Part shown: piece by piece, positions 1-64,000 of the stretch | Layout: every line of letters starts with the position of its first letter | Numbering within the stretch: the stretch's first letter is position 1 | Origin: Octopus vulgaris | Lineage: Eukaryota | Direction of reading: 5' to 3' | NCBI GenBank assembly: GCA_951406725.2 | Contig: OX597827.1 | Span: 38,130,001 to 38,194,000, forward strand | DNA length: 64,000 bases | The notes under the pieces: model-generated | Databases searched by the model: none | Told to the model about the DNA's origin: nothing | The model's input: only the letters and a program-made list of their open reading frames with translations | Translations under genes and position numbers: made by a program

Positions 1-2211
1 GGGAGTTGAAATTGAAGAAGAAAGTAAGTTGAATTGGGAATTTAAATTGTAGAATCATAATGGTAATGGCGATTTTCAAGTTTTAGCATAAGAAGAAGAA
101 GAGGAGGAAAAAGACCGCCAATGGCTGAAAGATGGGAAGAGATGGGATTACGGCTTGAGGTAGCCTAAGGTTAAATTTTGTAGAGAGATAGGAAAGATAA
201 ATCAAGTTATGGCGAAGGCTTGAATGTAGCCTAAAAGGTTAAATTTTCGTAACAATGTATGAATAAACGTAGTAACAACGAATAAAAATAGTAAGATAAA
301 TTTTTAAGAACTTGCTGCGGACATCGATCGGGAGTTGAAATTGAAGAAGAAAGTAAGTTGAATTGGGAATTTAAATTGTAGAATCGTAATGGTAATGGCG
401 ATTTTCAAGTTTTAACATAAGAAGAAGAAGAGGAGGAAAAAGACCGCCAATGGCTGAAAGATGGGAAGAGATGGGATTACGGCTTGAGGTAGCCTAAGGT
501 TAAATTTTGTAGAGAGAGAGATAGGAAAGATAAATCAAGTTATGGCGAAGGCTTGAAAGTAGCCTAAAAGGTTAAATTTTCGTAACAATGTATGAATAAA
601 CGTAGTAACAACGAATAAAAATAGTAAGATAAATTTTTAAGAACTTGCTGCGGACATCGATCGGGAGTTGAAATTGAAGAAGAAAGTAAGTTGAATTGGG
701 AATTTAAATTGTAGAATCGTAATGGTAATGGCGATTTTCAAGTTTTAGCATAAGAAGAAGAAGAGGAGGAAAAAGACCGCCAATGGCTGAAAGATGGGAA
801 GAGATGGGATTACGGCTTGAGGTAGCCTAAGGTTAAATTTTGTAGAGAGAGAGATAGGAAAGATAAATCAAGTTATGGCGAAGGCTTGAAAGTCGCCTAA
901 AAGGTTAAATTTTCGTAACAATGTATGAATAAACGTAGTAACAACGAATAAAAATAGTAAGATAAATTTTTAAGAACTTGCTGCGGACATCGATCGGGAG
1001 TTGAAATTGAAGAAGAAAGTAAGTTGAATTGGGAATTTAAATTGTAGAATCGTAATGGTAATGGCGATTTTCAAGTTTTAGCATAAGAAGAAGAAGAGGA
1101 GGAAAAAGACCGCCAATGGCTGAAAGATGGGAAGAGATGGGATTACGGCTTGAGGTAGCCTGAGGTTAAATTTTGTAGAGAGAGAGATAGGAAAGATAAA
1201 TCAAGTTATGGCGAAGGCTTGAAAGTAGCCTAAAAGGTTAAATTTTCGTAACAATGTATGAATAAACGTAGTAACAACGAATAAAAATAGTAAGATAAAT
1301 TTTTAAGAACTTGCTGCGGACATCGATCGGGAGTTGAAATTGAAGAAGAAAGTAAGTTGAATTGGGAATTTAAATTGTAGAATCGTAATGGTAATGGCGA
1401 TTTTCAAGTTTTAGCATAAGAAGAAGAAGAGGAGGAAAAAGACTGCCAATGGCTGAAAGATGGGAAGAGATGGGATTACGGCTTGAGGTAGCCTAAGGTT
1501 AAATTTTGTAGAGAGAGAGATAGGAAAGATAAATCAAGTTATGGCGAAGGCTTGAAAGTAGCCTAAAAGGTTAAATTTTCGTAACAATGTATGAATAAAC
1601 GTAGTAACAACGAATAAAAATAGTAAGATAAATTTTTAAGAACTTGCTGCGGACATCGATCGGGAGTTGAAATTGAAGAAGAAAGTAAGTTGAATTGGGA
1701 ATTTAAATTGTAGAATCATAATGGTAATGGCGATTTTCAAGTTTTAGCATAAGAAGAAGAAGAGGAGGAAAAAGACCGCCAATGGCTGAAAGATGGGAAG
1801 AGATGGGATTACGGCTTGAGGTAGCCTAAGGTTAAATTTTGTAGAGAGAGAGATAGGAAAGATAAATCAAGTTATGGCGAAGGCTTGAAAGTAGCCTAAA
1901 AGGTTAAATTTTCGTAACAATGTATGAATAAACGTAGTAACAACGAATAAAAATAGTAAGATAAATTTTTAAGAACTTGCTGCGGACATCGATCGGGAGT
2001 TGAAATTGAAGAAGAAAGTAAGTTGAATTGGGAATTTAAATTGTAGAATCGTAATGGTAATGGCGATTTTCAAGTTTTAGCATAAGAAGAAGAAGAGGAG
2101 GAAAAAGACCGCCAATGGCTGAAAGATGGGAAGAGATGGGATTACGGCTTGAGGTAGCCTAAGGTTAAATTTTGTAGAGAGAGAGATAGGAAAGATAAAT
2201 CAAGTTATGGC
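1..2211. repeat. Tandem array of ~333-bp units (about 6.6 copies visible, continues past the left edge)
   Basis: Unit starts (gggagttgaaattgaag) at 1, 330, 663, 996, 1329, 1662, 1995; units nearly identical; the first is 329 bp because of a shorter (AG)n run; the last breaks off near 2211. Confidence 0.97.
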
Positions 2212-2797
2212 AAATGTATGTATGTATGAATATGACACAATATTATCTATCTGTCTGTATACATATGTATGTTTATACAGAAACTCATTTATCAACAAAA
2301 TCATTAAAGATATTTAGTCAATTGGAGATATGACTATAGAAAGCATGAAATGTTTTATTTTCGAAAGCATTAGCTTTATTTAACTAAATGTTTCTAACAA
2401 TCACATAGAGAAATTTGTGTTTATCTGTGTACATACATTCACACATACTGAGAGACAGCTAGATAATGAATACAGTTATATTCATAAGAATGGGTATGTG
2501 TGTAGTGTATCATTGTATAGGGAATGAAAGACTTGACAGACTGAAAGAATGGAGATTCTTATTTTTTTACTTTGAATGTGCACGATGGTGTATAGTGTGT
2601 GTGTGTGTGTGTATGATGATATATGTCGGATTGTGTGTATTTCTGTAGGTGAGTATATATGATGGTGTATGTTGCTTTGTGTATGTATATGATTGTATTT
2701 GAAGATGTATATTGGTTCATTGCTTCATATGATAAAAAGCAGTGTAATTTTTATTAGTCAGCAGAATTACTAAGTCTAGCATGCTCTGTTTTTACAG

Positions 2798-2852
2798 GAA
2801 CACAAGTGAAAGACTTGGTGGCCGACAAACAAACATTCAGGCTGAAATAAAT
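2798..2852 (+). CDS. RNASEH1: RNase H1-like protein, internal exon (NTSERLGGRQTNIQAEIN)
   Basis: tttacag acceptor and gtaagc donor; matches the RNase H1 motif RLPGRQTNQRAEI containing the catalytic Glu; upstream exons are outside the window. Confidence 0.85.
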
Positions 2853-3071
2853 GTAAGCCATTCTATTTAAGTTTTCAAGTGAAAGTAATGAGAGAATTAT
2901 TTGTTGGGAAGCTCCGCATTAATTGACACCTTGTGTGTGGTTTTGGGTGACTTCATCTGAAGGCACAAAAACTCTTCCCCTTCTTGCTATTGTAACTTCA
3001 ACCTTTATATTTAAGCATCTAGAGATGTTTTTGTTTAGTCTTTATCTAAAATGAAATTATTTTGTTTGCAG

Positions 3072-3156
3072 GCTGCCATTAGAGCTGTTGAACAAGCAAA
3101 GGCCAAAAATATTTCAAACCTTACTATCAACACTAGTAGTGAGTTCATAATGAACA
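3072..3156 (+). CDS. RNASEH1: RNase H1-like protein exon (AAIRAVEQAKAKNISNLTINTSSEFIMN)
   Basis: ttgcag/gtaagt; aligns without gaps to RNase H1 AACKAIEQAK...LYTDSMFTIN; TDS reads TSS. Confidence 0.87.
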
Positions 3157-3639
3157 GTAAGTTATGTTTGTTTCTCCTATGAATCAACTAATCCTTAACC
3201 TATTTAGTGTTTGTGGATGTTATTCCCTAACTTCTTTCATTTGGAACCCAAGTATTTTACTTCTATCAGTGAATGTCCAGAGGATCTCTTAGTGTTGTGT
3301 GTGACTGCATCCTATTGCAAAATTACTATATGTTAAGGTTGAAGAAGAAAATTGAGCGTGTTATTCACCTTTAGCAGCAGGGCTTTTTACAAGTAGTCTT
3401 CCAGGAACAAATTGGCAGGACTTACTACAGATGTTTATGTGTTTGTTGGTCAGCTTCATTGTAGCAAATAGCAGCTGGAGCTACACTTATCTTTGCTCTT
3501 CACAGAATATTTGTACAAGTAAGTCTGTTACAGGTAATATTTATGTGGAATACTTTTGTTTTTATTTTTCAGTTTGTTTATCAACTTCTCATTCATCATA
3601 ATATTGTTATTTCTGTTTGTATAGCTGTGCTTGGGAAGA

Positions 3640-3940
3640 CTCATTGAACCAAGTGACACCATAGTCACGACCATTGCCAGTGTCATGTGAATGGCACCTG
3701 TGAAATCGTAGTCATGGCTGTTACTGGTGTCATGTAAAAGGTGCCCATGCCAGTGGCACATAAAAAAGCACCCATTACACTTTCGGAGTGGTTGGTATTA
3801 GAAAGGGCATCCACCTGTAAAAACCATGCCAAATCAGACTGGAATCTGGTGCAGCTTTCCAGCATGCTACTTCCAGTCAAACCATCTAACCCATGCCAGC
3901 ATGGTAAACAGACATTAAATGATGATGATAATGATGATAG
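3640..3940 (+). mobile_element. RTE-LINE-related 3' end / non-autonomous element with (GAT)n tail
   Basis: gaaagggcatccacctgtaaaa...aacccatgccagcatgg...(gat)n motif shared with many copies in the window. Confidence 0.7.
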
Positions 3941-4775
3941 CCACACCCACATCTCTCATGTCACAGGCATTATTTTATTAACCATACATATCTTGGAACT
4001 ATTGGGTCATCCCATAAATAATGTGGTTTTTTTGTACTTCTTTTATTTTTCAAAATTAAGATAAACAAAATTATTTTCTAGTCTAAAATATACTCTCCTT
4101 CATTTTCTACAATGCTCTTCCATATATCTGGTAGACCTTCCCCTCTTCCAAAATTCACTTGTCTGTGATGAAAAATACTCCTCCAGTACAGTTCTGACCT
4201 CATCTGCAGAATTCCTATTTTTTAGCCCAAATAATTTTGAAGACTGTGTGTTACTGTCTTTTTGTGTTGACATGGTGTAATAGTTGTAAACAAATGTCAT
4301 TGCCATGCAAGCAGTGTCCTTTGTTTCTAATCTTCTATGGTCTTGAGGAAATATTACTTTACTTAGAAACAAAGTAAGGGTTGACAATAGGAAATGCATC
4401 TGGCTGTAGAAAATCTGCCTTAACAATTTCAGTCTGATCCATGCAAGTATGGAAAAATGGATGTTAAATTATGATGATGATGGTTTCTCTGGTGTTTGCT
4501 GTCATTATTGACTTCCATGATAATTACTTTGTGTATTTGTGCATCTTAATCATGAGAAAAGTGGGTCCTTAATCTGAGCATCAACACTTCAGAGCTTGCA
4601 ATAAATTTAAATTAAAAGGAACCAAGAGATTAACACAAATACTTGCAACAGAATAAGTTAGAGGCCATTAGTGACCAGAGGGTAGTGTTACGCTGGGTGG
4701 GATTTTAAATGTAACACCAACGAGTTAGGCCTAAGACAATAATGTTAAATCTGTTCCTTCTCTCCCTCACACCAG

Positions 4776-4900
4776 GTATGACTAAATGGTTGGAGGTTTG
4801 GAAAAAGAATAACTGGACGAGATCAGGTAGAAAGAAACTGATAAACAAAGAAGATCTGCAGAAATTGGATAAGAAATTGGAGGGAATCAATGTTAAATGG
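4776..4900 (+). CDS. RNASEH1: RNase H1-like protein exon (SMTKWLEVWKKNNW...INKEDLQKLDKKLEGINVKW)
   Basis: Polypyrimidine tract with accag, gtaagt donor; classic W..W...W basic-protrusion motif and N.ED; phase consistent with the previous exon. Confidence 0.92.
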
Positions 4901-7130
4901 GTAAGTTTAAGCAGGACGAACTGGGAAGCTAAAAGAAAACTCTATCATGACATCTAAACCAACTGAAGGATTTTATTCTGTGTGTGTGTGAGAGAGAGAG
5001 AGAAAACATGTTTGATTGTGTGCTTTGTTTTTTTTTTCCATTGTGGTCTAATTAGAAGAGGTTAAGATTACTTATCAAGGTTTGCAAAGATTTTGGTAAG
5101 AGATTAGAAAATCTGACTGTAATTTTGGAGGAGAAAAATTTTTCAGTCTGTGTGCTTTTTACCTTTCCTACTGATCATCTTGATGATATAATAGAAGTTG
5201 ATGATGGTATGAGAGGTTTCTTCCATATGTTGCAGACTGTTAGGTTTGGTTGTGTGAGCAGTGTGGAAGGATATATCTAGGAGAATGGTTTCAGTCCCAC
5301 ATTTAACTGTCTGATGAGTCAGAGGTGAAACATGTGTTGTGAAGGGTCATCAGTGTAGAACTGGTAGAGTGTCAACCAGTGAGTTGAGGTACCAGAGAAC
5401 TGGCAAGGGTTGTTGTGCTTTGATTAGCTGTAAGTTGGAGCATTCTGTGAGGTGCAACTGTAAAAATGTTGTTGTTTTAACCCTAATTGAACAGACTTAT
5501 GACCAAAGGTATTCTAGCCAAGGCCATGCATCTTTTCTGAAGTATGTCCTATTCCAAGACAGCAGGGTGTGATTTAAGAGAAATTTAGCTTTTTCTAGCA
5601 AGTTGTTACTACTTAGATGCTCTCTCCTCCCTTCTCTCTGATTATGAAGTAAAAGCTTTGAGGTAAGAAATAGATCAATAATTTTTTAATATTTAATTTT
5701 ATGGATTTGGGCAGGTGACAACACAAATTAGTGCAAAATTTAGGGATGGAAAACTGCTCATCCTCAACAGTAGCTGCATTGGTGTAGGAGGAGTGAGAGA
5801 GGAAAGAAATGTGATGAGAATAAGTACAAAGAAAGGTGAGGCAAGATGTCATCAGTGTAAAATAATTGGTAGTTGAACTACTGTTGATGTTGGAGAGGTT
5901 TGAAAAAAGTAGTGGCTATAAAGAAACTTAGCAGGGAGACTTAGAGCCACAGTAACTGGAAGTCTTTTTGCTTCCACTCTCTCCTCTTCTCATCTGGTTA
6001 TCAACCAAATAATACTTTTCAGTGTGTGAAGGTGGAATATAGAATGTAGTCTGAACAACAGATGAACTGGAAATAGATGAGAAATAGCTGGCACAGAAAA
6101 GAATAAAATTTGAATGAGGGAGGAGAAAAGCAAGTATGCATATGTACACCCCTGCCACACACATCCTTAACTCTCTTAAGTTTGTTTCAACTACTGAATG
6201 AACTAGCACAAAGAATTACAAGGTTCCAGATGAACTAGTCTCATTGACAGATTGTCAAAGAACTCTAGAAGAATTAAATGTCATTTTAATCTCTGATTAA
6301 AAATTTTAGTAGATGCCTAGAAAATTTTTCATGTCTAAAAATGTTAGTAATAACTTTCTATTATTCAAAGAAACAAGAAACTTTTCTTTAATAACCAATT
6401 AAAATAGTCATAAACAGTTGTTATTATATATTGCCTAGCACTTAGAAGAAAGGGGTTTTAAAGAAAATAGTGTATTTGAATGGTTGTTTTTAATTTAAAA
6501 AAACACTATTTTATGAATGAATCAATGCTTAAAATTTTAGACATGAATTTGAAACAGAAAAGGCAAGATACCTACTTAACTCTTTTGAGAGAAATGTTAG
6601 TATAATTTGTAACTTGATTAACCAAGGAATGGTCAGTACTTAATAACAAACCAGTGGGACTGGTTTATTGTAATTAGAATTATTATTAAAAGAAAGAAAA
6701 GTGGTGGCCTTGTGCGAAAATTAGAAAGAATTATCAATATTAAGGTTCATAGAAATGAATTGTGTTCATGGCCCATGTAGGCCCTCTAAGAGTGGTTAAG
6801 TTGGCTGCTTCAAGTTGATTGCTACAGAAAGAACTAGGGCAGGAAGGGAATTCCAATGGGATGTTATTCAGGGAAGGGAGGGAGTTGGAAATGATTATTG
6901 TAGGCCTGGGAATACAATATGCATGTTTCAAATTGGTACTAATAATGTTTAGAGATTTTTAAAATTATTATTTTATTTAATTTTATAGTTTAATGAGAGT
7001 TTCTCTAATTTCTATTCTCAGTCTCCGCATAGGAGAATAAAAATAGATAGGCTGTGGATAGCCTCCTCCTCTTTACATCAACAAATAAATATAAAAATTA
7101 TTTTGATTGTATATTATTTCTATTTCCTAG

Positions 7131-7214
7131 GACCGTGCGGATAAATGTTGTGCTGAACACAAAGCTGCTAACATTTTGGCCAAAAAAGGAGCAAAACTTC
7201 CTCTACCTGAGTAG
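7131..7214 (+). CDS. RNASEH1: RNase H1-like protein, last coding exon (DRADKCCAEHKAANILAKKGAKLPLPE*)
   Basis: ttcctag acceptor, phase 0; AANILAKKGAK aligns to EADRLAREGAK; TAG at 7212-7214; AATAAA at 7249. Confidence 0.78.
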   Translation, partial: DRADKCCAEHKAANILAKKGAKLPLPE

Positions 7215-8949
7215 ATTTTCCTGCATGTTGTTATTTGAAATGTCAACAAATAAATCATAAAGTCACACACACACACAAACACAGTCTCTCTCTCTCTCTT
7301 GCACAGATATAGTGATAAGCATAATCTTACAATAATACTTTCCAAACATCCTCTCACAAAGATATATAGTAGTATTTCTACAATAAAAGATATATGCATT
7401 CATAATTTAGTTCATGTGGTTATTTCTTGTTGGTGCGTTAAATAATTATGATACAAGTGGCATAATTGAAATATGTTTACAATAAAATAGCAGAGAAAAT
7501 ATAAAGACTCCAGTTACAAAGAAAAAGTGATTAGCCAGTCATCTGGCAAACAATGTGCTATTCTTATACTTTCAGTGAGTCTGTTTCTCTTTTCTAACCA
7601 AAATTAGTTTTTATGTCTGTGTATCATCATTATTTTTATATCCCATTTTTCAGACAGACATGGGTTGGACAAGACTACAACACTAGCAAATCTACCCATC
7701 TATGATGGGGACATAAAATGAGGGAGGGCGGTCACAGGAGCAGTATGTATTGAGAAATGTATAAATGGACTTGATAGATTACTGGGTGATGTCTTAAAGA
7801 AATCACATTATTGTTGGTGATGCAGCATTCTATTGCAGCTACATGACATATTTGCGACTAAGTGACATGTGATGACAATTCACTCCCGAATTGAAATAAG
7901 CTTCTAGCCTCTGTATCCTGAATGGTTATGGGGACCACACCTAACAAAAGCCAGACCTTCCTTCAATCACTACACAAAAAGTATTAAGAAAAAAAATGTT
8001 ATTTAGATATACTTTTATTTTAGTTGTTTACGCTATTTTATGCAGGCTTATAGTCTTAAACATTCAAAGTTCACAAATATCCATATTTAAATTGTGAATC
8101 ATATTCCTTTCAATAATATCAATATGATTACAAAACTTCTTTGTAGACGATATTTTCTGTTTGGTCAACACTAATTTTCAAATTACTGGAGTCCTTTTCT
8201 CTACTCATAGCAACATATAACTGGCTGTGCATAAACATCAGAACAGGTAAAAATACTCCTACACGGTCTAAAGTCTGGCCTTGTGCCTTGTTTGCTGTGA
8301 ATGCATGACTAGAATCTTTAGGAATCTGCCCACCTATGATGGGAAATAAAGGGATAGTATCGCAAGTCTAAACCCTCAAAATTCATGAACTATATAGTGA
8401 GGGGAATCCAGAGTTAATCCTCGTCACAGGAATTTAAAAAAAAAAAATCAAAGGTGATTTATTGATACAAAACTCGATATACACTAAATAATCATACTTC
8501 TTCACATTTTTTCCTATTTACCTCCTTTGTAATCCGGCCATTTGACCATGAAAAGGGTGCAGACAGACGGAAGGACATAACACTCATTATAAGAAGTTGA
8601 CTTACTTCCCTTTACTTCTTTTATTAGTTATCTCCCCCGTAATTTTTATTTACTTTTTTACGCCTGTGAACTGAACAATTACCTTCAATATCCAGTAATA
8701 ATCGTAATTTTTCATGTTTTTTTCACAAAAAACTTCCCTGATTTCCTCCTTCATAATTCTGAAAAACACTGATCCAGCTCTTTGACCATGAAGAGGGCAG
8801 AGACAGATGGATATAACGCCCATTATAGTAAAATGATATCCTTCCTGTCACCAACTCTTGTTTTTTTCTTTTTTTAAGTAAGGTATTTTTATTCCATTAG
8901 TATTAACATGTTGCTGCCAATGAAACTTGAGCTACAGGATGCATTGTTT

Positions 8950-9355
8950 AACTTGGTAGATAAAGCAATTAAGGGTATGAAGACAGGAAAGCTTCCAGCC
9001 CATCAGGAATCACCGCAGAGATGCTTAAAATATCTAGCAGTGTTGGCTATTGTCTAGTCAACCGTATAGTCAATCAGGTGACATATGAAAGAGGAGCAGC
9101 ACCATAGTCAACTGCTACAAAAGTAAAGGTGATGATGTATTAGATACGAATAATAATAGAGGTATTAAGTTGTTGGATCAGGTAATGAAAGTCACGGAGA
9201 GGGTCAGTTTAGATGAGATGCAGTTTGGGTTTGTGCCAGGAAAAAGCACCACTAATGCTATATTTCTGGTAAGACAACTGCAGGAGAAATACCCAGCCAA
9301 AGATAAATCTCTGTACCTGGCTTTTATTGACATAGAGAAAGCCTTTGACAGACCT
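8950..9355 (+). mobile_element. RTE-clade LINE reverse transcriptase fragment
   Basis: KAIKGMKTGK...ITAEMLK and QFGFVPGKSTTNAIFLVRQLQEKY...AFIDIEKAFDR; frameshifted. Confidence 0.88.
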
Positions 9356-9499
9356 GGGATGAGGTGGGCCTCACAGTGGCGATGACAAGTTTCTCCTCCC
9401 ATTCATTCTCCACATTCAGCAGTCTTTCATAATAGTATTTTGAAGCCTCTTCTTTGCATAATCATTAAATACAAGTGCACCATCATCCATGCAGACACA

Positions 9500-10300
9500 T
9501 TTCTCTCCTATGACATCATGATTTCTCTCATAAATTGTCTTGAAATCCGAAACACTCTGTATTTAAGAGCAACACTGCATCCTGCTGCTTGGTGAGAATG
9601 TAATCAATCTGGCTAGCGTAGCCACCTGATTGGTAGGTTATCAGCTGGCTGGTCAGCTTCTTGAAGTTAGTGTTGCAGATCAATAGGTTATTTGCATTAC
9701 AGAACACCAGTAGCCCTGTTCCCTCCAATTCCATGGCCCCCATGTACATCATGGAAAATACCGGGCTGCCGTTTGATATGCTCATTGAAATCCCCAGCCA
9801 CAAAGATGAGATTCTTGTCATTTGTCTTGGAGGTAGCCTGCAGGAGAATATCATAAAAATAGTCCTTCTGTTCATTTAGTAGGCTTGCTTGTAGGGTATA
9901 GACAGAGATAATTGATGCTATGCTATTCTGCAAGACTAGCCTAAGCTTAAGCACTCTATTGCTCACTCTGACTACTTCTATGACCTTATCTACCCATTTC
10001 TCTGCAAGAAGTATACCTACACGTCTTGCCTGTGAGGAACATGGCTGAAGCTCCTCCCCACCTTACCTCCTGAATGCAGCATACAACAACATGCCTCCAT
10101 TCAAGCAGCTCAACAATCTTGCAAGATCTACTTTTCAATGTGCCTATATTCACAGTGCCAACCCTGAGAACTGGGTAAGGGACACTGGAGGTTACATGGG
10201 CAGGAGAGATGGTATTGGGCACCTGAAAAGAAAGTTTCAGTGATTGTTTGGCAACCGAAATGTCACATCGGTTCGTCTCGCTTTAACCTACCATCATTCA
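9500..10300 (-). mobile_element. RTE-clade LINE AP-endonuclease fragment (5' end of element)
   Basis: Motifs RVGTVNIGTL, CIQEVRW, ISVY, VAGDFNEH, SQIDYIL spread over three frameshifted ORFs. Confidence 0.88.
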
Positions 10301-10955
10301 AACATGTTAAAATTGATATCCCTATTGGTAGTGAGTAGCGTTGTAAATATAAGCATTACTGCCGCAAATATAAATAGGTCAATGTATAAATTAATTAAAT
10401 AAATGATCTGCCATGGTTATTCCGTTATATATAGGGAGAAAGAGGTAGGTGGCATGTTAATTTACTAATAATTTCCTAAGTAACATATCACCCTTTGGTG
10501 CATGCAGTTTTGTTGGAAGGAGGGAAGAAGGTATGTAAGTCTTCTGGTTCAGAAGCAAGGCAGAGCCCTGTAGGGGTTTCCAGTATAGGTGGTGGGGGCA
10601 CTGCAGACAAGCAATGGCCAGTTTACTATTGTTGGGGAGAGAGACATGACTATATTGAGAGACATAAGTAAAACAAGAATGCAGACAAATTTTAGAGAAC
10701 AATGTCGAAAACATTATGAAACAGTGACAGAGAACTAAGATTTTAGGGAATTACAGTTTGAAGGTTATTTGAAGAATCAAACATGTAATATAAACATGAT
10801 AGTACATGTTGGTATTACGGGTTACATGAGTGAATGAATGAATGAGGCAATTGAGAAAATGAGAGAAAAATTCTTAGCTATGCATATTGCAAAACAACAG
10901 TGAATCAAGTGGCGTAAAAGTCTAAGAAAACATGTGCTAAAGATCCTTTATAAGA

Positions 10956-10990
10956 ACTACAGCCGGAAGTGGTCAAATAAGATGGTCAGT
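10956..10990 (+). promoter_or_regulatory. Orphan promoter-like motif cluster (ETS CCGGAAGT, YY1-like AAGATGG)
   Basis: actacagccggaagtggtcaaataagatggtcagt; ETS-type motifs also mark the three gene promoters in this window. Confidence 0.45.
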
Positions 10991-12199
10991 TTTATTTAAG
11001 GAAAAGTTTGGTAACAAAACTAAAATCAAAAAGGAAAATTTTTGTTTTTAGATTGAAACAATAAATCAGATTCATTTCTTTAAAATAATAATTTACATAT
11101 TTTATTTACAGTTGGTAAAGAAACTTTGTTTGGACAGTATGAAATCTCTGATTTTGGTTATTCTGGTCAGTATTGTATTGGTCATGTTAGATGTTTCATT
11201 TAATTATATTCTCAGTCAAATATACTTAGAAACCAAAGGAGTTCCTATCCACAATCTTGGTTATGTTTCTGACTAACATTAATAATATCTATGAGAAAAG
11301 CATGTATGTCACATCTCATTCCCTTATGAAATTTTTGGGGGACAAAAACAGTTAAAAGACATTAGTATTTATTTACTTATATGAAGCATTGTAGCTTGAT
11401 TTTATTATTACAGGTACAACATTGATTTTCTGAAAACTTTCAGATGACTGATTTTTCCAAACCAGGGGTGGTCACCTCTATATTAAACAAATATTAAATT
11501 TACTTAATTAAATGAAATATAGAGCTACCAAGTAAGCTAGTCTGGCAACTGTGAGAATTTGAAGTTCCTGTTCATAAAGCAGAGTGGATTACAAGAGGTT
11601 CTGGACCATCAGAGTCCGGAAAGTCAGTGTTGTACCTATTTAGAACTTAAATATTACAAAAGATAGGGGATGGGAGCAAGTATTTGATAATTCTTGTTTG
11701 TCACAAAGCTGGACTTCTCTCCAAACTATGTCGACATAAAAATGTTTTTCAACTAGATGTAGGGCGTTGTGTAAGATGGTGTACCAAATTCAGTGTATTA
11801 CTGGTATGTATTTTGGCACAAAGCGAAGGAAATGGGATACAATATATGACCTGGTGACTATTTTTTCAATCTGCAAGGTTGAAAGAGTCTCGATGAGATT
11901 TGAACTCAGAAAATAGATATATCTAAATATTGTCAGGTGCTTTATCCATTGTCATCAACCACTTTTATGTGTAATTCTATTTTTAAACAGATACAAGAAC
12001 ACATTTCTAGGGAGGAGTGTAATTGACTCAATTGATTCCTCCAGTAATTTATTGGTCCCAGAAGGATAAAGGGAAAATCTGTCTTGGTTGAATTTCAATG
12101 TAAAAAGTTAAATTGTTGTAACTAAATTGTCATTTCAATTTAGAGAAGTGTGGTTGATTACAGCAACCCCAGTATTTGACAAGAAATTTATTTTATCAA

Positions 12200-12657
12200 T
12201 CAAAATCAAAGTGAAATTCGATGACAGGCACCCGTGCTAGCGGGGTGCAAAGAGCACCATATGAGCGTGATCGTTGACAGAGCAGCTAACTGACTTCCGT
12301 GCCAGTGACACATAAAAGGCACCATTCGAGTGTGATCACTGCCAGAGTGGTTAACTGGCTTCGGTGCCGGTGGCATGTAAAAGGCACCATTCGAGCAGGA
12401 TCGTTACCAGTATCGCCTTACTGACACCTGTGCCGGTGACATGTGTAAAAAGATTTGAGCGAGGTCGTTGCCAGTACTGCCTGACACGTAAAAGTACCCA
12501 CTACACTCTCAGAGTGGTTGGCATTAGGAAGGGCATCCAGCTGTAGAAACTCTGCCAGATCAAGACTGGAGCCTGGTGCAGCCATCTGGTTCGCCAGCCC
12601 TCAGTCAAACTGTCCAACCCATGCTAGCATGGAAAGTGGATGTTAAACGATGATGAA
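12200..12657 (+). mobile_element. RTE-related element 3' region with internal tandem repeats
   Basis: Repeated aaaaggcaccattcgag units, then ggaagggcatccagctgtagaa...catgctagcatggaaa...gatgatga. Confidence 0.75.
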
Positions 12658-13608
12658 CCCTCGGAAGGACAATGGGCAAAGTTCATCTCAGAGGGATTTA
12701 ATTGCAAAACGTTAAACGGCTTTAACTAAATGCAGCAAAGCATTTTGTCCAACACTAAAGATTCTCCCATTCATCATCCTCTAATAATTGCTTCCAATAT
12801 AGGCACAAGGCCAGACATTTAGTTTGAGGAAACAGTTAATTATACTGCCTCCATAATACTTACCAAAAACTTTATTTTCCTTAACCACACCAAAGGATGG
12901 AAGGTAAAGTTGACACCAGGGGATTTAAACTTAGAATCTAAAAGGTTGTATTGAAACACCACAAGGTATTTTATTTGCCATGAATCCACATCCCTCTAGT
13001 ATTAAAAGTCAGTCAGAGTTCATATTTAGAATGGAGAGAGAGGAAGTTGTGACATTTAGATATATTAGCAAAGTAGGTTAAGTACTCTCTGCATAAAACT
13101 GAAACTAAACTAAAGATTAAGGTCAATCATGCACAGCTGGTGATAGGTTTATGATGTTTATGCCTTTACTAAAATCTTTGGTAGCATAAATAAAATGGCA
13201 TCATCCAGAATGTAAAAAGGTAGAATCCTAAATATCAATATGTGTATAGTGCAATGTTTGATAATATAAATAATAATTGATTTTAATGCGGGTAAGGAGG
13301 TTGTGATGTTCATGTATCTCTGAAGAATGTTGGTGTACCATCTTGTCAATAACCTCTACTAAATATGCCAAATAGATTCTGTAATCATTGGTCAGTCTTA
13401 ACCATACAAAAGTTGTGAAATTCATGCCTTACCTAAGGACAGGAAAAAAATACAACTGTGAATCAGATGATTTCTGAATTAAGCCTATTGAGATTGGGGA
13501 AAGGAAAAAGGAGTTTGTGTTATCTATTCAGAGTTTTCATAAGAGCACCAAGTCTGAACTGTTTCTGCAGAGAATTCATTTGCCAAGAAGACAGCTGTAC
13601 ATTATTTG

Positions 13609-13655
13609 TTATGATGAATTCAGGTTGTCCATTATGATATCAACTTGTTTTAGTT
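13609..13655 (-). CDS. COMMD4: COMM domain-containing protein 4, exon 9 (ELKQVDIIMDNLNSS*)
   Basis: tttctag acceptor, phase 1; matches the C-terminus ELKQAQTLM; TAA at 13611-13609. Confidence 0.85.
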
Positions 13656-15017
13656 CTAGAAATATAAAATAAACAAAAAATTCACTTTAAGAAAAATGGA
13701 AAAAAATTTTTTTTTAATTCAATCACAGTAATCATAAATATTGCTTTAAAATTAGTTTTTCCAAATTGGAAATGAGCAAATGTCATCTCATATTTGTGGC
13801 ATAATATCCAGAGACAAATCTGCCTCACTTCCTCTCATTTTGTCAACACACTTTTCATTCATCTATTATTTACATGTCCCTCTCAGTTAGCATAGTTATC
13901 TCTCCTTCATATACTGATTAATACCTTTAATGCCCTGACACTCTCTCAACTCATTTATACTGTCTCTCATAGAAGACATTATACATCCAACAGATTATAT
14001 TCAACTTCTCTCTAGTCTCCATATTCAGTGTCTATATTGTTGTTATCCCCAAATCACCCCATAACTAATGTACCTTATCTATGACTCCCACCACACTCAA
14101 TCAGCACCAGTGTATCAAGGAACTTTGTAGGGATGTGAGGCTTCCTCTAGGAGATACAAGCAAAGGCATCTACTCAATGTCTTTGAGCATAACAGACCTG
14201 GTCCTCTAGATTGGTAGATGGACAGAAGGTTAACAGGACTGCCATCTAAAAACATTAGATAGGAAGCAAAAAAACTCACTTATCTTGAGGAAAGAAAGTT
14301 CCCTGCTTCAGAAATTGATGACATCCTCTGGCTAAAGCTCTTCTGAAGTTAAAGTGCCCTCTGACATCAGGACATGAAGATGATATCTATACACAAGTAA
14401 TAGCACTCAAAACTATCTAACAATGTAAAATTTTCTTAAGTAACCAACAGGAATAAGAATCATCTCAGCAACAGACAAACAAGATGAAAAGAACTGGGAG
14501 TTACTAGAAAGACTGCATGAGAAAGGAGAACTTGGATGTCCTATGTATCACAGGAGACTGAAAGGCTGAGATGAACTGCAACTAAACCTACATTATTCAA
14601 TATACACTTTTTTAACATGGTAAAGTGAGCTATGAGAGAGATTCAGCTGTTATTTCATGAAGGTCAAGCAACCATTAACATTTAAACAGTGGGAAAGGGT
14701 TGCATGAATGTATGTACCAATTAGGCAAAAAGCAAAAAATATCTCAAGAGTAATTTTTATACATACCCACTTTAAATAAGTACAAAAACTATAATAATTG
14801 TTAGTCTTGTACAATAACATTTTCAATCTCATTAAAAAGTGTTGTAAAATATTCACTTTTTTTTTATGATGGTTGTATCTATGTAAAACTTTTGAAACAT
14901 CAATTGATAATGTCTGCTGTTTTCTATTGAAATATCAATTGATGATTTCTGCTGCTTATGGGGTAAAAGTTCAAGTATCCATCATATTCCTTTCCAAACA
15001 TAAATTACATCTTATCT

Positions 15018-15396
15018 TTTACTTGTTTAAGTCCTGAGACTGTGACCATGCTGGGACACCACTTTGAAAAATTTTTTAGTTGAATCAATCAACCCCAGTA
15101 CTTATTTTTTAAGCCTGATACTTATTCTATCAGTTTCCTTTGCCAAACCACTAAGTTATGGGGATGTAAACAACCAACACCGGTAGTCAAGCTGTGGTGG
15201 AGGACAAACACAGATATGAAGACACATATATATACAGGATAGGCTTCTTTCAGTTTTTGTCTACCAAATCCACTCACAAGGCTTTGGTTGGCTTGAGGGT
15301 ATAGCAGAAGACACTAGCTCAAGGTGTCATACAGTGGACAGAACCCAGAACCATGTGGTTGGGAAGCAAACTTCTTACCACACAGCCACGCCTGCA
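15018..15396 (-). mobile_element. tRNA-derived SINE
   Basis: Reverse complement of the SINE at 21045-21460. Confidence 0.8.
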
Positions 15397-16407
15397 TATT
15401 ATAAAAAGTTACAACCTATTTTTAGAGGATCTTGGATGTTGTCCACTAAACATATCTCTCACAATTCTTGTTAATTCCAGGTAAAATAGCTACTTCAAAA
15501 GAATAGTGGTCTCCGTACTGGCTGTAGATAAAATAGAGAAAGAACAACACATTTTACCAACTCCTTAGGTGTACTAATGGACACAGAGTAGGTTGTTTGT
15601 ATTTATTCTAGCATCACTGTTGCCATTTCAGATATAACAGTATTTTAATTTAGGTCACACTTGAACTTTGATTAGGGTTAGTAATTGTTAGAAACTTCTC
15701 TGGCTCTGAGGAAGCAAGCCAGTCTTTGCGATAGTCTTTAGTATGGTAAGGAGAGTGAGAGATGATCAGTGCTAGTGAGACCCAGCATTTGTAGCAATTA
15801 TGAGTTCTGTTGCTGGTTTTTTGTTTAATCTCTAGACAGGACAATAATGTTTTTATGATTCCTAACATGTATATACACTGATATGAAAAACTGCTAAACA
15901 TGCACGCACACACATATATTTAAACATTTTGACATCATTGTTATTATGCTTGCATGAGTCAGACAGGATTAGCTGAAGCAGCTTTTCTATAGCTGTATGT
16001 CCATCCTGTCACCAACTCTTACTTGTTTCCAAGCAAGATAATATTCTTCCATGGCCAGACATGCTTATCAAAAATGGCTGGAAACAAATAACATCATTTT
16101 TATAAAAGTGATGCTTGTTTACAATCATCATTTGAGGTCAAGGAAAAGGCACATGCATGCGTGCATATACACGCTCACACATTCACATGCGATGGGCTTC
16201 TGTGTACGATATCTATTCACATGGCTCTGATCAGTCTAGGACTTTTGTAGAAGGCTCTGACCACATGTGCTGCACAGTGGAACAGAACCCAAGACCACAT
16301 GCTTCTCAACAACACAGTCACCTCTATGCCGAATCACAAAAATATTCTCTTTAGAAAACCAGGACTTAAAAATTCAAATTTAAATAGGCTTTAATCAAAA
16401 GACTTAC

Positions 16408-16522
16408 CATTTAGAAAAACACGAAACTTTTCTGCAGACATATTAAATACAACTGGTTTTGCATTTCCTGTGTCTGGGTTTACAACTTTTAAACATATCT
16501 GTACATTTGGTTTGTTTACTGT
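16408..16522 (-). CDS. COMMD4: COMMD4 exon 8 (TVNKPNVQICLKV...MSAEKFRVFLN)
   Basis: ttccag/gtaag; matches EPMVHLRL...LSADKFQVLLA. Confidence 0.92.
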
Positions 16523-16829
16523 CTGGAAAAGAATTCAAGAACATTGAAATAACAAAAACTGACCAGCTGTTGTTATTGCTTCTCCTCATGTACAGCAATG
16601 GCTATAGTATGAAGAATAAGGAGGGTTTAAGACTCTTGCCGCTTTTTAATGCAACCAACATAATTTGCAACACACTTTAAGAAACCAGCCAGTCGTCTCA
16701 TCACCAACAAATCAAGTGAGATTGGTTTCATCCTCACAAGGAAATATGAGAGGCAAGCCACTGTAAATATGAAATCCTTTCCTGGTAAAAAATGCACTCT
16801 CCAACATAAGATATTGGCTGATGACATCA

Positions 16830-17460
16830 GAGTCAGAGCTAGACAAACTCAGAGACAGAAGACATGGAACCTGTAGTTAGCTATAGGTTTGAAGAAATAC
16901 AACAAGATCTAGGGAGGCAAAGCTAGGTCCTTATAGCATAGATGATGACCATGAGTTCCCATGAGATAACCTTCTCAGGGTTACAAATCAGACACGTGAC
17001 CAAATCAAAGTTCCAGCTAGATCGAATATTGTGGTGGAACGACATGGTATATAGAGTTGTAAAGAATGTAGAAATTGAGAGAATTATCAAGTAGCTGAAA
17101 GAGAAACTCAGGGTGAACCAGAAAGGAAGAGATGTGCACATATTCTGCATATTCTGAGGATCACAGGTTGAGGTGTTCAGTATCACAAGAGAGTGAGTAA
17201 GTCAGAAGGAAGCTAGATGTCATCAGAGAATATTATATCCAAAATGATGAAAGCACACTTGTTACTTCTAATGACATGGAAGTGCTACCATGATAGGTTG
17301 TTGAATGAGCAGAATGCATAGGATAAATAAGGTTTACCTCATGCTAACTCAACAGAGTGAGCAGCAATTCAAACTGACAACAATGTGACGGAAAGACAAA
17401 GTACTAGAGTCAATATAACTGACTAAGGTCTTGAAATTAGTATGAAGGTTAGTTGCAGTT
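16830..17460 (+). mobile_element. Highly degenerate RTE-LINE remnant
   Basis: WKCYHDRLLNEQNA resembles the RTE linker WK..F..LLNEEN.W; many stops. Confidence 0.4.
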
Positions 17461-17765
17461 TATGAAATGAAACTAGTAAGGGACAAAAAAATATTCAAAA
17501 CATTATACTTCAGAGTCCTTAATATTACCACATCACTTGAGAGAAATATCTAGACCAAGAAAATTTCACAGTTAAGTAGTATGTAATACAAACATATTAA
17601 CAAAAAATTTAATACATAGAAAGAGTGATTTGAAAAAAAAATATTAGTTCAATTTTATATTATAGTATCAATAAACAGTCATGATATATTGAAATCCAAC
17701 ATTTGTAAATAGCTGAATAATAAAAAAACTTTTAAATTACTATATTATATGTTTTAATGTCTTAC

Positions 17766-17827
17766 CTTTAGTGATTTCGAACTGATAACATAATCAACCC
17801 GCCACTGAACTGAGTTCATATGTGATA
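17766..17827 (-). CDS. COMMD4: COMMD4 exon 7 (SHMNSVQWRVDYVISSKSLK)
   Basis: tttag/gtaag; COMM domain WRVD motif. Confidence 0.93.
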
Positions 17828-18479
17828 CTAAATTAAAAAAGAAACATAAAGAATTAATATATTTGTATACTTGCTGTAAGCCTAATTTCCTCCAATAAAG
17901 GAGGAATATGTAATGATTATTATTTTTAACTTGTTTCGCTGGAGGCCATCCATGGATTTACAATCTAGAATTGTGATGAACTGTGATGCCATAAGTATAC
18001 CAGGTATGCCAACAGAGAGCTTATGAAATATTTTGCCTGGATTGATAATCCCTCACTATTAGCTATATATGTATGTATATCAATATCACACCAACACAAA
18101 TACATACATATACACACACATATATATAAACACATACACACATATGCATACATACATAGCTTGCCAGCTGCGATATAAAAAAAATATTGATGATGTCAAA
18201 ACTAAGTTGGTAACTCTCGCTCTCCACTAAACATGAAATTTTAAAATTTGTGTGTGTGTCTGTGTGTGCGTGTGTATGTGTGTGGAATTATGTGTGTGTG
18301 TGCATGGTTAGTTGAATCATAATGTATACCTGTTTGATAATGCACATTATTACATCAACCAATCACTGAGTTTTTAAAACAACTGTAAGGATTTATCAAA
18401 GACTGTCATTTTTTTTCTTAATTATAATTCTGCTGATTTAATATCTTTATAAATGACCTGATGTCATATATAACTGCTT

Positions 18480-18872
18480 GGGTATGTGGTAAGAAGCTTG
18501 TTTCCCAACCACATGGTTCAGGACTCAGTCTCAGTGCAAGCACCTTGAGCAAGTGTTTTATATTATAGCCTTGGGCTGACCAAAACCTTGCGAGTGGATT
18601 TGGTAGATGGAAACTGAAAGAAGTCTGTTGTATATATGTACATATATGTGTGTGTGTGTGTCTTTGTGTCTGTCCTCACTACCACCACCACCACTTGACA
18701 ATCAGTGCTGGTGTGTTTATGACCCCATAACTTAGTGGTTTGGCAAGAGATCGACAGAATAAGTACCAGTCTTTAAAAAATAAGTACTGGGGTCAATACA
18801 TTTGACTAAAAATTCTTTGAGATGGTGTCCCAGTATGGCCACAATCTAGTGACTGAAACCAGCGAAAGATAT
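18480..18872 (+). mobile_element. tRNA-derived SINE
   Basis: Diverged copy of the family at 21045-21460. Confidence 0.75.
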
Positions 18873-19282
18873 ATAGTTGATATTATAAGAATTTAGAAAC
18901 TTTGAGAGAATGTAAAATAATTCTTTTTCAGAATGATTTTGAACAAATAGGGTGTGTATACACACAATAACACTTGGTAACAAATACACTGAGTATTATC
19001 AACATAACAAGTGAGCAAAATAAGGTTCACCTCAATTGTTCTGTATAGACTATGTGTTGAGTCAGTCAGCCTAAAATTTAAAGTTTGTAAGTTAGTGGAT
19101 ATTAGTTGATACTTTTTCAACTATTGTACTTAAAATGTACTTAGCAGACCCAAGTCCTTATTTTTATCTCAGCATTTTACCCTGACAATATAATAAGTAG
19201 CACACAATTTCTATTGATTTAATGTGCTTTAGCTAGCATACTAACTAGAATATGTGAGAACTACTAAATATTTTATACTTAC

Positions 19283-19363
19283 TTCGTAAACTTTGTTTGC
19301 GTAACTGTTCCTGAAACTTGGTTACATTATCACCATAGAGTTTACAAAGTGGTGTAGAATGTT
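19283..19363 (-). CDS. COMMD4: COMMD4 exon 6 (EHSTPLCKLYGDNVTKFQEQLRKQSLR)
   Basis: ttccag/gtaag; matches EHAASLCRCY...LRVCSLR. Confidence 0.92.
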
Positions 19364-20279
19364 CTGGAATGATATATAAGATAGGTATTCAAAAATGCAT
19401 TAAATAGTATCTAAAACACAATCATCACTATCATTACATATAGGCTAGACGGTTTTACAGGATCCAATGTGTACAAGGACCATGCTGTCTTCTAGTGTCT
19501 GCTACGGCATAGTTTCTATGGCTGGATAACCTTCCTAACACCAACCACTTTAAAATGTGTACTGAGTGCATGGTGAGGTCACAAAACTACAGGACCTGTG
19601 GTAATGGTGATGGTGGGTGTCGTGTATGGAAGAAAATGAGGGGTTAAAGTATGAAGGAAAGGGAGAAGGGAGAGGCAAATATGTTCTTGTAGAGGAGCAA
19701 CATGGTTACTCAACTTTAAGAACGAGAATGAGAATGATTAGAAGGAGCAGCAAGTCTGGGTGTTTCCTAAATGTACAAGGTAAGTAGAAGTGTGTTGAGA
19801 TAGAGTGTGAGCAGGTTGGGATTTGTAAGAGTGTACGGTGAAACCAGAGATTGGGAGATGGGAAATAGGTAACAACTTAAAAGATTGGGTAAGACTAAAG
19901 GGTGGCTGTAAGGAGTAATGGATGACCAATGATGAATGAGTTGGGGAAGGCACAGGGCTGTTGAAGAGAGTGGGAAAGAGCAGCAGGACAGCAATGGTGA
20001 TAGTAATGACAATACAGTTGACAGGAGAAGGATAAGAGAGAGATATGGTTGGGTAGGCTAAGAAGTGGGTGAGAGTGCAGATGTAACACATGAGGTGGTA
20101 ATGAATCACTAACATGTGAGTGAGGAGAACAATAATTTAATGGATGAAGAATGTTTAACAGGTGTTAACAGGTAACATAAAAAATAGGATGGTCTAAAAG
20201 GGGGATTTCCAGAAGAGATTGGACAAGGTATCTCTTTGTGCATATACATGTACACACTGCTTCTAGAAGTTAGTTTCGC

Positions 20280-20660
20280 AAAGGTGGGCAGATCTTCCTG
20301 AGAACCTAATATCACTAGACATCCTGGTCCTCTGAGGCTCAGGGTCCAGAGATCAGTCTTCATCATTTTGTCCCACATTTTCCTGGGTCCCCTTCTTTTA
20401 TAAGCTCCAAACATATTAAGCAACCAGCATTTCTTTACACAGCTGTATAACTCTTACAAACCATTCATCAACACCTAGTTTTCTCAAAGACCACCAAATT
20501 ACTTAGCATGGTACTCTGTCAAACAAATTCTCCACATTATCAAAAGCTAAGAATAGTAGTTTATTCTTAGCCAGTAATTACTCCTGCATTGTCTCACTTG
20601 GAAGATTGCATTTGTGATGCCTCTTCTGGGAACAAAACCAAACTGCATTTCATCAAGATA
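20280..20660 (-). mobile_element. Degenerate RTE-LINE fragments
   Basis: RRGPRKMWDKMMKTDL matches the RTE C-terminus GRPRKTWD. Confidence 0.55.
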
Positions 20661-21044
20661 CATTATGTCATGAATTAATTGTACTTGCTAATGATAAGAA
20701 GTATTGATACAATATTTCAGAATAGTTAAGGTGAAGAAGTCATTCATTACCTGCAAACTCATTACACACATCCCTAGAGACAAATAGATTAACTAAGGGT
20801 ATTAAACAATGATCTAAATTTAAGATAGTACAAGACAAAAATACTTCGTTCTGACTATTTGTGGAATGAATGCCGACCTTCAGAAGTAAACTAACCTTGG
20901 GAAATATAGGAACACATTGCAGTGAAAAACTATACAATGATTGAATAGAGAACACTGTAATGAAACACACTATACTTTCATTAAAGGAAGCCTCCACATG
21001 GCTGTTCAAGCTGCTAGAAATTGTAGCTAAATTTTCCTCAAATA

Positions 21045-21460
21045 GGCGCAGGAGTGGCTGCGTGGTAAGTAGCGTGTTTACCAACCACATGGTTCCAGGT
21101 TCAGTCCCACTGCATGGCACCTTGGGCAAGTGTCTTCTATAGCCTCGGGCCGACCAAAGCCTTGTAAGTGTATTTGGTAGACGGAAACTGAAAGAAGCCC
21201 GTCATATATATGTATATATATTATATATATATATATGTATGTGCATGTGTGTGTATTTGTGTGCCTGTGTTTGTCCCCCTAGTATTGCTTGACAACCGAT
21301 GCTGGTGTCTTTATGTCCCCGTAACTTAGCGGTTCGGCAAAAGAGACCGATAGAATAAGTACCGGGCTTACAAAGAATAAGTCCCGGGTTCGAGTTGCTC
21401 GATTAAAGGCGGTGCTCCAGCATGGCCACAGTCAAATGACTGAAACAAGTAAAAGAGTAA
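21045..21460 (+). mobile_element. tRNA-derived SINE, near full length, with internal (TA)n/(TG)n
   Basis: tRNA-like head (ggagtggctgcgtggtaag...ggttcagtcccac), conserved body, 3' end tgactgaaacaagtaaaagag; multiple copies in the window. Confidence 0.85.
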
Positions 21461-22185
21461 ATCACATACCCTCTTAGAAATGTGCATTATGTCTGAGAAA
21501 AAACAAGGGATGGTTAGGATTGAAATATCATTGAACATAGACTTGTTTGATTAGAGTTGATCTGCAGCTACACAATCATACTACACAACCATACCTCACA
21601 CTTTCTCACTAAGAACCTATACATGCTTGCTCAACCTGCTAGAAATAGCAGCCAAATCTCCCTTAAATTACACTTCACTGACATAGATAATTCAGCCTTA
21701 GCCATATCATGCTTGGAAAAATTGAGGACAGTCAGGCTTTCCTGGGTGGGACGACCTGGAAATGAATGACAACAACACTATACTAGACAAAACAACATTA
21801 TACCAGAATATGTACAGATTGTGTTACTGTAATATGCACTTTTTCTGTATAAAAGTGGCTATGTGATTGAGAAAACTTGCTACCCAACAAGGTGGTCTTG
21901 AGTTCTATTATAGCTATAATCTTCTACTATAGCCTTGGGCCAACAAAAGCCTCATGAGTGGATTTAGTGGACAGAAACTGGAAGAAACCCATTGTGTTTG
22001 TACAGCTTGACAACTGGTGTTGGTGTGTTTACATCCTTGTAACTTAGCCATTCAGCAAAAGAGACAGATATAATAAATACCAAGCTTTAAAAAAGTAGTG
22101 CAGTAAATTTGTTTGATTAAACTTCTTCAAGGCAGTGCCAGCATGGCCACCATTTAATGACCAAAGCAAATAGAAGATAAAAGAG

Positions 22186-22214
<29 letters not shown>

Positions 22215-22222
<8 letters not shown>

Positions 22223-22418
22223 ATGTTACATTACTCGGTAGTCAAGATAAAACTCTGAGTTTCAGCTGCCGAAGTGGAAATCCACAACACCATCTCTTCG
22301 GTTATCTGGCTATTTTCAAATAGCCAGATAACCGAAGAGATGGTGTTGTGGATTTCCACTTCGGCATCTGAAACTCAGAGTTTTATCTTGACTACCGAGT
22401 AATGTAACATATTGTATA
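22215..22418. repeat. Near-perfect palindrome (101-bp arms, 2-nt loop, one mismatch), probably a Penelope-type terminal repeat
   Basis: 22215-22315 is the reverse complement of 22318-22418; the insert sits between (TA)n tracts. Confidence 0.92.
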
Positions 22419-22594
22419 GATAAATTTCCTCTATTTACATAATATTGAGGTCTCTTTCTTTCTTTTGTTATCTTACCGTTTTATCAATATATATATATAT
22501 ATATATATGTAGGTCCTGGGTTGAGTCGGGGTTAACCACAGTAAATAAGGTACTCAATACATAGCAGAATAAAATTAATTTATTATATAGAAGG

Positions 22595-22645
22595 AGCTTC
22601 TACAGGACTAGAACTGTTTCATTCAAAAGAAATCATCAGGAAGCT
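22595..22645 (-). ncRNA. Type I hammerhead ribozyme (Penelope pLTR)
   Basis: Minus strand: agcttc CTGATGA tttcttttgaat GAAA cag ttctagtc ctg TA gaagct; stems I and III pair; GUA cleavage triplet. Confidence 0.78.
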
Positions 22646-22864
22646 AGTTGACAAGAGTTGTTTTGGCATTTATACATTTAGGCAGGTTTAAAGGGGTGGT
22701 GGGTGGGGGACTTTTTGGGGGTAGGCATGGCGCAAAACTATCATTCTTAGGGGAGTGGTCAAAGGAATCGGTGGTAAAGTAGATAAAAGAATAAATAGAA
22801 AAATAGAGTTTTAGGTAAATAAGGAGACTCTCACTTATACATATACATATATACCCACATATTC

Positions 22865-22921
<57 letters not shown>

Positions 22922-23036
22922 CATACACACACATACATACATATATGCACACACATGTCCATATACACACACATATACACATATGTGTACATATACATAC
23001 ACATACACACATATGCATACACATACAAACCCATAC

Positions 23037-23097
<61 letters not shown>

Positions 23098-23956
23098 CAT
23101 ATGTATATACATATATATACACACACACACACACACATACATATACACACTCGCACATATATATACATACATACACATGCATATACATGCACACACATAC
23201 ACACACAATTTTATTCCCTTATTTTAATTTTATTATTACTTTTGTTATCTTATTTTTATCTTGACCTCAGTCAGCCATCCCGGGCTATTGTCCCAAAGGA
23301 TGGTCAAAGTCCATTTATCTTTCTACTAACTGATACGAACACAAACACTCACTCACGCACACACACTCACATGTACACTCATACACATACACACACGCAC
23401 GTGTTATATTCATACATACATACATCTACATACATTCACGTATATACACATACGTACGCGTACCTACAGATTCATATCTACACGCATACACATACATACC
23501 TCAATACACCCACAGAAGACTAGTCCATACATATACACTAATAAATATATATACACATATACATATACACATACATATATATATACATATATATACATAT
23601 ACACATATATACACATATACATACATATATACACATACACACATATATATATGCATACACATACACACACACACACACGCGCATCTATATATACACATAA
23701 GTACATACATGCATAAATGTATACATATGTTTATACATATGCATACACATACACACACACACGCGCCTCCTTATATTCATATACATACATGCATACTCAA
23801 ATAATAAATAAGTATATATACGTGCAGTTACCCATTATACAGACGGATACATACATATAAACTTACACATATATACCTATTTACACATATGTATATATAC
23901 ATACATACATACACACATAACTCTACATACCTACATATACATAAACACACAAGCGT

Positions 23957-23993
<37 letters not shown>

Positions 23994-24080
23994 TATACAT
24001 ATATACACACACATACACACATATATACACATACACACACATTCACATATATATATACACACACATTCACATATATATAT

Positions 24081-24121
<41 letters not shown>

Positions 24122-24442
24122 AGTACATACATGCATAAATGCATACATATGTCTATACAAGTGCAAACACATACACACACTCACGCGCCACCTTATATAC
24201 ATAAATACATACATGCATACAAACGCATACTCAAGTAATAAATAATAAATAATAAATATATATACATGCAGTTACCCTTTATACATACGGAAACATACAT
24301 ATAAACATACACATATATACCTATTTACACATATGTATATATACATACATACATGCACATACACATAACTCTACATACCTACATATACATAAACACACAA
24401 GCGTACACATATATATATATACATATATATACATACATACGC

Positions 24443-24473
<31 letters not shown>

Positions 24474-24492
24474 CATACACATACATACACAT

Positions 24493-24523
<31 letters not shown>

Positions 24524-24741
24524 CCACACACATACACATACACATACATATGTACATACACATACATATACACGCATTCGCATACATGCGTATATTCCTA
24601 CTAACACCCATACATTTCTATACATATATACAATACATATATACAAGTGTACACATACAATATGTGAATAGTCTTAGGAGAAAAGGTAATCGGGGGTGCT
24701 GGGGCAACGGTGGGGTTGGGGGGTTTGTGGGTGGGGTGTCG

Positions 24742-25489
24742 TCAATCGGGTTGCCGGGTGGGTCTATAGTTCTTGTAGTTTGCATAAATTTTATGCATGC
24801 AATTTGGGGAGTGTTCTGAGATCTTGTTGAGGAGAGGGCCTTTGGCGAACAAGATCTCTAGGCTCTCAGAAATGCAAAGGTCACAGCAGGTATGGCCTCC
24901 TGTGTACGAACGCGCCTTCTGTAGTAGTCTCCACTTGATCTTGAAGGGGATGGAGTTCCTTTTAAGGTACCAGATGTGGGCGGCGAGGGTAGTTTGGTTG
25001 GATTTATCGGGTCGCCGGAACGAGTGTGTGTGGGCGTACCAGCAGGTCTTAAAGCTGTTTGACGTCATTCCGATGTACGGTTTTCTTTTATCATCGGGGC
25101 CTGATCGTACCTCGCATGTATAGACGAGGTCCCTCTGTAGGCAGTTGTTGTTGAGGGGGCAAGTGGTTTTATCAGGGCAGTTGCAATTGCTATCGGATGT
25201 TGGATGGGCCTCGGAAAAAGTAGATATATTAAGTTTTTTCACGTTGTTGTTGGCTAGGTTCCTGGCTAGATTGGGCGTGGTAGAGTAGGAGAGTCTAATG
25301 GTGTTCTTATTTAGGATAGTATAGTACTTATGTTGGGTGGGGAAGTGTTTCTGTAGGAGAGTGAAGAAGATTTTAGCTACAGGTGTAGCGACCTCACGGT
25401 TGAAGGGGGGGTTGTACCAGCTAATGTGTCTTCGCCTATTTTTCCTGGGTTGGCGTGGGGCTATACTAGTATAGGTGATCTTACCTTTA
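24742..25489 (-). CDS. Penelope-like ORF remnant: post-RT linker, Cys motif and GIY-YIG endonuclease
   Basis: Open frame RRHISWYNPPF...HFP...IRLSYS...CNCPDKTTCPLNNNC...LVY...YIGMT...CDLCISE; truncated at the 5' end by the inversion. Confidence 0.85.
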
Positions 25490-25864
25490 AATGTGTATGC
25501 GTGTAGATATGAATCTGTAGGTACGCGTACGCATGTGCATATACGTGAATGTATGTATGTATGAATATAACACGTGCGTGTGTGTATGTGTATGAGTGTA
25601 CATGTGAGTGTGTGTGCGTGAGTGAGTGTTTGTGTTCGTATCAGTTAGTAGAAAGATAAATGGACTTTGACCATCCCTTGGGACAACAGCCCGGGATGGC
25701 TGACTGAGGTCAAGATAAAAATAAGATAAAAGTAATAATAAAATTAAAATAAGGGAATAAAATTGTGTGTGTATGTGTGTGCATGTATATGCATGTGTAT
25801 GTATGTATTTATATGTGCGAGTGTGTATATGTATGTGTGTGTGTGTGTATATATATGTATATAC

Positions 25865-25908
<44 letters not shown>

Positions 25909-26035
25909 GTATGGGTTTGTATGTGTATGCATATGTGTGTATGTGTGTGTATGTATGTATATGTACACATATGTGTATATGTGTGTGTATATGGACATGT
26001 GTGTGCATATATGTATGTATGTGTGTGTATGTCTG

Positions 26036-26106
<71 letters not shown>

Positions 26107-26330
26107 GAATATGTGGGTGTATATATATATGTATATGTATAAGTGAGAGTCTCCTTATTTACCTAAAACTCTATTTTTCTATTTATTCTTTTATCTACTT
26201 TACCACCGATTCCTTTGACCACTCCCCTAAGAATGATAGTTTTGCGCCATGCCTACCCCCAAAAAGTCCCCCACCACCACCCCTTTAAACCTGCCTAAAT
26301 GTATAAATGCCAAAACAACTCTTGTCAACT

Positions 26331-26381
26331 AGCTTCCTGATGATTTCTTTTGAATGAAACAGTTCTAGTCCTGTAGAAGCT
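26331..26381 (+). ncRNA. Type I hammerhead ribozyme (inverted pLTR copy)
   Basis: Same sequence as 22595-22645 on the plus strand; predicted cleavage after A26375. Confidence 0.78.
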
Positions 26382-26727
26382 CCTTCTATATAATATATAT
26401 ATATATATATATATAATGATGATGATGATGATGATGATGATGTTGATGATATGTGTGTGAGTGTATGTGTGTACTCTTGTCTTGACATCATGTGATGCTT
26501 GTAAAACAAGCAGTACTGTCATGCAAATGGTGTCACTTCTTTCCAATCTTCCATGAAAAATATGTCAGGCTATGGGGAAATATGCCTTGTTTGGAAACAG
26601 GAAGGGCATCTGGCCACAGAAAACCAACAGTAACAAACTCTGCCTAACCCATGCAAGCATGGAAAAAAATGTGAACATTAAATGGTGATGATGTTAACAC
26701 AATGAGATGATTGGGCAGTGATTTTAC

Positions 26728-26847
26728 CTTTTGGGAGCCCCAGCTGTTGAAGCTCATTGGAAAGTGTATCACTATCGACATCACATTTGGCTGCACTTCT
26801 GATGATGAAACACAGCGCAGCAATACTAGCCTTGATGTCGCCAATAT
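26728..26847 (-). CDS. COMMD4: COMMD4 exon 5 ([40 protein letters not shown])
   Basis: tttcag/gtaaaa; [12 protein letters not shown] is a COMMD4 signature. Confidence 0.96.
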
Positions 26848-27029
26848 CTGAAACATGACAAAAATAAAACAGATTTACTGAGGGATAAGTCAAAATAATT
26901 CTTACAACTAAACTTATTGACATAAACTGTTGAATATATTCTAGTAACAGTAAATAAACACTACCTCAAAGACATTTTCTCTTAGATTATGTAATATATA
27001 ATCACACCTTTTGGTAAACTAGGAGTGTC

Positions 27030-27350
27030 TGTCTGTATGCATGACTGGTACATTGTTTTATCAACTCCAGAAGGATGAAAGATAAAGCTGACCTCTTCAG
27101 GATTTGAACTCAGAATGTAAAATACTGCAAGGCATTTTGTCAGATGCGCTAACATTTCTGCCAATCCGCCACTCATATAATAACAATAATTCTTTCTAAT
27201 TTTGGCACAAGGCCTGAAACTTTGGGGTAGTGAGCTAGTTGATTACATTGACCAGAGAGCTCAACAAGTACTTATTGTACTGACTCTGAAAGGATAAAAA
27301 GCGAAGTCAACCCTGGCAGAATTTGGGCTCAGAACATAAAGTGTCGGAAG
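27030..27350 (-). mobile_element. Two tandem copies of a second SINE family
   Basis: Reverse complement of ggcggcgagctggcagaa...gttctgagttcaaattc...ctttcatcct. Confidence 0.7.
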
Positions 27351-27527
27351 AAATGCTGTTAAACAGTTTGCCTGGCATGCCTATGATTCTGCCAGCTTAC
27401 GGACTTAATAGTAAAAAGAATAATTTTTTTTAGATGGCATAATTTCATGCAATGTCAACCCCAACACTTGACTGGAACTTTATTTTATCAACTTCAGTGA
27501 ATGAAATGTAAATAATGATAAACTTAC

Positions 27528-27567
27528 CAAATTTTGCATCAGCAGTAATTTTTGCTACCTTTTCATA
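27528..27567 (-). CDS. COMMD4: COMMD4 exon 4 (YEKVAKITADAKF)
   Basis: tacag/gtaag; matches YEKILKLTADAKF. Confidence 0.93.
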
Positions 27568-28915
27568 CTGTACAGGAAACATAAATTAAAATAGTAAGAA
27601 TGTATTTCAGTATATTTTTGTATTATTTTAATATATTCAATATCAACAAGAATAAATACATTGAAAGTACTTTCACATAAAAGTTTACGAATGCAATACT
27701 GAAAATTTAACTTTACCGTCTTAGTAAAGGCTAAATGGAAAAGTTACTCTCTAAACTTCTATTCTGTAATATCTCAGCTCTAAAGTCAAACACTGTAGCA
27801 TCTAAATTTACATAATGAAAAGTATCACTACCTTGAATAACCCTTATTACAAGGTCACAGCAGTTTCTATTGTTTCCCAGTTTATATTATCCCTAAGTCC
27901 TTATGATTTTGTCACAAGCTCTTGTTTATTTGCTTTTTAGTATATCTTTACTATGTGTACCTTTTACCATATACACATCAATACAACTAGCTCTCCTGCA
28001 TGTGCTATCCAATATTTTCACAATTTGATAGCACCAACCTAAAATTTCATATACCTATTGCACATTCAATGAGCACAATATTCTTGACCACTTAATGAAG
28101 ATTTAATTTGGACTCAGAATTTTCACATGAAGTTAGAGCAAAGATAAATAGGTTAAACAGGAGAAGCAAGGCTTCTTATATTGTGATGAAAACTACTGAT
28201 CTAGGAGATATAAAACTAACATAGAGCTGACGGGAATCCTTCATCAAATAACATAACTGTTTTAGTACTGGTATTATTACTAACATGGCCAGTTGTAAAG
28301 TTCTAGCCAATAAATTATATTATCATTATCATTCTGTCACACAAAGCATTTCATTAAGGTATTTAAAAAAGTAAAAATCAGTATTCAATTTTAAAAATAG
28401 CAATATTTCAGTAAAGACAAACATGCACACGCACGCACATATTTATATACTCCCTACTTTGACCCTTTTTCATCTTCGCAAACTCCTTACTCATGTACCC
28501 TTAGCGATCTTCTACCATTCCATTTATATTCATATCCTTCCACTTTGAGAGCATGTCTGGGCACATTGCCGCTATCTCTCTCAGTTTCCCTACTTCTGAC
28601 TAGGGTAGCCTTGCATCTCCTTTACAGAAAAACACCTATTTCTGTACTTTTATCATAGTTTAACCTCTCATCACTTGGCACAAAGCCACCTCTCTGTTGA
28701 GGGATCTTTGTCTTGCAAGTTACTTGGTGACCTCACTTGTGCTAGTGCCATGTAAAAAGCACCCAGTCCACTCTGTGAAGTAGTTGATGTTAGGAAGGAT
28801 ATCCAGCTGTAAAACCATGCCAAAGCTGATAATTTCGTAATTCTCTTAGAATTACTTCTGACCACAGATTATAAAACATTAGGGGGAGGGGGTGATTTGA
28901 TAATTTATTCACATA

Positions 28916-29055
28916 GGCATAGGAGTGGCTGTGTGGTAAGTAGCTTGCTTACCAACCACATGGTCCCGGTTTCAGTCCCACTGCGTGGCACCTTGGGCAA
29001 GTGTCTTCTACTATAGCCTCGGGCCGACCAAAGCCTTGTGAGTGAAGCCTTCGTA

Positions 29056-29099
<44 letters not shown>

Positions 29100-29404
29100 G
29101 GTTTGAAAATGAATTAAAACGGAAACTGAAAGAAGCCTGTCGTATATATGTATATATACATTGATATATATATATATATATAATTATGCATTCAAAAAAG
29201 TTTTTTACATAATTGTCACATTGGATATTATGAATTCAAAATGTTTTTTTATACATAATTGTCACATTATTTGGGAAAATTTGGCTGCATGAATGATTTT
29301 GGGGTTATCAGGAGGTTAGTATGCGGGTGTGAATAGATGTGTCCGTGCCTGCTGGTCAGACAGCGTCTGTTTGTCACACACATATATATACACACTATAT
29401 ATAA

Positions 29405-29449
<45 letters not shown>

Positions 29450-29650
29450 TTGTGAGTCTGTGTTTGTCCCCTCAACATCGCTTGACAACTGATGCTGGTG
29501 TGTTTACGTCCCCGTAACTTAGCGGTTCAGCAAAAGAGACTGATAGAATAAGTACTGGGCTTACAAAGAATAAGTCCCAGGGTCGATTTGCTCAACTAAA
29601 GGTGGTGCTCCAGCATGGCCGCAGTCAAATGACTGAAACAAGTAAAAGAG
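28916..29650 (+). mobile_element. tRNA-derived SINE, interrupted or rearranged in its microsatellite region
   Basis: Head at 28916 and tail at 29440-29650 match the 21045 SINE; duplicated gaagcc..tcgtatatat blocks. Confidence 0.75.
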
Positions 29651-29652
29651 AG

Positions 29653-30290
29653 GGTATACCTCGTAACTTCACCTGGTTTCTTATAGGAATGGTATAATCC
29701 TGAGTTAATGTCTAATGTAGTATCTAAGAAATTTTCCACCTTTGTGCCGTATTCAAAAGTAATACCTAAGCTGAAGCTTTTAAAAAATTTTCTAATTATT
29801 TTCCTTATTCTTTCTCTGACTGATTTGTTGTCGCTAGAGATAATAAACAGAACATCATCATCATCATCTCTATATAAACTTCCCTGCAATTCAGGGATTA
29901 AGGCACTTTAAAAGATATGCACCAACTAGGTTAGTGATTTCAGCCAAATCACTCGAGCCCATAACTATATTGAAATTATCAGGGAGACCTTATCCATAGT
30001 TTACCCTCAAATTCTATGATAGCCTTCCTGACTAAAATAATGTCAATTTTATCCCTAGTTATGAGAGAGAGGTTTGTTTGCAAAAATTAGAGATTTGTTA
30101 AGAAGAATAGGAGATATACTAGAATAACTGTTAATATCAAATTGAATAAACAAATAATTATGTATATTATCAATGGATTTAAATCAATTTATCACTTCAT
30201 CAGTATCAAACCATAATTTGAGAGATAGACTAGGAATTATTAGGGGTAGTGTAGTATCCAGAATAGATTTAGTAAGTCAGCTGATTAAAA
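29653..30290 (-). mobile_element. Penelope-like reverse transcriptase fragment
   Basis: LYRDD motif and NFLDTTLDINSGLYHSYKKP, typical of the Penelope RT C-terminal part; degenerate. Confidence 0.7.
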
Positions 30291-30881
30291 TTCTATTTAT
30301 TTATTTGTGCAGCTGAGGATAGCCCTGCATTTAAATTGGTGTAATGATTGCATTGTTCAATTAAATGGGGCCACTTGAAATGGTCGTACTGCATCACTTC
30401 TCGATATCCTGTTGCTTATTTTGATGTGTGTGTGTATATATACCATCGTTTTTTTCATCATCATTTTAACATCCACTTTTCTATTTTGCATGTGGTTGGC
30501 CAGAGTTTATTGATAGAGTGTTCATGCCCAGATGCCCTTCCTGTTACCAACTGTTACCTGTTTTCCAGCAATGTAATATCTTCCCATGGTCAGACATGTT
30601 TATGCAGAATAGTGGAAATGAATGACATTCATTTACAGTACACAATGTCAAACAAGGAGACACAAACATACATGATGGACTTCTTTCAGTTTCCATCTAC
30701 CAAATCCACTCTCACAAGGCTTTGGTCAACCCAAGGCTATAAGAGAAGACACCTTTCCAGGGTATCATGCAATGGGACTGAACCTGAAATTATGTGGTTG
30801 GAAAGAAAACTTCTTAATCACACACCAATGCCTGCATCTATATATATAAAATGCATGCATGTGTAAATGTATAATACTCAC

Positions 30882-30947
30882 ATCAATGTTTGCTGTCAAG
30901 ATACTACTGATAACTTGAGCACACAAGAGTCTCATCTTAACAGATGT
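30882..30947 (-). CDS. COMMD4: COMMD4 exon 3 (TSVKMRLLCAQVISSILTANID)
   Basis: tttcag/gtgagt; matches SSVKLRLLCSQV...GID. Confidence 0.94.
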
Positions 30948-31425
30948 CTGAAAATAGATAAGAGAACAAGGATTATATTAGTAAAGAAATGAAATAGAGC
31001 AAAGATAAAATTAATACTAACAAATGCAACCACACATTATAATGGTTATTTTTTCTGGCTTGATATCAAACTAAATTACTTATATCCTTATGAATAAACA
31101 AATATACTGCAACAGTATAATAACAATATAATTGAAACAAACAGCAGTAACCAAATGGAACATAACAACAATCTTTTAAGAATCAACAATCCAACATGTT
31201 AACTTGAACTATCAACTCAGACCACTACTATTTATATGCAGTGGTCCAGTCCATTCTCACCAGGGAGCATTGTACTCTCACACAACATCTCCCCTTTTGA
31301 GATTTCATGTTACAAAGGAATAAAGAAATTTTTTATTTATATTTATTTATATATATATATATATTTGTTTTAAGTATCTCTCTCACTTGGACATTATCTC
31401 AAGGTGTTTGGTCTGCTTTCTTTTT

Positions 31426-32427
31426 CTCGTAGTGAAACATGGGCTGTGACTGCTGAGGATATGCGTAAGCTCGCAAGAAATGAAGCCAGTATGCTCCGAT
31501 GGATGTGTAATGTCAGTGTTCATAATCGTCAGAGTGTAAGTACCTTGAGAGAAAAGTTGAACCTAAGAAGGGTCAGTTGTGGTGTGCAAGAGAGATGGCT
31601 GCGCTGGTATGGTCATGTGACGAGAATGGCTGAAGATAGTTGTGTGCAAAAGTGCTACACCCTAGCAGTTGAGGGAACCTGTGGAAGAGGTAGACCCAGG
31701 AAAACCTGGGACGAGGTGGTGAAGCACGACCTTCGAACTTTAGGTCTCACCAAGGAAATAACTAGAGACCGAGACCTATGGAAGTATGCTGTGCGTGAGA
31801 AGACCCGGCAAGACTAGTCAGGCCATAACACATGGCCCCTACCTGGGACGTAGTCAGTCCACCTGTGCATACCTTCCTTCTTGTGACACTTGTGAAGACC
31901 TGTTGAGGCAAGTGAAAATCAAATCAAATCAAAACAAATCAAAATAGATGAACATCAATGGAATTTGTATCTTTGTGGTACCAGTGCCGGTGGCACACAA
32001 GAAAACCATCCGAACGTGGCCGTAGCCAGTACCGCATCGACTGGCCTCCGTGCTGTGGGCACATAACAAACACCATCCGATCGTGGCCGTTCGCCAGCCT
32101 CATCTGGCACCTGTGTCGGTGGCACATAAAAACACCATCTGAGCGTGGCCGTCTGCCAGCCTCGTCTGGCACCTGTGTCGGTGGCACATAAAAAACACCA
32201 TCCGAGCGTGGCCGTTCGCCAGCCTCGTCTGGCACCTGTGTCGGTGGCACATAAAATCATCCACTACACTCTCGGAGTGGTTGGCGTTAGGAAGGGCATC
32301 CAGCTGTAGAAACACTGCCAGATCTGACTGGCCTGGTGCAGCCTTCGGGCTCCCCAGACCCCAGTTGAACCGTCCAACCCATGCTAGCATGGAAAGCGGA
32401 CGTTAAATGATGATGATGATGATGATG
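31426..32427 (+). mobile_element. RTE-LINE 3' end (ORF C-terminus, 3' UTR with ~57-bp VNTR, (GAT)n tail)
   Basis: SETW...MLRW...LRWYGHV...GRGRPRKTWDEVV; tandem ctggcacctgtgtcggtggcacataaaa units; GAT tail. Confidence 0.9.
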
Positions 32428-32529
32428 CTGGTTCTATAGTACTCTACTACTTTTGGTACTGGTCCATTGAATATTTCACAAAATACTTCCATGGGAATCT
32501 TGTGCAAGCCTCTTCCTTGGTTTATATGT

Positions 32530-33440
32530 CTCATGTTTACCCTTTAATTAGATACATCATACTTTCAATTTTTCTAGTAACAAGACTATCTTCCCAGCCT
32601 TCTTTACTGTTTCTATAGGTTTTGAAATGCACTTTATCACCTATCTCGACGTATATTGTTGGCTCTTTCATATTTCCTTTATGTCATTTTTCCCTGGTAA
32701 TAGCTTATTAAAAATGGGTTTTATTCTTCTTCTGAACATCAATTCTGTGGGAAACTTTCCAGAATTTGTACTTGGATTGGTGTGGGGGGGGGATCACTCT
32801 CTATATTTTTAAGAAATTTGTCAGTGCTTCATTGTTACATAATTCATTCCTTGTTTTTCTCAATGCTCTTTTAAAAGTGTCCACAAATCTTTCTACCTGC
32901 CTGATTGACCTCGGGTGGTAGGGTGGAGTGAAAATATGCATTTTCGCACATCTTTTACAGTAGTTCTTGAATTCATACCCAGAGAATTGTGTTCTGTTGT
33001 CTGAAACTAGTGTGTCAGGAACACCATATCGCACAAACAATTCCTATAAGAACTATATAATTGTTTTACTTAGAGGTTGGTCTATAGCACCTGCAGACCT
33101 CTGGCCACCTAGTACAGCTATCTACTATGATTAGGTAGTAAGTACCATTTAGCGGTCCAGCATAGTCAATATGTAACCTAGACCATGGGTTCTCCATCTC
33201 TGGCCATGATTGATATTTTACTGGTGGGGCGTTGGCCTTGAGCGCACATCCTCAGCATGTTCTCACCAAGTTTTTGATATCTCAGTCTATAGATGGCCAA
33301 TAGACATAACTCCTCATCAGAGCTTTCATCCTTGCCATTTTGGGATGTCTGCTGTGAAACTGTTGCAAGATACCTTTTTGTAATGTAGTTGGTGCCACCA
33401 CTCTTTGGGCATACATCAGAATATTGTCACAAATTGAAAA
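32530..33440 (-). mobile_element. Gypsy/Ty3 LTR retrotransposon integrase fragment
   Basis: RYGVPDTLVSDN.TQF...TPPYHPRS..QVERFVDTFKRAL; upstream H.GHPKMARMKALMRSYVYWP zinc-binding region. Confidence 0.85.
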
Positions 33441-34280
33441 ACTACTGGCATCTGAATTTTAATTCTGTTTATTTTTTAACAGAATTAAAAAATGTTTTTA
33501 TAACCTAAATGATATAAAACTTCAGTTAGTCAACACCAGCCATAATACATAAAATTTCAAGTATTTTATTTAGTCCCTCCAATCTTGACTATTTTGAAAA
33601 TTAATAACACATTAGCAATATAATTACAAAAGGATTAGGATGGAGGCATAGTTTTGTATGACCTTTTTAAAATTTCTCAGATATAATTCCATATTTTTTA
33701 CTGTTACTACAACAAACAGCCCCTCCAAACTTTGAGACTGTATTCTACAAGCTTAAAAGTATTTGTTGCATCAATTTGTTACACTTGCTCCATTTTCTCT
33801 TAAATCCTGCAACTATTCATATCTGAAGTTGACTAAAAGGTGTTTCATTCTTCAGTCAGACGGTTTTTTTTTTCAGACATAGTTTATGTAATTTACTATC
33901 CAAGATGTCCTACTTTTTTAGATGGTAGAATGTGATGTGAAAAACATTTGAATGATATTTCAAGTAAGTCAAATAATCACATAGCAGTTCTGTTGTTGGT
34001 TCAATTATTGTACCCTTTTTAAAAATATTTTTTACATCTAGATGAATTATGAGATTAAGGGCAATCCAGTTCAGCATGAGTCCTCTATCAGTCGATGGTT
34101 GAGCATCCTCAAAGAAAGCTGGCTATCTGCCTTCGTAACAGACAACCGGGACCGTCAAACATTTACAAGATTTATATTAACCTCATTGCTCCCTTTCCAT
34201 TTTTCATACCGATTTATTGATAGTCTCTTATTACACAAAAATTTAACAAAAAAAAAAAATAATAAAAATTTGATAGTCAC

Positions 34281-34352
34281 CAATTTAGATAGGATATTTA
34301 TCTCCGCAAGAACCCAATCTGGGCAGTCAAGGTCTCCACAAAATCGGAATTT
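34281..34352 (-). CDS. COMMD4: COMMD4 exon 2 ([24 protein letters not shown])
   Basis: ttctag/gtgact; near-identical to the COMMD4 N-terminus [18 protein letters not shown]. Confidence 0.96.
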
Positions 34353-35104
34353 CTAGAAAGAAATAAAAGGAAGAAAGCAAACTAGAATACTATGAAAATT
34401 AAAGAAGCTTGTGTTTGTGTCTGTTTCTATTCGTTTTTAATTATTTTATTTCCCAACAATTTATTTGAAAGCAGTATCAAATGTGATGTTGGGACTAGTG
34501 ACTTTTACTGATGAAAGTCTTTTTTACAGTTAATCACTCAACTAACACTATACAGTAGAACAGTGCAAATATTTTTAACTGACAAAATGGAAGTGAAAAG
34601 AATAACATATCTTTCCTCGGAATACCCTACCTCACACCTACTTACTGATTAGATTAGGTTAACACAGAAAAGTTGACACACACACACACATATATACATA
34701 TACATTAGTGGAGGTGGCAGCTCCTTCCTGTTTCTGAATATTTCTTTCTTTCTTTGTGCTTCCCCATTTATAGCTGGCAAGATTGATTTTTGCATAGAAC
34801 GAGTGTCCAGAGAGGTCATATTTGATAGCTTGCAGAGGGCTTATTTGGAGTTAGTAAGTCTTTAGCCATTTATCTTCTACATTTCTTCAAGAATGTTTTT
34901 CAAAGCGCCACGTTGTTCTGTCTTCTACGTGTTGCTTCTGGGATTAAGGATCGATGTTGGTGTTCTTCATCGTCTGTTTCTGTTGATCTTCGTAGCATCA
35001 CATGGAGCAGTCATGTGGTCTCTAAACAGTGCTGAATCCGATGTGACATGGCAATCTGGTACATATTCGTGCAGTGGACACTGTATGACTATCCATAGAT
35101 AGAT

Positions 35105-35142
<38 letters not shown>

Positions 35143-35888
35143 CATCGTCATTTAAAGTCCACTTTACCATGCTTGCATAGGTCAGATGCAATTTTTTTGG
35201 ACAGATTTCCTACAACCAGGCCCATCACTTGTTTCCAAGCAAGGTAAAGCTAATATATAAATATTGTATGATGAAGATACTCGTTTAGAAACCGCCACAT
35301 AAAGTCAAGACAATGGTACAATACACGCATCTGTATACACATATATTAACAGAAGTCATAGAGTGAATCAAGGGTTGAGTTTTGGTCCTTGGGTCACTTT
35401 TGCAGATAATATATATTATTCTTATGCAAGAATAATAAATTTGTTCCCTACCATAGTATAGAATAACCCAATGGATTAATGTAAAATTGTTTCTATTATA
35501 TATCCGCCTCCCGGACAGTTACGTTTCAGACAGTAAGATGGACAAATATATTAACATATTCCAATATCTTCCCGTTCTACCATTTTAGCTTGTATAAGAG
35601 CCGTGCAGTAAAAGTAAGATTTCTGTGAGACTTGGTTTTGATTCTCTGTTAAAACCCGGTCATTTACACAATATTTCATTTCCTGTCTTGCACATATCGG
35701 TAAAGACGGCGAAATGCGAAATACTAAGAATGTATTTATCTAAATTAAAAAAGTATAATTAAAATGAATGAAACACCAGAGGCTGATAAACTAAGATTGT
35801 CTCCCATAAAGAAATAGAAATAACGCAAAGAAAACAGCAAAATCTTAAAAATAAAAATATGTAATTCTCACTAAGACAGTTTACTCAC

Positions 35889-35891
35889 CAT
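35889..35891 (-). CDS. COMMD4: COMMD4 exon 1 coding part (ATG only)
   Basis: aaacATG followed directly by a gtgagt donor; joins exon 2 in phase 0; total CDS 606 nt (201 aa). Confidence 0.82.
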
Positions 35892-36651
35892 GTTTCAAAC
35901 TGGAATCAACAACTCCCACAACTTCCGCTTAAACTTATCCTGCAGTAAATGGTTGAACTATCGTCTGCTACAAATAATATAAGTTTTATGAAAATAAAAT
36001 GAAAAACAGAACAAAAACAATGGATTTTCAAAATACATTTGTACTAATTGGTACTAAAAGTAAGTTCTAAAATATTTTAATAAATTTTCTTCTCAGAAAT
36101 GTATTACGGATTTTAGAATTTAGCTTTCTGGTAATCACACGCATACACACACGCACGCACACACACACTAAAACATGCAGTATAGAGATTCTATAAATAT
36201 TCAAGTAGTAACGTGTGTGTGTTTGTGTGTATAATGACGTTGATTGTAAATATCAATAATGATATAGTGAGCGCAGAAACTTTGATAATCTGCTAATATG
36301 CTAACAATTAGGCAATTAATAAAAAATATCCCACTAGGGGTGTATTTAAAATCTAAAAGTAACAAATAAAAGACGCACTCTTCGGCTTTAGTAAACAGGA
36401 AGAACACATTTGACAATGTAGCCCTACATATCCAAAAAGACGGAATAAACACGGCGAGGATGTTTTCGATCATAGGCCTTATTTTAGTCTAAACAACAAC
36501 GCCAACAAATGCAAATATTTTTGTACTCATTTAGAAATAACACTTGCTATGGTTTATTTTGGAGTCAACAGTTGCTGCGAAATAGCTACAGATACACTTC
36601 CGTCAGAGACAGAGAGATTTAGTCATTGAATGTTTTTGCTGTCTTCGCAAG
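35892..36651. promoter_or_regulatory. Bidirectional promoter of COMMD4 and MRPL9, with a putative non-coding MRPL9 exon 1 ending at 36651
   Basis: Head-to-head genes; CpG locally retained; ETS-like ACTTCCG at 35921 and 36596; donor caag/gtcagt at 36651/36652. Confidence 0.65.
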
Positions 36652-37997
36652 GTCAGTTATCTGTTTTTGTTCTTTCTCAGTATTGAACATAACTTATTTT
36701 GTTGACATTAAAATATATGCCTTAGTTGTAAGTTTAACTCTGACGCTACAAATTAGTTAGTTATTATAAAAGTTGGAGTATATTTGAATTACTGCGATTT
36801 CCCTTCGAATGCAGCATGGACGTTGTTTTTTAAGACTACTTTAGGGTAGAATGTGAACTCTGAAATTCACTATCTTTCCCCACTTCATTCCGTTAATTTT
36901 CCCAGAAATACCATGAATACTACAAGCCATTTTCTCCCTGCTTGATCAAAACAAAAATAACAATATTGAGTGTTGTTTGTTTTTTATCTATGTCAGCCCT
37001 CAACCGCAAATCTATGATCGAAAAAGCCTCTCGTATATCATTATTGGCTTTCGAGTTTCGGGCCGATCTTTCGATTTATAAACATTAGTATTTGACACAA
37101 TACTAAAAAAAAAAAAAAATGAAAAAAAAAGTCAGGTAGAATTCTGATGCAAGCACACCATATAACCATAACTTTTTATTTTATTTTGGGGAATTTTCAC
37201 AAAACTGTTGCGAATTTGTGTTCTGCATACTGGAATCCATACAATTATGCAGAAAAAAGTTCTTATTGGGAGAAACCCATCAATACATGTCAGAGTGACA
37301 AAGAAACGAAGAAGGTACCAGGTGGTCGTGGAATGTGTTACAAATAATACAGCTAAATCTCCCTTAAATTACACACCTTTTCGTATGAAAATGAATTTGA
37401 ATTTATAAACAGAAACAAATTGCAGATTTATACTGTCCATATTTTAAAACCATGGCAAAAAAAAAAGTGGAAATTCTAGGAGTAATGGGGTAGGAGTGAT
37501 AAAAAAATTACTTGCATAAGCATATGAATTCCAGTGTGTAGAACACAGATTTGCAAATCAGGAAAAAGTAAAAAGGAAAAAAATTATGAAAATCCCTCCA
37601 AATAGAAAAGGCTGTGAGGAGTTATATGGTGTGCTTGGATCAGAATTCTGCCAAAAGGTGTTCCACTTCCCCCTCTCTGTGTACATCAAGGAGTAAATTG
37701 ACAACTCATGATTTGAAGGAAATTTGGCTTAAGTAATTAATAACTGTTAGAGAATATTTTGATCTCTATGACAGCCTAGAAGTAAGTCATTACATATTGC
37801 TTGATCTCCAAATTCCTCTCAAATGAATTCTATTCTAAACAAAGAAGGATACGTTAGACAAAAAGTTCTGTCCTTGGTCATGGTTGGAACACCTTTGATC
37901 ATACGTCTGTTGAACTAGGGCCTACTTGAGGCTCAGCAACAGCCAGCTTAATTTTTGTTGTATTTCTTTCAAATTATTTTTTTCATTTATTTTATAG

Positions 37998-38096
37998 ATG
38001 GTGTCTTTAATTCGCAGGCTACCTCAGTGTGGGAATAACTTATTTCTTCAAGCCAACAAGAACCATATTAATAACTCATGTTTAGTATTAACACGG
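37998..38096 (+). CDS. MRPL9: Mitochondrial ribosomal protein L9, first coding exon (presequence MVSLIRRLPQ...VLTR)
   Basis: tttatag then ATG; gtatgt donor; basic, acid-free peptide typical of a mitochondrial targeting sequence; in phase with the next exon. Confidence 0.8.
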
Positions 38097-39125
38097 GTAT
38101 GTTTCATTAAAGCAGTTTTCTTTTAAGTATTGTTAAAAATGATTGTCTTCCAGTTAAGCATAACTTTGCAGCTAGAGAAGACCATGTAAATTGTGGTGAA
38201 CCATTTCTCACTAGAGATTTTAAAATAAAGCCAATTAATATTTTAAATACTATATTTACTGTCATATAACAGACATTTAATACAAAAAAACCTCAGGGAC
38301 AAAATTAGTGGGGTGCATTATCATCATCATCATCATCAACCCCTGGATATTATGAGGAATCATAAGGCCAGTTACTCACTTTCCATGGCATGTAAGTAAC
38401 TGAGACCATGTCATTCATCCTGAACGGTACAGCAGCCCATTACAGGGTTACTCATTTACTGCTGAGTGGGCCTGTTGGTTATCAATTTATCTAAATTTGT
38501 GGTTAGTTATTGGAAATTTTTATATATTGATGATCTAGTTCTCATTGCAGAATGTTTGAAAGTTCCAATCTGGAGGAAATGTCCAGAATCCAATAGCCAC
38601 ATCTACATGGTCCAATGTTCAATCCTAAGATGCATGGTACCTTGGCAAGTGTCTCCTACCATAGCCTTGGGTTAACCAGCACCTTGTGTTTGGGATTTGA
38701 TTGCCAAAAACTGTGCAAATGTTTGTTATATGTGTGTTTATCTTTCAGTGATGTACATTTGCAAAACTTCAGTGAGAAATTGCCCATAAACTTGTGCCTT
38801 CAAACAAATATATCTTGTATTTGTTCAAGATGAGTCTCACAGAGTACCGTTGTCATTTTCACCATCAGAAACTACTATTATTAGTAGTGTCATCATGATG
38901 ATGATAATGACAGTGGATTTGCAGAATTATTAAAGCATCAGACAAAGTTCCAGGCAGTATTTTTTTTTGTGGCTCTTTACATTCTGAGTTTAATCTCACT
39001 GAGGTCAACTTTACATTTTATCCTTTCGGTGAAGTACCAGCCCATTAGGAAGCAACAACCAGCAATGATATAAAATAGGTATCCATAATCATATAGTTTT
39101 TATGCCAGAAGTCAAGAGGTTAAAG

Positions 39126-39292
39126 CAGTGGTTCTCAAAGTGAGTGCCCCCCCCCCCCCCGTGTGTGTGGAAATACTGTGAAATACTGTTGTTCTGAATT
39201 TGCTGCAGAAAATGGTCTGTGGTGGTGGGGGCACTAGGGATGTGGCCTTAGAACCAAGGGAGCAGCAGCCTGAAAAAGTTTGGGAACCATTG
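39126..39292. mobile_element. hAT-type MITE with 8-bp target site duplication
   Basis: TIRs cagtggttctcaaa / tttgggaaccattg; ggttaaag duplicated at 39118-39125 and 39293-39300. Confidence 0.85.
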
Positions 39293-39533
39293 GGTTAAAG
39301 TATGATAGAGAGACAAGAACAGGTATCTTGCTGTAGGGAAGACACATGGTTACCCCAGTTGGGAAAAAAAAGAGGATGGAAGTGAAAGTGTATCAAAGAC
39401 ATACCTTCAAGTTACAGGAAGGTGAATATAAGAGAAACGGTATGGGCCTAGTAGGAAAAAACATGTGAAATGAATGTAAAATATGATATTTTCACCGAAA
39501 AATATATGAATGTTTATTAATGTTATTTTGTAG

Positions 39534-39690
39534 AACACAGTTATTTTAAAACGACAATGGGCAGTTCCATTAACCAATCCAGGAGACATACCTCATCTAA
39601 AGGATAAACATAGAGTATTTAAATTTGTTGAAAACACTGATGCTGTAAAACTGCCAGATATCCAGTGTATCCTCACAGACAATATTGATG
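39534..39690 (+). CDS. MRPL9: MRPL9 exon (NTVILKRQWAVPL...HRVFKFVE...ILTDNID)
   Basis: tgtag/gtaag; matches TVIVERWWKVPL...HRVYKLVE...LILTQSV. Confidence 0.93.
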
Positions 39691-39726
39691 GTAAGAAGTT
39701 ATATTTATTATTTTTATCTATCATCA

Positions 39727-40575
39727 AGGCAGCGAGCTGGCAGAACCATTAGTGCGTCAGAAAAATTGATTATTGCTAATGATGTGACTTTGCCTTTCAT
39801 CCTTTCAGGGTTGATAAAATAAGTACCAGTTGAGCACTGGGGTTGATATAATCAAGTAACCCCTCTCTCCAAAAATTTGAAGCCCTGAGCCTAAAGTAGA
39901 AAGGATTATTATTAGTAGTGTCATGATGATGATAATGACAGTGAATTTGCAGAATTATTAAAACATCAGACAAAGTTTCATGCAGTATTTTTTTGTGGTT
40001 CTTTGCACTCTGAGTTGAATCTCACTGAGGTCAACTTTACATTTTATCATTTCGGTGAAGTACCAGTCAAGTATTGAGGTCGATAGTCTTGACTAACCCC
40101 CTCCACTAAAAATTTCTGTCCTTGTACCTAAATCAGAAAGTAAAGGTGGTGAGTTGGATGAAATGTTACCAAAAGGCTTAATGTCATTTTTTTCCTGCAC
40201 TTTATGTTCTCTGTTCAGATGCTGTCAAGGCTGACTTTGTCTTTTGTCCTTCCAGGGTCAATAAAATAAGTATCAGTTAAGCAGTGGGCTCAATGTAATC
40301 AACTGAAAATTTCTGGCTTTGTGCCAAAATTAGAAGGGATTGTTATTATTGGAAAGTAGCAAGCTGGCAGAACTATTAGTGCATCAAACAAACTGCTTAG
40401 CCATATTTCTACCAATCTTTATGTTCTATGTTCAAATTCCACCAAGGTCAACTTTGCCTTTCATCCTTTTGAGAGTGTTGGTAATATACGTACCAGTTGA
40501 GCACTGTGTTCAGTAACCAACTTATCACCCACCTCTAAAATGGATGATCTTGTGCCAAAATTAGAAATCATTATT
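39727..40575 (+). mobile_element. Head-to-tail cluster of about four SINE copies (second family)
   Basis: Repeated ggc.gcgagctggcagaa...ctttgcctttcatcctt...taaaataagtaccagttgagcactg units. Confidence 0.75.
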
Positions 40576-41054
40576 GTCATTATTATTAAATCAATCCCTA
40601 TCATTTTCACCCTAACATCTAAACCATATGTATCTACCCAGCATTCTGTATAAGTCTCTTATCAGTCTCTCTCCTGAGATGTAGAAGTTGATATTGACTT
40701 CTAGACCATCTTCTAAGTTCTCTTTAATCCTTTCGTTACTGTATTTATTTTGAGATGCTCTGTGTTTCTTTCAATTATTTTAAATATAACAAAGAATTTA
40801 GTAAAATAACTTTATCATTCAGCTAGTGTTAGGAACATAAATTGTGACTAAGGTTTGGTGGAAGGTTTTAGTTCAAAACTTATGCAAACAAGACATTTGT
40901 ACTCAGAGCCAGTTTGATAACAAAAGGGTTTAGCTCTTTTCTTTCAAAAATCACATAAGAAGTATCATCTTCAATCCTTGCAGATTTTCTTTCCTTTGAG
41001 TCACATATTCCACATCTGACATTGCTATGGTTTATCTCTTTTCTCAATTAACAG

Positions 41055-41173
41055 GCATTGGCTATAAGAATGAATTGGTAACTGTGAAAAGAAAGTTTTT
41101 CCGCAATGTTCTGTATCCAGCAGGACTAGCAATGTATGCATCACCTGAAAACGTTGAGAAGTTTGCTGTCAAA
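41055..41173 (+). CDS. MRPL9: MRPL9 exon (GIGYKNELVTVKRKFFRNVLYPAGLAMYASPENVEKFAVK)
   Basis: acag/gtaagt; ribosomal L9 N-terminal motif G..G.LV.VK....RN.L.P.GLA.YASPEN. Confidence 0.95.
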
Positions 41174-41670
41174 GTAAGTAAAGGGCTTGTCCTTTTCAGT
41201 CCCAGTTAGAATCATTTGGATTATGTTACTAATGCCTTTTGTAAAGGTATGCATGTCAATATATCCCATTTCCCTGCCTCTTAAATGTAAATTCTTATGT
41301 AAACTACTTCTGTAGGCATAGCTATGTAGTTAAAAAGCTCATTTTGCAACCATGTAGTTTTGAGTTCAGTCCCACTGTGTTGACCAATACTTTTGGAGTT
41401 GAATTTGGTTTGTGTTTGTCGCTCTACTATTGCTTGACAACTGGTGTTGATTTGTTTGCATTCACACCATTACTTAGCGGTTTGGTAAAAGAAACTAATA
41501 TTATAAGTACCAAACATTAAAAGTATGCACTGGAGGCAATTTATTTTACTAAACACTTCAAGGGAACCCAAAGCATTTGCAAAATGTATGTATTTACACA
41601 CACATACACACACACACATGTATAAAGTATTAGTTTTAATTTTCTATTTCTATATTTTCTATATTCTTAG

Positions 41671-41706
41671 AGTGAAGAATTCCTGGGTTCTCGATGGGCA
41701 AGATTG
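41671..41706 (+). CDS. MRPL9: MRPL9 short exon (SEEFLGSRWARL)
   Basis: Strong pyrimidine tract ending ttag, gtaagt donor, 36 nt, phase 0/0. Confidence 0.7.
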
Positions 41707-41994
41707 GTAAGTTGGTTTACATTTTCCATTTTTTTAAAAATACTTTTAGATTGAGGCTTCAGTGGTAAAATGGGTTGGAAGGGTTAATAAATATTGAAAT
41801 ATTTGGATATTGCTAGAGTGTTAGCTGTCCATCTGGATGGGTCTTCTTACTGCTAGTATATCACCTGTGAAGTAAGACTGGAATCTGTTGCGAGTCTGAT
41901 ATATTAATGAGTACAAAATACAGAGTACCCCAGACTTAACAGTCACCTATTTCAGTGAAATCAGACAAATTTTTTTTAAAACTCACTTTATTTA

Positions 41995-42948
41995 TACTTG
42001 ATGGATATTTGTCCTCATCTTGTTTGTTGTTAACACAACGTTTCAGCTGATATACCCTCCAGCCTTCATCCAGTGTCTTGGGGAAATTTCAAACCTGGGT
42101 TCTCATTCCTAAGGTATTTTTCGATGTTATTATTATTATTCAGGTCAATGCCTGGAATCTTGGGATTAGTAGCCTGTGCTCTTAACCACCACGCCATATG
42201 TGCTCTTAACCACTACGCCTCTCCGAAAAGATACAAAAGATATGCAGCCCATATGACATCAGAACAGTATTCAAGAGTAATACAACACTTCGCAAATATC
42301 TTCTTTGGGTAAAACCACCAATAGGAGAGGATATGACCAAAAACTGCATGTACTCTATCCCGTGCAGCTGTGGTAGGTTATACAAAGGCGAAACATGCTG
42401 CTCCCTCAAAATAAGGGTAGAGGAACATTGCAAAGTTGTGACACAAGGAGATATTGATAAATTGGGTATAGCTGATCATGTATGGAAAAATGGAGACCAC
42501 CTCCCCTTGTGGGATGAAGTTAAAATAATAGACAGAGAGCACCCCTGGAAAATATGAAAACTAAAAGAAGCAGCACATATGCTAAGACATAACAACCTCC
42601 TAAGCAGTCTGAGTGCAGATATGAATAGCATATGGGAACTGCTATTAAGGAAGGATAGGAAAATAATTAGATTTATAAACCCTAAAATTCACTCAATAAT
42701 TGCCCACGGGCATATGGCATAGTGGTTAAAATTTCCGAGTTCGATTCCAAGCAGTGACCTGAATGATAATGATAATCATCACCATCACCACCATCATCAT
42801 CAATAATGATGATGACGACAAATAAACCTTAGGAATGAGAACCCAGGTTCGAAATTTCCCCCAAGACACCTGATGAACGCTAAAGGGTATGTCAACCGAA
42901 ACGTTGTGTTAACAAACAAGGTGAAGACAAATATCCGTCAAATGTAAA
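41995..42948 (+). mobile_element. Penelope-like element fragment (GIY-YIG) with inverted pLTR copies
   Basis: CMYSIPCSCGRLYKGET..SLKIRVEEH; about 41995-42200 is the inverse of 42710-42948; minimal hammerhead in the pLTR. Confidence 0.8.
42865..42910 (+). ncRNA. Minimal type I hammerhead ribozyme (Penelope)
   Basis: gacac CTGATGA acgctaaagggtatgtcaacc GAAAC GTT gtgtt; palindromic ACGT stem III as in dimer-type Penelope hammerheads; stem II eroded. Confidence 0.6.
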
Positions 42949-43345
42949 TCATCATCATCATCATCATCGCTTAACGTCCGTTCTCCATGGTAGCATGGGT
43001 TGGACGGTTCGACCGGGGATCTGGGAAGCCAGAAGGCTGCACCAGGCTCTGGTCTTATCTGGCAATGTTTCTACAGCTGGATGCCCTTCCTAACGCCAAC
43101 CACTCCGTGAGTGTAGTGGGTGCTTTTTACGTGCCACCTGCATTGGTGCCAGGCGAGGCTGGCATCGGCCGGATTGGTGCATTTTACGAGCCACCTGCAC
43201 GGAAGCCAGTCGAGGCGGCACTGGCTTCGGCCACGATTCGGATGGTGCTTTTTACGTGCCACCGACACGGAAGCCAGTCGAGGCGGCGCTGGCATCAGCC
43301 ACGATTCGGATAGTGCTTTTTATGTATCTCCAGTCCAGGGGTCCT
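42949..43345 (-). mobile_element. RTE-related 3' end with internal repeats
   Basis: (CAT)n followed by the reverse complement of the RTE tail seen at 32250-32427. Confidence 0.8.
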
Positions 43346-44356
43346 AATTCCTCATCTCTTAAATATTGAACTGTATCACTTTATTTATGTTTAATATGTG
43401 TTAAAGGTGTCTATGATTTTATTTTTATTCCTGTTAGATTCTGCTTATCTGTCCACAGCAGCTTTTTTCCAATTTGGCTGCAATCATTTTCTCTGCCTCC
43501 ATCCCCTGCATGGAGCAACAGTTTGGCTGAAATTAAGGAACACATTCAGTTAGCTGTGCAGGAGATAACTCCTGAAAGGTGTTTTGTAATGCTAAGGATA
43601 GATTTGGAATTTGCAGGGATACAGATGGAGCACGTGATGGAAATTAAGTAATAAACATAAAATTCTGTCAGATTTTTAAAAATTTGTTCAATTTCATTGA
43701 AAAAGATAGTTAATTCTGAGACACCCTGTTTACTGTTTTAGGACAGTGCACTGTAGCCGATTTTCAAATGAGATGATTGGGTGCAGCTGTTTGAATGCTG
43801 ATGATTTAGCGTGGCTGACTGGATTTTCAGCACATTTTGGCAACAGTATTTATTGGCAGTAGAGGCAAGCACTCACATACATACACATGTGCACAGAAAT
43901 ATGCACACACAAATAGAGAGAGAGAGAGAGAGACTACATATACAAACATTACTAGATTGCTTACACACACAAACAGGGAAAGACAGACAGACAGAGACAT
44001 TGCAATTTATTAATTGAAAACGACCAACATAAATATTTTTCCCTCTCCTGATACAGATAAAGAAAAATATAAGCTCATACACATAAGTGGGGAGAGAGAG
44101 ATGGGAGGAGGGGGAGAAACATTATCATGTCTGATTTCAAATAAGTCATCATTGAATCAGCATTGCCAAAATGTGTGCACCAAAATATCTCATACCCAAC
44201 TGATGTTCTGAATTTGAATGTTCCTGATATCAGAGTACAGAAAAATAAATGCAAGATATTGAGGTTGAATCTCACACTACAGAATTGAATTTATCCCTAA
44301 ATGGTTGAATTAAGAGTACACTAAACAAAAATAGCTTGCAATATTTAGTTACACTA

Positions 44357-44930
44357 TGGCAGTGAGTTGGTAGAATTGTTAGCACATCAAGCACAATGCC
44401 TAGCTGCATTTATGTTCTAGGTTTAACTGCTGCCAGGGTTGATTTGCCTTTCATCCTGTTGAGGGTTGATAAAATAGGTACCAGTTGAGCCCTGGGGTCA
44501 ATGTAATCGACTTAGCCCCTTCCCCTTAATTACTGGCCTTATGCTAAAATTTGAAACCAATATTTAGTCACATCAATGTGGTAAGCTGGCAAAATCATTA
44601 GCACACTGAGCAAAATACTTGGTGGCATTTCACCTATCTTATGTTCTGAGTTCAAATTCTGCCAAGGCCAGCTTTGCTTTTCATTCTTTCAAGGTCGATA
44701 AAATAAGTACCAGTTGAACTATGTAGCTGATGTAATCAACTTACCCTCTTCCCGAAATTGCTGGTCTTGTGCCAAAATTTAGAATCAATATTTAGTTACA
44801 TATGCATTCAAACCCCATCAAAGTCAACACAGCCTTTTATCTTTCTAGGTTGATAAAATAAAACCAGTCAAATAATGGATTTGATTTAATCAACTGTTCT
44901 CTGCTAGCAAAATATGTAGCTTTATGCCGC
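44357..44930 (+). mobile_element. Tandem SINE copies (second family)
   Basis: Two full and one partial unit, separated by aatatttagt.aca. Confidence 0.7.
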
Positions 44931-45296
44931 CTGTTAGGAAACATTATTATTAGGATGTTGGCATGTCACATTACTTCATTTATGTCCCCAATTTTGTAAG
45001 TTCATGAGCCTTTTCAAGGAATATAAATCTACAGGCTTCGGTCTACTTGGTTGACAAAAATACATTCTATTCTCTGTTTCCTACATTAAGTGGTAACAGG
45101 TAGCTGTAACTGTAAATTTGCTCCAACACAAAACAAAAATTTAACATCTTGGCTATATGTTAACACAGAACAATGGAAATAAAACTGTCATAAAAATAGA
45201 ATTCTGAGAGGATAGCTGCTCTATTTGTGTGAAAGATATAATCATTAAACCAATGATGATGATGACGGTAATAATTTCTTGATATTTTATTTGTAG

Positions 45297-45398
45297 ACTC
45301 TGAAAACATTATCTAACATGTACCTTGCTATTCCAATGAGTGGTGATAATCCATGGGTGTTGAGCAAGGAGCATGTTGTTGTGGCTTTTAGACTGAGG
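45297..45398 (+). CDS. MRPL9: MRPL9 exon (TLKTLSNMYLAIPMSGDNPWVLSKEHVVVAFRLR)
   Basis: ttgtag/gtaaag; matches TVKFL...M....W.L..E.V. Confidence 0.9.
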
Positions 45399-46104
45399 GT
45401 AAAGTATTCTACTGTTTAACTATTTTCTCTTGTAATCTTTAACTAATTGTGAAGATAGACTCAGCAGATACCATATTATGCTCAAGAAGATTAATTTTGA
45501 TTGAATATACTTTGAGAAGAGTAAATACTGTAAAAGTCTATACTACCAGATATAACATGAATCTTGATTGTAGGCCCTAAATTATCCTTAAAAACTTTAG
45601 AGTAACATGTAACATGCAGTGTTGCATATTTACTACAAAAGTACATCTATTTTAATCTAGTCAGTAGCTGACTTTCATTTTTGTGGCCCTAAAGTTTGAA
45701 CTATTACATCCCACACCTTCCACTCTTGTAGGATAATTATAGAATACCTTTCAGCAAGGTGTAAAAGGCCCTGCTACCCATACAAGGACTTTGAAGCCCA
45801 AAGGATGGAAAATGTCAAGACTGGGTGAAATCTATGGAAAAAAAGGGCCATGCAGTGAGCCTCTTTTTCCCAGTAACATGCACTGGGTGATCACTGTTAC
45901 CTTTTTCAATATGCTTGTTCCATGCAGATTATTATAAATTTTAAAATAAAGTTTAACCAGTACATCTCAGCTTTTGGTTTAAATTGCTATACTGTGTTAC
46001 TTCTCATATAGTTTTTAAGATATGGAAGGATGAAAATTAGGCATTATTTATGCTTGATGATATGTAGATTAATGAAATAAAACATAGCAAAGACCAGAGT
46101 TAAT

Positions 46105-46545
46105 ATAAGACCTGTTGAGGCAGAGGCAAGTGTGTGACACTTGTGGAGACCTGTTGAGGCAAGTGTGTGACACGCGTGACACGCGTGAAGACCTGTTGAG
46201 GCAAGTGAAAATCAAAATCAAACCAAATCAAAATAGATGAACATCAATGGAATTTGTATCTTTGTGGTTCCAGTACCGGTGGCACACAAGAAAACCATCC
46301 ACATAAAAACACCATCCGAGCGTGGCCGTTCGCCAGCCTCGTCTGGCACCTGTGTCGGTGGCACATAAAATCACCCACTACACTCTCGGAGTGGTTGGCG
46401 TTAGGAAGGGCATCCAGCTGTAGAAACACTGCCAGATCTGACTGGCCTGGTGCAGCCTTCGGGCTCCCCAGACCCCAGTTGAACCGTCCAACCCATGCTA
46501 GCATGGAAAACGGACGCTAAATGATGATGATGATGATGATGATGA
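46105..46545 (+). mobile_element. RTE-LINE 3' UTR copy, 5'-truncated
   Basis: Near-identical to 31885-32427 but with fewer VNTR units. Confidence 0.88.
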
Positions 46546-47255
46546 TTTTAAACACCTGTGGGAATACATATTACATGAACCACATTTCACAAACTGCTCT
46601 TTTTTCTGCTTTTTCCTGCAATTTATTCATGTAAACTTAACTTTTATCATATTAAGAGTTTCCTTGCAATGTCATTCTTTACAGACTATATGGATAAAGA
46701 ATTTAAGCGCTCTTCAGTAATAGTAGAGTGAAATTTGTTCTTTATAAAGACTATCTTTGAGGAATTATTTTCTGCTTCGCAGCTCATGATAGACATTGTC
46801 AAGTACATTGTATGTCCTTGTAGATGAACACAGCCAAGTGTATGTGCATATTTATTTAAAGTATCTCAGATCAAGAATCTTTTGAGAACATCTTTCAAAT
46901 TTTTGCTGTGCCATTAACAGATTGGATTTTTTTTTTGTGCAGATCCCTAGATACATAGCCTAATGCACTTATGATGATATGTAAAAATGAAAATTTATAG
47001 CCAAGGTTCAAGAGCTGTATATTTTGCATTAGTTTATCATAAATCTTACCTTTTACCAGAACGTTTTGAGGCCACATTCACATCTACATGCCTCGTGTAA
47101 TCCCATTATGTACGAAAAGGAATAAACCCTGTATTTCAACAATTAGTCCAAATAATAGATATACTATCTAGTATATTCATTGGGTCAATTAATACAATTA
47201 CAGTAATATTGTTTGTTCTCTTATTTTCCTTTTAATTCTCTTTCTGTTTCTGAAG

Positions 47256-47336
47256 GGTGTTGAAGTAGCTGAAGAAGCCATCACTCTGCCTGATAAAGTA
47301 ATTACAGAACCTGAGGAAATAGATATACAATTGAAA
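47256..47336 (+). CDS. MRPL9: MRPL9 exon (GVEVAEEAITLPDKVITEPEEIDIQLK)
   Basis: tgaag/gtaagc; matches GVVV....L.LP...IT. Confidence 0.9.
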
Positions 47337-47888
47337 GTAAGCTTGTGTTTTCAAGTTACTTCTAGAAGATCACCGACAATTTTATTGTTGTTATTTATAT
47401 ATCTTGTCTGTATTTCTCTACTGTTACTCTATCTCTACTAAAACAATAGTGAAAACTAAGTTTTACTCTCAATTTTGCCTTTTCTGTTTCATTACCTGTA
47501 ATGCATGCATTGACTTCTTATACTAACTGGATGTATTAAAGCCAATGATGGAGACTCTTCATGATCACCCAGTGTGCTAGAAATAGTAAAACCTTTCTCA
47601 AATCTTACCTTATCATCTAAAAAAATTGAAGAAGGCTACATTGGATAATGAAGTCCTAGATGCTCTATGCTTGAAGAGAATAATGATCATGACTGGAATA
47701 CCATTAATTATAGGTCTGGCCTAGGGCTAAACAATAACTGGATGCATTGTCAGAGACTTGAATTGGCTTAATATTAAGCCAGTTATTGAACCAAACATGC
47801 TGTTTAAAGAAATGCATGTACTTTTATTTCACACACACACAAGTACACACCAGATACCTGTGACTGTATTTACTCCTTTACATTTCAG

Positions 47889-48026
47889 ATGAATGGCAAA
47901 GAAGAGGTGACGGTGAAATGCCTCATTATTTTGAAACATAAAGACCCTTCGAAAGACGTTATTCCTACCAACTTACCAACCACGTTAAAAAGACAAAAGA
48001 AGCACAGACAAATAGGGAATGATTAA
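47889..48026 (+). CDS. MRPL9: MRPL9 last coding exon (MNGKEEVTVKCLII...QIGND*)
   Basis: tttcag acceptor; matches VNGLDTVRV; TAA at 48024-48026; total CDS 732 nt (243 aa). Confidence 0.87.
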   Translation: MNGKEEVTVKCLIILKHKDPSKDVIPTNLPTTLKRQKKHRQIGND

Positions 48027-50599
48027 AGTTGCTATATATTTGCTAATTAGAAAGTTTTTTTTATTTGTTTTTAAATTAAATCATTTTAAAAAGTACCATT
48101 GTAGTTTCTTGTTTTTTAATATTTCTTTAAATTTTGCTTTTGTTTTGTTTTTGTTATAAAGTACCCTTGTTTGTTTTTTAATACTTTCAGATGTGCCTAT
48201 CTAAGGTGAATCAATTTTCATAGAGGTTTTATAACATTGCTGCTATATGCCATGGACATATTGCATAACATTTTATTTGTGAGTGTATATAATGTGTTCA
48301 TCTGTAACTGATATATTTACCCTGTTTGCTCTTTTCCCTCTTCTTTGTTCTCATTAGAGACTAGCAAGAAATTCAATATCTCTAACCATAGTGAAGGTAT
48401 CTTTCTCCCTACCCACCCGGAAACTAAAAAGCAGGACACAAAAAGTGTTCTTCACAAGGAAGTAGATTGGGAAAGTTGTTAGACTCTTGGGCCAGAATGC
48501 TTCACAGTATTTGTTCTGACTCTCTGCACTCTCAGTCCAAATCCCTCCCTGGTCAACTTTGCCTTTCATGTTTTCAGGGTTAATAATGGTAGATTGGCAG
48601 AATTTGGGTCAAGTGGGACACCTGGCAGTATCTGTTCTAGCACTTTGTGGAACAGATACAGACTGGTCTTTCTATTGGAAAAATATTAATGGTGTGAATA
48701 GGGTAACTGCTATCTTTAAGAAAGCTTACCTTATTTTAAAAATGTATGTGCAGATGTATATTCAACATAGACTAACCAAGACCCTATCAACCTCCACAGT
48801 TTAGCTGTCATTACAAATATTGCTAAGAACTTTCTGCCTCATACAAATACCACAAAATTTTCAATGCTTACAATATTAATTTAGCTATTCTTACCTAGAT
48901 AACACATACTTTCAACAGTACTGAAATATTTGTTTAATAACATTTTATTTGTACTGTGAGTGTACACAATCTATTCATCTGTAATATATATTTACCCTGC
49001 TTGCCCTTTTCCCCTCATTTGCTCTCATTAGAGACCAGCAAGAAATTTGATATCTCTAACCAAAATGAAGGCACCTTTCTTGAAGAAACCCATCAGTATA
49101 AAAGAATTTCTCTCTTGTTTAATATATATAGCAACTTGTGAAGAAGAGAATTAAAAGTGATACATGGTGGGCAGTCCCAAATACTAACTGTGACTATGTA
49201 ATATTGTTTTTTCCTCACTGCTTACTTATTTCTAGTGAGCTTTTTTTAATAATCCTTGGAAGGGTTCACAAAATAAGAACATCTAACTGTAAAACAATGG
49301 ATGAATAAGTAATTATTCACTCTATGCTAGCATGAAAAAATGGACATAGAATGAATGAACAAATTTATTTATTGCTTTTCAAGTAAAGGTTATTTCTGAA
49401 GCACTTATTCTCTAAATACTTCTGGCTTCTTACAATATACAATTTACTTACTGAAATATTTACCACTGTTTCAGCAATTATGATGAAGATTTATGCTTCA
49501 ATGATGAGGTCAGAATTGTATTGAAATATAGCTAGAGTTGACTCCCATGCCTGCTACAAGACTGACAACACTATTAGTTATTATTCTTCAAGACTTAATT
49601 TTTTGAGGTTGCTTACATTAAATATGTTAACACTAACTTACTGTTGCTGGTTTTTCATGCCGATGGTGCTAGCATGAAGGGCAAGAAGTGTTCCGCACCC
49701 TGGATGATGCTTTTATGGTGTAGCTAGACTGTGTGCCGCAGAGGTAACTCTTGAGGTTGCCACCTACCAGGACCACAAGCTTACACAGGATGGATCTGTT
49801 CAGTTTCACTCAGATTTAAAAATTATTTTTTTTAACTAAACAGTTTGAAACTTGGTATACTGGTGTAATTTCTCATGCTGAACACGGTTCACTTTCAACA
49901 TTTTTGACAAAATTTCGTATCTTAGAAGTTATTTCGTGTTAAAGTTGTCCTATTTGTGTAATTTTAACCAATCAAAGAGGATATGAAAAAAGAAAACAAT
50001 TACTTATAAAGTTACAACTAAGAACCGTAAGAAGGTAGTAAAAATATTTTTTTATTTCGAGATTTGGAAATGAACTAAATTTGGGACATTTAGGGTGTCC
50101 CTCAAAGGTCAGTACGGGGCAGGGGACAAAATTATCAAATATGGGTCATGTCCCTTATATAAGGGACGTCTGGCAACCCTAACCTTGATATACAAAAAAC
50201 CGAATGGTCGCAGCTGGAGCGCTTTTGAAAATAAGTATGAGACAGGAACCAAAGAAGGAGGCTGCTTCGTAGTTGCGCGCCATGCTAGAAATAGCTGCTA
50301 CATCTTCAAATCATACCAAACCATTATAAAAGCAGTAATACGGAGGATAATGTAGTTTAAGTTGGAAAAAAAATAAACAGGATAATCAAGTCTGGAATGT
50401 CTTTGATCATAGTTCTGTAGAATCAGAGCTGACCTGGAACCAAACAATAAGAGGAAGGTATGATGATCACGACTGGAACGTCTTTGATCATAAATCTGCT
50501 AGATTAGGGCTGATATGTATTGGAAACATAAAAAGAAAATAAATACAAAAACAACAACTCCAGTCTAGAAAGAACCGTCACAACAATGACAACTGACAA

Positions 50600-50790
50600 G
50601 ATTGCTGACGGAACCGGAAGTGAAATTTATAAATCAGCAACAATTAACGTTGTGTCTTTGTTATTTTTAATTCATCGCTTATCGTAGATACTTTGATATT
50701 CTTGAATGTAGATACTCCTATACAAACTGAAACTCCTGGACAAACCTCAAAGTAACTTCTAGCTCATGTTCTATATTTTTCAAGGTCTGT
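50600..50790 (+). promoter_or_regulatory. Probable promoter and non-coding first exon of the C2H2 gene
   Basis: ETS ACCGGAAGTG at 50613-50622 in a CpG-retaining region; putative UTR exon 52753-52916 (ccag/gtaaga) and acceptor at 53058 upstream of the ATG. Confidence 0.55.
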
Positions 50791-53103
50791 TGGAACGAAT
50801 TATTGTCTTCTTTTTCTTTTAATATTTAATGTGTATATCTGTATGCAAACAGACATGCATGCTTTCTGAAGAATTTGTTTCATTTAATATGAAACTTGAA
50901 GTCACGTGAAAAAAAAAATCAAGTAATACTTAACTACTTCATTATAATAAATATAACTCTGCGCGTCTTGGGTACTCATTTTTGTTCGTGAAATTACTTA
51001 CAACTTATTTTTAACATCTACGTACGTATGTATTTCTGACTTTTTGTGACTGTTTCGTTGGCACTACCATGGAATTAGCTGTCAGAAGGAAAGTTAAAAA
51101 AGAAGTGTGACGTCGTGCCGTTTCGTTTTATTTTGGTAAATTGCTTTAATTCTCGGTTTCGTTCAATAACTAAAAGTAGTATGTAATTAAAATGCCTCTT
51201 TCTATATACTATGAACCTATCGTCTACCAGTATGTATGATCCCTCCCCCAGAAACCTGGCAACTACGAAGTTAACATGAATGTTGGACGGGAAGAAAGCT
51301 CACTAAAGAATAGTGTGCTCCTATAAGGCACCCTAGATTCTAAAGTAATTATTATAAGTTTTGTTGATGTTTATACTCACCTGATTATGAATTTAATGGA
51401 CAATGTATTTTCATTGGGCCTATCTAATTAAGATCTAAACATAAAAGGATATACAAACTAAAAATGTGTGAACTAGCTAACAGCGAATGAAGTCTAGATT
51501 AGGATTCTGCAGTGCGAAAATTTTTACATCTGTTTAGTTGACTTTTGGGGGTTGAGAGTGGACACCAGTCCGCTACTCAATTTAGCACGCATTTTGCCAG
51601 TGAACGGGTCTTAATCGCAATCCATGGGTCCACTGTTGTTATAGTTGTGTAATATCTTTAGTCAGTATTTAAAACTAATCTTAAATAATTTACTTACATA
51701 AAAGGAAAGATCGCCAGTATCTGTGTTAAACCGAAACAAGTTAAAAAAGTTGATCCAATTAGCACTGTTGACTTCTTATTTTTGTGTTATTGTTTACACA
51801 AATACCGGCTTTTTACGCTCTACTTTCAAATTCTGTTGAGGTGAGTTTTAGTTATCAACCTCCGGGGTTGGTCGATGAAATAAGTACCGGCGAAGGTATC
51901 GATTAACCCCTTTTCCCTCAAAATTGCTAGCCTTGAACCTACATTTTGTATGTATATTACCGTTAATGTACAGAACGGTTTAGCCCCTGTCAAGGCATTC
52001 CATCTCGTCTTCAATTCGGTGTTTCTATGATTATATTACCTTGTGTAGCCTTCCTGTTTGAAGACAGTAGAGATATTATTTGACTGGTAACCGGACGAAT
52101 GAATCCTTGGCCTTGAGGAAAAAAATGTTTCCAGGTCTGTGAGTGGCAAAAATAAAATCTTGTCCCCCCCCCCCCATCCTTTCATTCTGTTGGGGGTGGG
52201 GTAATAAAAGACATTCTATGTGAACTGAGACTAAACAGCCACCAGGTTGAAACCCAAAGCACAAGTGTCAACATGAACTATTGTTTTTAAAATCTGATTG
52301 TCATACCAAGAATGTTTAGTTGATGACAATAGGCAATCAGTTACAGGCTGTCACCATCATCAATTTAGTTTTAAAGACCCACTCCAAATAACGTCTTTTG
52401 TATAAGCTAACAATATTCACTGTCAGTTGTCTTTATGAATTTTGCCCTTGTTAATTCTGATGTCTGTAATTCATTTAGCTATGTCATCTTACAAACAATG
52501 TTTTCAGTTATATTTGTTATAATTTAAATTTTTCCAGTGTCATTTAATTTTCTGTTATTTACTTAATCTTATATAGATCTGATATCATCAGCCTTTTATC
52601 ATTCTTTCAGGGTATATAGAACAAAAAGAATTTATAAATTCTTTCATTCTTGTGTGGTGAAATTATTTGAGCTTGGTTCTACAATTTGTGAACCTACTTG
52701 TTAGTTTCTACAACTCTCCTTATGTTCATTTTTAATGTTTTTCTGCTTCCAGATAAGGTTGGAAGAAAGGTGCATTGCTCCAATCACTACAAGAACAAGA
52801 TAAGAATTCTCAACTCTCTGGCCCCAAAAGTTGTCATTATCTGTCCACTGGATCATTGCAGCTTCCCTCAAACATGTTTATCCTTTGAAAGATACAGTAC
52901 AGCTTGTAGTATGCTGGTAAGAGCTAAGCAGTCTGAAAAGCACTTTAAAATAATTGCTTCCATATTATTAAGATCAATCTAAAATCTGGAGGCTGGGCCC
53001 ATCCTCTGAAACTTCATCATATCCTTTTTTTTTTGTCTTTACTGCATTTTGTTTTCAGGTTATTTCCTCTCTTTTTCTTCTTTTCTTCAATCATTCTTTA
53101 ACC

Positions 53104-53790
53104 ATGGAAAATCAGCAGTTTTCTTATGAGTTTTTGCAAAAGTTATTAAAATGTAAAGCGAAAATGCTCTCTGGTGGGAAAAAATTTACTTGTGAAACAT
53201 GCGGTAAAACATTTCCTGAGAATGTACAGCTTGTACGTCATGTACGGATTCATACGGGAGAAAGACCATATAAATGCGAACACTGTGACAAGACATTCAC
53301 TGAAAAGATTAACTTGACCAGACATATTTTTACACATACTGGAGAGAAGCCATACAATTGTGAGTATTGCGGAAAGGCATTTTCTCAACGTTTTACTCTA
53401 TCTAAGCACATTCTTACACACACTGGAGAAAAACCATACCACTGTGAATATTGTGGTAAAACATTTTCTCAAAGTTCTACCTTGTCTAAACACATCCTTA
53501 CACACACAGGGGAGAAGCCTTATCATTGTGAATACTGTGAAAAATCATTTTCGCAAAGTGGTCATCTTTCCCAACACAGACTCACTCACTTAAAACCAAA
53601 ATCTTATGACTGTGAACATTGTGACAAAAAGTTCTCAATGAATTCCACTTTAGTAATCCACAGGCGTTTGCACACAGGAGAACGGCCTTATAGTTGTGAC
53701 TGTTGTGAGAAAAGCTTTATGTCAAGCACTGCTCTCAAAATACACCAGAAGATCCACAAACCAAAGAAGCCTATAGAGAGTGAACATTGA
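53104..53790 (+). CDS. C2H2 zinc finger protein with 7 tandem fingers and no KRAB/BTB/ZAD domain
   Basis: Intact 228-aa ORF with accATGg Kozak context; seven CxxC-12-HxxxH units, mostly with TGE[KR]P linkers. Confidence 0.96.
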   Translation: MENQQFSYEFLQKLLKCKAKMLSGGKKFTCETCGKTFPENVQLVRHVRIHTGERPYKCEHCDKTFTEKINLTRHIFTHTGEKPYNCEYCGKAFSQRFTLSKHILTHTGEKPYHCEYCGKTFSQSSTLSKHILTHTGEKPYHCEYCEKSFSQSGHLSQHRLTHLKPKSYDCEHCDKKFSMNSTLVIHRRLHTGERPYSCDCCEKSFMSSTALKIHQKIHKPKKPIESEH

Positions 53791-54649
53791 TCCATCTCAT
53801 TTGATTGAAACAGTAACTTTTTGTTGCATTGGTAAATTCTATTCGAGATAAAAACACATCTCATTGTGATTATTAACTCCTGCCATTTGTATCAAACAAT
53901 CTTCTTAAGTAAGCATCTGAAGGTATTTTCTAATGCTATTATGTCCAATGTGAAATAAAGGGGACCTAAAAAAAAACTGAGGATAAAGACACAGCATCTA
54001 CTGGCCCTGGCATCCATTCTTTTGAATTTGTTTTTTAACCCTACTGTGACCCAATTTCTAATGTAACACACAGACTGTGTTTTAGTTCACTTTAGTGAAA
54101 TAGGTATTTCATTTATGAAATAGTGTTTCGAATGTAACTTAAAATACTCTTACATAAATTCAATATAATTTAAACATCAATGCTTTAAAACAGGAGGTTT
54201 TTGTTTGATAAAGGCAAGTTGGTATCAACATTTTTTGAAGAAACAGATATGCTTAGAATTTCCACTTGAAGATGACTATTCTGAGTTAAACTACAATTGA
54301 GTCAATCAACTTCCCTCCATGTATAAGAGTAATTTTTGTTACCATGTTTCTGTTGAAATATGCTATCTTCAACATCAATGAAAATAATGATGAATTTCAG
54401 AAATAACTTAGTTATTTATTAAGCTGGTGTTTGGAACACAAATTAACATGAAATTTTAATGGAAGGTTTTCATTTTGATCACTTTAAAACAGGAAGTTTG
54501 AGTCATAGAACTAGGGATAGTCTTGGGCGGATTGATAACAAAATAGCACTTAAATACTTCTATCTTCATCTCACGTCAGTTATATGACACTGTCCTATTG
54601 GGACTTATATGAGCCCTCATAATAATAATAATAATAATAATAATAATGG

Positions 54650-54860
54650 TTTAAAATTTTGCTACAAGGGCAGCAATTTTGAGGAGGGGATAAGTTGATT
54701 ACATCGACCTCAGTGTTTCATTGGTACTTAATTTATTGACTCCGAAAGGGTGAAAGGTAAAAATGACACTGATGGAATTTGAATTCAGAACATAGTGACT
54801 GGTGAAATACTGCTAAACATTTGGTCTAGCATGCTAACGATCTGCCAGCTTGATGCCTTA
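54650..54860 (-). mobile_element. SINE (second family) with (AAT)n tail
   Basis: Reverse complement of the SINE consensus; (aat)n at 54619-54646. Confidence 0.75.
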
Positions 54861-57800
54861 ATAATAATAAGAGAAATGGTTGAATGAGTTTGGAATAGAC
54901 TGTCCTGTAGAGCTTCTGCAGAAAGTTTGCTTCTTAGGGACAGGAAAGATTATCTGGAGGATTTTGTGAATATCTAAGGTTATATGTAGTAACCCACTAC
55001 CCACAAAAATTCTGCCAGGAATAAGAATGAACCTGAGTCAAATCAACAACAATAATAGAGTGTAATGTAGGATCATTATGTACTTGCAAAAGAAGCATAA
55101 GCTATATCAACACCATAATTTGATTGTTATTTCCCATTGTACACATGAAATTTAATGCTTTCTTTTCTAAACACTAAAAGAGTCATTTTTTTTTTTGTTT
55201 CTTTCATGTGTAAGTAGAGATATAGTTGACCAACTCCCCTTCCCCCACCTATTTTGTTACTGTTAACTGTTTTACAACATATGTTACACCAAAATATTAG
55301 ATCATGTAGTAGTAAACATCTAGTCCTACTACCCCCTCAATCTGCACCAAATCCACCACATTATGTCTGACATAATGGAAACTAAAAAATCTGCAATAAA
55401 ATGCTTCTTTTGATATATTTTGGAGTTTGTTGTGCATTATTTTGTCTTGTTTTCTTATTTGCTTAGCTGATGTAGTTTTTGTAAGGTAGGGAAGGTTTGT
55501 AAAAAAAAATATTTTTTCTCAAAGTCAAAAATGCAGTAGAAACTTCTTATTGTGTCCCCTCCCCCCTTTATTGAGGACTGCACAAAGTCAGTACCCTTAT
55601 AGAAAGATTTTAAAAAATAGGCACTTTTCTTTTTGAATAAAATCAAAATTATCAATCTCAATGCACTTGGAAATATATCTGTGCACAATTTTAAAATATG
55701 CATTCTTAAGAAAGTTACACAGAAAAAGTATGTAAAAAGGTGGGGGGCACTAAACTGTAGTTATATCAGAGTCTTTAGGTTGTAGTGGATTCAATCCACC
55801 ATTGCCAAATTTCAAGTAACAGTTCAACAGAACTTTTCTCACGGTGGAACAATAGTTTTTCTGTGATAGCAGTTTTACATTTTCCAGATTGCCTTAGCTA
55901 GGCCGAAATAATGTCTTCACCACTTGACCTTTCTAACCTCTCCTAGACCACCTAAAGCTAGAATTAAGATAACAAATACCACCAACTAAATCCAATGGTC
56001 AAATGGAGAAATGAAATTTACTGTCAGCAGCTATGAGACCCAACTCTCTCACTTTCACTAACTCACTTTGTCTTTTCTGCACATTACCATATTTCTATAG
56101 TTTACTACTACAGTAAGAACACAGGCCAAAATTAACTTTTTTTAATTTGCACACTCTAGGATTTTATCACCTGCCCATCGAGGCAAGGTATATTCGATGT
56201 AACAGCAAATAAATATTTCCTTAAAACTTCATGCATTGTTTATCTTTCACATCTTACAACATTATCCATTGTACAAAATTAATGTTTACTGTTGCAAAAT
56301 AAAGTTTTTCCTTTAAGTCTCCACCACTAAACCATTTTCTGAAAATCAAAAGCAGTCACATGGGATTTTCATGCAATTTGCATTCCCTTACTACCTTTTG
56401 ATCAAAACTTGGAGAAGCTTAAACTGGTAACCTAATCTGTTTGTAATAACAACTAACTCTCCCTCAAATCACATACAACCTTCTTTAAAAAAGAGAAGGA
56501 ACACATTTAACAATGGAGAACTTCCACCACCTGAAAGGTTCCAGCTGTTTTGGCTCAATACAATATGTATTGACTGTTGTGTAGTGCCCACAAGTGAGCA
56601 CTACTTAAGCAGACTTTACAACTGAAGGAATTCCAGTTGTGATCATTCCATCTTTTATAGCAAATTTTATCAGAGTACAATATTCAAGTCTTTCCTTTGC
56701 AGGCAGGATGTTATTTAGGAGAGATCTTACTGCTATATCTAGCTGATCAAATGATCTTGTAGAAATTCTATTGTTGGCTCAAGTGACTCACCTGTATTCC
56801 ATTTAGGATACCACCACCCCATCATCTTTGCCTTTTATCCTTTTGGGGTCAATAAAATAAGTACCAGTTGAGCACTGGGTCGAAATTGCTGACCTTGTGC
56901 CAAAATTTGAAAAAAGAAGTTACTACTACTACTACTACATTAGGACTTAGAGAATGGCAGTTTCAAAGAAATAAAGGAATTCAACAATAAAGGAATTGTG
57001 AACTGTTGAATAACTAATATCAAAACATTTTCCTGCTGACAATGAATTGTCTATTTCACTGCCAGAATATCATGATGAACTGCAGTGTTTATTTTTTTTC
57101 CTCTTGTATCAAGAACATTATTGTAGATACTATCCACAACATGCATCTAGCACCCATGCACACAGCATTCATGTAAATATCTATAATGAAGAAGTCAGTG
57201 ACCTACAATCTACAAATAGAGAAGAATTAACTATCAAGAAATAATAATACAACTGTAGTATTGCCTTGGCAGTAACTGCAACACTGAAAAATTATTTATT
57301 ACACAAATACAAATTTGCCTTTAAGTTCAAAAGTTAGTGAAACACCACAGCTCTCAAGTATGCACTAAAACAAAGACATTCCAAACAGAAGTGATACCAT
57401 AATGAGAACAAGAGATCCAGGCAATCAATAAGCATTATGTTTGATAGAATAATCAGAATACTAAAAGGTTAAACTAGATTAATTTCGCCAGTTGTAGATT
57501 ACACCACCTTGACCATAAACTAACCTACTCAGCCAGAAGTTGACCAAATAGCAACCTAGATGAAGCCAACTGGAAACCTATATCATGAGTAATAAGATGT
57601 AAAATAGCCCAGACAAATTTATTCTCACAAAGGAATTGAGTTCTCTAGAAAATATTGTTATGGACAAAGAAGTATTTGCAAACAAACACTACCATTTAAC
57701 ATCTGTTCTTCATACTGGCATAAGTTTTGACAGGAGACTTTACAGATGGTAATGGGTGCTTTTTACATGGCAGTGGCTGAAGTGAGGCTACCAAGGAACT

Positions 57801-58811
57801 TGCAAAATAAGGCCTCTCAACTGAGGTTGGATTAGTGTTGAGGAAGGTGGCTTTGTGCCAGGTGATGAGAGGTTAGTGCATGATGGAGGGATAGAAATAG
57901 ATGTCTACCTCAGGTGGATAAGCGAGAGAGAGGGGAGGGGAATGCATTATGTGGCATACACAGATGGAAGGAGGGGATATTAGGAAGATGAGTTGTGAGG
58001 GACAGATTAGATACAAATTCATGTCTATAAATTGTAAAATAGTTTTACATTGGCATGTAAGCAACAATGTGTGTACTTTGTGTAAAAGGTAGCAGGTTTT
58101 ATGTAGATACAAACAAACACATTTTAATGCATCTAAAGATTTCCAATATGGGAAGAGGGCTTCAGATTTGTGACTAATCAAATCAAGTACTTGGCTGTAA
58201 TATTTATATTAACACACGTTATAATTAAAAAGGCCACAAGTATGTAAAAATATTTATTTATTTTTAAAAAGATTAAAATCAAAAATATAGAAATACAGTT
58301 GATAAAGAGTATGTATAAAGATATATAATATAAAAAAAAGGGGTGTCTTTAAACTCAGAAAAAGTATCACAAGGTATTTTTGTTTGAAAGCACCAATTTG
58401 TAAATTTTCTCCACACTTGTGTGGAAATCTTTCACTAATAAACAAGTGTATCTGGTATACATTCACACATACCTGTGTGTGAGTATATATATACCAGATT
58501 CAACTAATCACATAACTTGGGAATCCACATATATTAAGAACAGATATGTTGTTAAATTATACTTTCATATATATATATATATATATATCGAGAGAGAGGG
58601 GAGGGCTGATATTTGTGAGCACAAGATTTCTAGGCCATAAATGAAAAACAACCTAACATAATGTTAGGTAGGTCTCAGGATCAAAACCACAAGTAAACAT
58701 CCAGATATTAGACATGGTGATCAAGTTCTGGACTGAGGAGGTGCCATGTGTTCCTGGAGGACTGCTCCATACCAAATTGACTAAGAAGTTAGTGGCTGAA
58801 AATTTTTACAA

Positions 58812-58952
58812 CTGGCGTTAGGAAGGGCATCCAGCCATAGAAACACTGCCAGATCAGACTGGGCCTGGCGCAGCCTTCTGGCTTCCCAGACCCCAGTTGA
58901 ACCGTCCAACCCATGCTAGCATGGAAAACGGACATTAAACAATGATGATGAT
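58812..58952 (+). mobile_element. Short RTE 3' end inserted in a degenerate Tc1/mariner-like remnant (about 58640-59160)
   Basis: ggcgttaggaagggcatccagcc...(gat)n; flanks resemble the transposase P.S.DLN.LD..VWG motif. Confidence 0.6.
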
Positions 58953-59553
58953 GTGACCCCGAGATATGACATCCGAGCTCTTATGACTTGAATAACTTAG
59001 ACAACTATGTTTGGGGCATCATTGAGAGGGACACTAACTGGCTACCCCAGGATTTATCAAATGCTGCTGTCAAAGATATGGCAGATAATAATATGAATGA
59101 GAATCACTGGAACCTGTAATTGCTTCCATGGCCACATCAAGACTGAGAACAAGTTTATGAAACAACTTGTTTCTTTGATATCAAATTGAAAAGGTGAAAT
59201 TGTGAGAAGGACATTTCCTGTAATGATTGTAAACAATTATGATACAGATTGTTCAATGTAGTCCTTTGCAGAAAAAAGAACAATGCAAGGATTGTTCAGT
59301 GATGTCATCGTTTTTTGGGGGTTTTTTCTATTCAGAGGAGAGACCTGTGTTTGTTTCCTGAAAGTAACAAGAAATAGAATAAATATCAGCAACTTAGAAT
59401 TGTTTGTGTAGAAATGTTATTTGCCAAGATCAAGGTCATGACTATGATGTAAATTGTATTCTAACAAAAAAAATCTTTTTGCCACCCAATTACAACAGCA
59501 TGTATATCGGGAGGAATTGAATATACAATTTTTATATTAATTTTTATCTTTCA

Positions 59554-59749
59554 TATGAAGTGTGCTGAAACATTCTTGGCTTTAAGAGGCCAACCTTCCC
59601 AATTCTTTTACCAGGCTTAGAAAAACTGAAGGACTGCTGCAGTAAGTGTGTGGATCTGAGAAGAAAATATGTTGAATAAAATCATAATTGACTGGTCCTC
59701 CTGTATTTTCTTTTAACCAAAGCCAGGAACTTTTCAGCACCCTTTCATA
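59554..59749 (+). mobile_element. Mariner-derived MITE
   Basis: ~30-bp imperfect TIRs (tatgaagtgtgctgaaacattcttggcttt / aaagccaggaacttttcagcaccctttcata) with TA ends; internal LEKLKDCCSKCVDLRRKYVE* resembles the mariner transposase C-terminus. Confidence 0.75.
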
Positions 59750-61220
59750 AATCACTTTTATCAACATAATTCTTATATCTTTAATTTTACTCTCTCCCTC
59801 TCACCCCCTCTCTCTCTCCCTTTCTTGGCTGGGTAACCATGTATCTCCTCTACTACACTCTAATCTTTCATCATCTGACACAAGATCACCTGCTCTAATG
59901 CCCCCTCTCCTCTCAAAATTCCTTGTCTTGCAAGTTACTTGGTGACCCTCCTGGTGCTGGTGCCATGTAAAAAGCATCCAGTCCACATTATGAAGTGGTT
60001 GGCATCTGGAAAGGCATTCAGCTGCAAAAGCCATGCCAAAACTGACCTCACCTTTGCTGGTGGCATGTAAAAAGCACTCGGTCCACTCTACATGGTAGTT
60101 GATGTTAGGAAGGGCATCCAACTATAAAAAAGTATGACTAAACAGACACAGCAACCTGGTGTAGTCATCTACCTGGCCATCTCCTGTCAAACTGTCCAAC
60201 CCATGCCAGCATGGAAGACAGGCATTAAATGATGATGATGGTGATGATATTTGGGAACTTTCTTTTCCACATCCCTACATATCTGCACAGACCAGAGCTA
60301 AGCTCCACCTCCATTTTCTTTTGAGAAGGGCTTCTTAAAATCACAATATAAGTAACAAGTGTAAATTTGTACTTTTTTTTCCACTTCTTATCACATAGTG
60401 GCTTTCTAAAAGACATTTAAATTATTGTCTTTCTTGCACACTATAGCTGCTTACCATTTTCATTTTCTCACACAGTTCATATGGACTGTTTTCAGGCTCA
60501 CTAACAAGACAAATCCATATACACAAAAATTGTCTGTCTGTCTATCTATCTATATAAAATGCACCTGTGTTTGTGTTTGCTTTTCATGTGAAAACAGCTG
60601 TGCGAATTGCTTCTATATTTGGATGCATGAATAATTTGATCTTGGATGCATAAGTTCTTCAGTTTATTGTTTTATGAAAAATAAATAATATTGCTTCATA
60701 TATATGATTCACTTTTTTTAAAATAAAATTATTTTGTCAGAGAAGAAAGTAGAGGAATTTTCTTTCTTGATGCTCCTGGTGGCACAGGTAAAACATTCTT
60801 GGGCAATGCCAGGTGCCTCTGCTAGTGTATATATATATACACACTCATATACACACATATAAAATGTGTGTGTGTATATATGGATTTGTAATGTTAGTGA
60901 GCATAAAAAATTTGCTCCCAAACTTCTTAGCTGAGTCCCACTGTGTGGCACCATGGGCAAGTGTCTTTTACTATAACCTCAGATTGACCAGGTCCTTGTG
61001 AGTAGATTTGGCAGAAACCAAAAGAAACCAGTTGTATGTGTCCATCTGTGTCTTGATATTACATGATTGTTGTTACTGTTATACAAGCAATGACATTCAT
61101 TTCTGATATTTGGCAAAAACGTATCTGGTCATGGGGAAATATACCATCTTGCTTGGAAACAGGTGAATGTTAGCAACAGGAAGGGCATCCGGTTGTACAA
61201 AATGTACCTCAATAAGTAAG

Positions 61221-61470
61221 TGGATTTGGTAGACGGAAACTGAAAGAAGCTCGTCGTATATATGTGTGTGCGTGTGTGTGTGTGTCCTCCCAATATCACT
61301 TGACAAACGATGCTGGTGTGTCTACGTCCCCGTAACTTAGCGGCTCGGCAAAACAAAACGATAGAATAAGTACTAGGCTTATAAAGAGTAAGTCCTGGGG
61401 TCGATTTGCTCGAGTAAAGGCGGTGCCCAAGCAGGGCCGCAGTCAGATGACTGAAACAAGTAAAAGAGTA
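61221..61470 (+). mobile_element. tRNA-derived SINE, 3' part
   Basis: Matches the body and tail of the 21045 SINE. Confidence 0.8.
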
Positions 61471-61609
61471 ATAAACTTTGTTTGACCCATGCAAGCATGT
61501 AAAAGTGGATGTTAAAGAGATGACAGTTACGATGTGAGTGTGTGAATGATTGGATTTTGCAGTTTCTATCTACCAAGTCCTACTCCCAAGTTATTGGTCA
61601 AGCCGTCAC

Positions 61610-62150
61610 TTTTGCTGCTGAATAAGATCAGATCCAGAACCACAGGGTTGCAAAATACCACACACCAATATAATATATTGCACAGAACATTGACCTCCTG
61701 GAATCTGTCCAGAGACGTGCAACCAAACGCATACCCTCCATCAGACACCTACCATATTCTGAGCGCCTTGTTTCCCTGGGCATGGATTCACTGAAGCTCC
61801 GGCGTTTGGCGACGGACTTGGTAAACACCCACAAAGTTATCAACCACCTCACCAACAACAACACTGAACACCTTTTTGATCTCCATGTGTCTAACACACG
61901 TGGACATGCCTACAAAGTCAGAAAACAATACAGCTCCCATGACTTTCGGAAACATTTTTTCACGCTCAGAGTTGCTGAAGCATGGAATAAACTGCCTGCG
62001 TCAGTTGTTGACTACCATGACACTGTATCTTTTAAGGCCCTCATGCTTTCCGAAATCCGCCGAAACTACACCTGATTATATATACACTTTAGATGAGTTG
62101 TAGTGCACCTGAGCACTGTACACAATTATTATTATTATTATTATTATTAT
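61610..62150 (+). mobile_element. CR1/L2-group LINE 3' end with (ATT)n tail
   Basis: DSLKLRRLATDL...NTRGHAYKV...RKHFFTLRVAEAWNKLP, stop, short UTR, (att)n. Confidence 0.88.
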
Positions 62151-62424
62151 ATACAACCAAACCTACACACATTCTTTTTTTCTGCATTAGCCTGTGTGGA
62201 TTTTTTTACGATGTTTAGCTAATACTCCTTCCTTGTGTTAAGTCTCAAGTAGTAGCAAACGCTTACTTACTCTTAATTTATGTTAACATTAATTAATGTT
62301 ATTGTTGAACATTCCCTAAAAACTTCGATATCTAACAATCACAGCAATAAAAAAATATTTCAAGGGAGGCAATGGATAAATTCGATTTTTCGCAACTTAT
62401 TCCCCCTTAATATCACCACCATAT

Positions 62425-62598
62425 TTCGGGGGAATCGATTACATCAATCCTAGTGTTCTACTGGTACTTATTTCACGATCTGAAAAGGATGAAGGGCAAA
62501 GTCGACTTCGGCGGAATTTGAACTCAGAACGTAGAGGCGGACGAAATGCTGCCAAGCATCTTATCTAGTGTGCTAACGGGTCTGCCAGCTCGTCGCCC
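62425..62598 (-). mobile_element. SINE (second family), young copy
   Basis: Minus strand ggcgacgagctggcaga...gttctgagttcaaattccgccgaagtcgactttgcccttcatcc with CpGs retained. Confidence 0.8.
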
Positions 62599-62654
62599 AA
62601 TATAGCCAATATATCGAAAATTTATTAATTAAATGTAAAAGAAATGTTACTTAC

Positions 62655-62800
62655 TTAATTTTCCCGTTTCCTTTTCTTTCCCGAAAGGTCTGTTGTAGTA
62701 CTGGTAGATAATATATCCACAACATTTTCCTTGGAAGCCTGAGATTTATTTTGGAGCAATAGGGTATAAAGGTGGGGAAAATGGTCTCTTTCTGGCATAT
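62655..62800 (-). CDS. Probable last coding exon of an unidentified gene (DMPERDHFPHLY...SGKKRKREN*)
   Basis: ctttccatttag acceptor; phase 1 matches the donor of the upstream exon; TAA directly followed by gtaagt. Confidence 0.6.
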
Positions 62801-62952
62801 CTAAATGGAAAGCGAGATTGAAATATGTTGAGAAAAAATTGTACAAAAATGAACGGTGTTTCATTTGGGAAACCAAGCGAAGGAAGTTAAACTAAAAGTG
62901 AGATAGTAGAAATCTGACGTGAAGCAAACTCACAGGGAAAGAATAGGGCAGA

Positions 62953-62986
<34 letters not shown>

Positions 62987-63381
62987 GTGATAGAGGGATG
63001 TTAACATAAATTATAGCGACACAAGCACCGTCGGCTGGTAGACAAGAGACTTGAAGAGTTTAGAAAGTGACAGAAAAATAACAAAGCCAACAGAAAACAG
63101 TAGATTTCCATGTTTTCAGATTTTATGAGTGAATCACTTTGACAATGAGAAAGACAAATACAAAGATAATCGGGGGATATTAAAGAAAGAGGAGGAGAGG
63201 AAAACAGAAAATGCATATAAATAATGAAGAATGTGAATGAACGAAAGAAAGAAGGGAAATAGAAAAAGGGAGAAATAAAGAAAAGAAGGAATGTAATGAA
63301 AGGAAGAGAAAACGGAAGGCAGAATAAAAATAGAAATAATTAAAAAGGAAAAGTAAAAAAACTTGAAAACGTTTAACTTAC

Positions 63382-64000
63382 CATTGGGTTTGGAATGGAA
63401 GGAGTTGAGAATACAATAAGGGTACAGTTTATTGAATTCCCTGTCATCAGGTGACATGTGTAACTTTGTAGGGTGTTTAGAGAAATTCTTAAAGACTTCT
63501 GGAGTATCAAGTCCATTAAGTTGTACAGATGTTAGCTTTGTCTTAGTGTTGTCTTCATTTCTTAGATTGGATGACACGGCTATATTACTGAGTTCTGAGT
63601 TGTTAGTTCTTTCGACATACATTGCACTGTGATGAGATGATGATGATGATGGTACAGCTAGCAGAGGAGATTCTTTGTCACTTCGGTTACACGTTTCTGA
63701 CAACGGCAATGGAAGTTCACTGTCCAGTGACTTCCTTTGCAAATAATACTTGGCATTACCTCGACTATATGCTTGCGGCAACGCAGATGACGGTTCAGTG
63801 TTCTTAGACTTCCTTTGCCTGTGCTGCTTGACATTGACCACAGTTTGCATGTCTCTGCTGTTACCATATTTCTCTTTGCTTGAGTTGTCTTCAACTGCAC
63901 AGCTACCAGTCCATGATTGTATCGATGTTTCGGTTTGTTGTTGTTGCTGCTGCTGTTTGAACGGCACATATTGCCTTTTCTCTTTATCTTGTTGATACTG
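63382..64000 (-). CDS. Large exon of an unidentified low-complexity (polyQ, Ser-rich) protein, open to the window edge
   Basis: Frame open from 64000 to a gtaagt donor at 63381 (...FHSKPN G/); the ORF beyond the donor is pyrimidine-rich intron read-through. Confidence 0.7.

Follow-up and report, generated by a model that had tools for sequence, protein, structure and literature searches.

Contig C14 of Octopus vulgaris carries three tandem RNASEH1 copies, A, B and C, and the window (the whole stretch of 64,000 nucleotides that was analysed) contains exons 5 to 8 of the third copy (Table 1). Eight homologous exons occur in each of A, B and C, although copy C has lost its exon 3 acceptor to a deletion. 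With eukaryotic RNase H1 they share a hybrid-binding domain, a linker and an RNase H domain (human, PDB 2QK9 and 6VRD; PF00075 and PF01693). Copy A and the O. bimaculoides protein XP_014778914.1 served as intact comparators. An initial annotation of the window had described four spliced, frame-preserving exons, and these are indeed present: each is preceded by AG, a GT follows each of the first three, and the joint frame runs to a TAG. Its suggestion of a degenerate second domain within a two-domain RNase H1 fails, as exons 1-8, a stop codon and an AATAAA are present separately in every copy. The splicing of copy C is predicted from the sequence and from the deposited gene model P0001. Joining exon 2 directly to exon 4 would keep the frame of copy C (205 aa); a cryptic acceptor at C14:38101470 and a start within intron 2 are other candidate routes around the lost exon 3 acceptor. 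Exons 4 to 8 of B and C are free of stop codons and frameshifts. The mitochondrial start ATG reads AAG in 7/7 exon-1 copies of C, whereas A and B retain it. B and C each keep at most about 100 nt of the sequence that precedes the first ATG of copy A, so that the expression of both has probably changed.

Table 1. Coordinates of the RNASEH1 copies and associated features; ranges with two dots are positions within the window
Feature	Position	Strand	Remarks
Copy A, intact	C14:37922196-37956785		outside window
Copy B, putatively dead	C14:37990837-38035312		outside window
Exon 1 of copy C, seven tandem copies	G000:C14:38064324-38076613		upstream of window; first ATG to AAG; W43R
Exon 2 of copy C	C14:38100982-38101082		upstream of window; K60N
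Exon 3 remnant of copy C	C14:38101512-38101791		upstream of window; acceptor deleted
Exon 4 of copy C	C14:38103854-38103968		26 kb upstream of window; D145A
333-bp repeat array, end part	1..2211	.	array ~25.5 kb, within intron 4; copy C only
Exon 5 of copy C	2798..2852	+	strand beta-3, start of helix A
Exon 6 of copy C	3072..3156	+	helix A, beta-4; D210S
Exon 7 of copy C	4776..4900	+	basic protrusion, helix D, beta-5
Exon 8 of copy C	7131..7214	+	His loop, D274N, stop 7212-7214
AATAAA	7249..7254	+	35 nt past stop; equivalent position in copies A, B, C

A search for a separate intact RNASEH1, as the initial annotation had proposed, led to copy A about 180 kb upstream. With the O. bimaculoides protein as query, the whole genome yielded 23 matches, and every one of them lies inside this cluster. 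Alternative exons carrying intact motifs in copy C were also sought and none were found: tblastn with four proteins over 354 kb (matches of 60% identity or more) recovered only three exon sets. The PF00075 profile search of the genome missed these spliced genes; eight PF00075 matches elsewhere span the whole domain in one frame, unlike the spliced RNASEH1 locus. We rejected a retroelement RNase H as the source of copy C, which is spliced, confined to a single locus and located beside a hybrid-binding exon. The deposited O. vulgaris models that we found include one A/B chimera and none equals the intact copy A protein.

Catalytic residues and predicted fold

Copy A has an intact D-E-D-D tetrad plus the loop His. 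Compared with eukaryotic RNase H1, the tetrad of copy B is A-E-S-D (D145A, D210S), with the His retained in a shortened loop. That of copy C is A-E-S-N: D145A is joined by D210S (GAT to AGT at 3135-3137) and D274N (AAC at 7170-7172), and H264C (7146-7148) comes with an in-frame 6-nt (two-residue) deletion in the His loop. The annotated Ser and Asn codons, DRADKCC, NIQAE and the three Trp were all present, and the retained Glu lies at 2844-2846. The motif changes were thus correctly described, but the ancestral octopus motifs are NNRAE and HVDAH, not NQRAE and HVPGH as had been assumed. The upstream exons, once retrieved, showed that D145 is also lost (Ala). The observation is stronger than originally claimed. 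Exon 5 of copy C retains R179, T181, N182 and E186 and carries N183I, R184Q and Y188N (human numbering); exon 7 retains W221, W225, W230, S233 and N240. We surveyed the tetrad in 120 sequences, 112 of them fully aligned. DEDD was found in 96/112, and the other 16 were all from O. vulgaris or O. sinensis. By analogy with human mutants, copies B and C are probably without nuclease activity, and we refer to them as the dead copies.

The RNase H fold of copy C is predicted to be kept. The annotated product P0001 matches Pfam RNase_H with E=1.6e-19 (PF00075, 70.9 bits, cut-off 25.8); a sequence comparison with human RNase H1 gave E=1e-34. The predicted fold superimposes on 2QK9 with an rmsd of 1.3 A (Foldseek E=2e-16); the alignment of active homologs that went into the model biases it towards the RNase H fold. 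The hybrid-binding domain PF01693 is missing from P0001. Exon 2 of copy C matches it with 34.8 bits, but the domain of this copy carries W43R (exon 1), F58Y and K60N (exon 2) and is acidic, with a net charge of -6. Copy B keeps W43, F58, K59 and K60.

Cephalopods recode heavily by A-to-I editing, and for this reason we considered a rescue of the lost residues by editing. An A-to-G change could restore D274 (AAC) and could not restore D145 (GCT), D210 (AGT) or H264 (TGT). A-to-G changes account for 11/72 of the substitution spectrum and do not dominate it, and the rescue was rejected.

Replacement-only change in the RNase H domain

The RNase H domain has 152 codons that are free of gaps. Among A, B and C 52 of these vary, and all 52 changes are replacements with 0 silent, which rejects neutral evolution of the dead copies (dN/dS about 6 by pairwise counting over this domain). 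Counted along pathways, replacements against silent changes were 46 vs 2 for A/B, 55.5 vs 2.5 for A/C and 34 vs 0 for B/C (Fisher p=9e-4, 9e-5 and 3e-4, respectively). Codons differing by a single base gave 29:0, 39:0 and 22:0 in the same order, ruling out an artefact of multi-base mutation. Codon models rejected omega=1 in likelihood ratio tests with p=6e-8 to 8e-8; with three DNA sequences underlying the codon analysis, the maximum likelihood estimate of omega, about 30, has wide bounds. In neutral simulations about 10 silent codons were expected, and for A/C 0/20,000 runs had none. The introns of A differ from those of B or C by 2.7%, a divergence that predicts about 10 replacements whereas 46-55 were observed. 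The linker exon, our internal control, gave an omega of 0.7-1.0. In the hybrid-binding domain of copy C we counted 14 replacements compared to 3.6 expected from the introns (p=2e-5).

We are therefore highly confident that selection on the RNase H domain was positive and that the changes do not reflect decay. The initial annotation had proposed a dead RNase H1 paralog under selection. The intact neighbouring gene and the non-neutral evolution bear this out, but the selection is positive rather than conserving. Since selection on replacements needs translation, the protein of the dead copies presumably is or was made. RNase H1 has a housekeeping role and is conserved, yet the octopus copies changed up to a third of the RNase H domain: a dead copy differs from A at 48/153 residues, compared to 12/155 between A and O. 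bimaculoides and 22/155 between A and Argonauta. So large a replacement-only change against an intron divergence of 2.7% shows very strong selection at the protein level and means that the dead RNase H1 had an effect that was visible to selection.

D145A and D210S are common to B and C, as are 24 replacements overall, and at ten columns A, B and C each have a different residue. B and C differ at 28 further residues; selection thus outlasted the presumed loss of catalysis. Silent sites of the linker exon (4/65) are more diverged between B and C than their introns (0.6%). This suggests that the introns have been homogenised and are unreliable as a clock for this pair, so the case for selection between B and C rests on the 34:0 count.

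We then considered where the changes fall. They cluster in that unchanged runs of 8 or more hold 53 residues (permutation p=5e-5), but a simple runs test did not reach significance (p=0.09). Beta-3, beta-5 and the latter half of helix A contain no changed residues, compared to 9/13 in the basic loop (copy C vs A) and 5/7 in the His loop. The changes thus appear to sit on elements around the active site, with the scaffold spared, and from the known fold these elements would form the binding face. Conserved columns are changed at about the rate expected by chance (15/55 vs 48/153 overall), and a conservation-weighted test of the changed columns was not significant (p=0.12). Hybrid-contact residues of the catalytic domain taken from the literature were not significantly spared, with 7/9 kept (p=0.43), or 9/11 by a second set (p=0.28). 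N151, R179, T181, N182, F213, W221, W225, S233 and N240 are kept in both B and C. The net charge of the RNase H domain rose from +2 to +7.

Exons 4-7 of the intact type in O. sinensis equal copy A at the protein level. The dead models of this species include D145Y, E186V, D210N and D274E, all missing from B and C, and its copies alter R179, T181 and N182. Several B/C substitutions recur in O. sinensis, an independent species. Among its proteins, exons 1 and 3 of C type occur (0 and 3 differences, respectively), as does an exon 4 of B type (2 differences), so both variant types predate the species split. A protein tree unites the dead copies (support 100/99); as it has a midpoint root only and the models from O. 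sinensis combine exons in a mosaic fashion, we did not use it for the order of events. Some O. sinensis models depart from the shared frame near the C-terminus.

Possible roles of the dead copies

We regard it as about an even call that the dead copies form a young pseudo-nuclease family whose binding face has been repeatedly retuned in genetic conflict. The exons of copy C come from a tandem RNASEH1 duplicate in which three catalytic acids out of four and the loop His are gone and the fold is predicted to be kept, and excess amino-acid changes have rewritten its likely substrate face. Under the conflict reading the dead copy would likely act as a non-cutting binder or decoy, retuned against a fast-evolving parasite, most likely a retroelement or virus, although the ligand is speculative.

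One concern applies independently of the other alternatives. B and C may be divergent alleles of one dead gene that were placed in tandem by a haplotype mis-join in the assembly, and would then be under balancing selection. The 5' part of the middle unit is near C (mostly 0.05-2.5%) and its 3' part near A (often 0.2-0.4%), a pattern expected from unequal crossover and from a mis-join alike. B and C have different 5' junctions, and the B-type and C-type variants are older than the split from O. sinensis, though old shared alleles would also fit. We consider a mis-join rather unlikely, and comparisons of A with the dead copies would be unaffected by it.

Slightly less probable in our view, and likewise unlikely, is a one-off neofunctionalisation, in which a duplicate was selected into a fixed new binding or scaffolding job with no ongoing opponent. 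The replacements that B and C have in common and the probable change in expression are what such an event would leave. Fast change continued past the B/C split (34 vs 0), though, O. sinensis took other routes and ten columns changed more than once.

We give a low probability to a conserved function in reading or protecting R-loops, which would make the dead copies natural counterparts of the D210N reagent. Human RNase H1 D210N binds hybrids, according to passages of PMC8266564, the RNase H domain became more basic, and B and C keep the nine residues from N151 to N240. Such a role should bring purifying selection, yet dN is far above dS, and R179, T181 and N182 are altered in the O. sinensis copies. 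In the human hybrid-binding domain W43A abolishes heteroduplex binding, as stated in part of PMC6846478. The reader or protector role put forward in the initial annotation therefore fits copy C poorly, with its W43R, K60N and acidic hybrid-binding domain, and fits copy B better, where W43, F58, K59 and K60 remain.

Equally improbable is detoxification, in which a mis-expressed extra RNase H1 was harmful, cutting, hybrid binding and mitochondrial import were removed stepwise and the copies are on their way out. The losses do match ancestral functions, affecting the catalytic acids, W43, the mitochondrial ATG and the acceptor of exon 3, and the hybrid-binding domain of copy C has its own excess of replacements. 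But such selection would cease at once with a single stop, frameshift or deletion, whereas exons 4-8 show about 50 replacements and none of these, and the dead gene appears to have been duplicated again. An ordinary neutral pseudogene or assembly errors are very improbable: the lost acceptor, lost first ATG and 25-kb repeat insertion of copy C and the out-of-frame O. sinensis models would suit them, but a pseudogene should show about 10 silent codons where we see 0 of 52, and errors would neither avoid silent sites nor recur in an independent species. Neutrality is thereby rejected as an account of the domain's past, and copy C alone may be silent today.

We return to retuning in conflict. Tentatively, and with somewhat less than even confidence, we suggest that vulgaris-group octopuses have a young, recombining family of dead-nuclease proteins for defence or conflict, in which the old active-site groove recognises an RNA:DNA intermediate or a protein of a parasite in an arms race. 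Such a protein would be a restriction factor or decoy derived from RNase H1. A dead binder on the RNA:cDNA intermediate, or a decoy for a parasite factor that targets RNase H1, would restrict LINEs. To complete insertion, LINEs that lack an RNase H depend on that activity from the host, but the main LINE-1 helper is RNase H2, not H1 (both from parts of PMC6068448), which counts against this route. It also counts against conflict that a generic hybrid, as a sequence-independent ligand, should not force continual change.

Comparison with known systems

Exuperantia, Maelstrom and plant decoy pseudokinases such as ZED1 represent pseudo-nucleases and decoys under diversifying selection. They are duplicates of host enzymes that lost catalysis and kept the fold, and decoys change fast at the former substrate face. 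None of the three is derived from RNase H1. The C. elegans gene rnh-1.3, one of the extra RNase H1 genes of that species, is a lineage-specific paralog, separate in lineage from the octopus copies. It encodes an RNase H1-domain protein that appears in RNA silencing gene lists (PMC11092662, in part), and the rnh-1.3 passages of that source mention neither lost catalysis nor positive selection. The engineered D210N RNase H1 used as an R-loop detector has likewise lost a catalytic Asp and kept the fold and several DNA-strand contacts (from a portion of PMC8266564). Compared with this reagent the octopus copies are natural and carry dozens of further changes, and C is altered at W43, the residue discussed in the PMC6846478 excerpt. 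Our literature search found no published account of these dead octopus RNASEH1 copies. If conflict is the correct explanation, host defence genes would have a further, new origin, and the locus would supply natural variants showing how an RNase H groove can be redirected. With three small proteins from one locus and an active control alongside, the system lends itself readily to experiment. Copy C itself may now be decaying, judging from the loss of the exon 3 acceptor and the mitochondrial ATG.

Locus with three RNASEH1 copies

The four RNase H1-like exons reported in the window by the initial annotation were all confirmed in place, with canonical splice ends and a single open frame, and so were their active-site substitutions. 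They are exons 5-8 of copy C. An exon 7 DNA query gave three genome matches, every one on contig OX597827.1 (C14), a genome search with PF01693, the hybrid-binding family, likewise returned three, and an O. bimaculoides protein query gave 23 exon matches, all within 37.92-38.14 Mb. We built gene models of copies A, B and C from 354 kb of sequence. The genome does hold a separate intact RNASEH1, copy A, with unbroken motifs; no identical protein was among the deposited proteins returned. Catalytic-domain residues follow human numbering from the 2QK9 alignment with D145 as anchor; hybrid-binding-domain numbers were assigned by presumed homology.

Features of the locus and the window
Feature	Position	Strand	Details
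Copy A	C14:37,922,196-37,956,785		intact: FTDG, NNRAE, KTDS, HVDAH, AADKL
Copy B	C14:37,990,837-38,035,312		D145A + D210S; first ATG intact; W43, F58, K59, K60 intact
Copy C (window copy)			D145A, D210S, H264C, D274N
333-bp repeat array	window 1-2211 (from ~C14:38106500 to 38132211)		intron 4 of copy C; 25.5 kb, ~75 units
300-aa frame	window 24742-25644	(-)	between inverted simple-repeat blocks (22815-26162)
C2H2 zinc-finger gene	window 52972-53790
606-aa open frame	window 63137-64000 and beyond (C14:38193137-38194954)	(-)	crosses window end

For copy C the first (mitochondrial) ATG is AAG in 7/7 tandem exon 1 copies, and a deletion of ~1.2 kb took the linker-exon acceptor with the first 23 nt of that exon. 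Skipping the symmetric exon 3 would let the copy encode a protein of 205 aa; a weak in-frame AG at 38,101,470 and an ATG at the deletion junction, the start used by the deposited protein P0001, could provide two further routes. P0001 (CAI9732842.1, 'ribonuclease H1-like isoform X3 [Octopus vulgaris]') agrees with exon 7 of copy C at 100%, and the deposited proteins are named plainly ribonuclease H1-like. The deposited P0003 (CAI9732839.1) is chimeric, with exons 1-5 from A and exons 6-8 from B (C14:37922196-38035312). Two O. sinensis models, P0005 and P0101, resemble chimeras of this type.

The middle unit, copy B, resembles C towards its 5' end and A towards its 3' end, as expected under unequal crossover; a haplotype mis-join would give the identical pattern. 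B and C may be genes or alleles, a question separate from the mechanism. Copy B carries an inversion, relative to A and C, of the 827-bp intron 7 stretch that in copy C lies at window 5320-6145.

Replacement changes and the RNase H fold

Among the three copies 52 of the 152 gap-free RNase H-domain codons vary, and all 52 replace the amino acid. The pathway counts (replacement:silent) were 46:2 for A/B, 55.5:2.5 for A/C and 34:0 for B/C, with dN/dS ~6.5 for both A/B and A/C. The introns flanking exons 4-8 differ from those of A at 142/5,368 and 144/5,365 sites (2.7%), a divergence that predicts only ~10 replacements. Neutral decay, the weakest rival, has to be set against codon-model tests versus omega = 1, which gave p < 1e-7 under two frequency models (point estimate ~30, poorly bounded). 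The linker showed an omega of 0.7-1.0. Outgroup comparison assigns almost all changes to the lineages of the dead copies, with columns 201 and 259 apparently derived in A and columns 166, 239 and 243 ambiguous. Between B and C the introns flanking exons 4-8 differ at 5/2,427 sites (C: window 2500-7500), exons 4, 7 and 8 at 35/321 sites, and exons 5 and 6 are identical, which suggests that conversion homogenises the introns while selection preserves the exon differences.

An AlphaFold2 model made with 60 sequences predicted the RNase H fold confidently (mean pLDDT 87), matching human RNase H1. The changes between A and C affect 5/10 positions of beta-1, 3/7 of the following loop, 3/7 of the first half of helix A, 7/18 of helices B/C, 9/13 of the basic loop, 5/7 of the His loop and 6/15 of helix E; none fall in beta-3, the pre-helix A loop, the second half of helix A or beta-5. 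Going by the known RNase H fold, we take the changed elements to line the substrate groove. Unchanged residues lie in long runs more often than chance predicts (p = 5e-5), and a plain runs test for clustering was not significant (p = 0.09). Of the nine contact residues listed in PMC6846478, A and C share seven, a proportion not above that expected by chance. PMC8960830 describes W221 and the phosphate pocket as selectors of the DNA strand.

Loss of catalytic residues and its possible role

Of 120 sequences examined, 112 align across all four catalytic columns; 96 of these carry DEDD and the other 16 all belong to O. vulgaris or O. sinensis. The single proteins returned for O. bimaculoides and for Argonauta both carry DEDD, and either species may still have dead copies. 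A further 134 representatives of 50% clusters comprised 110 with DEDD, 12 with DED (only the first three columns aligned), six with the last Asp alone changed, three poorly aligned and three, fully aligned, that lack the first or third Asp. Dead RNase H1-like proteins thus crop up sporadically elsewhere. The representatives P0147, P0184 and P0171, with tetrads AEDH, NEDN and DEYD, are candidate dead RNase H1s. E. coli RNase H D134N retains activity, so a change of the last Asp alone is weak evidence; the case for catalytic loss, made from sequence, rests on D145A and D210S.

The sequences establish duplication, loss of catalytic residues and replacement-only evolution persisting after the shared losses. 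We infer that the copy protein is translated, folded and non-cutting, and that selection targets its old substrate face. The initial annotation had proposed an R-loop reader or protector; a conserved R-loop reader is plausible for copy B only, and one-off neofunctionalisation, stepwise detoxification and neutral decay are the other rival readings. The hybrid-binding domain of copy C carries F28D, W43R, F58Y and K60N, and its 14 replacements compare with 3.6 predicted by intron divergence; omega for this domain is 2-3, internally not significant.

In O. sinensis the intact-type exons 4-7 encode the same protein sequence as copy A, and the dead models combine D145A or D145Y, E186V, D210S or D210N and D274E in mosaics. 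Judging by these proteins, repeated loss of D145 is probable, because GAT to TAT and GAT to GCT each take a different single-base change. Host genes that fight parasites typically change again and again on a single surface, duplicate further and form exon mosaics. We give even chances to a non-cutting binder or decoy aimed at a retroelement or virus. According to PMC6068448, LINEs that lack an RNase H domain depend on the host for this activity, chiefly on H2, and H1 can rescue them in part; this general dependence, not derived from the present locus, would offer a dead RNase H1 a possible route to act.

In the literature searched, mostly without subscription papers, we found nothing on RNase H1 duplication in Octopus or cephalopods, and the locus could appear in supplementary tables of gene families or selection. 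Within the same limits, and judged on titles and abstract openings, no inactive or positively selected RNASEH1 paralog or pseudoenzyme was found among the papers listed. A pseudoenzyme derived from RNase H1 is of a known sort; the strength and testability of the selection signal are unusual here.

Neighbouring repeats and putative promoters

The duplicated A unit ends at a point equivalent to window ~52943, just upstream of the C2H2 zinc-finger gene, and copy B therefore sits behind a copy of that gene's putative 5' exon; it may be transcribed from the zinc-finger promoter. The exon 1 unit of copy C (~1.94 kb) was amplified seven times (L032:5805-6228 and six more; C14:38063805-38076372), and a dispersed, CpG-rich repeat, which could act as a new promoter, precedes each exon 1 copy.

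The 333-bp units are purine-rich on the sense strand and their array, whose head we presume to be SINE-like, is inserted into a (TA)n tract. Arrays of this unit at 87-100% identity occur on many contigs, often with a shared start position, which gives them the appearance of a young mobile tandem-repeat element. The 300-aa frame presumably resembles a Penelope-type GIY-YIG endonuclease.
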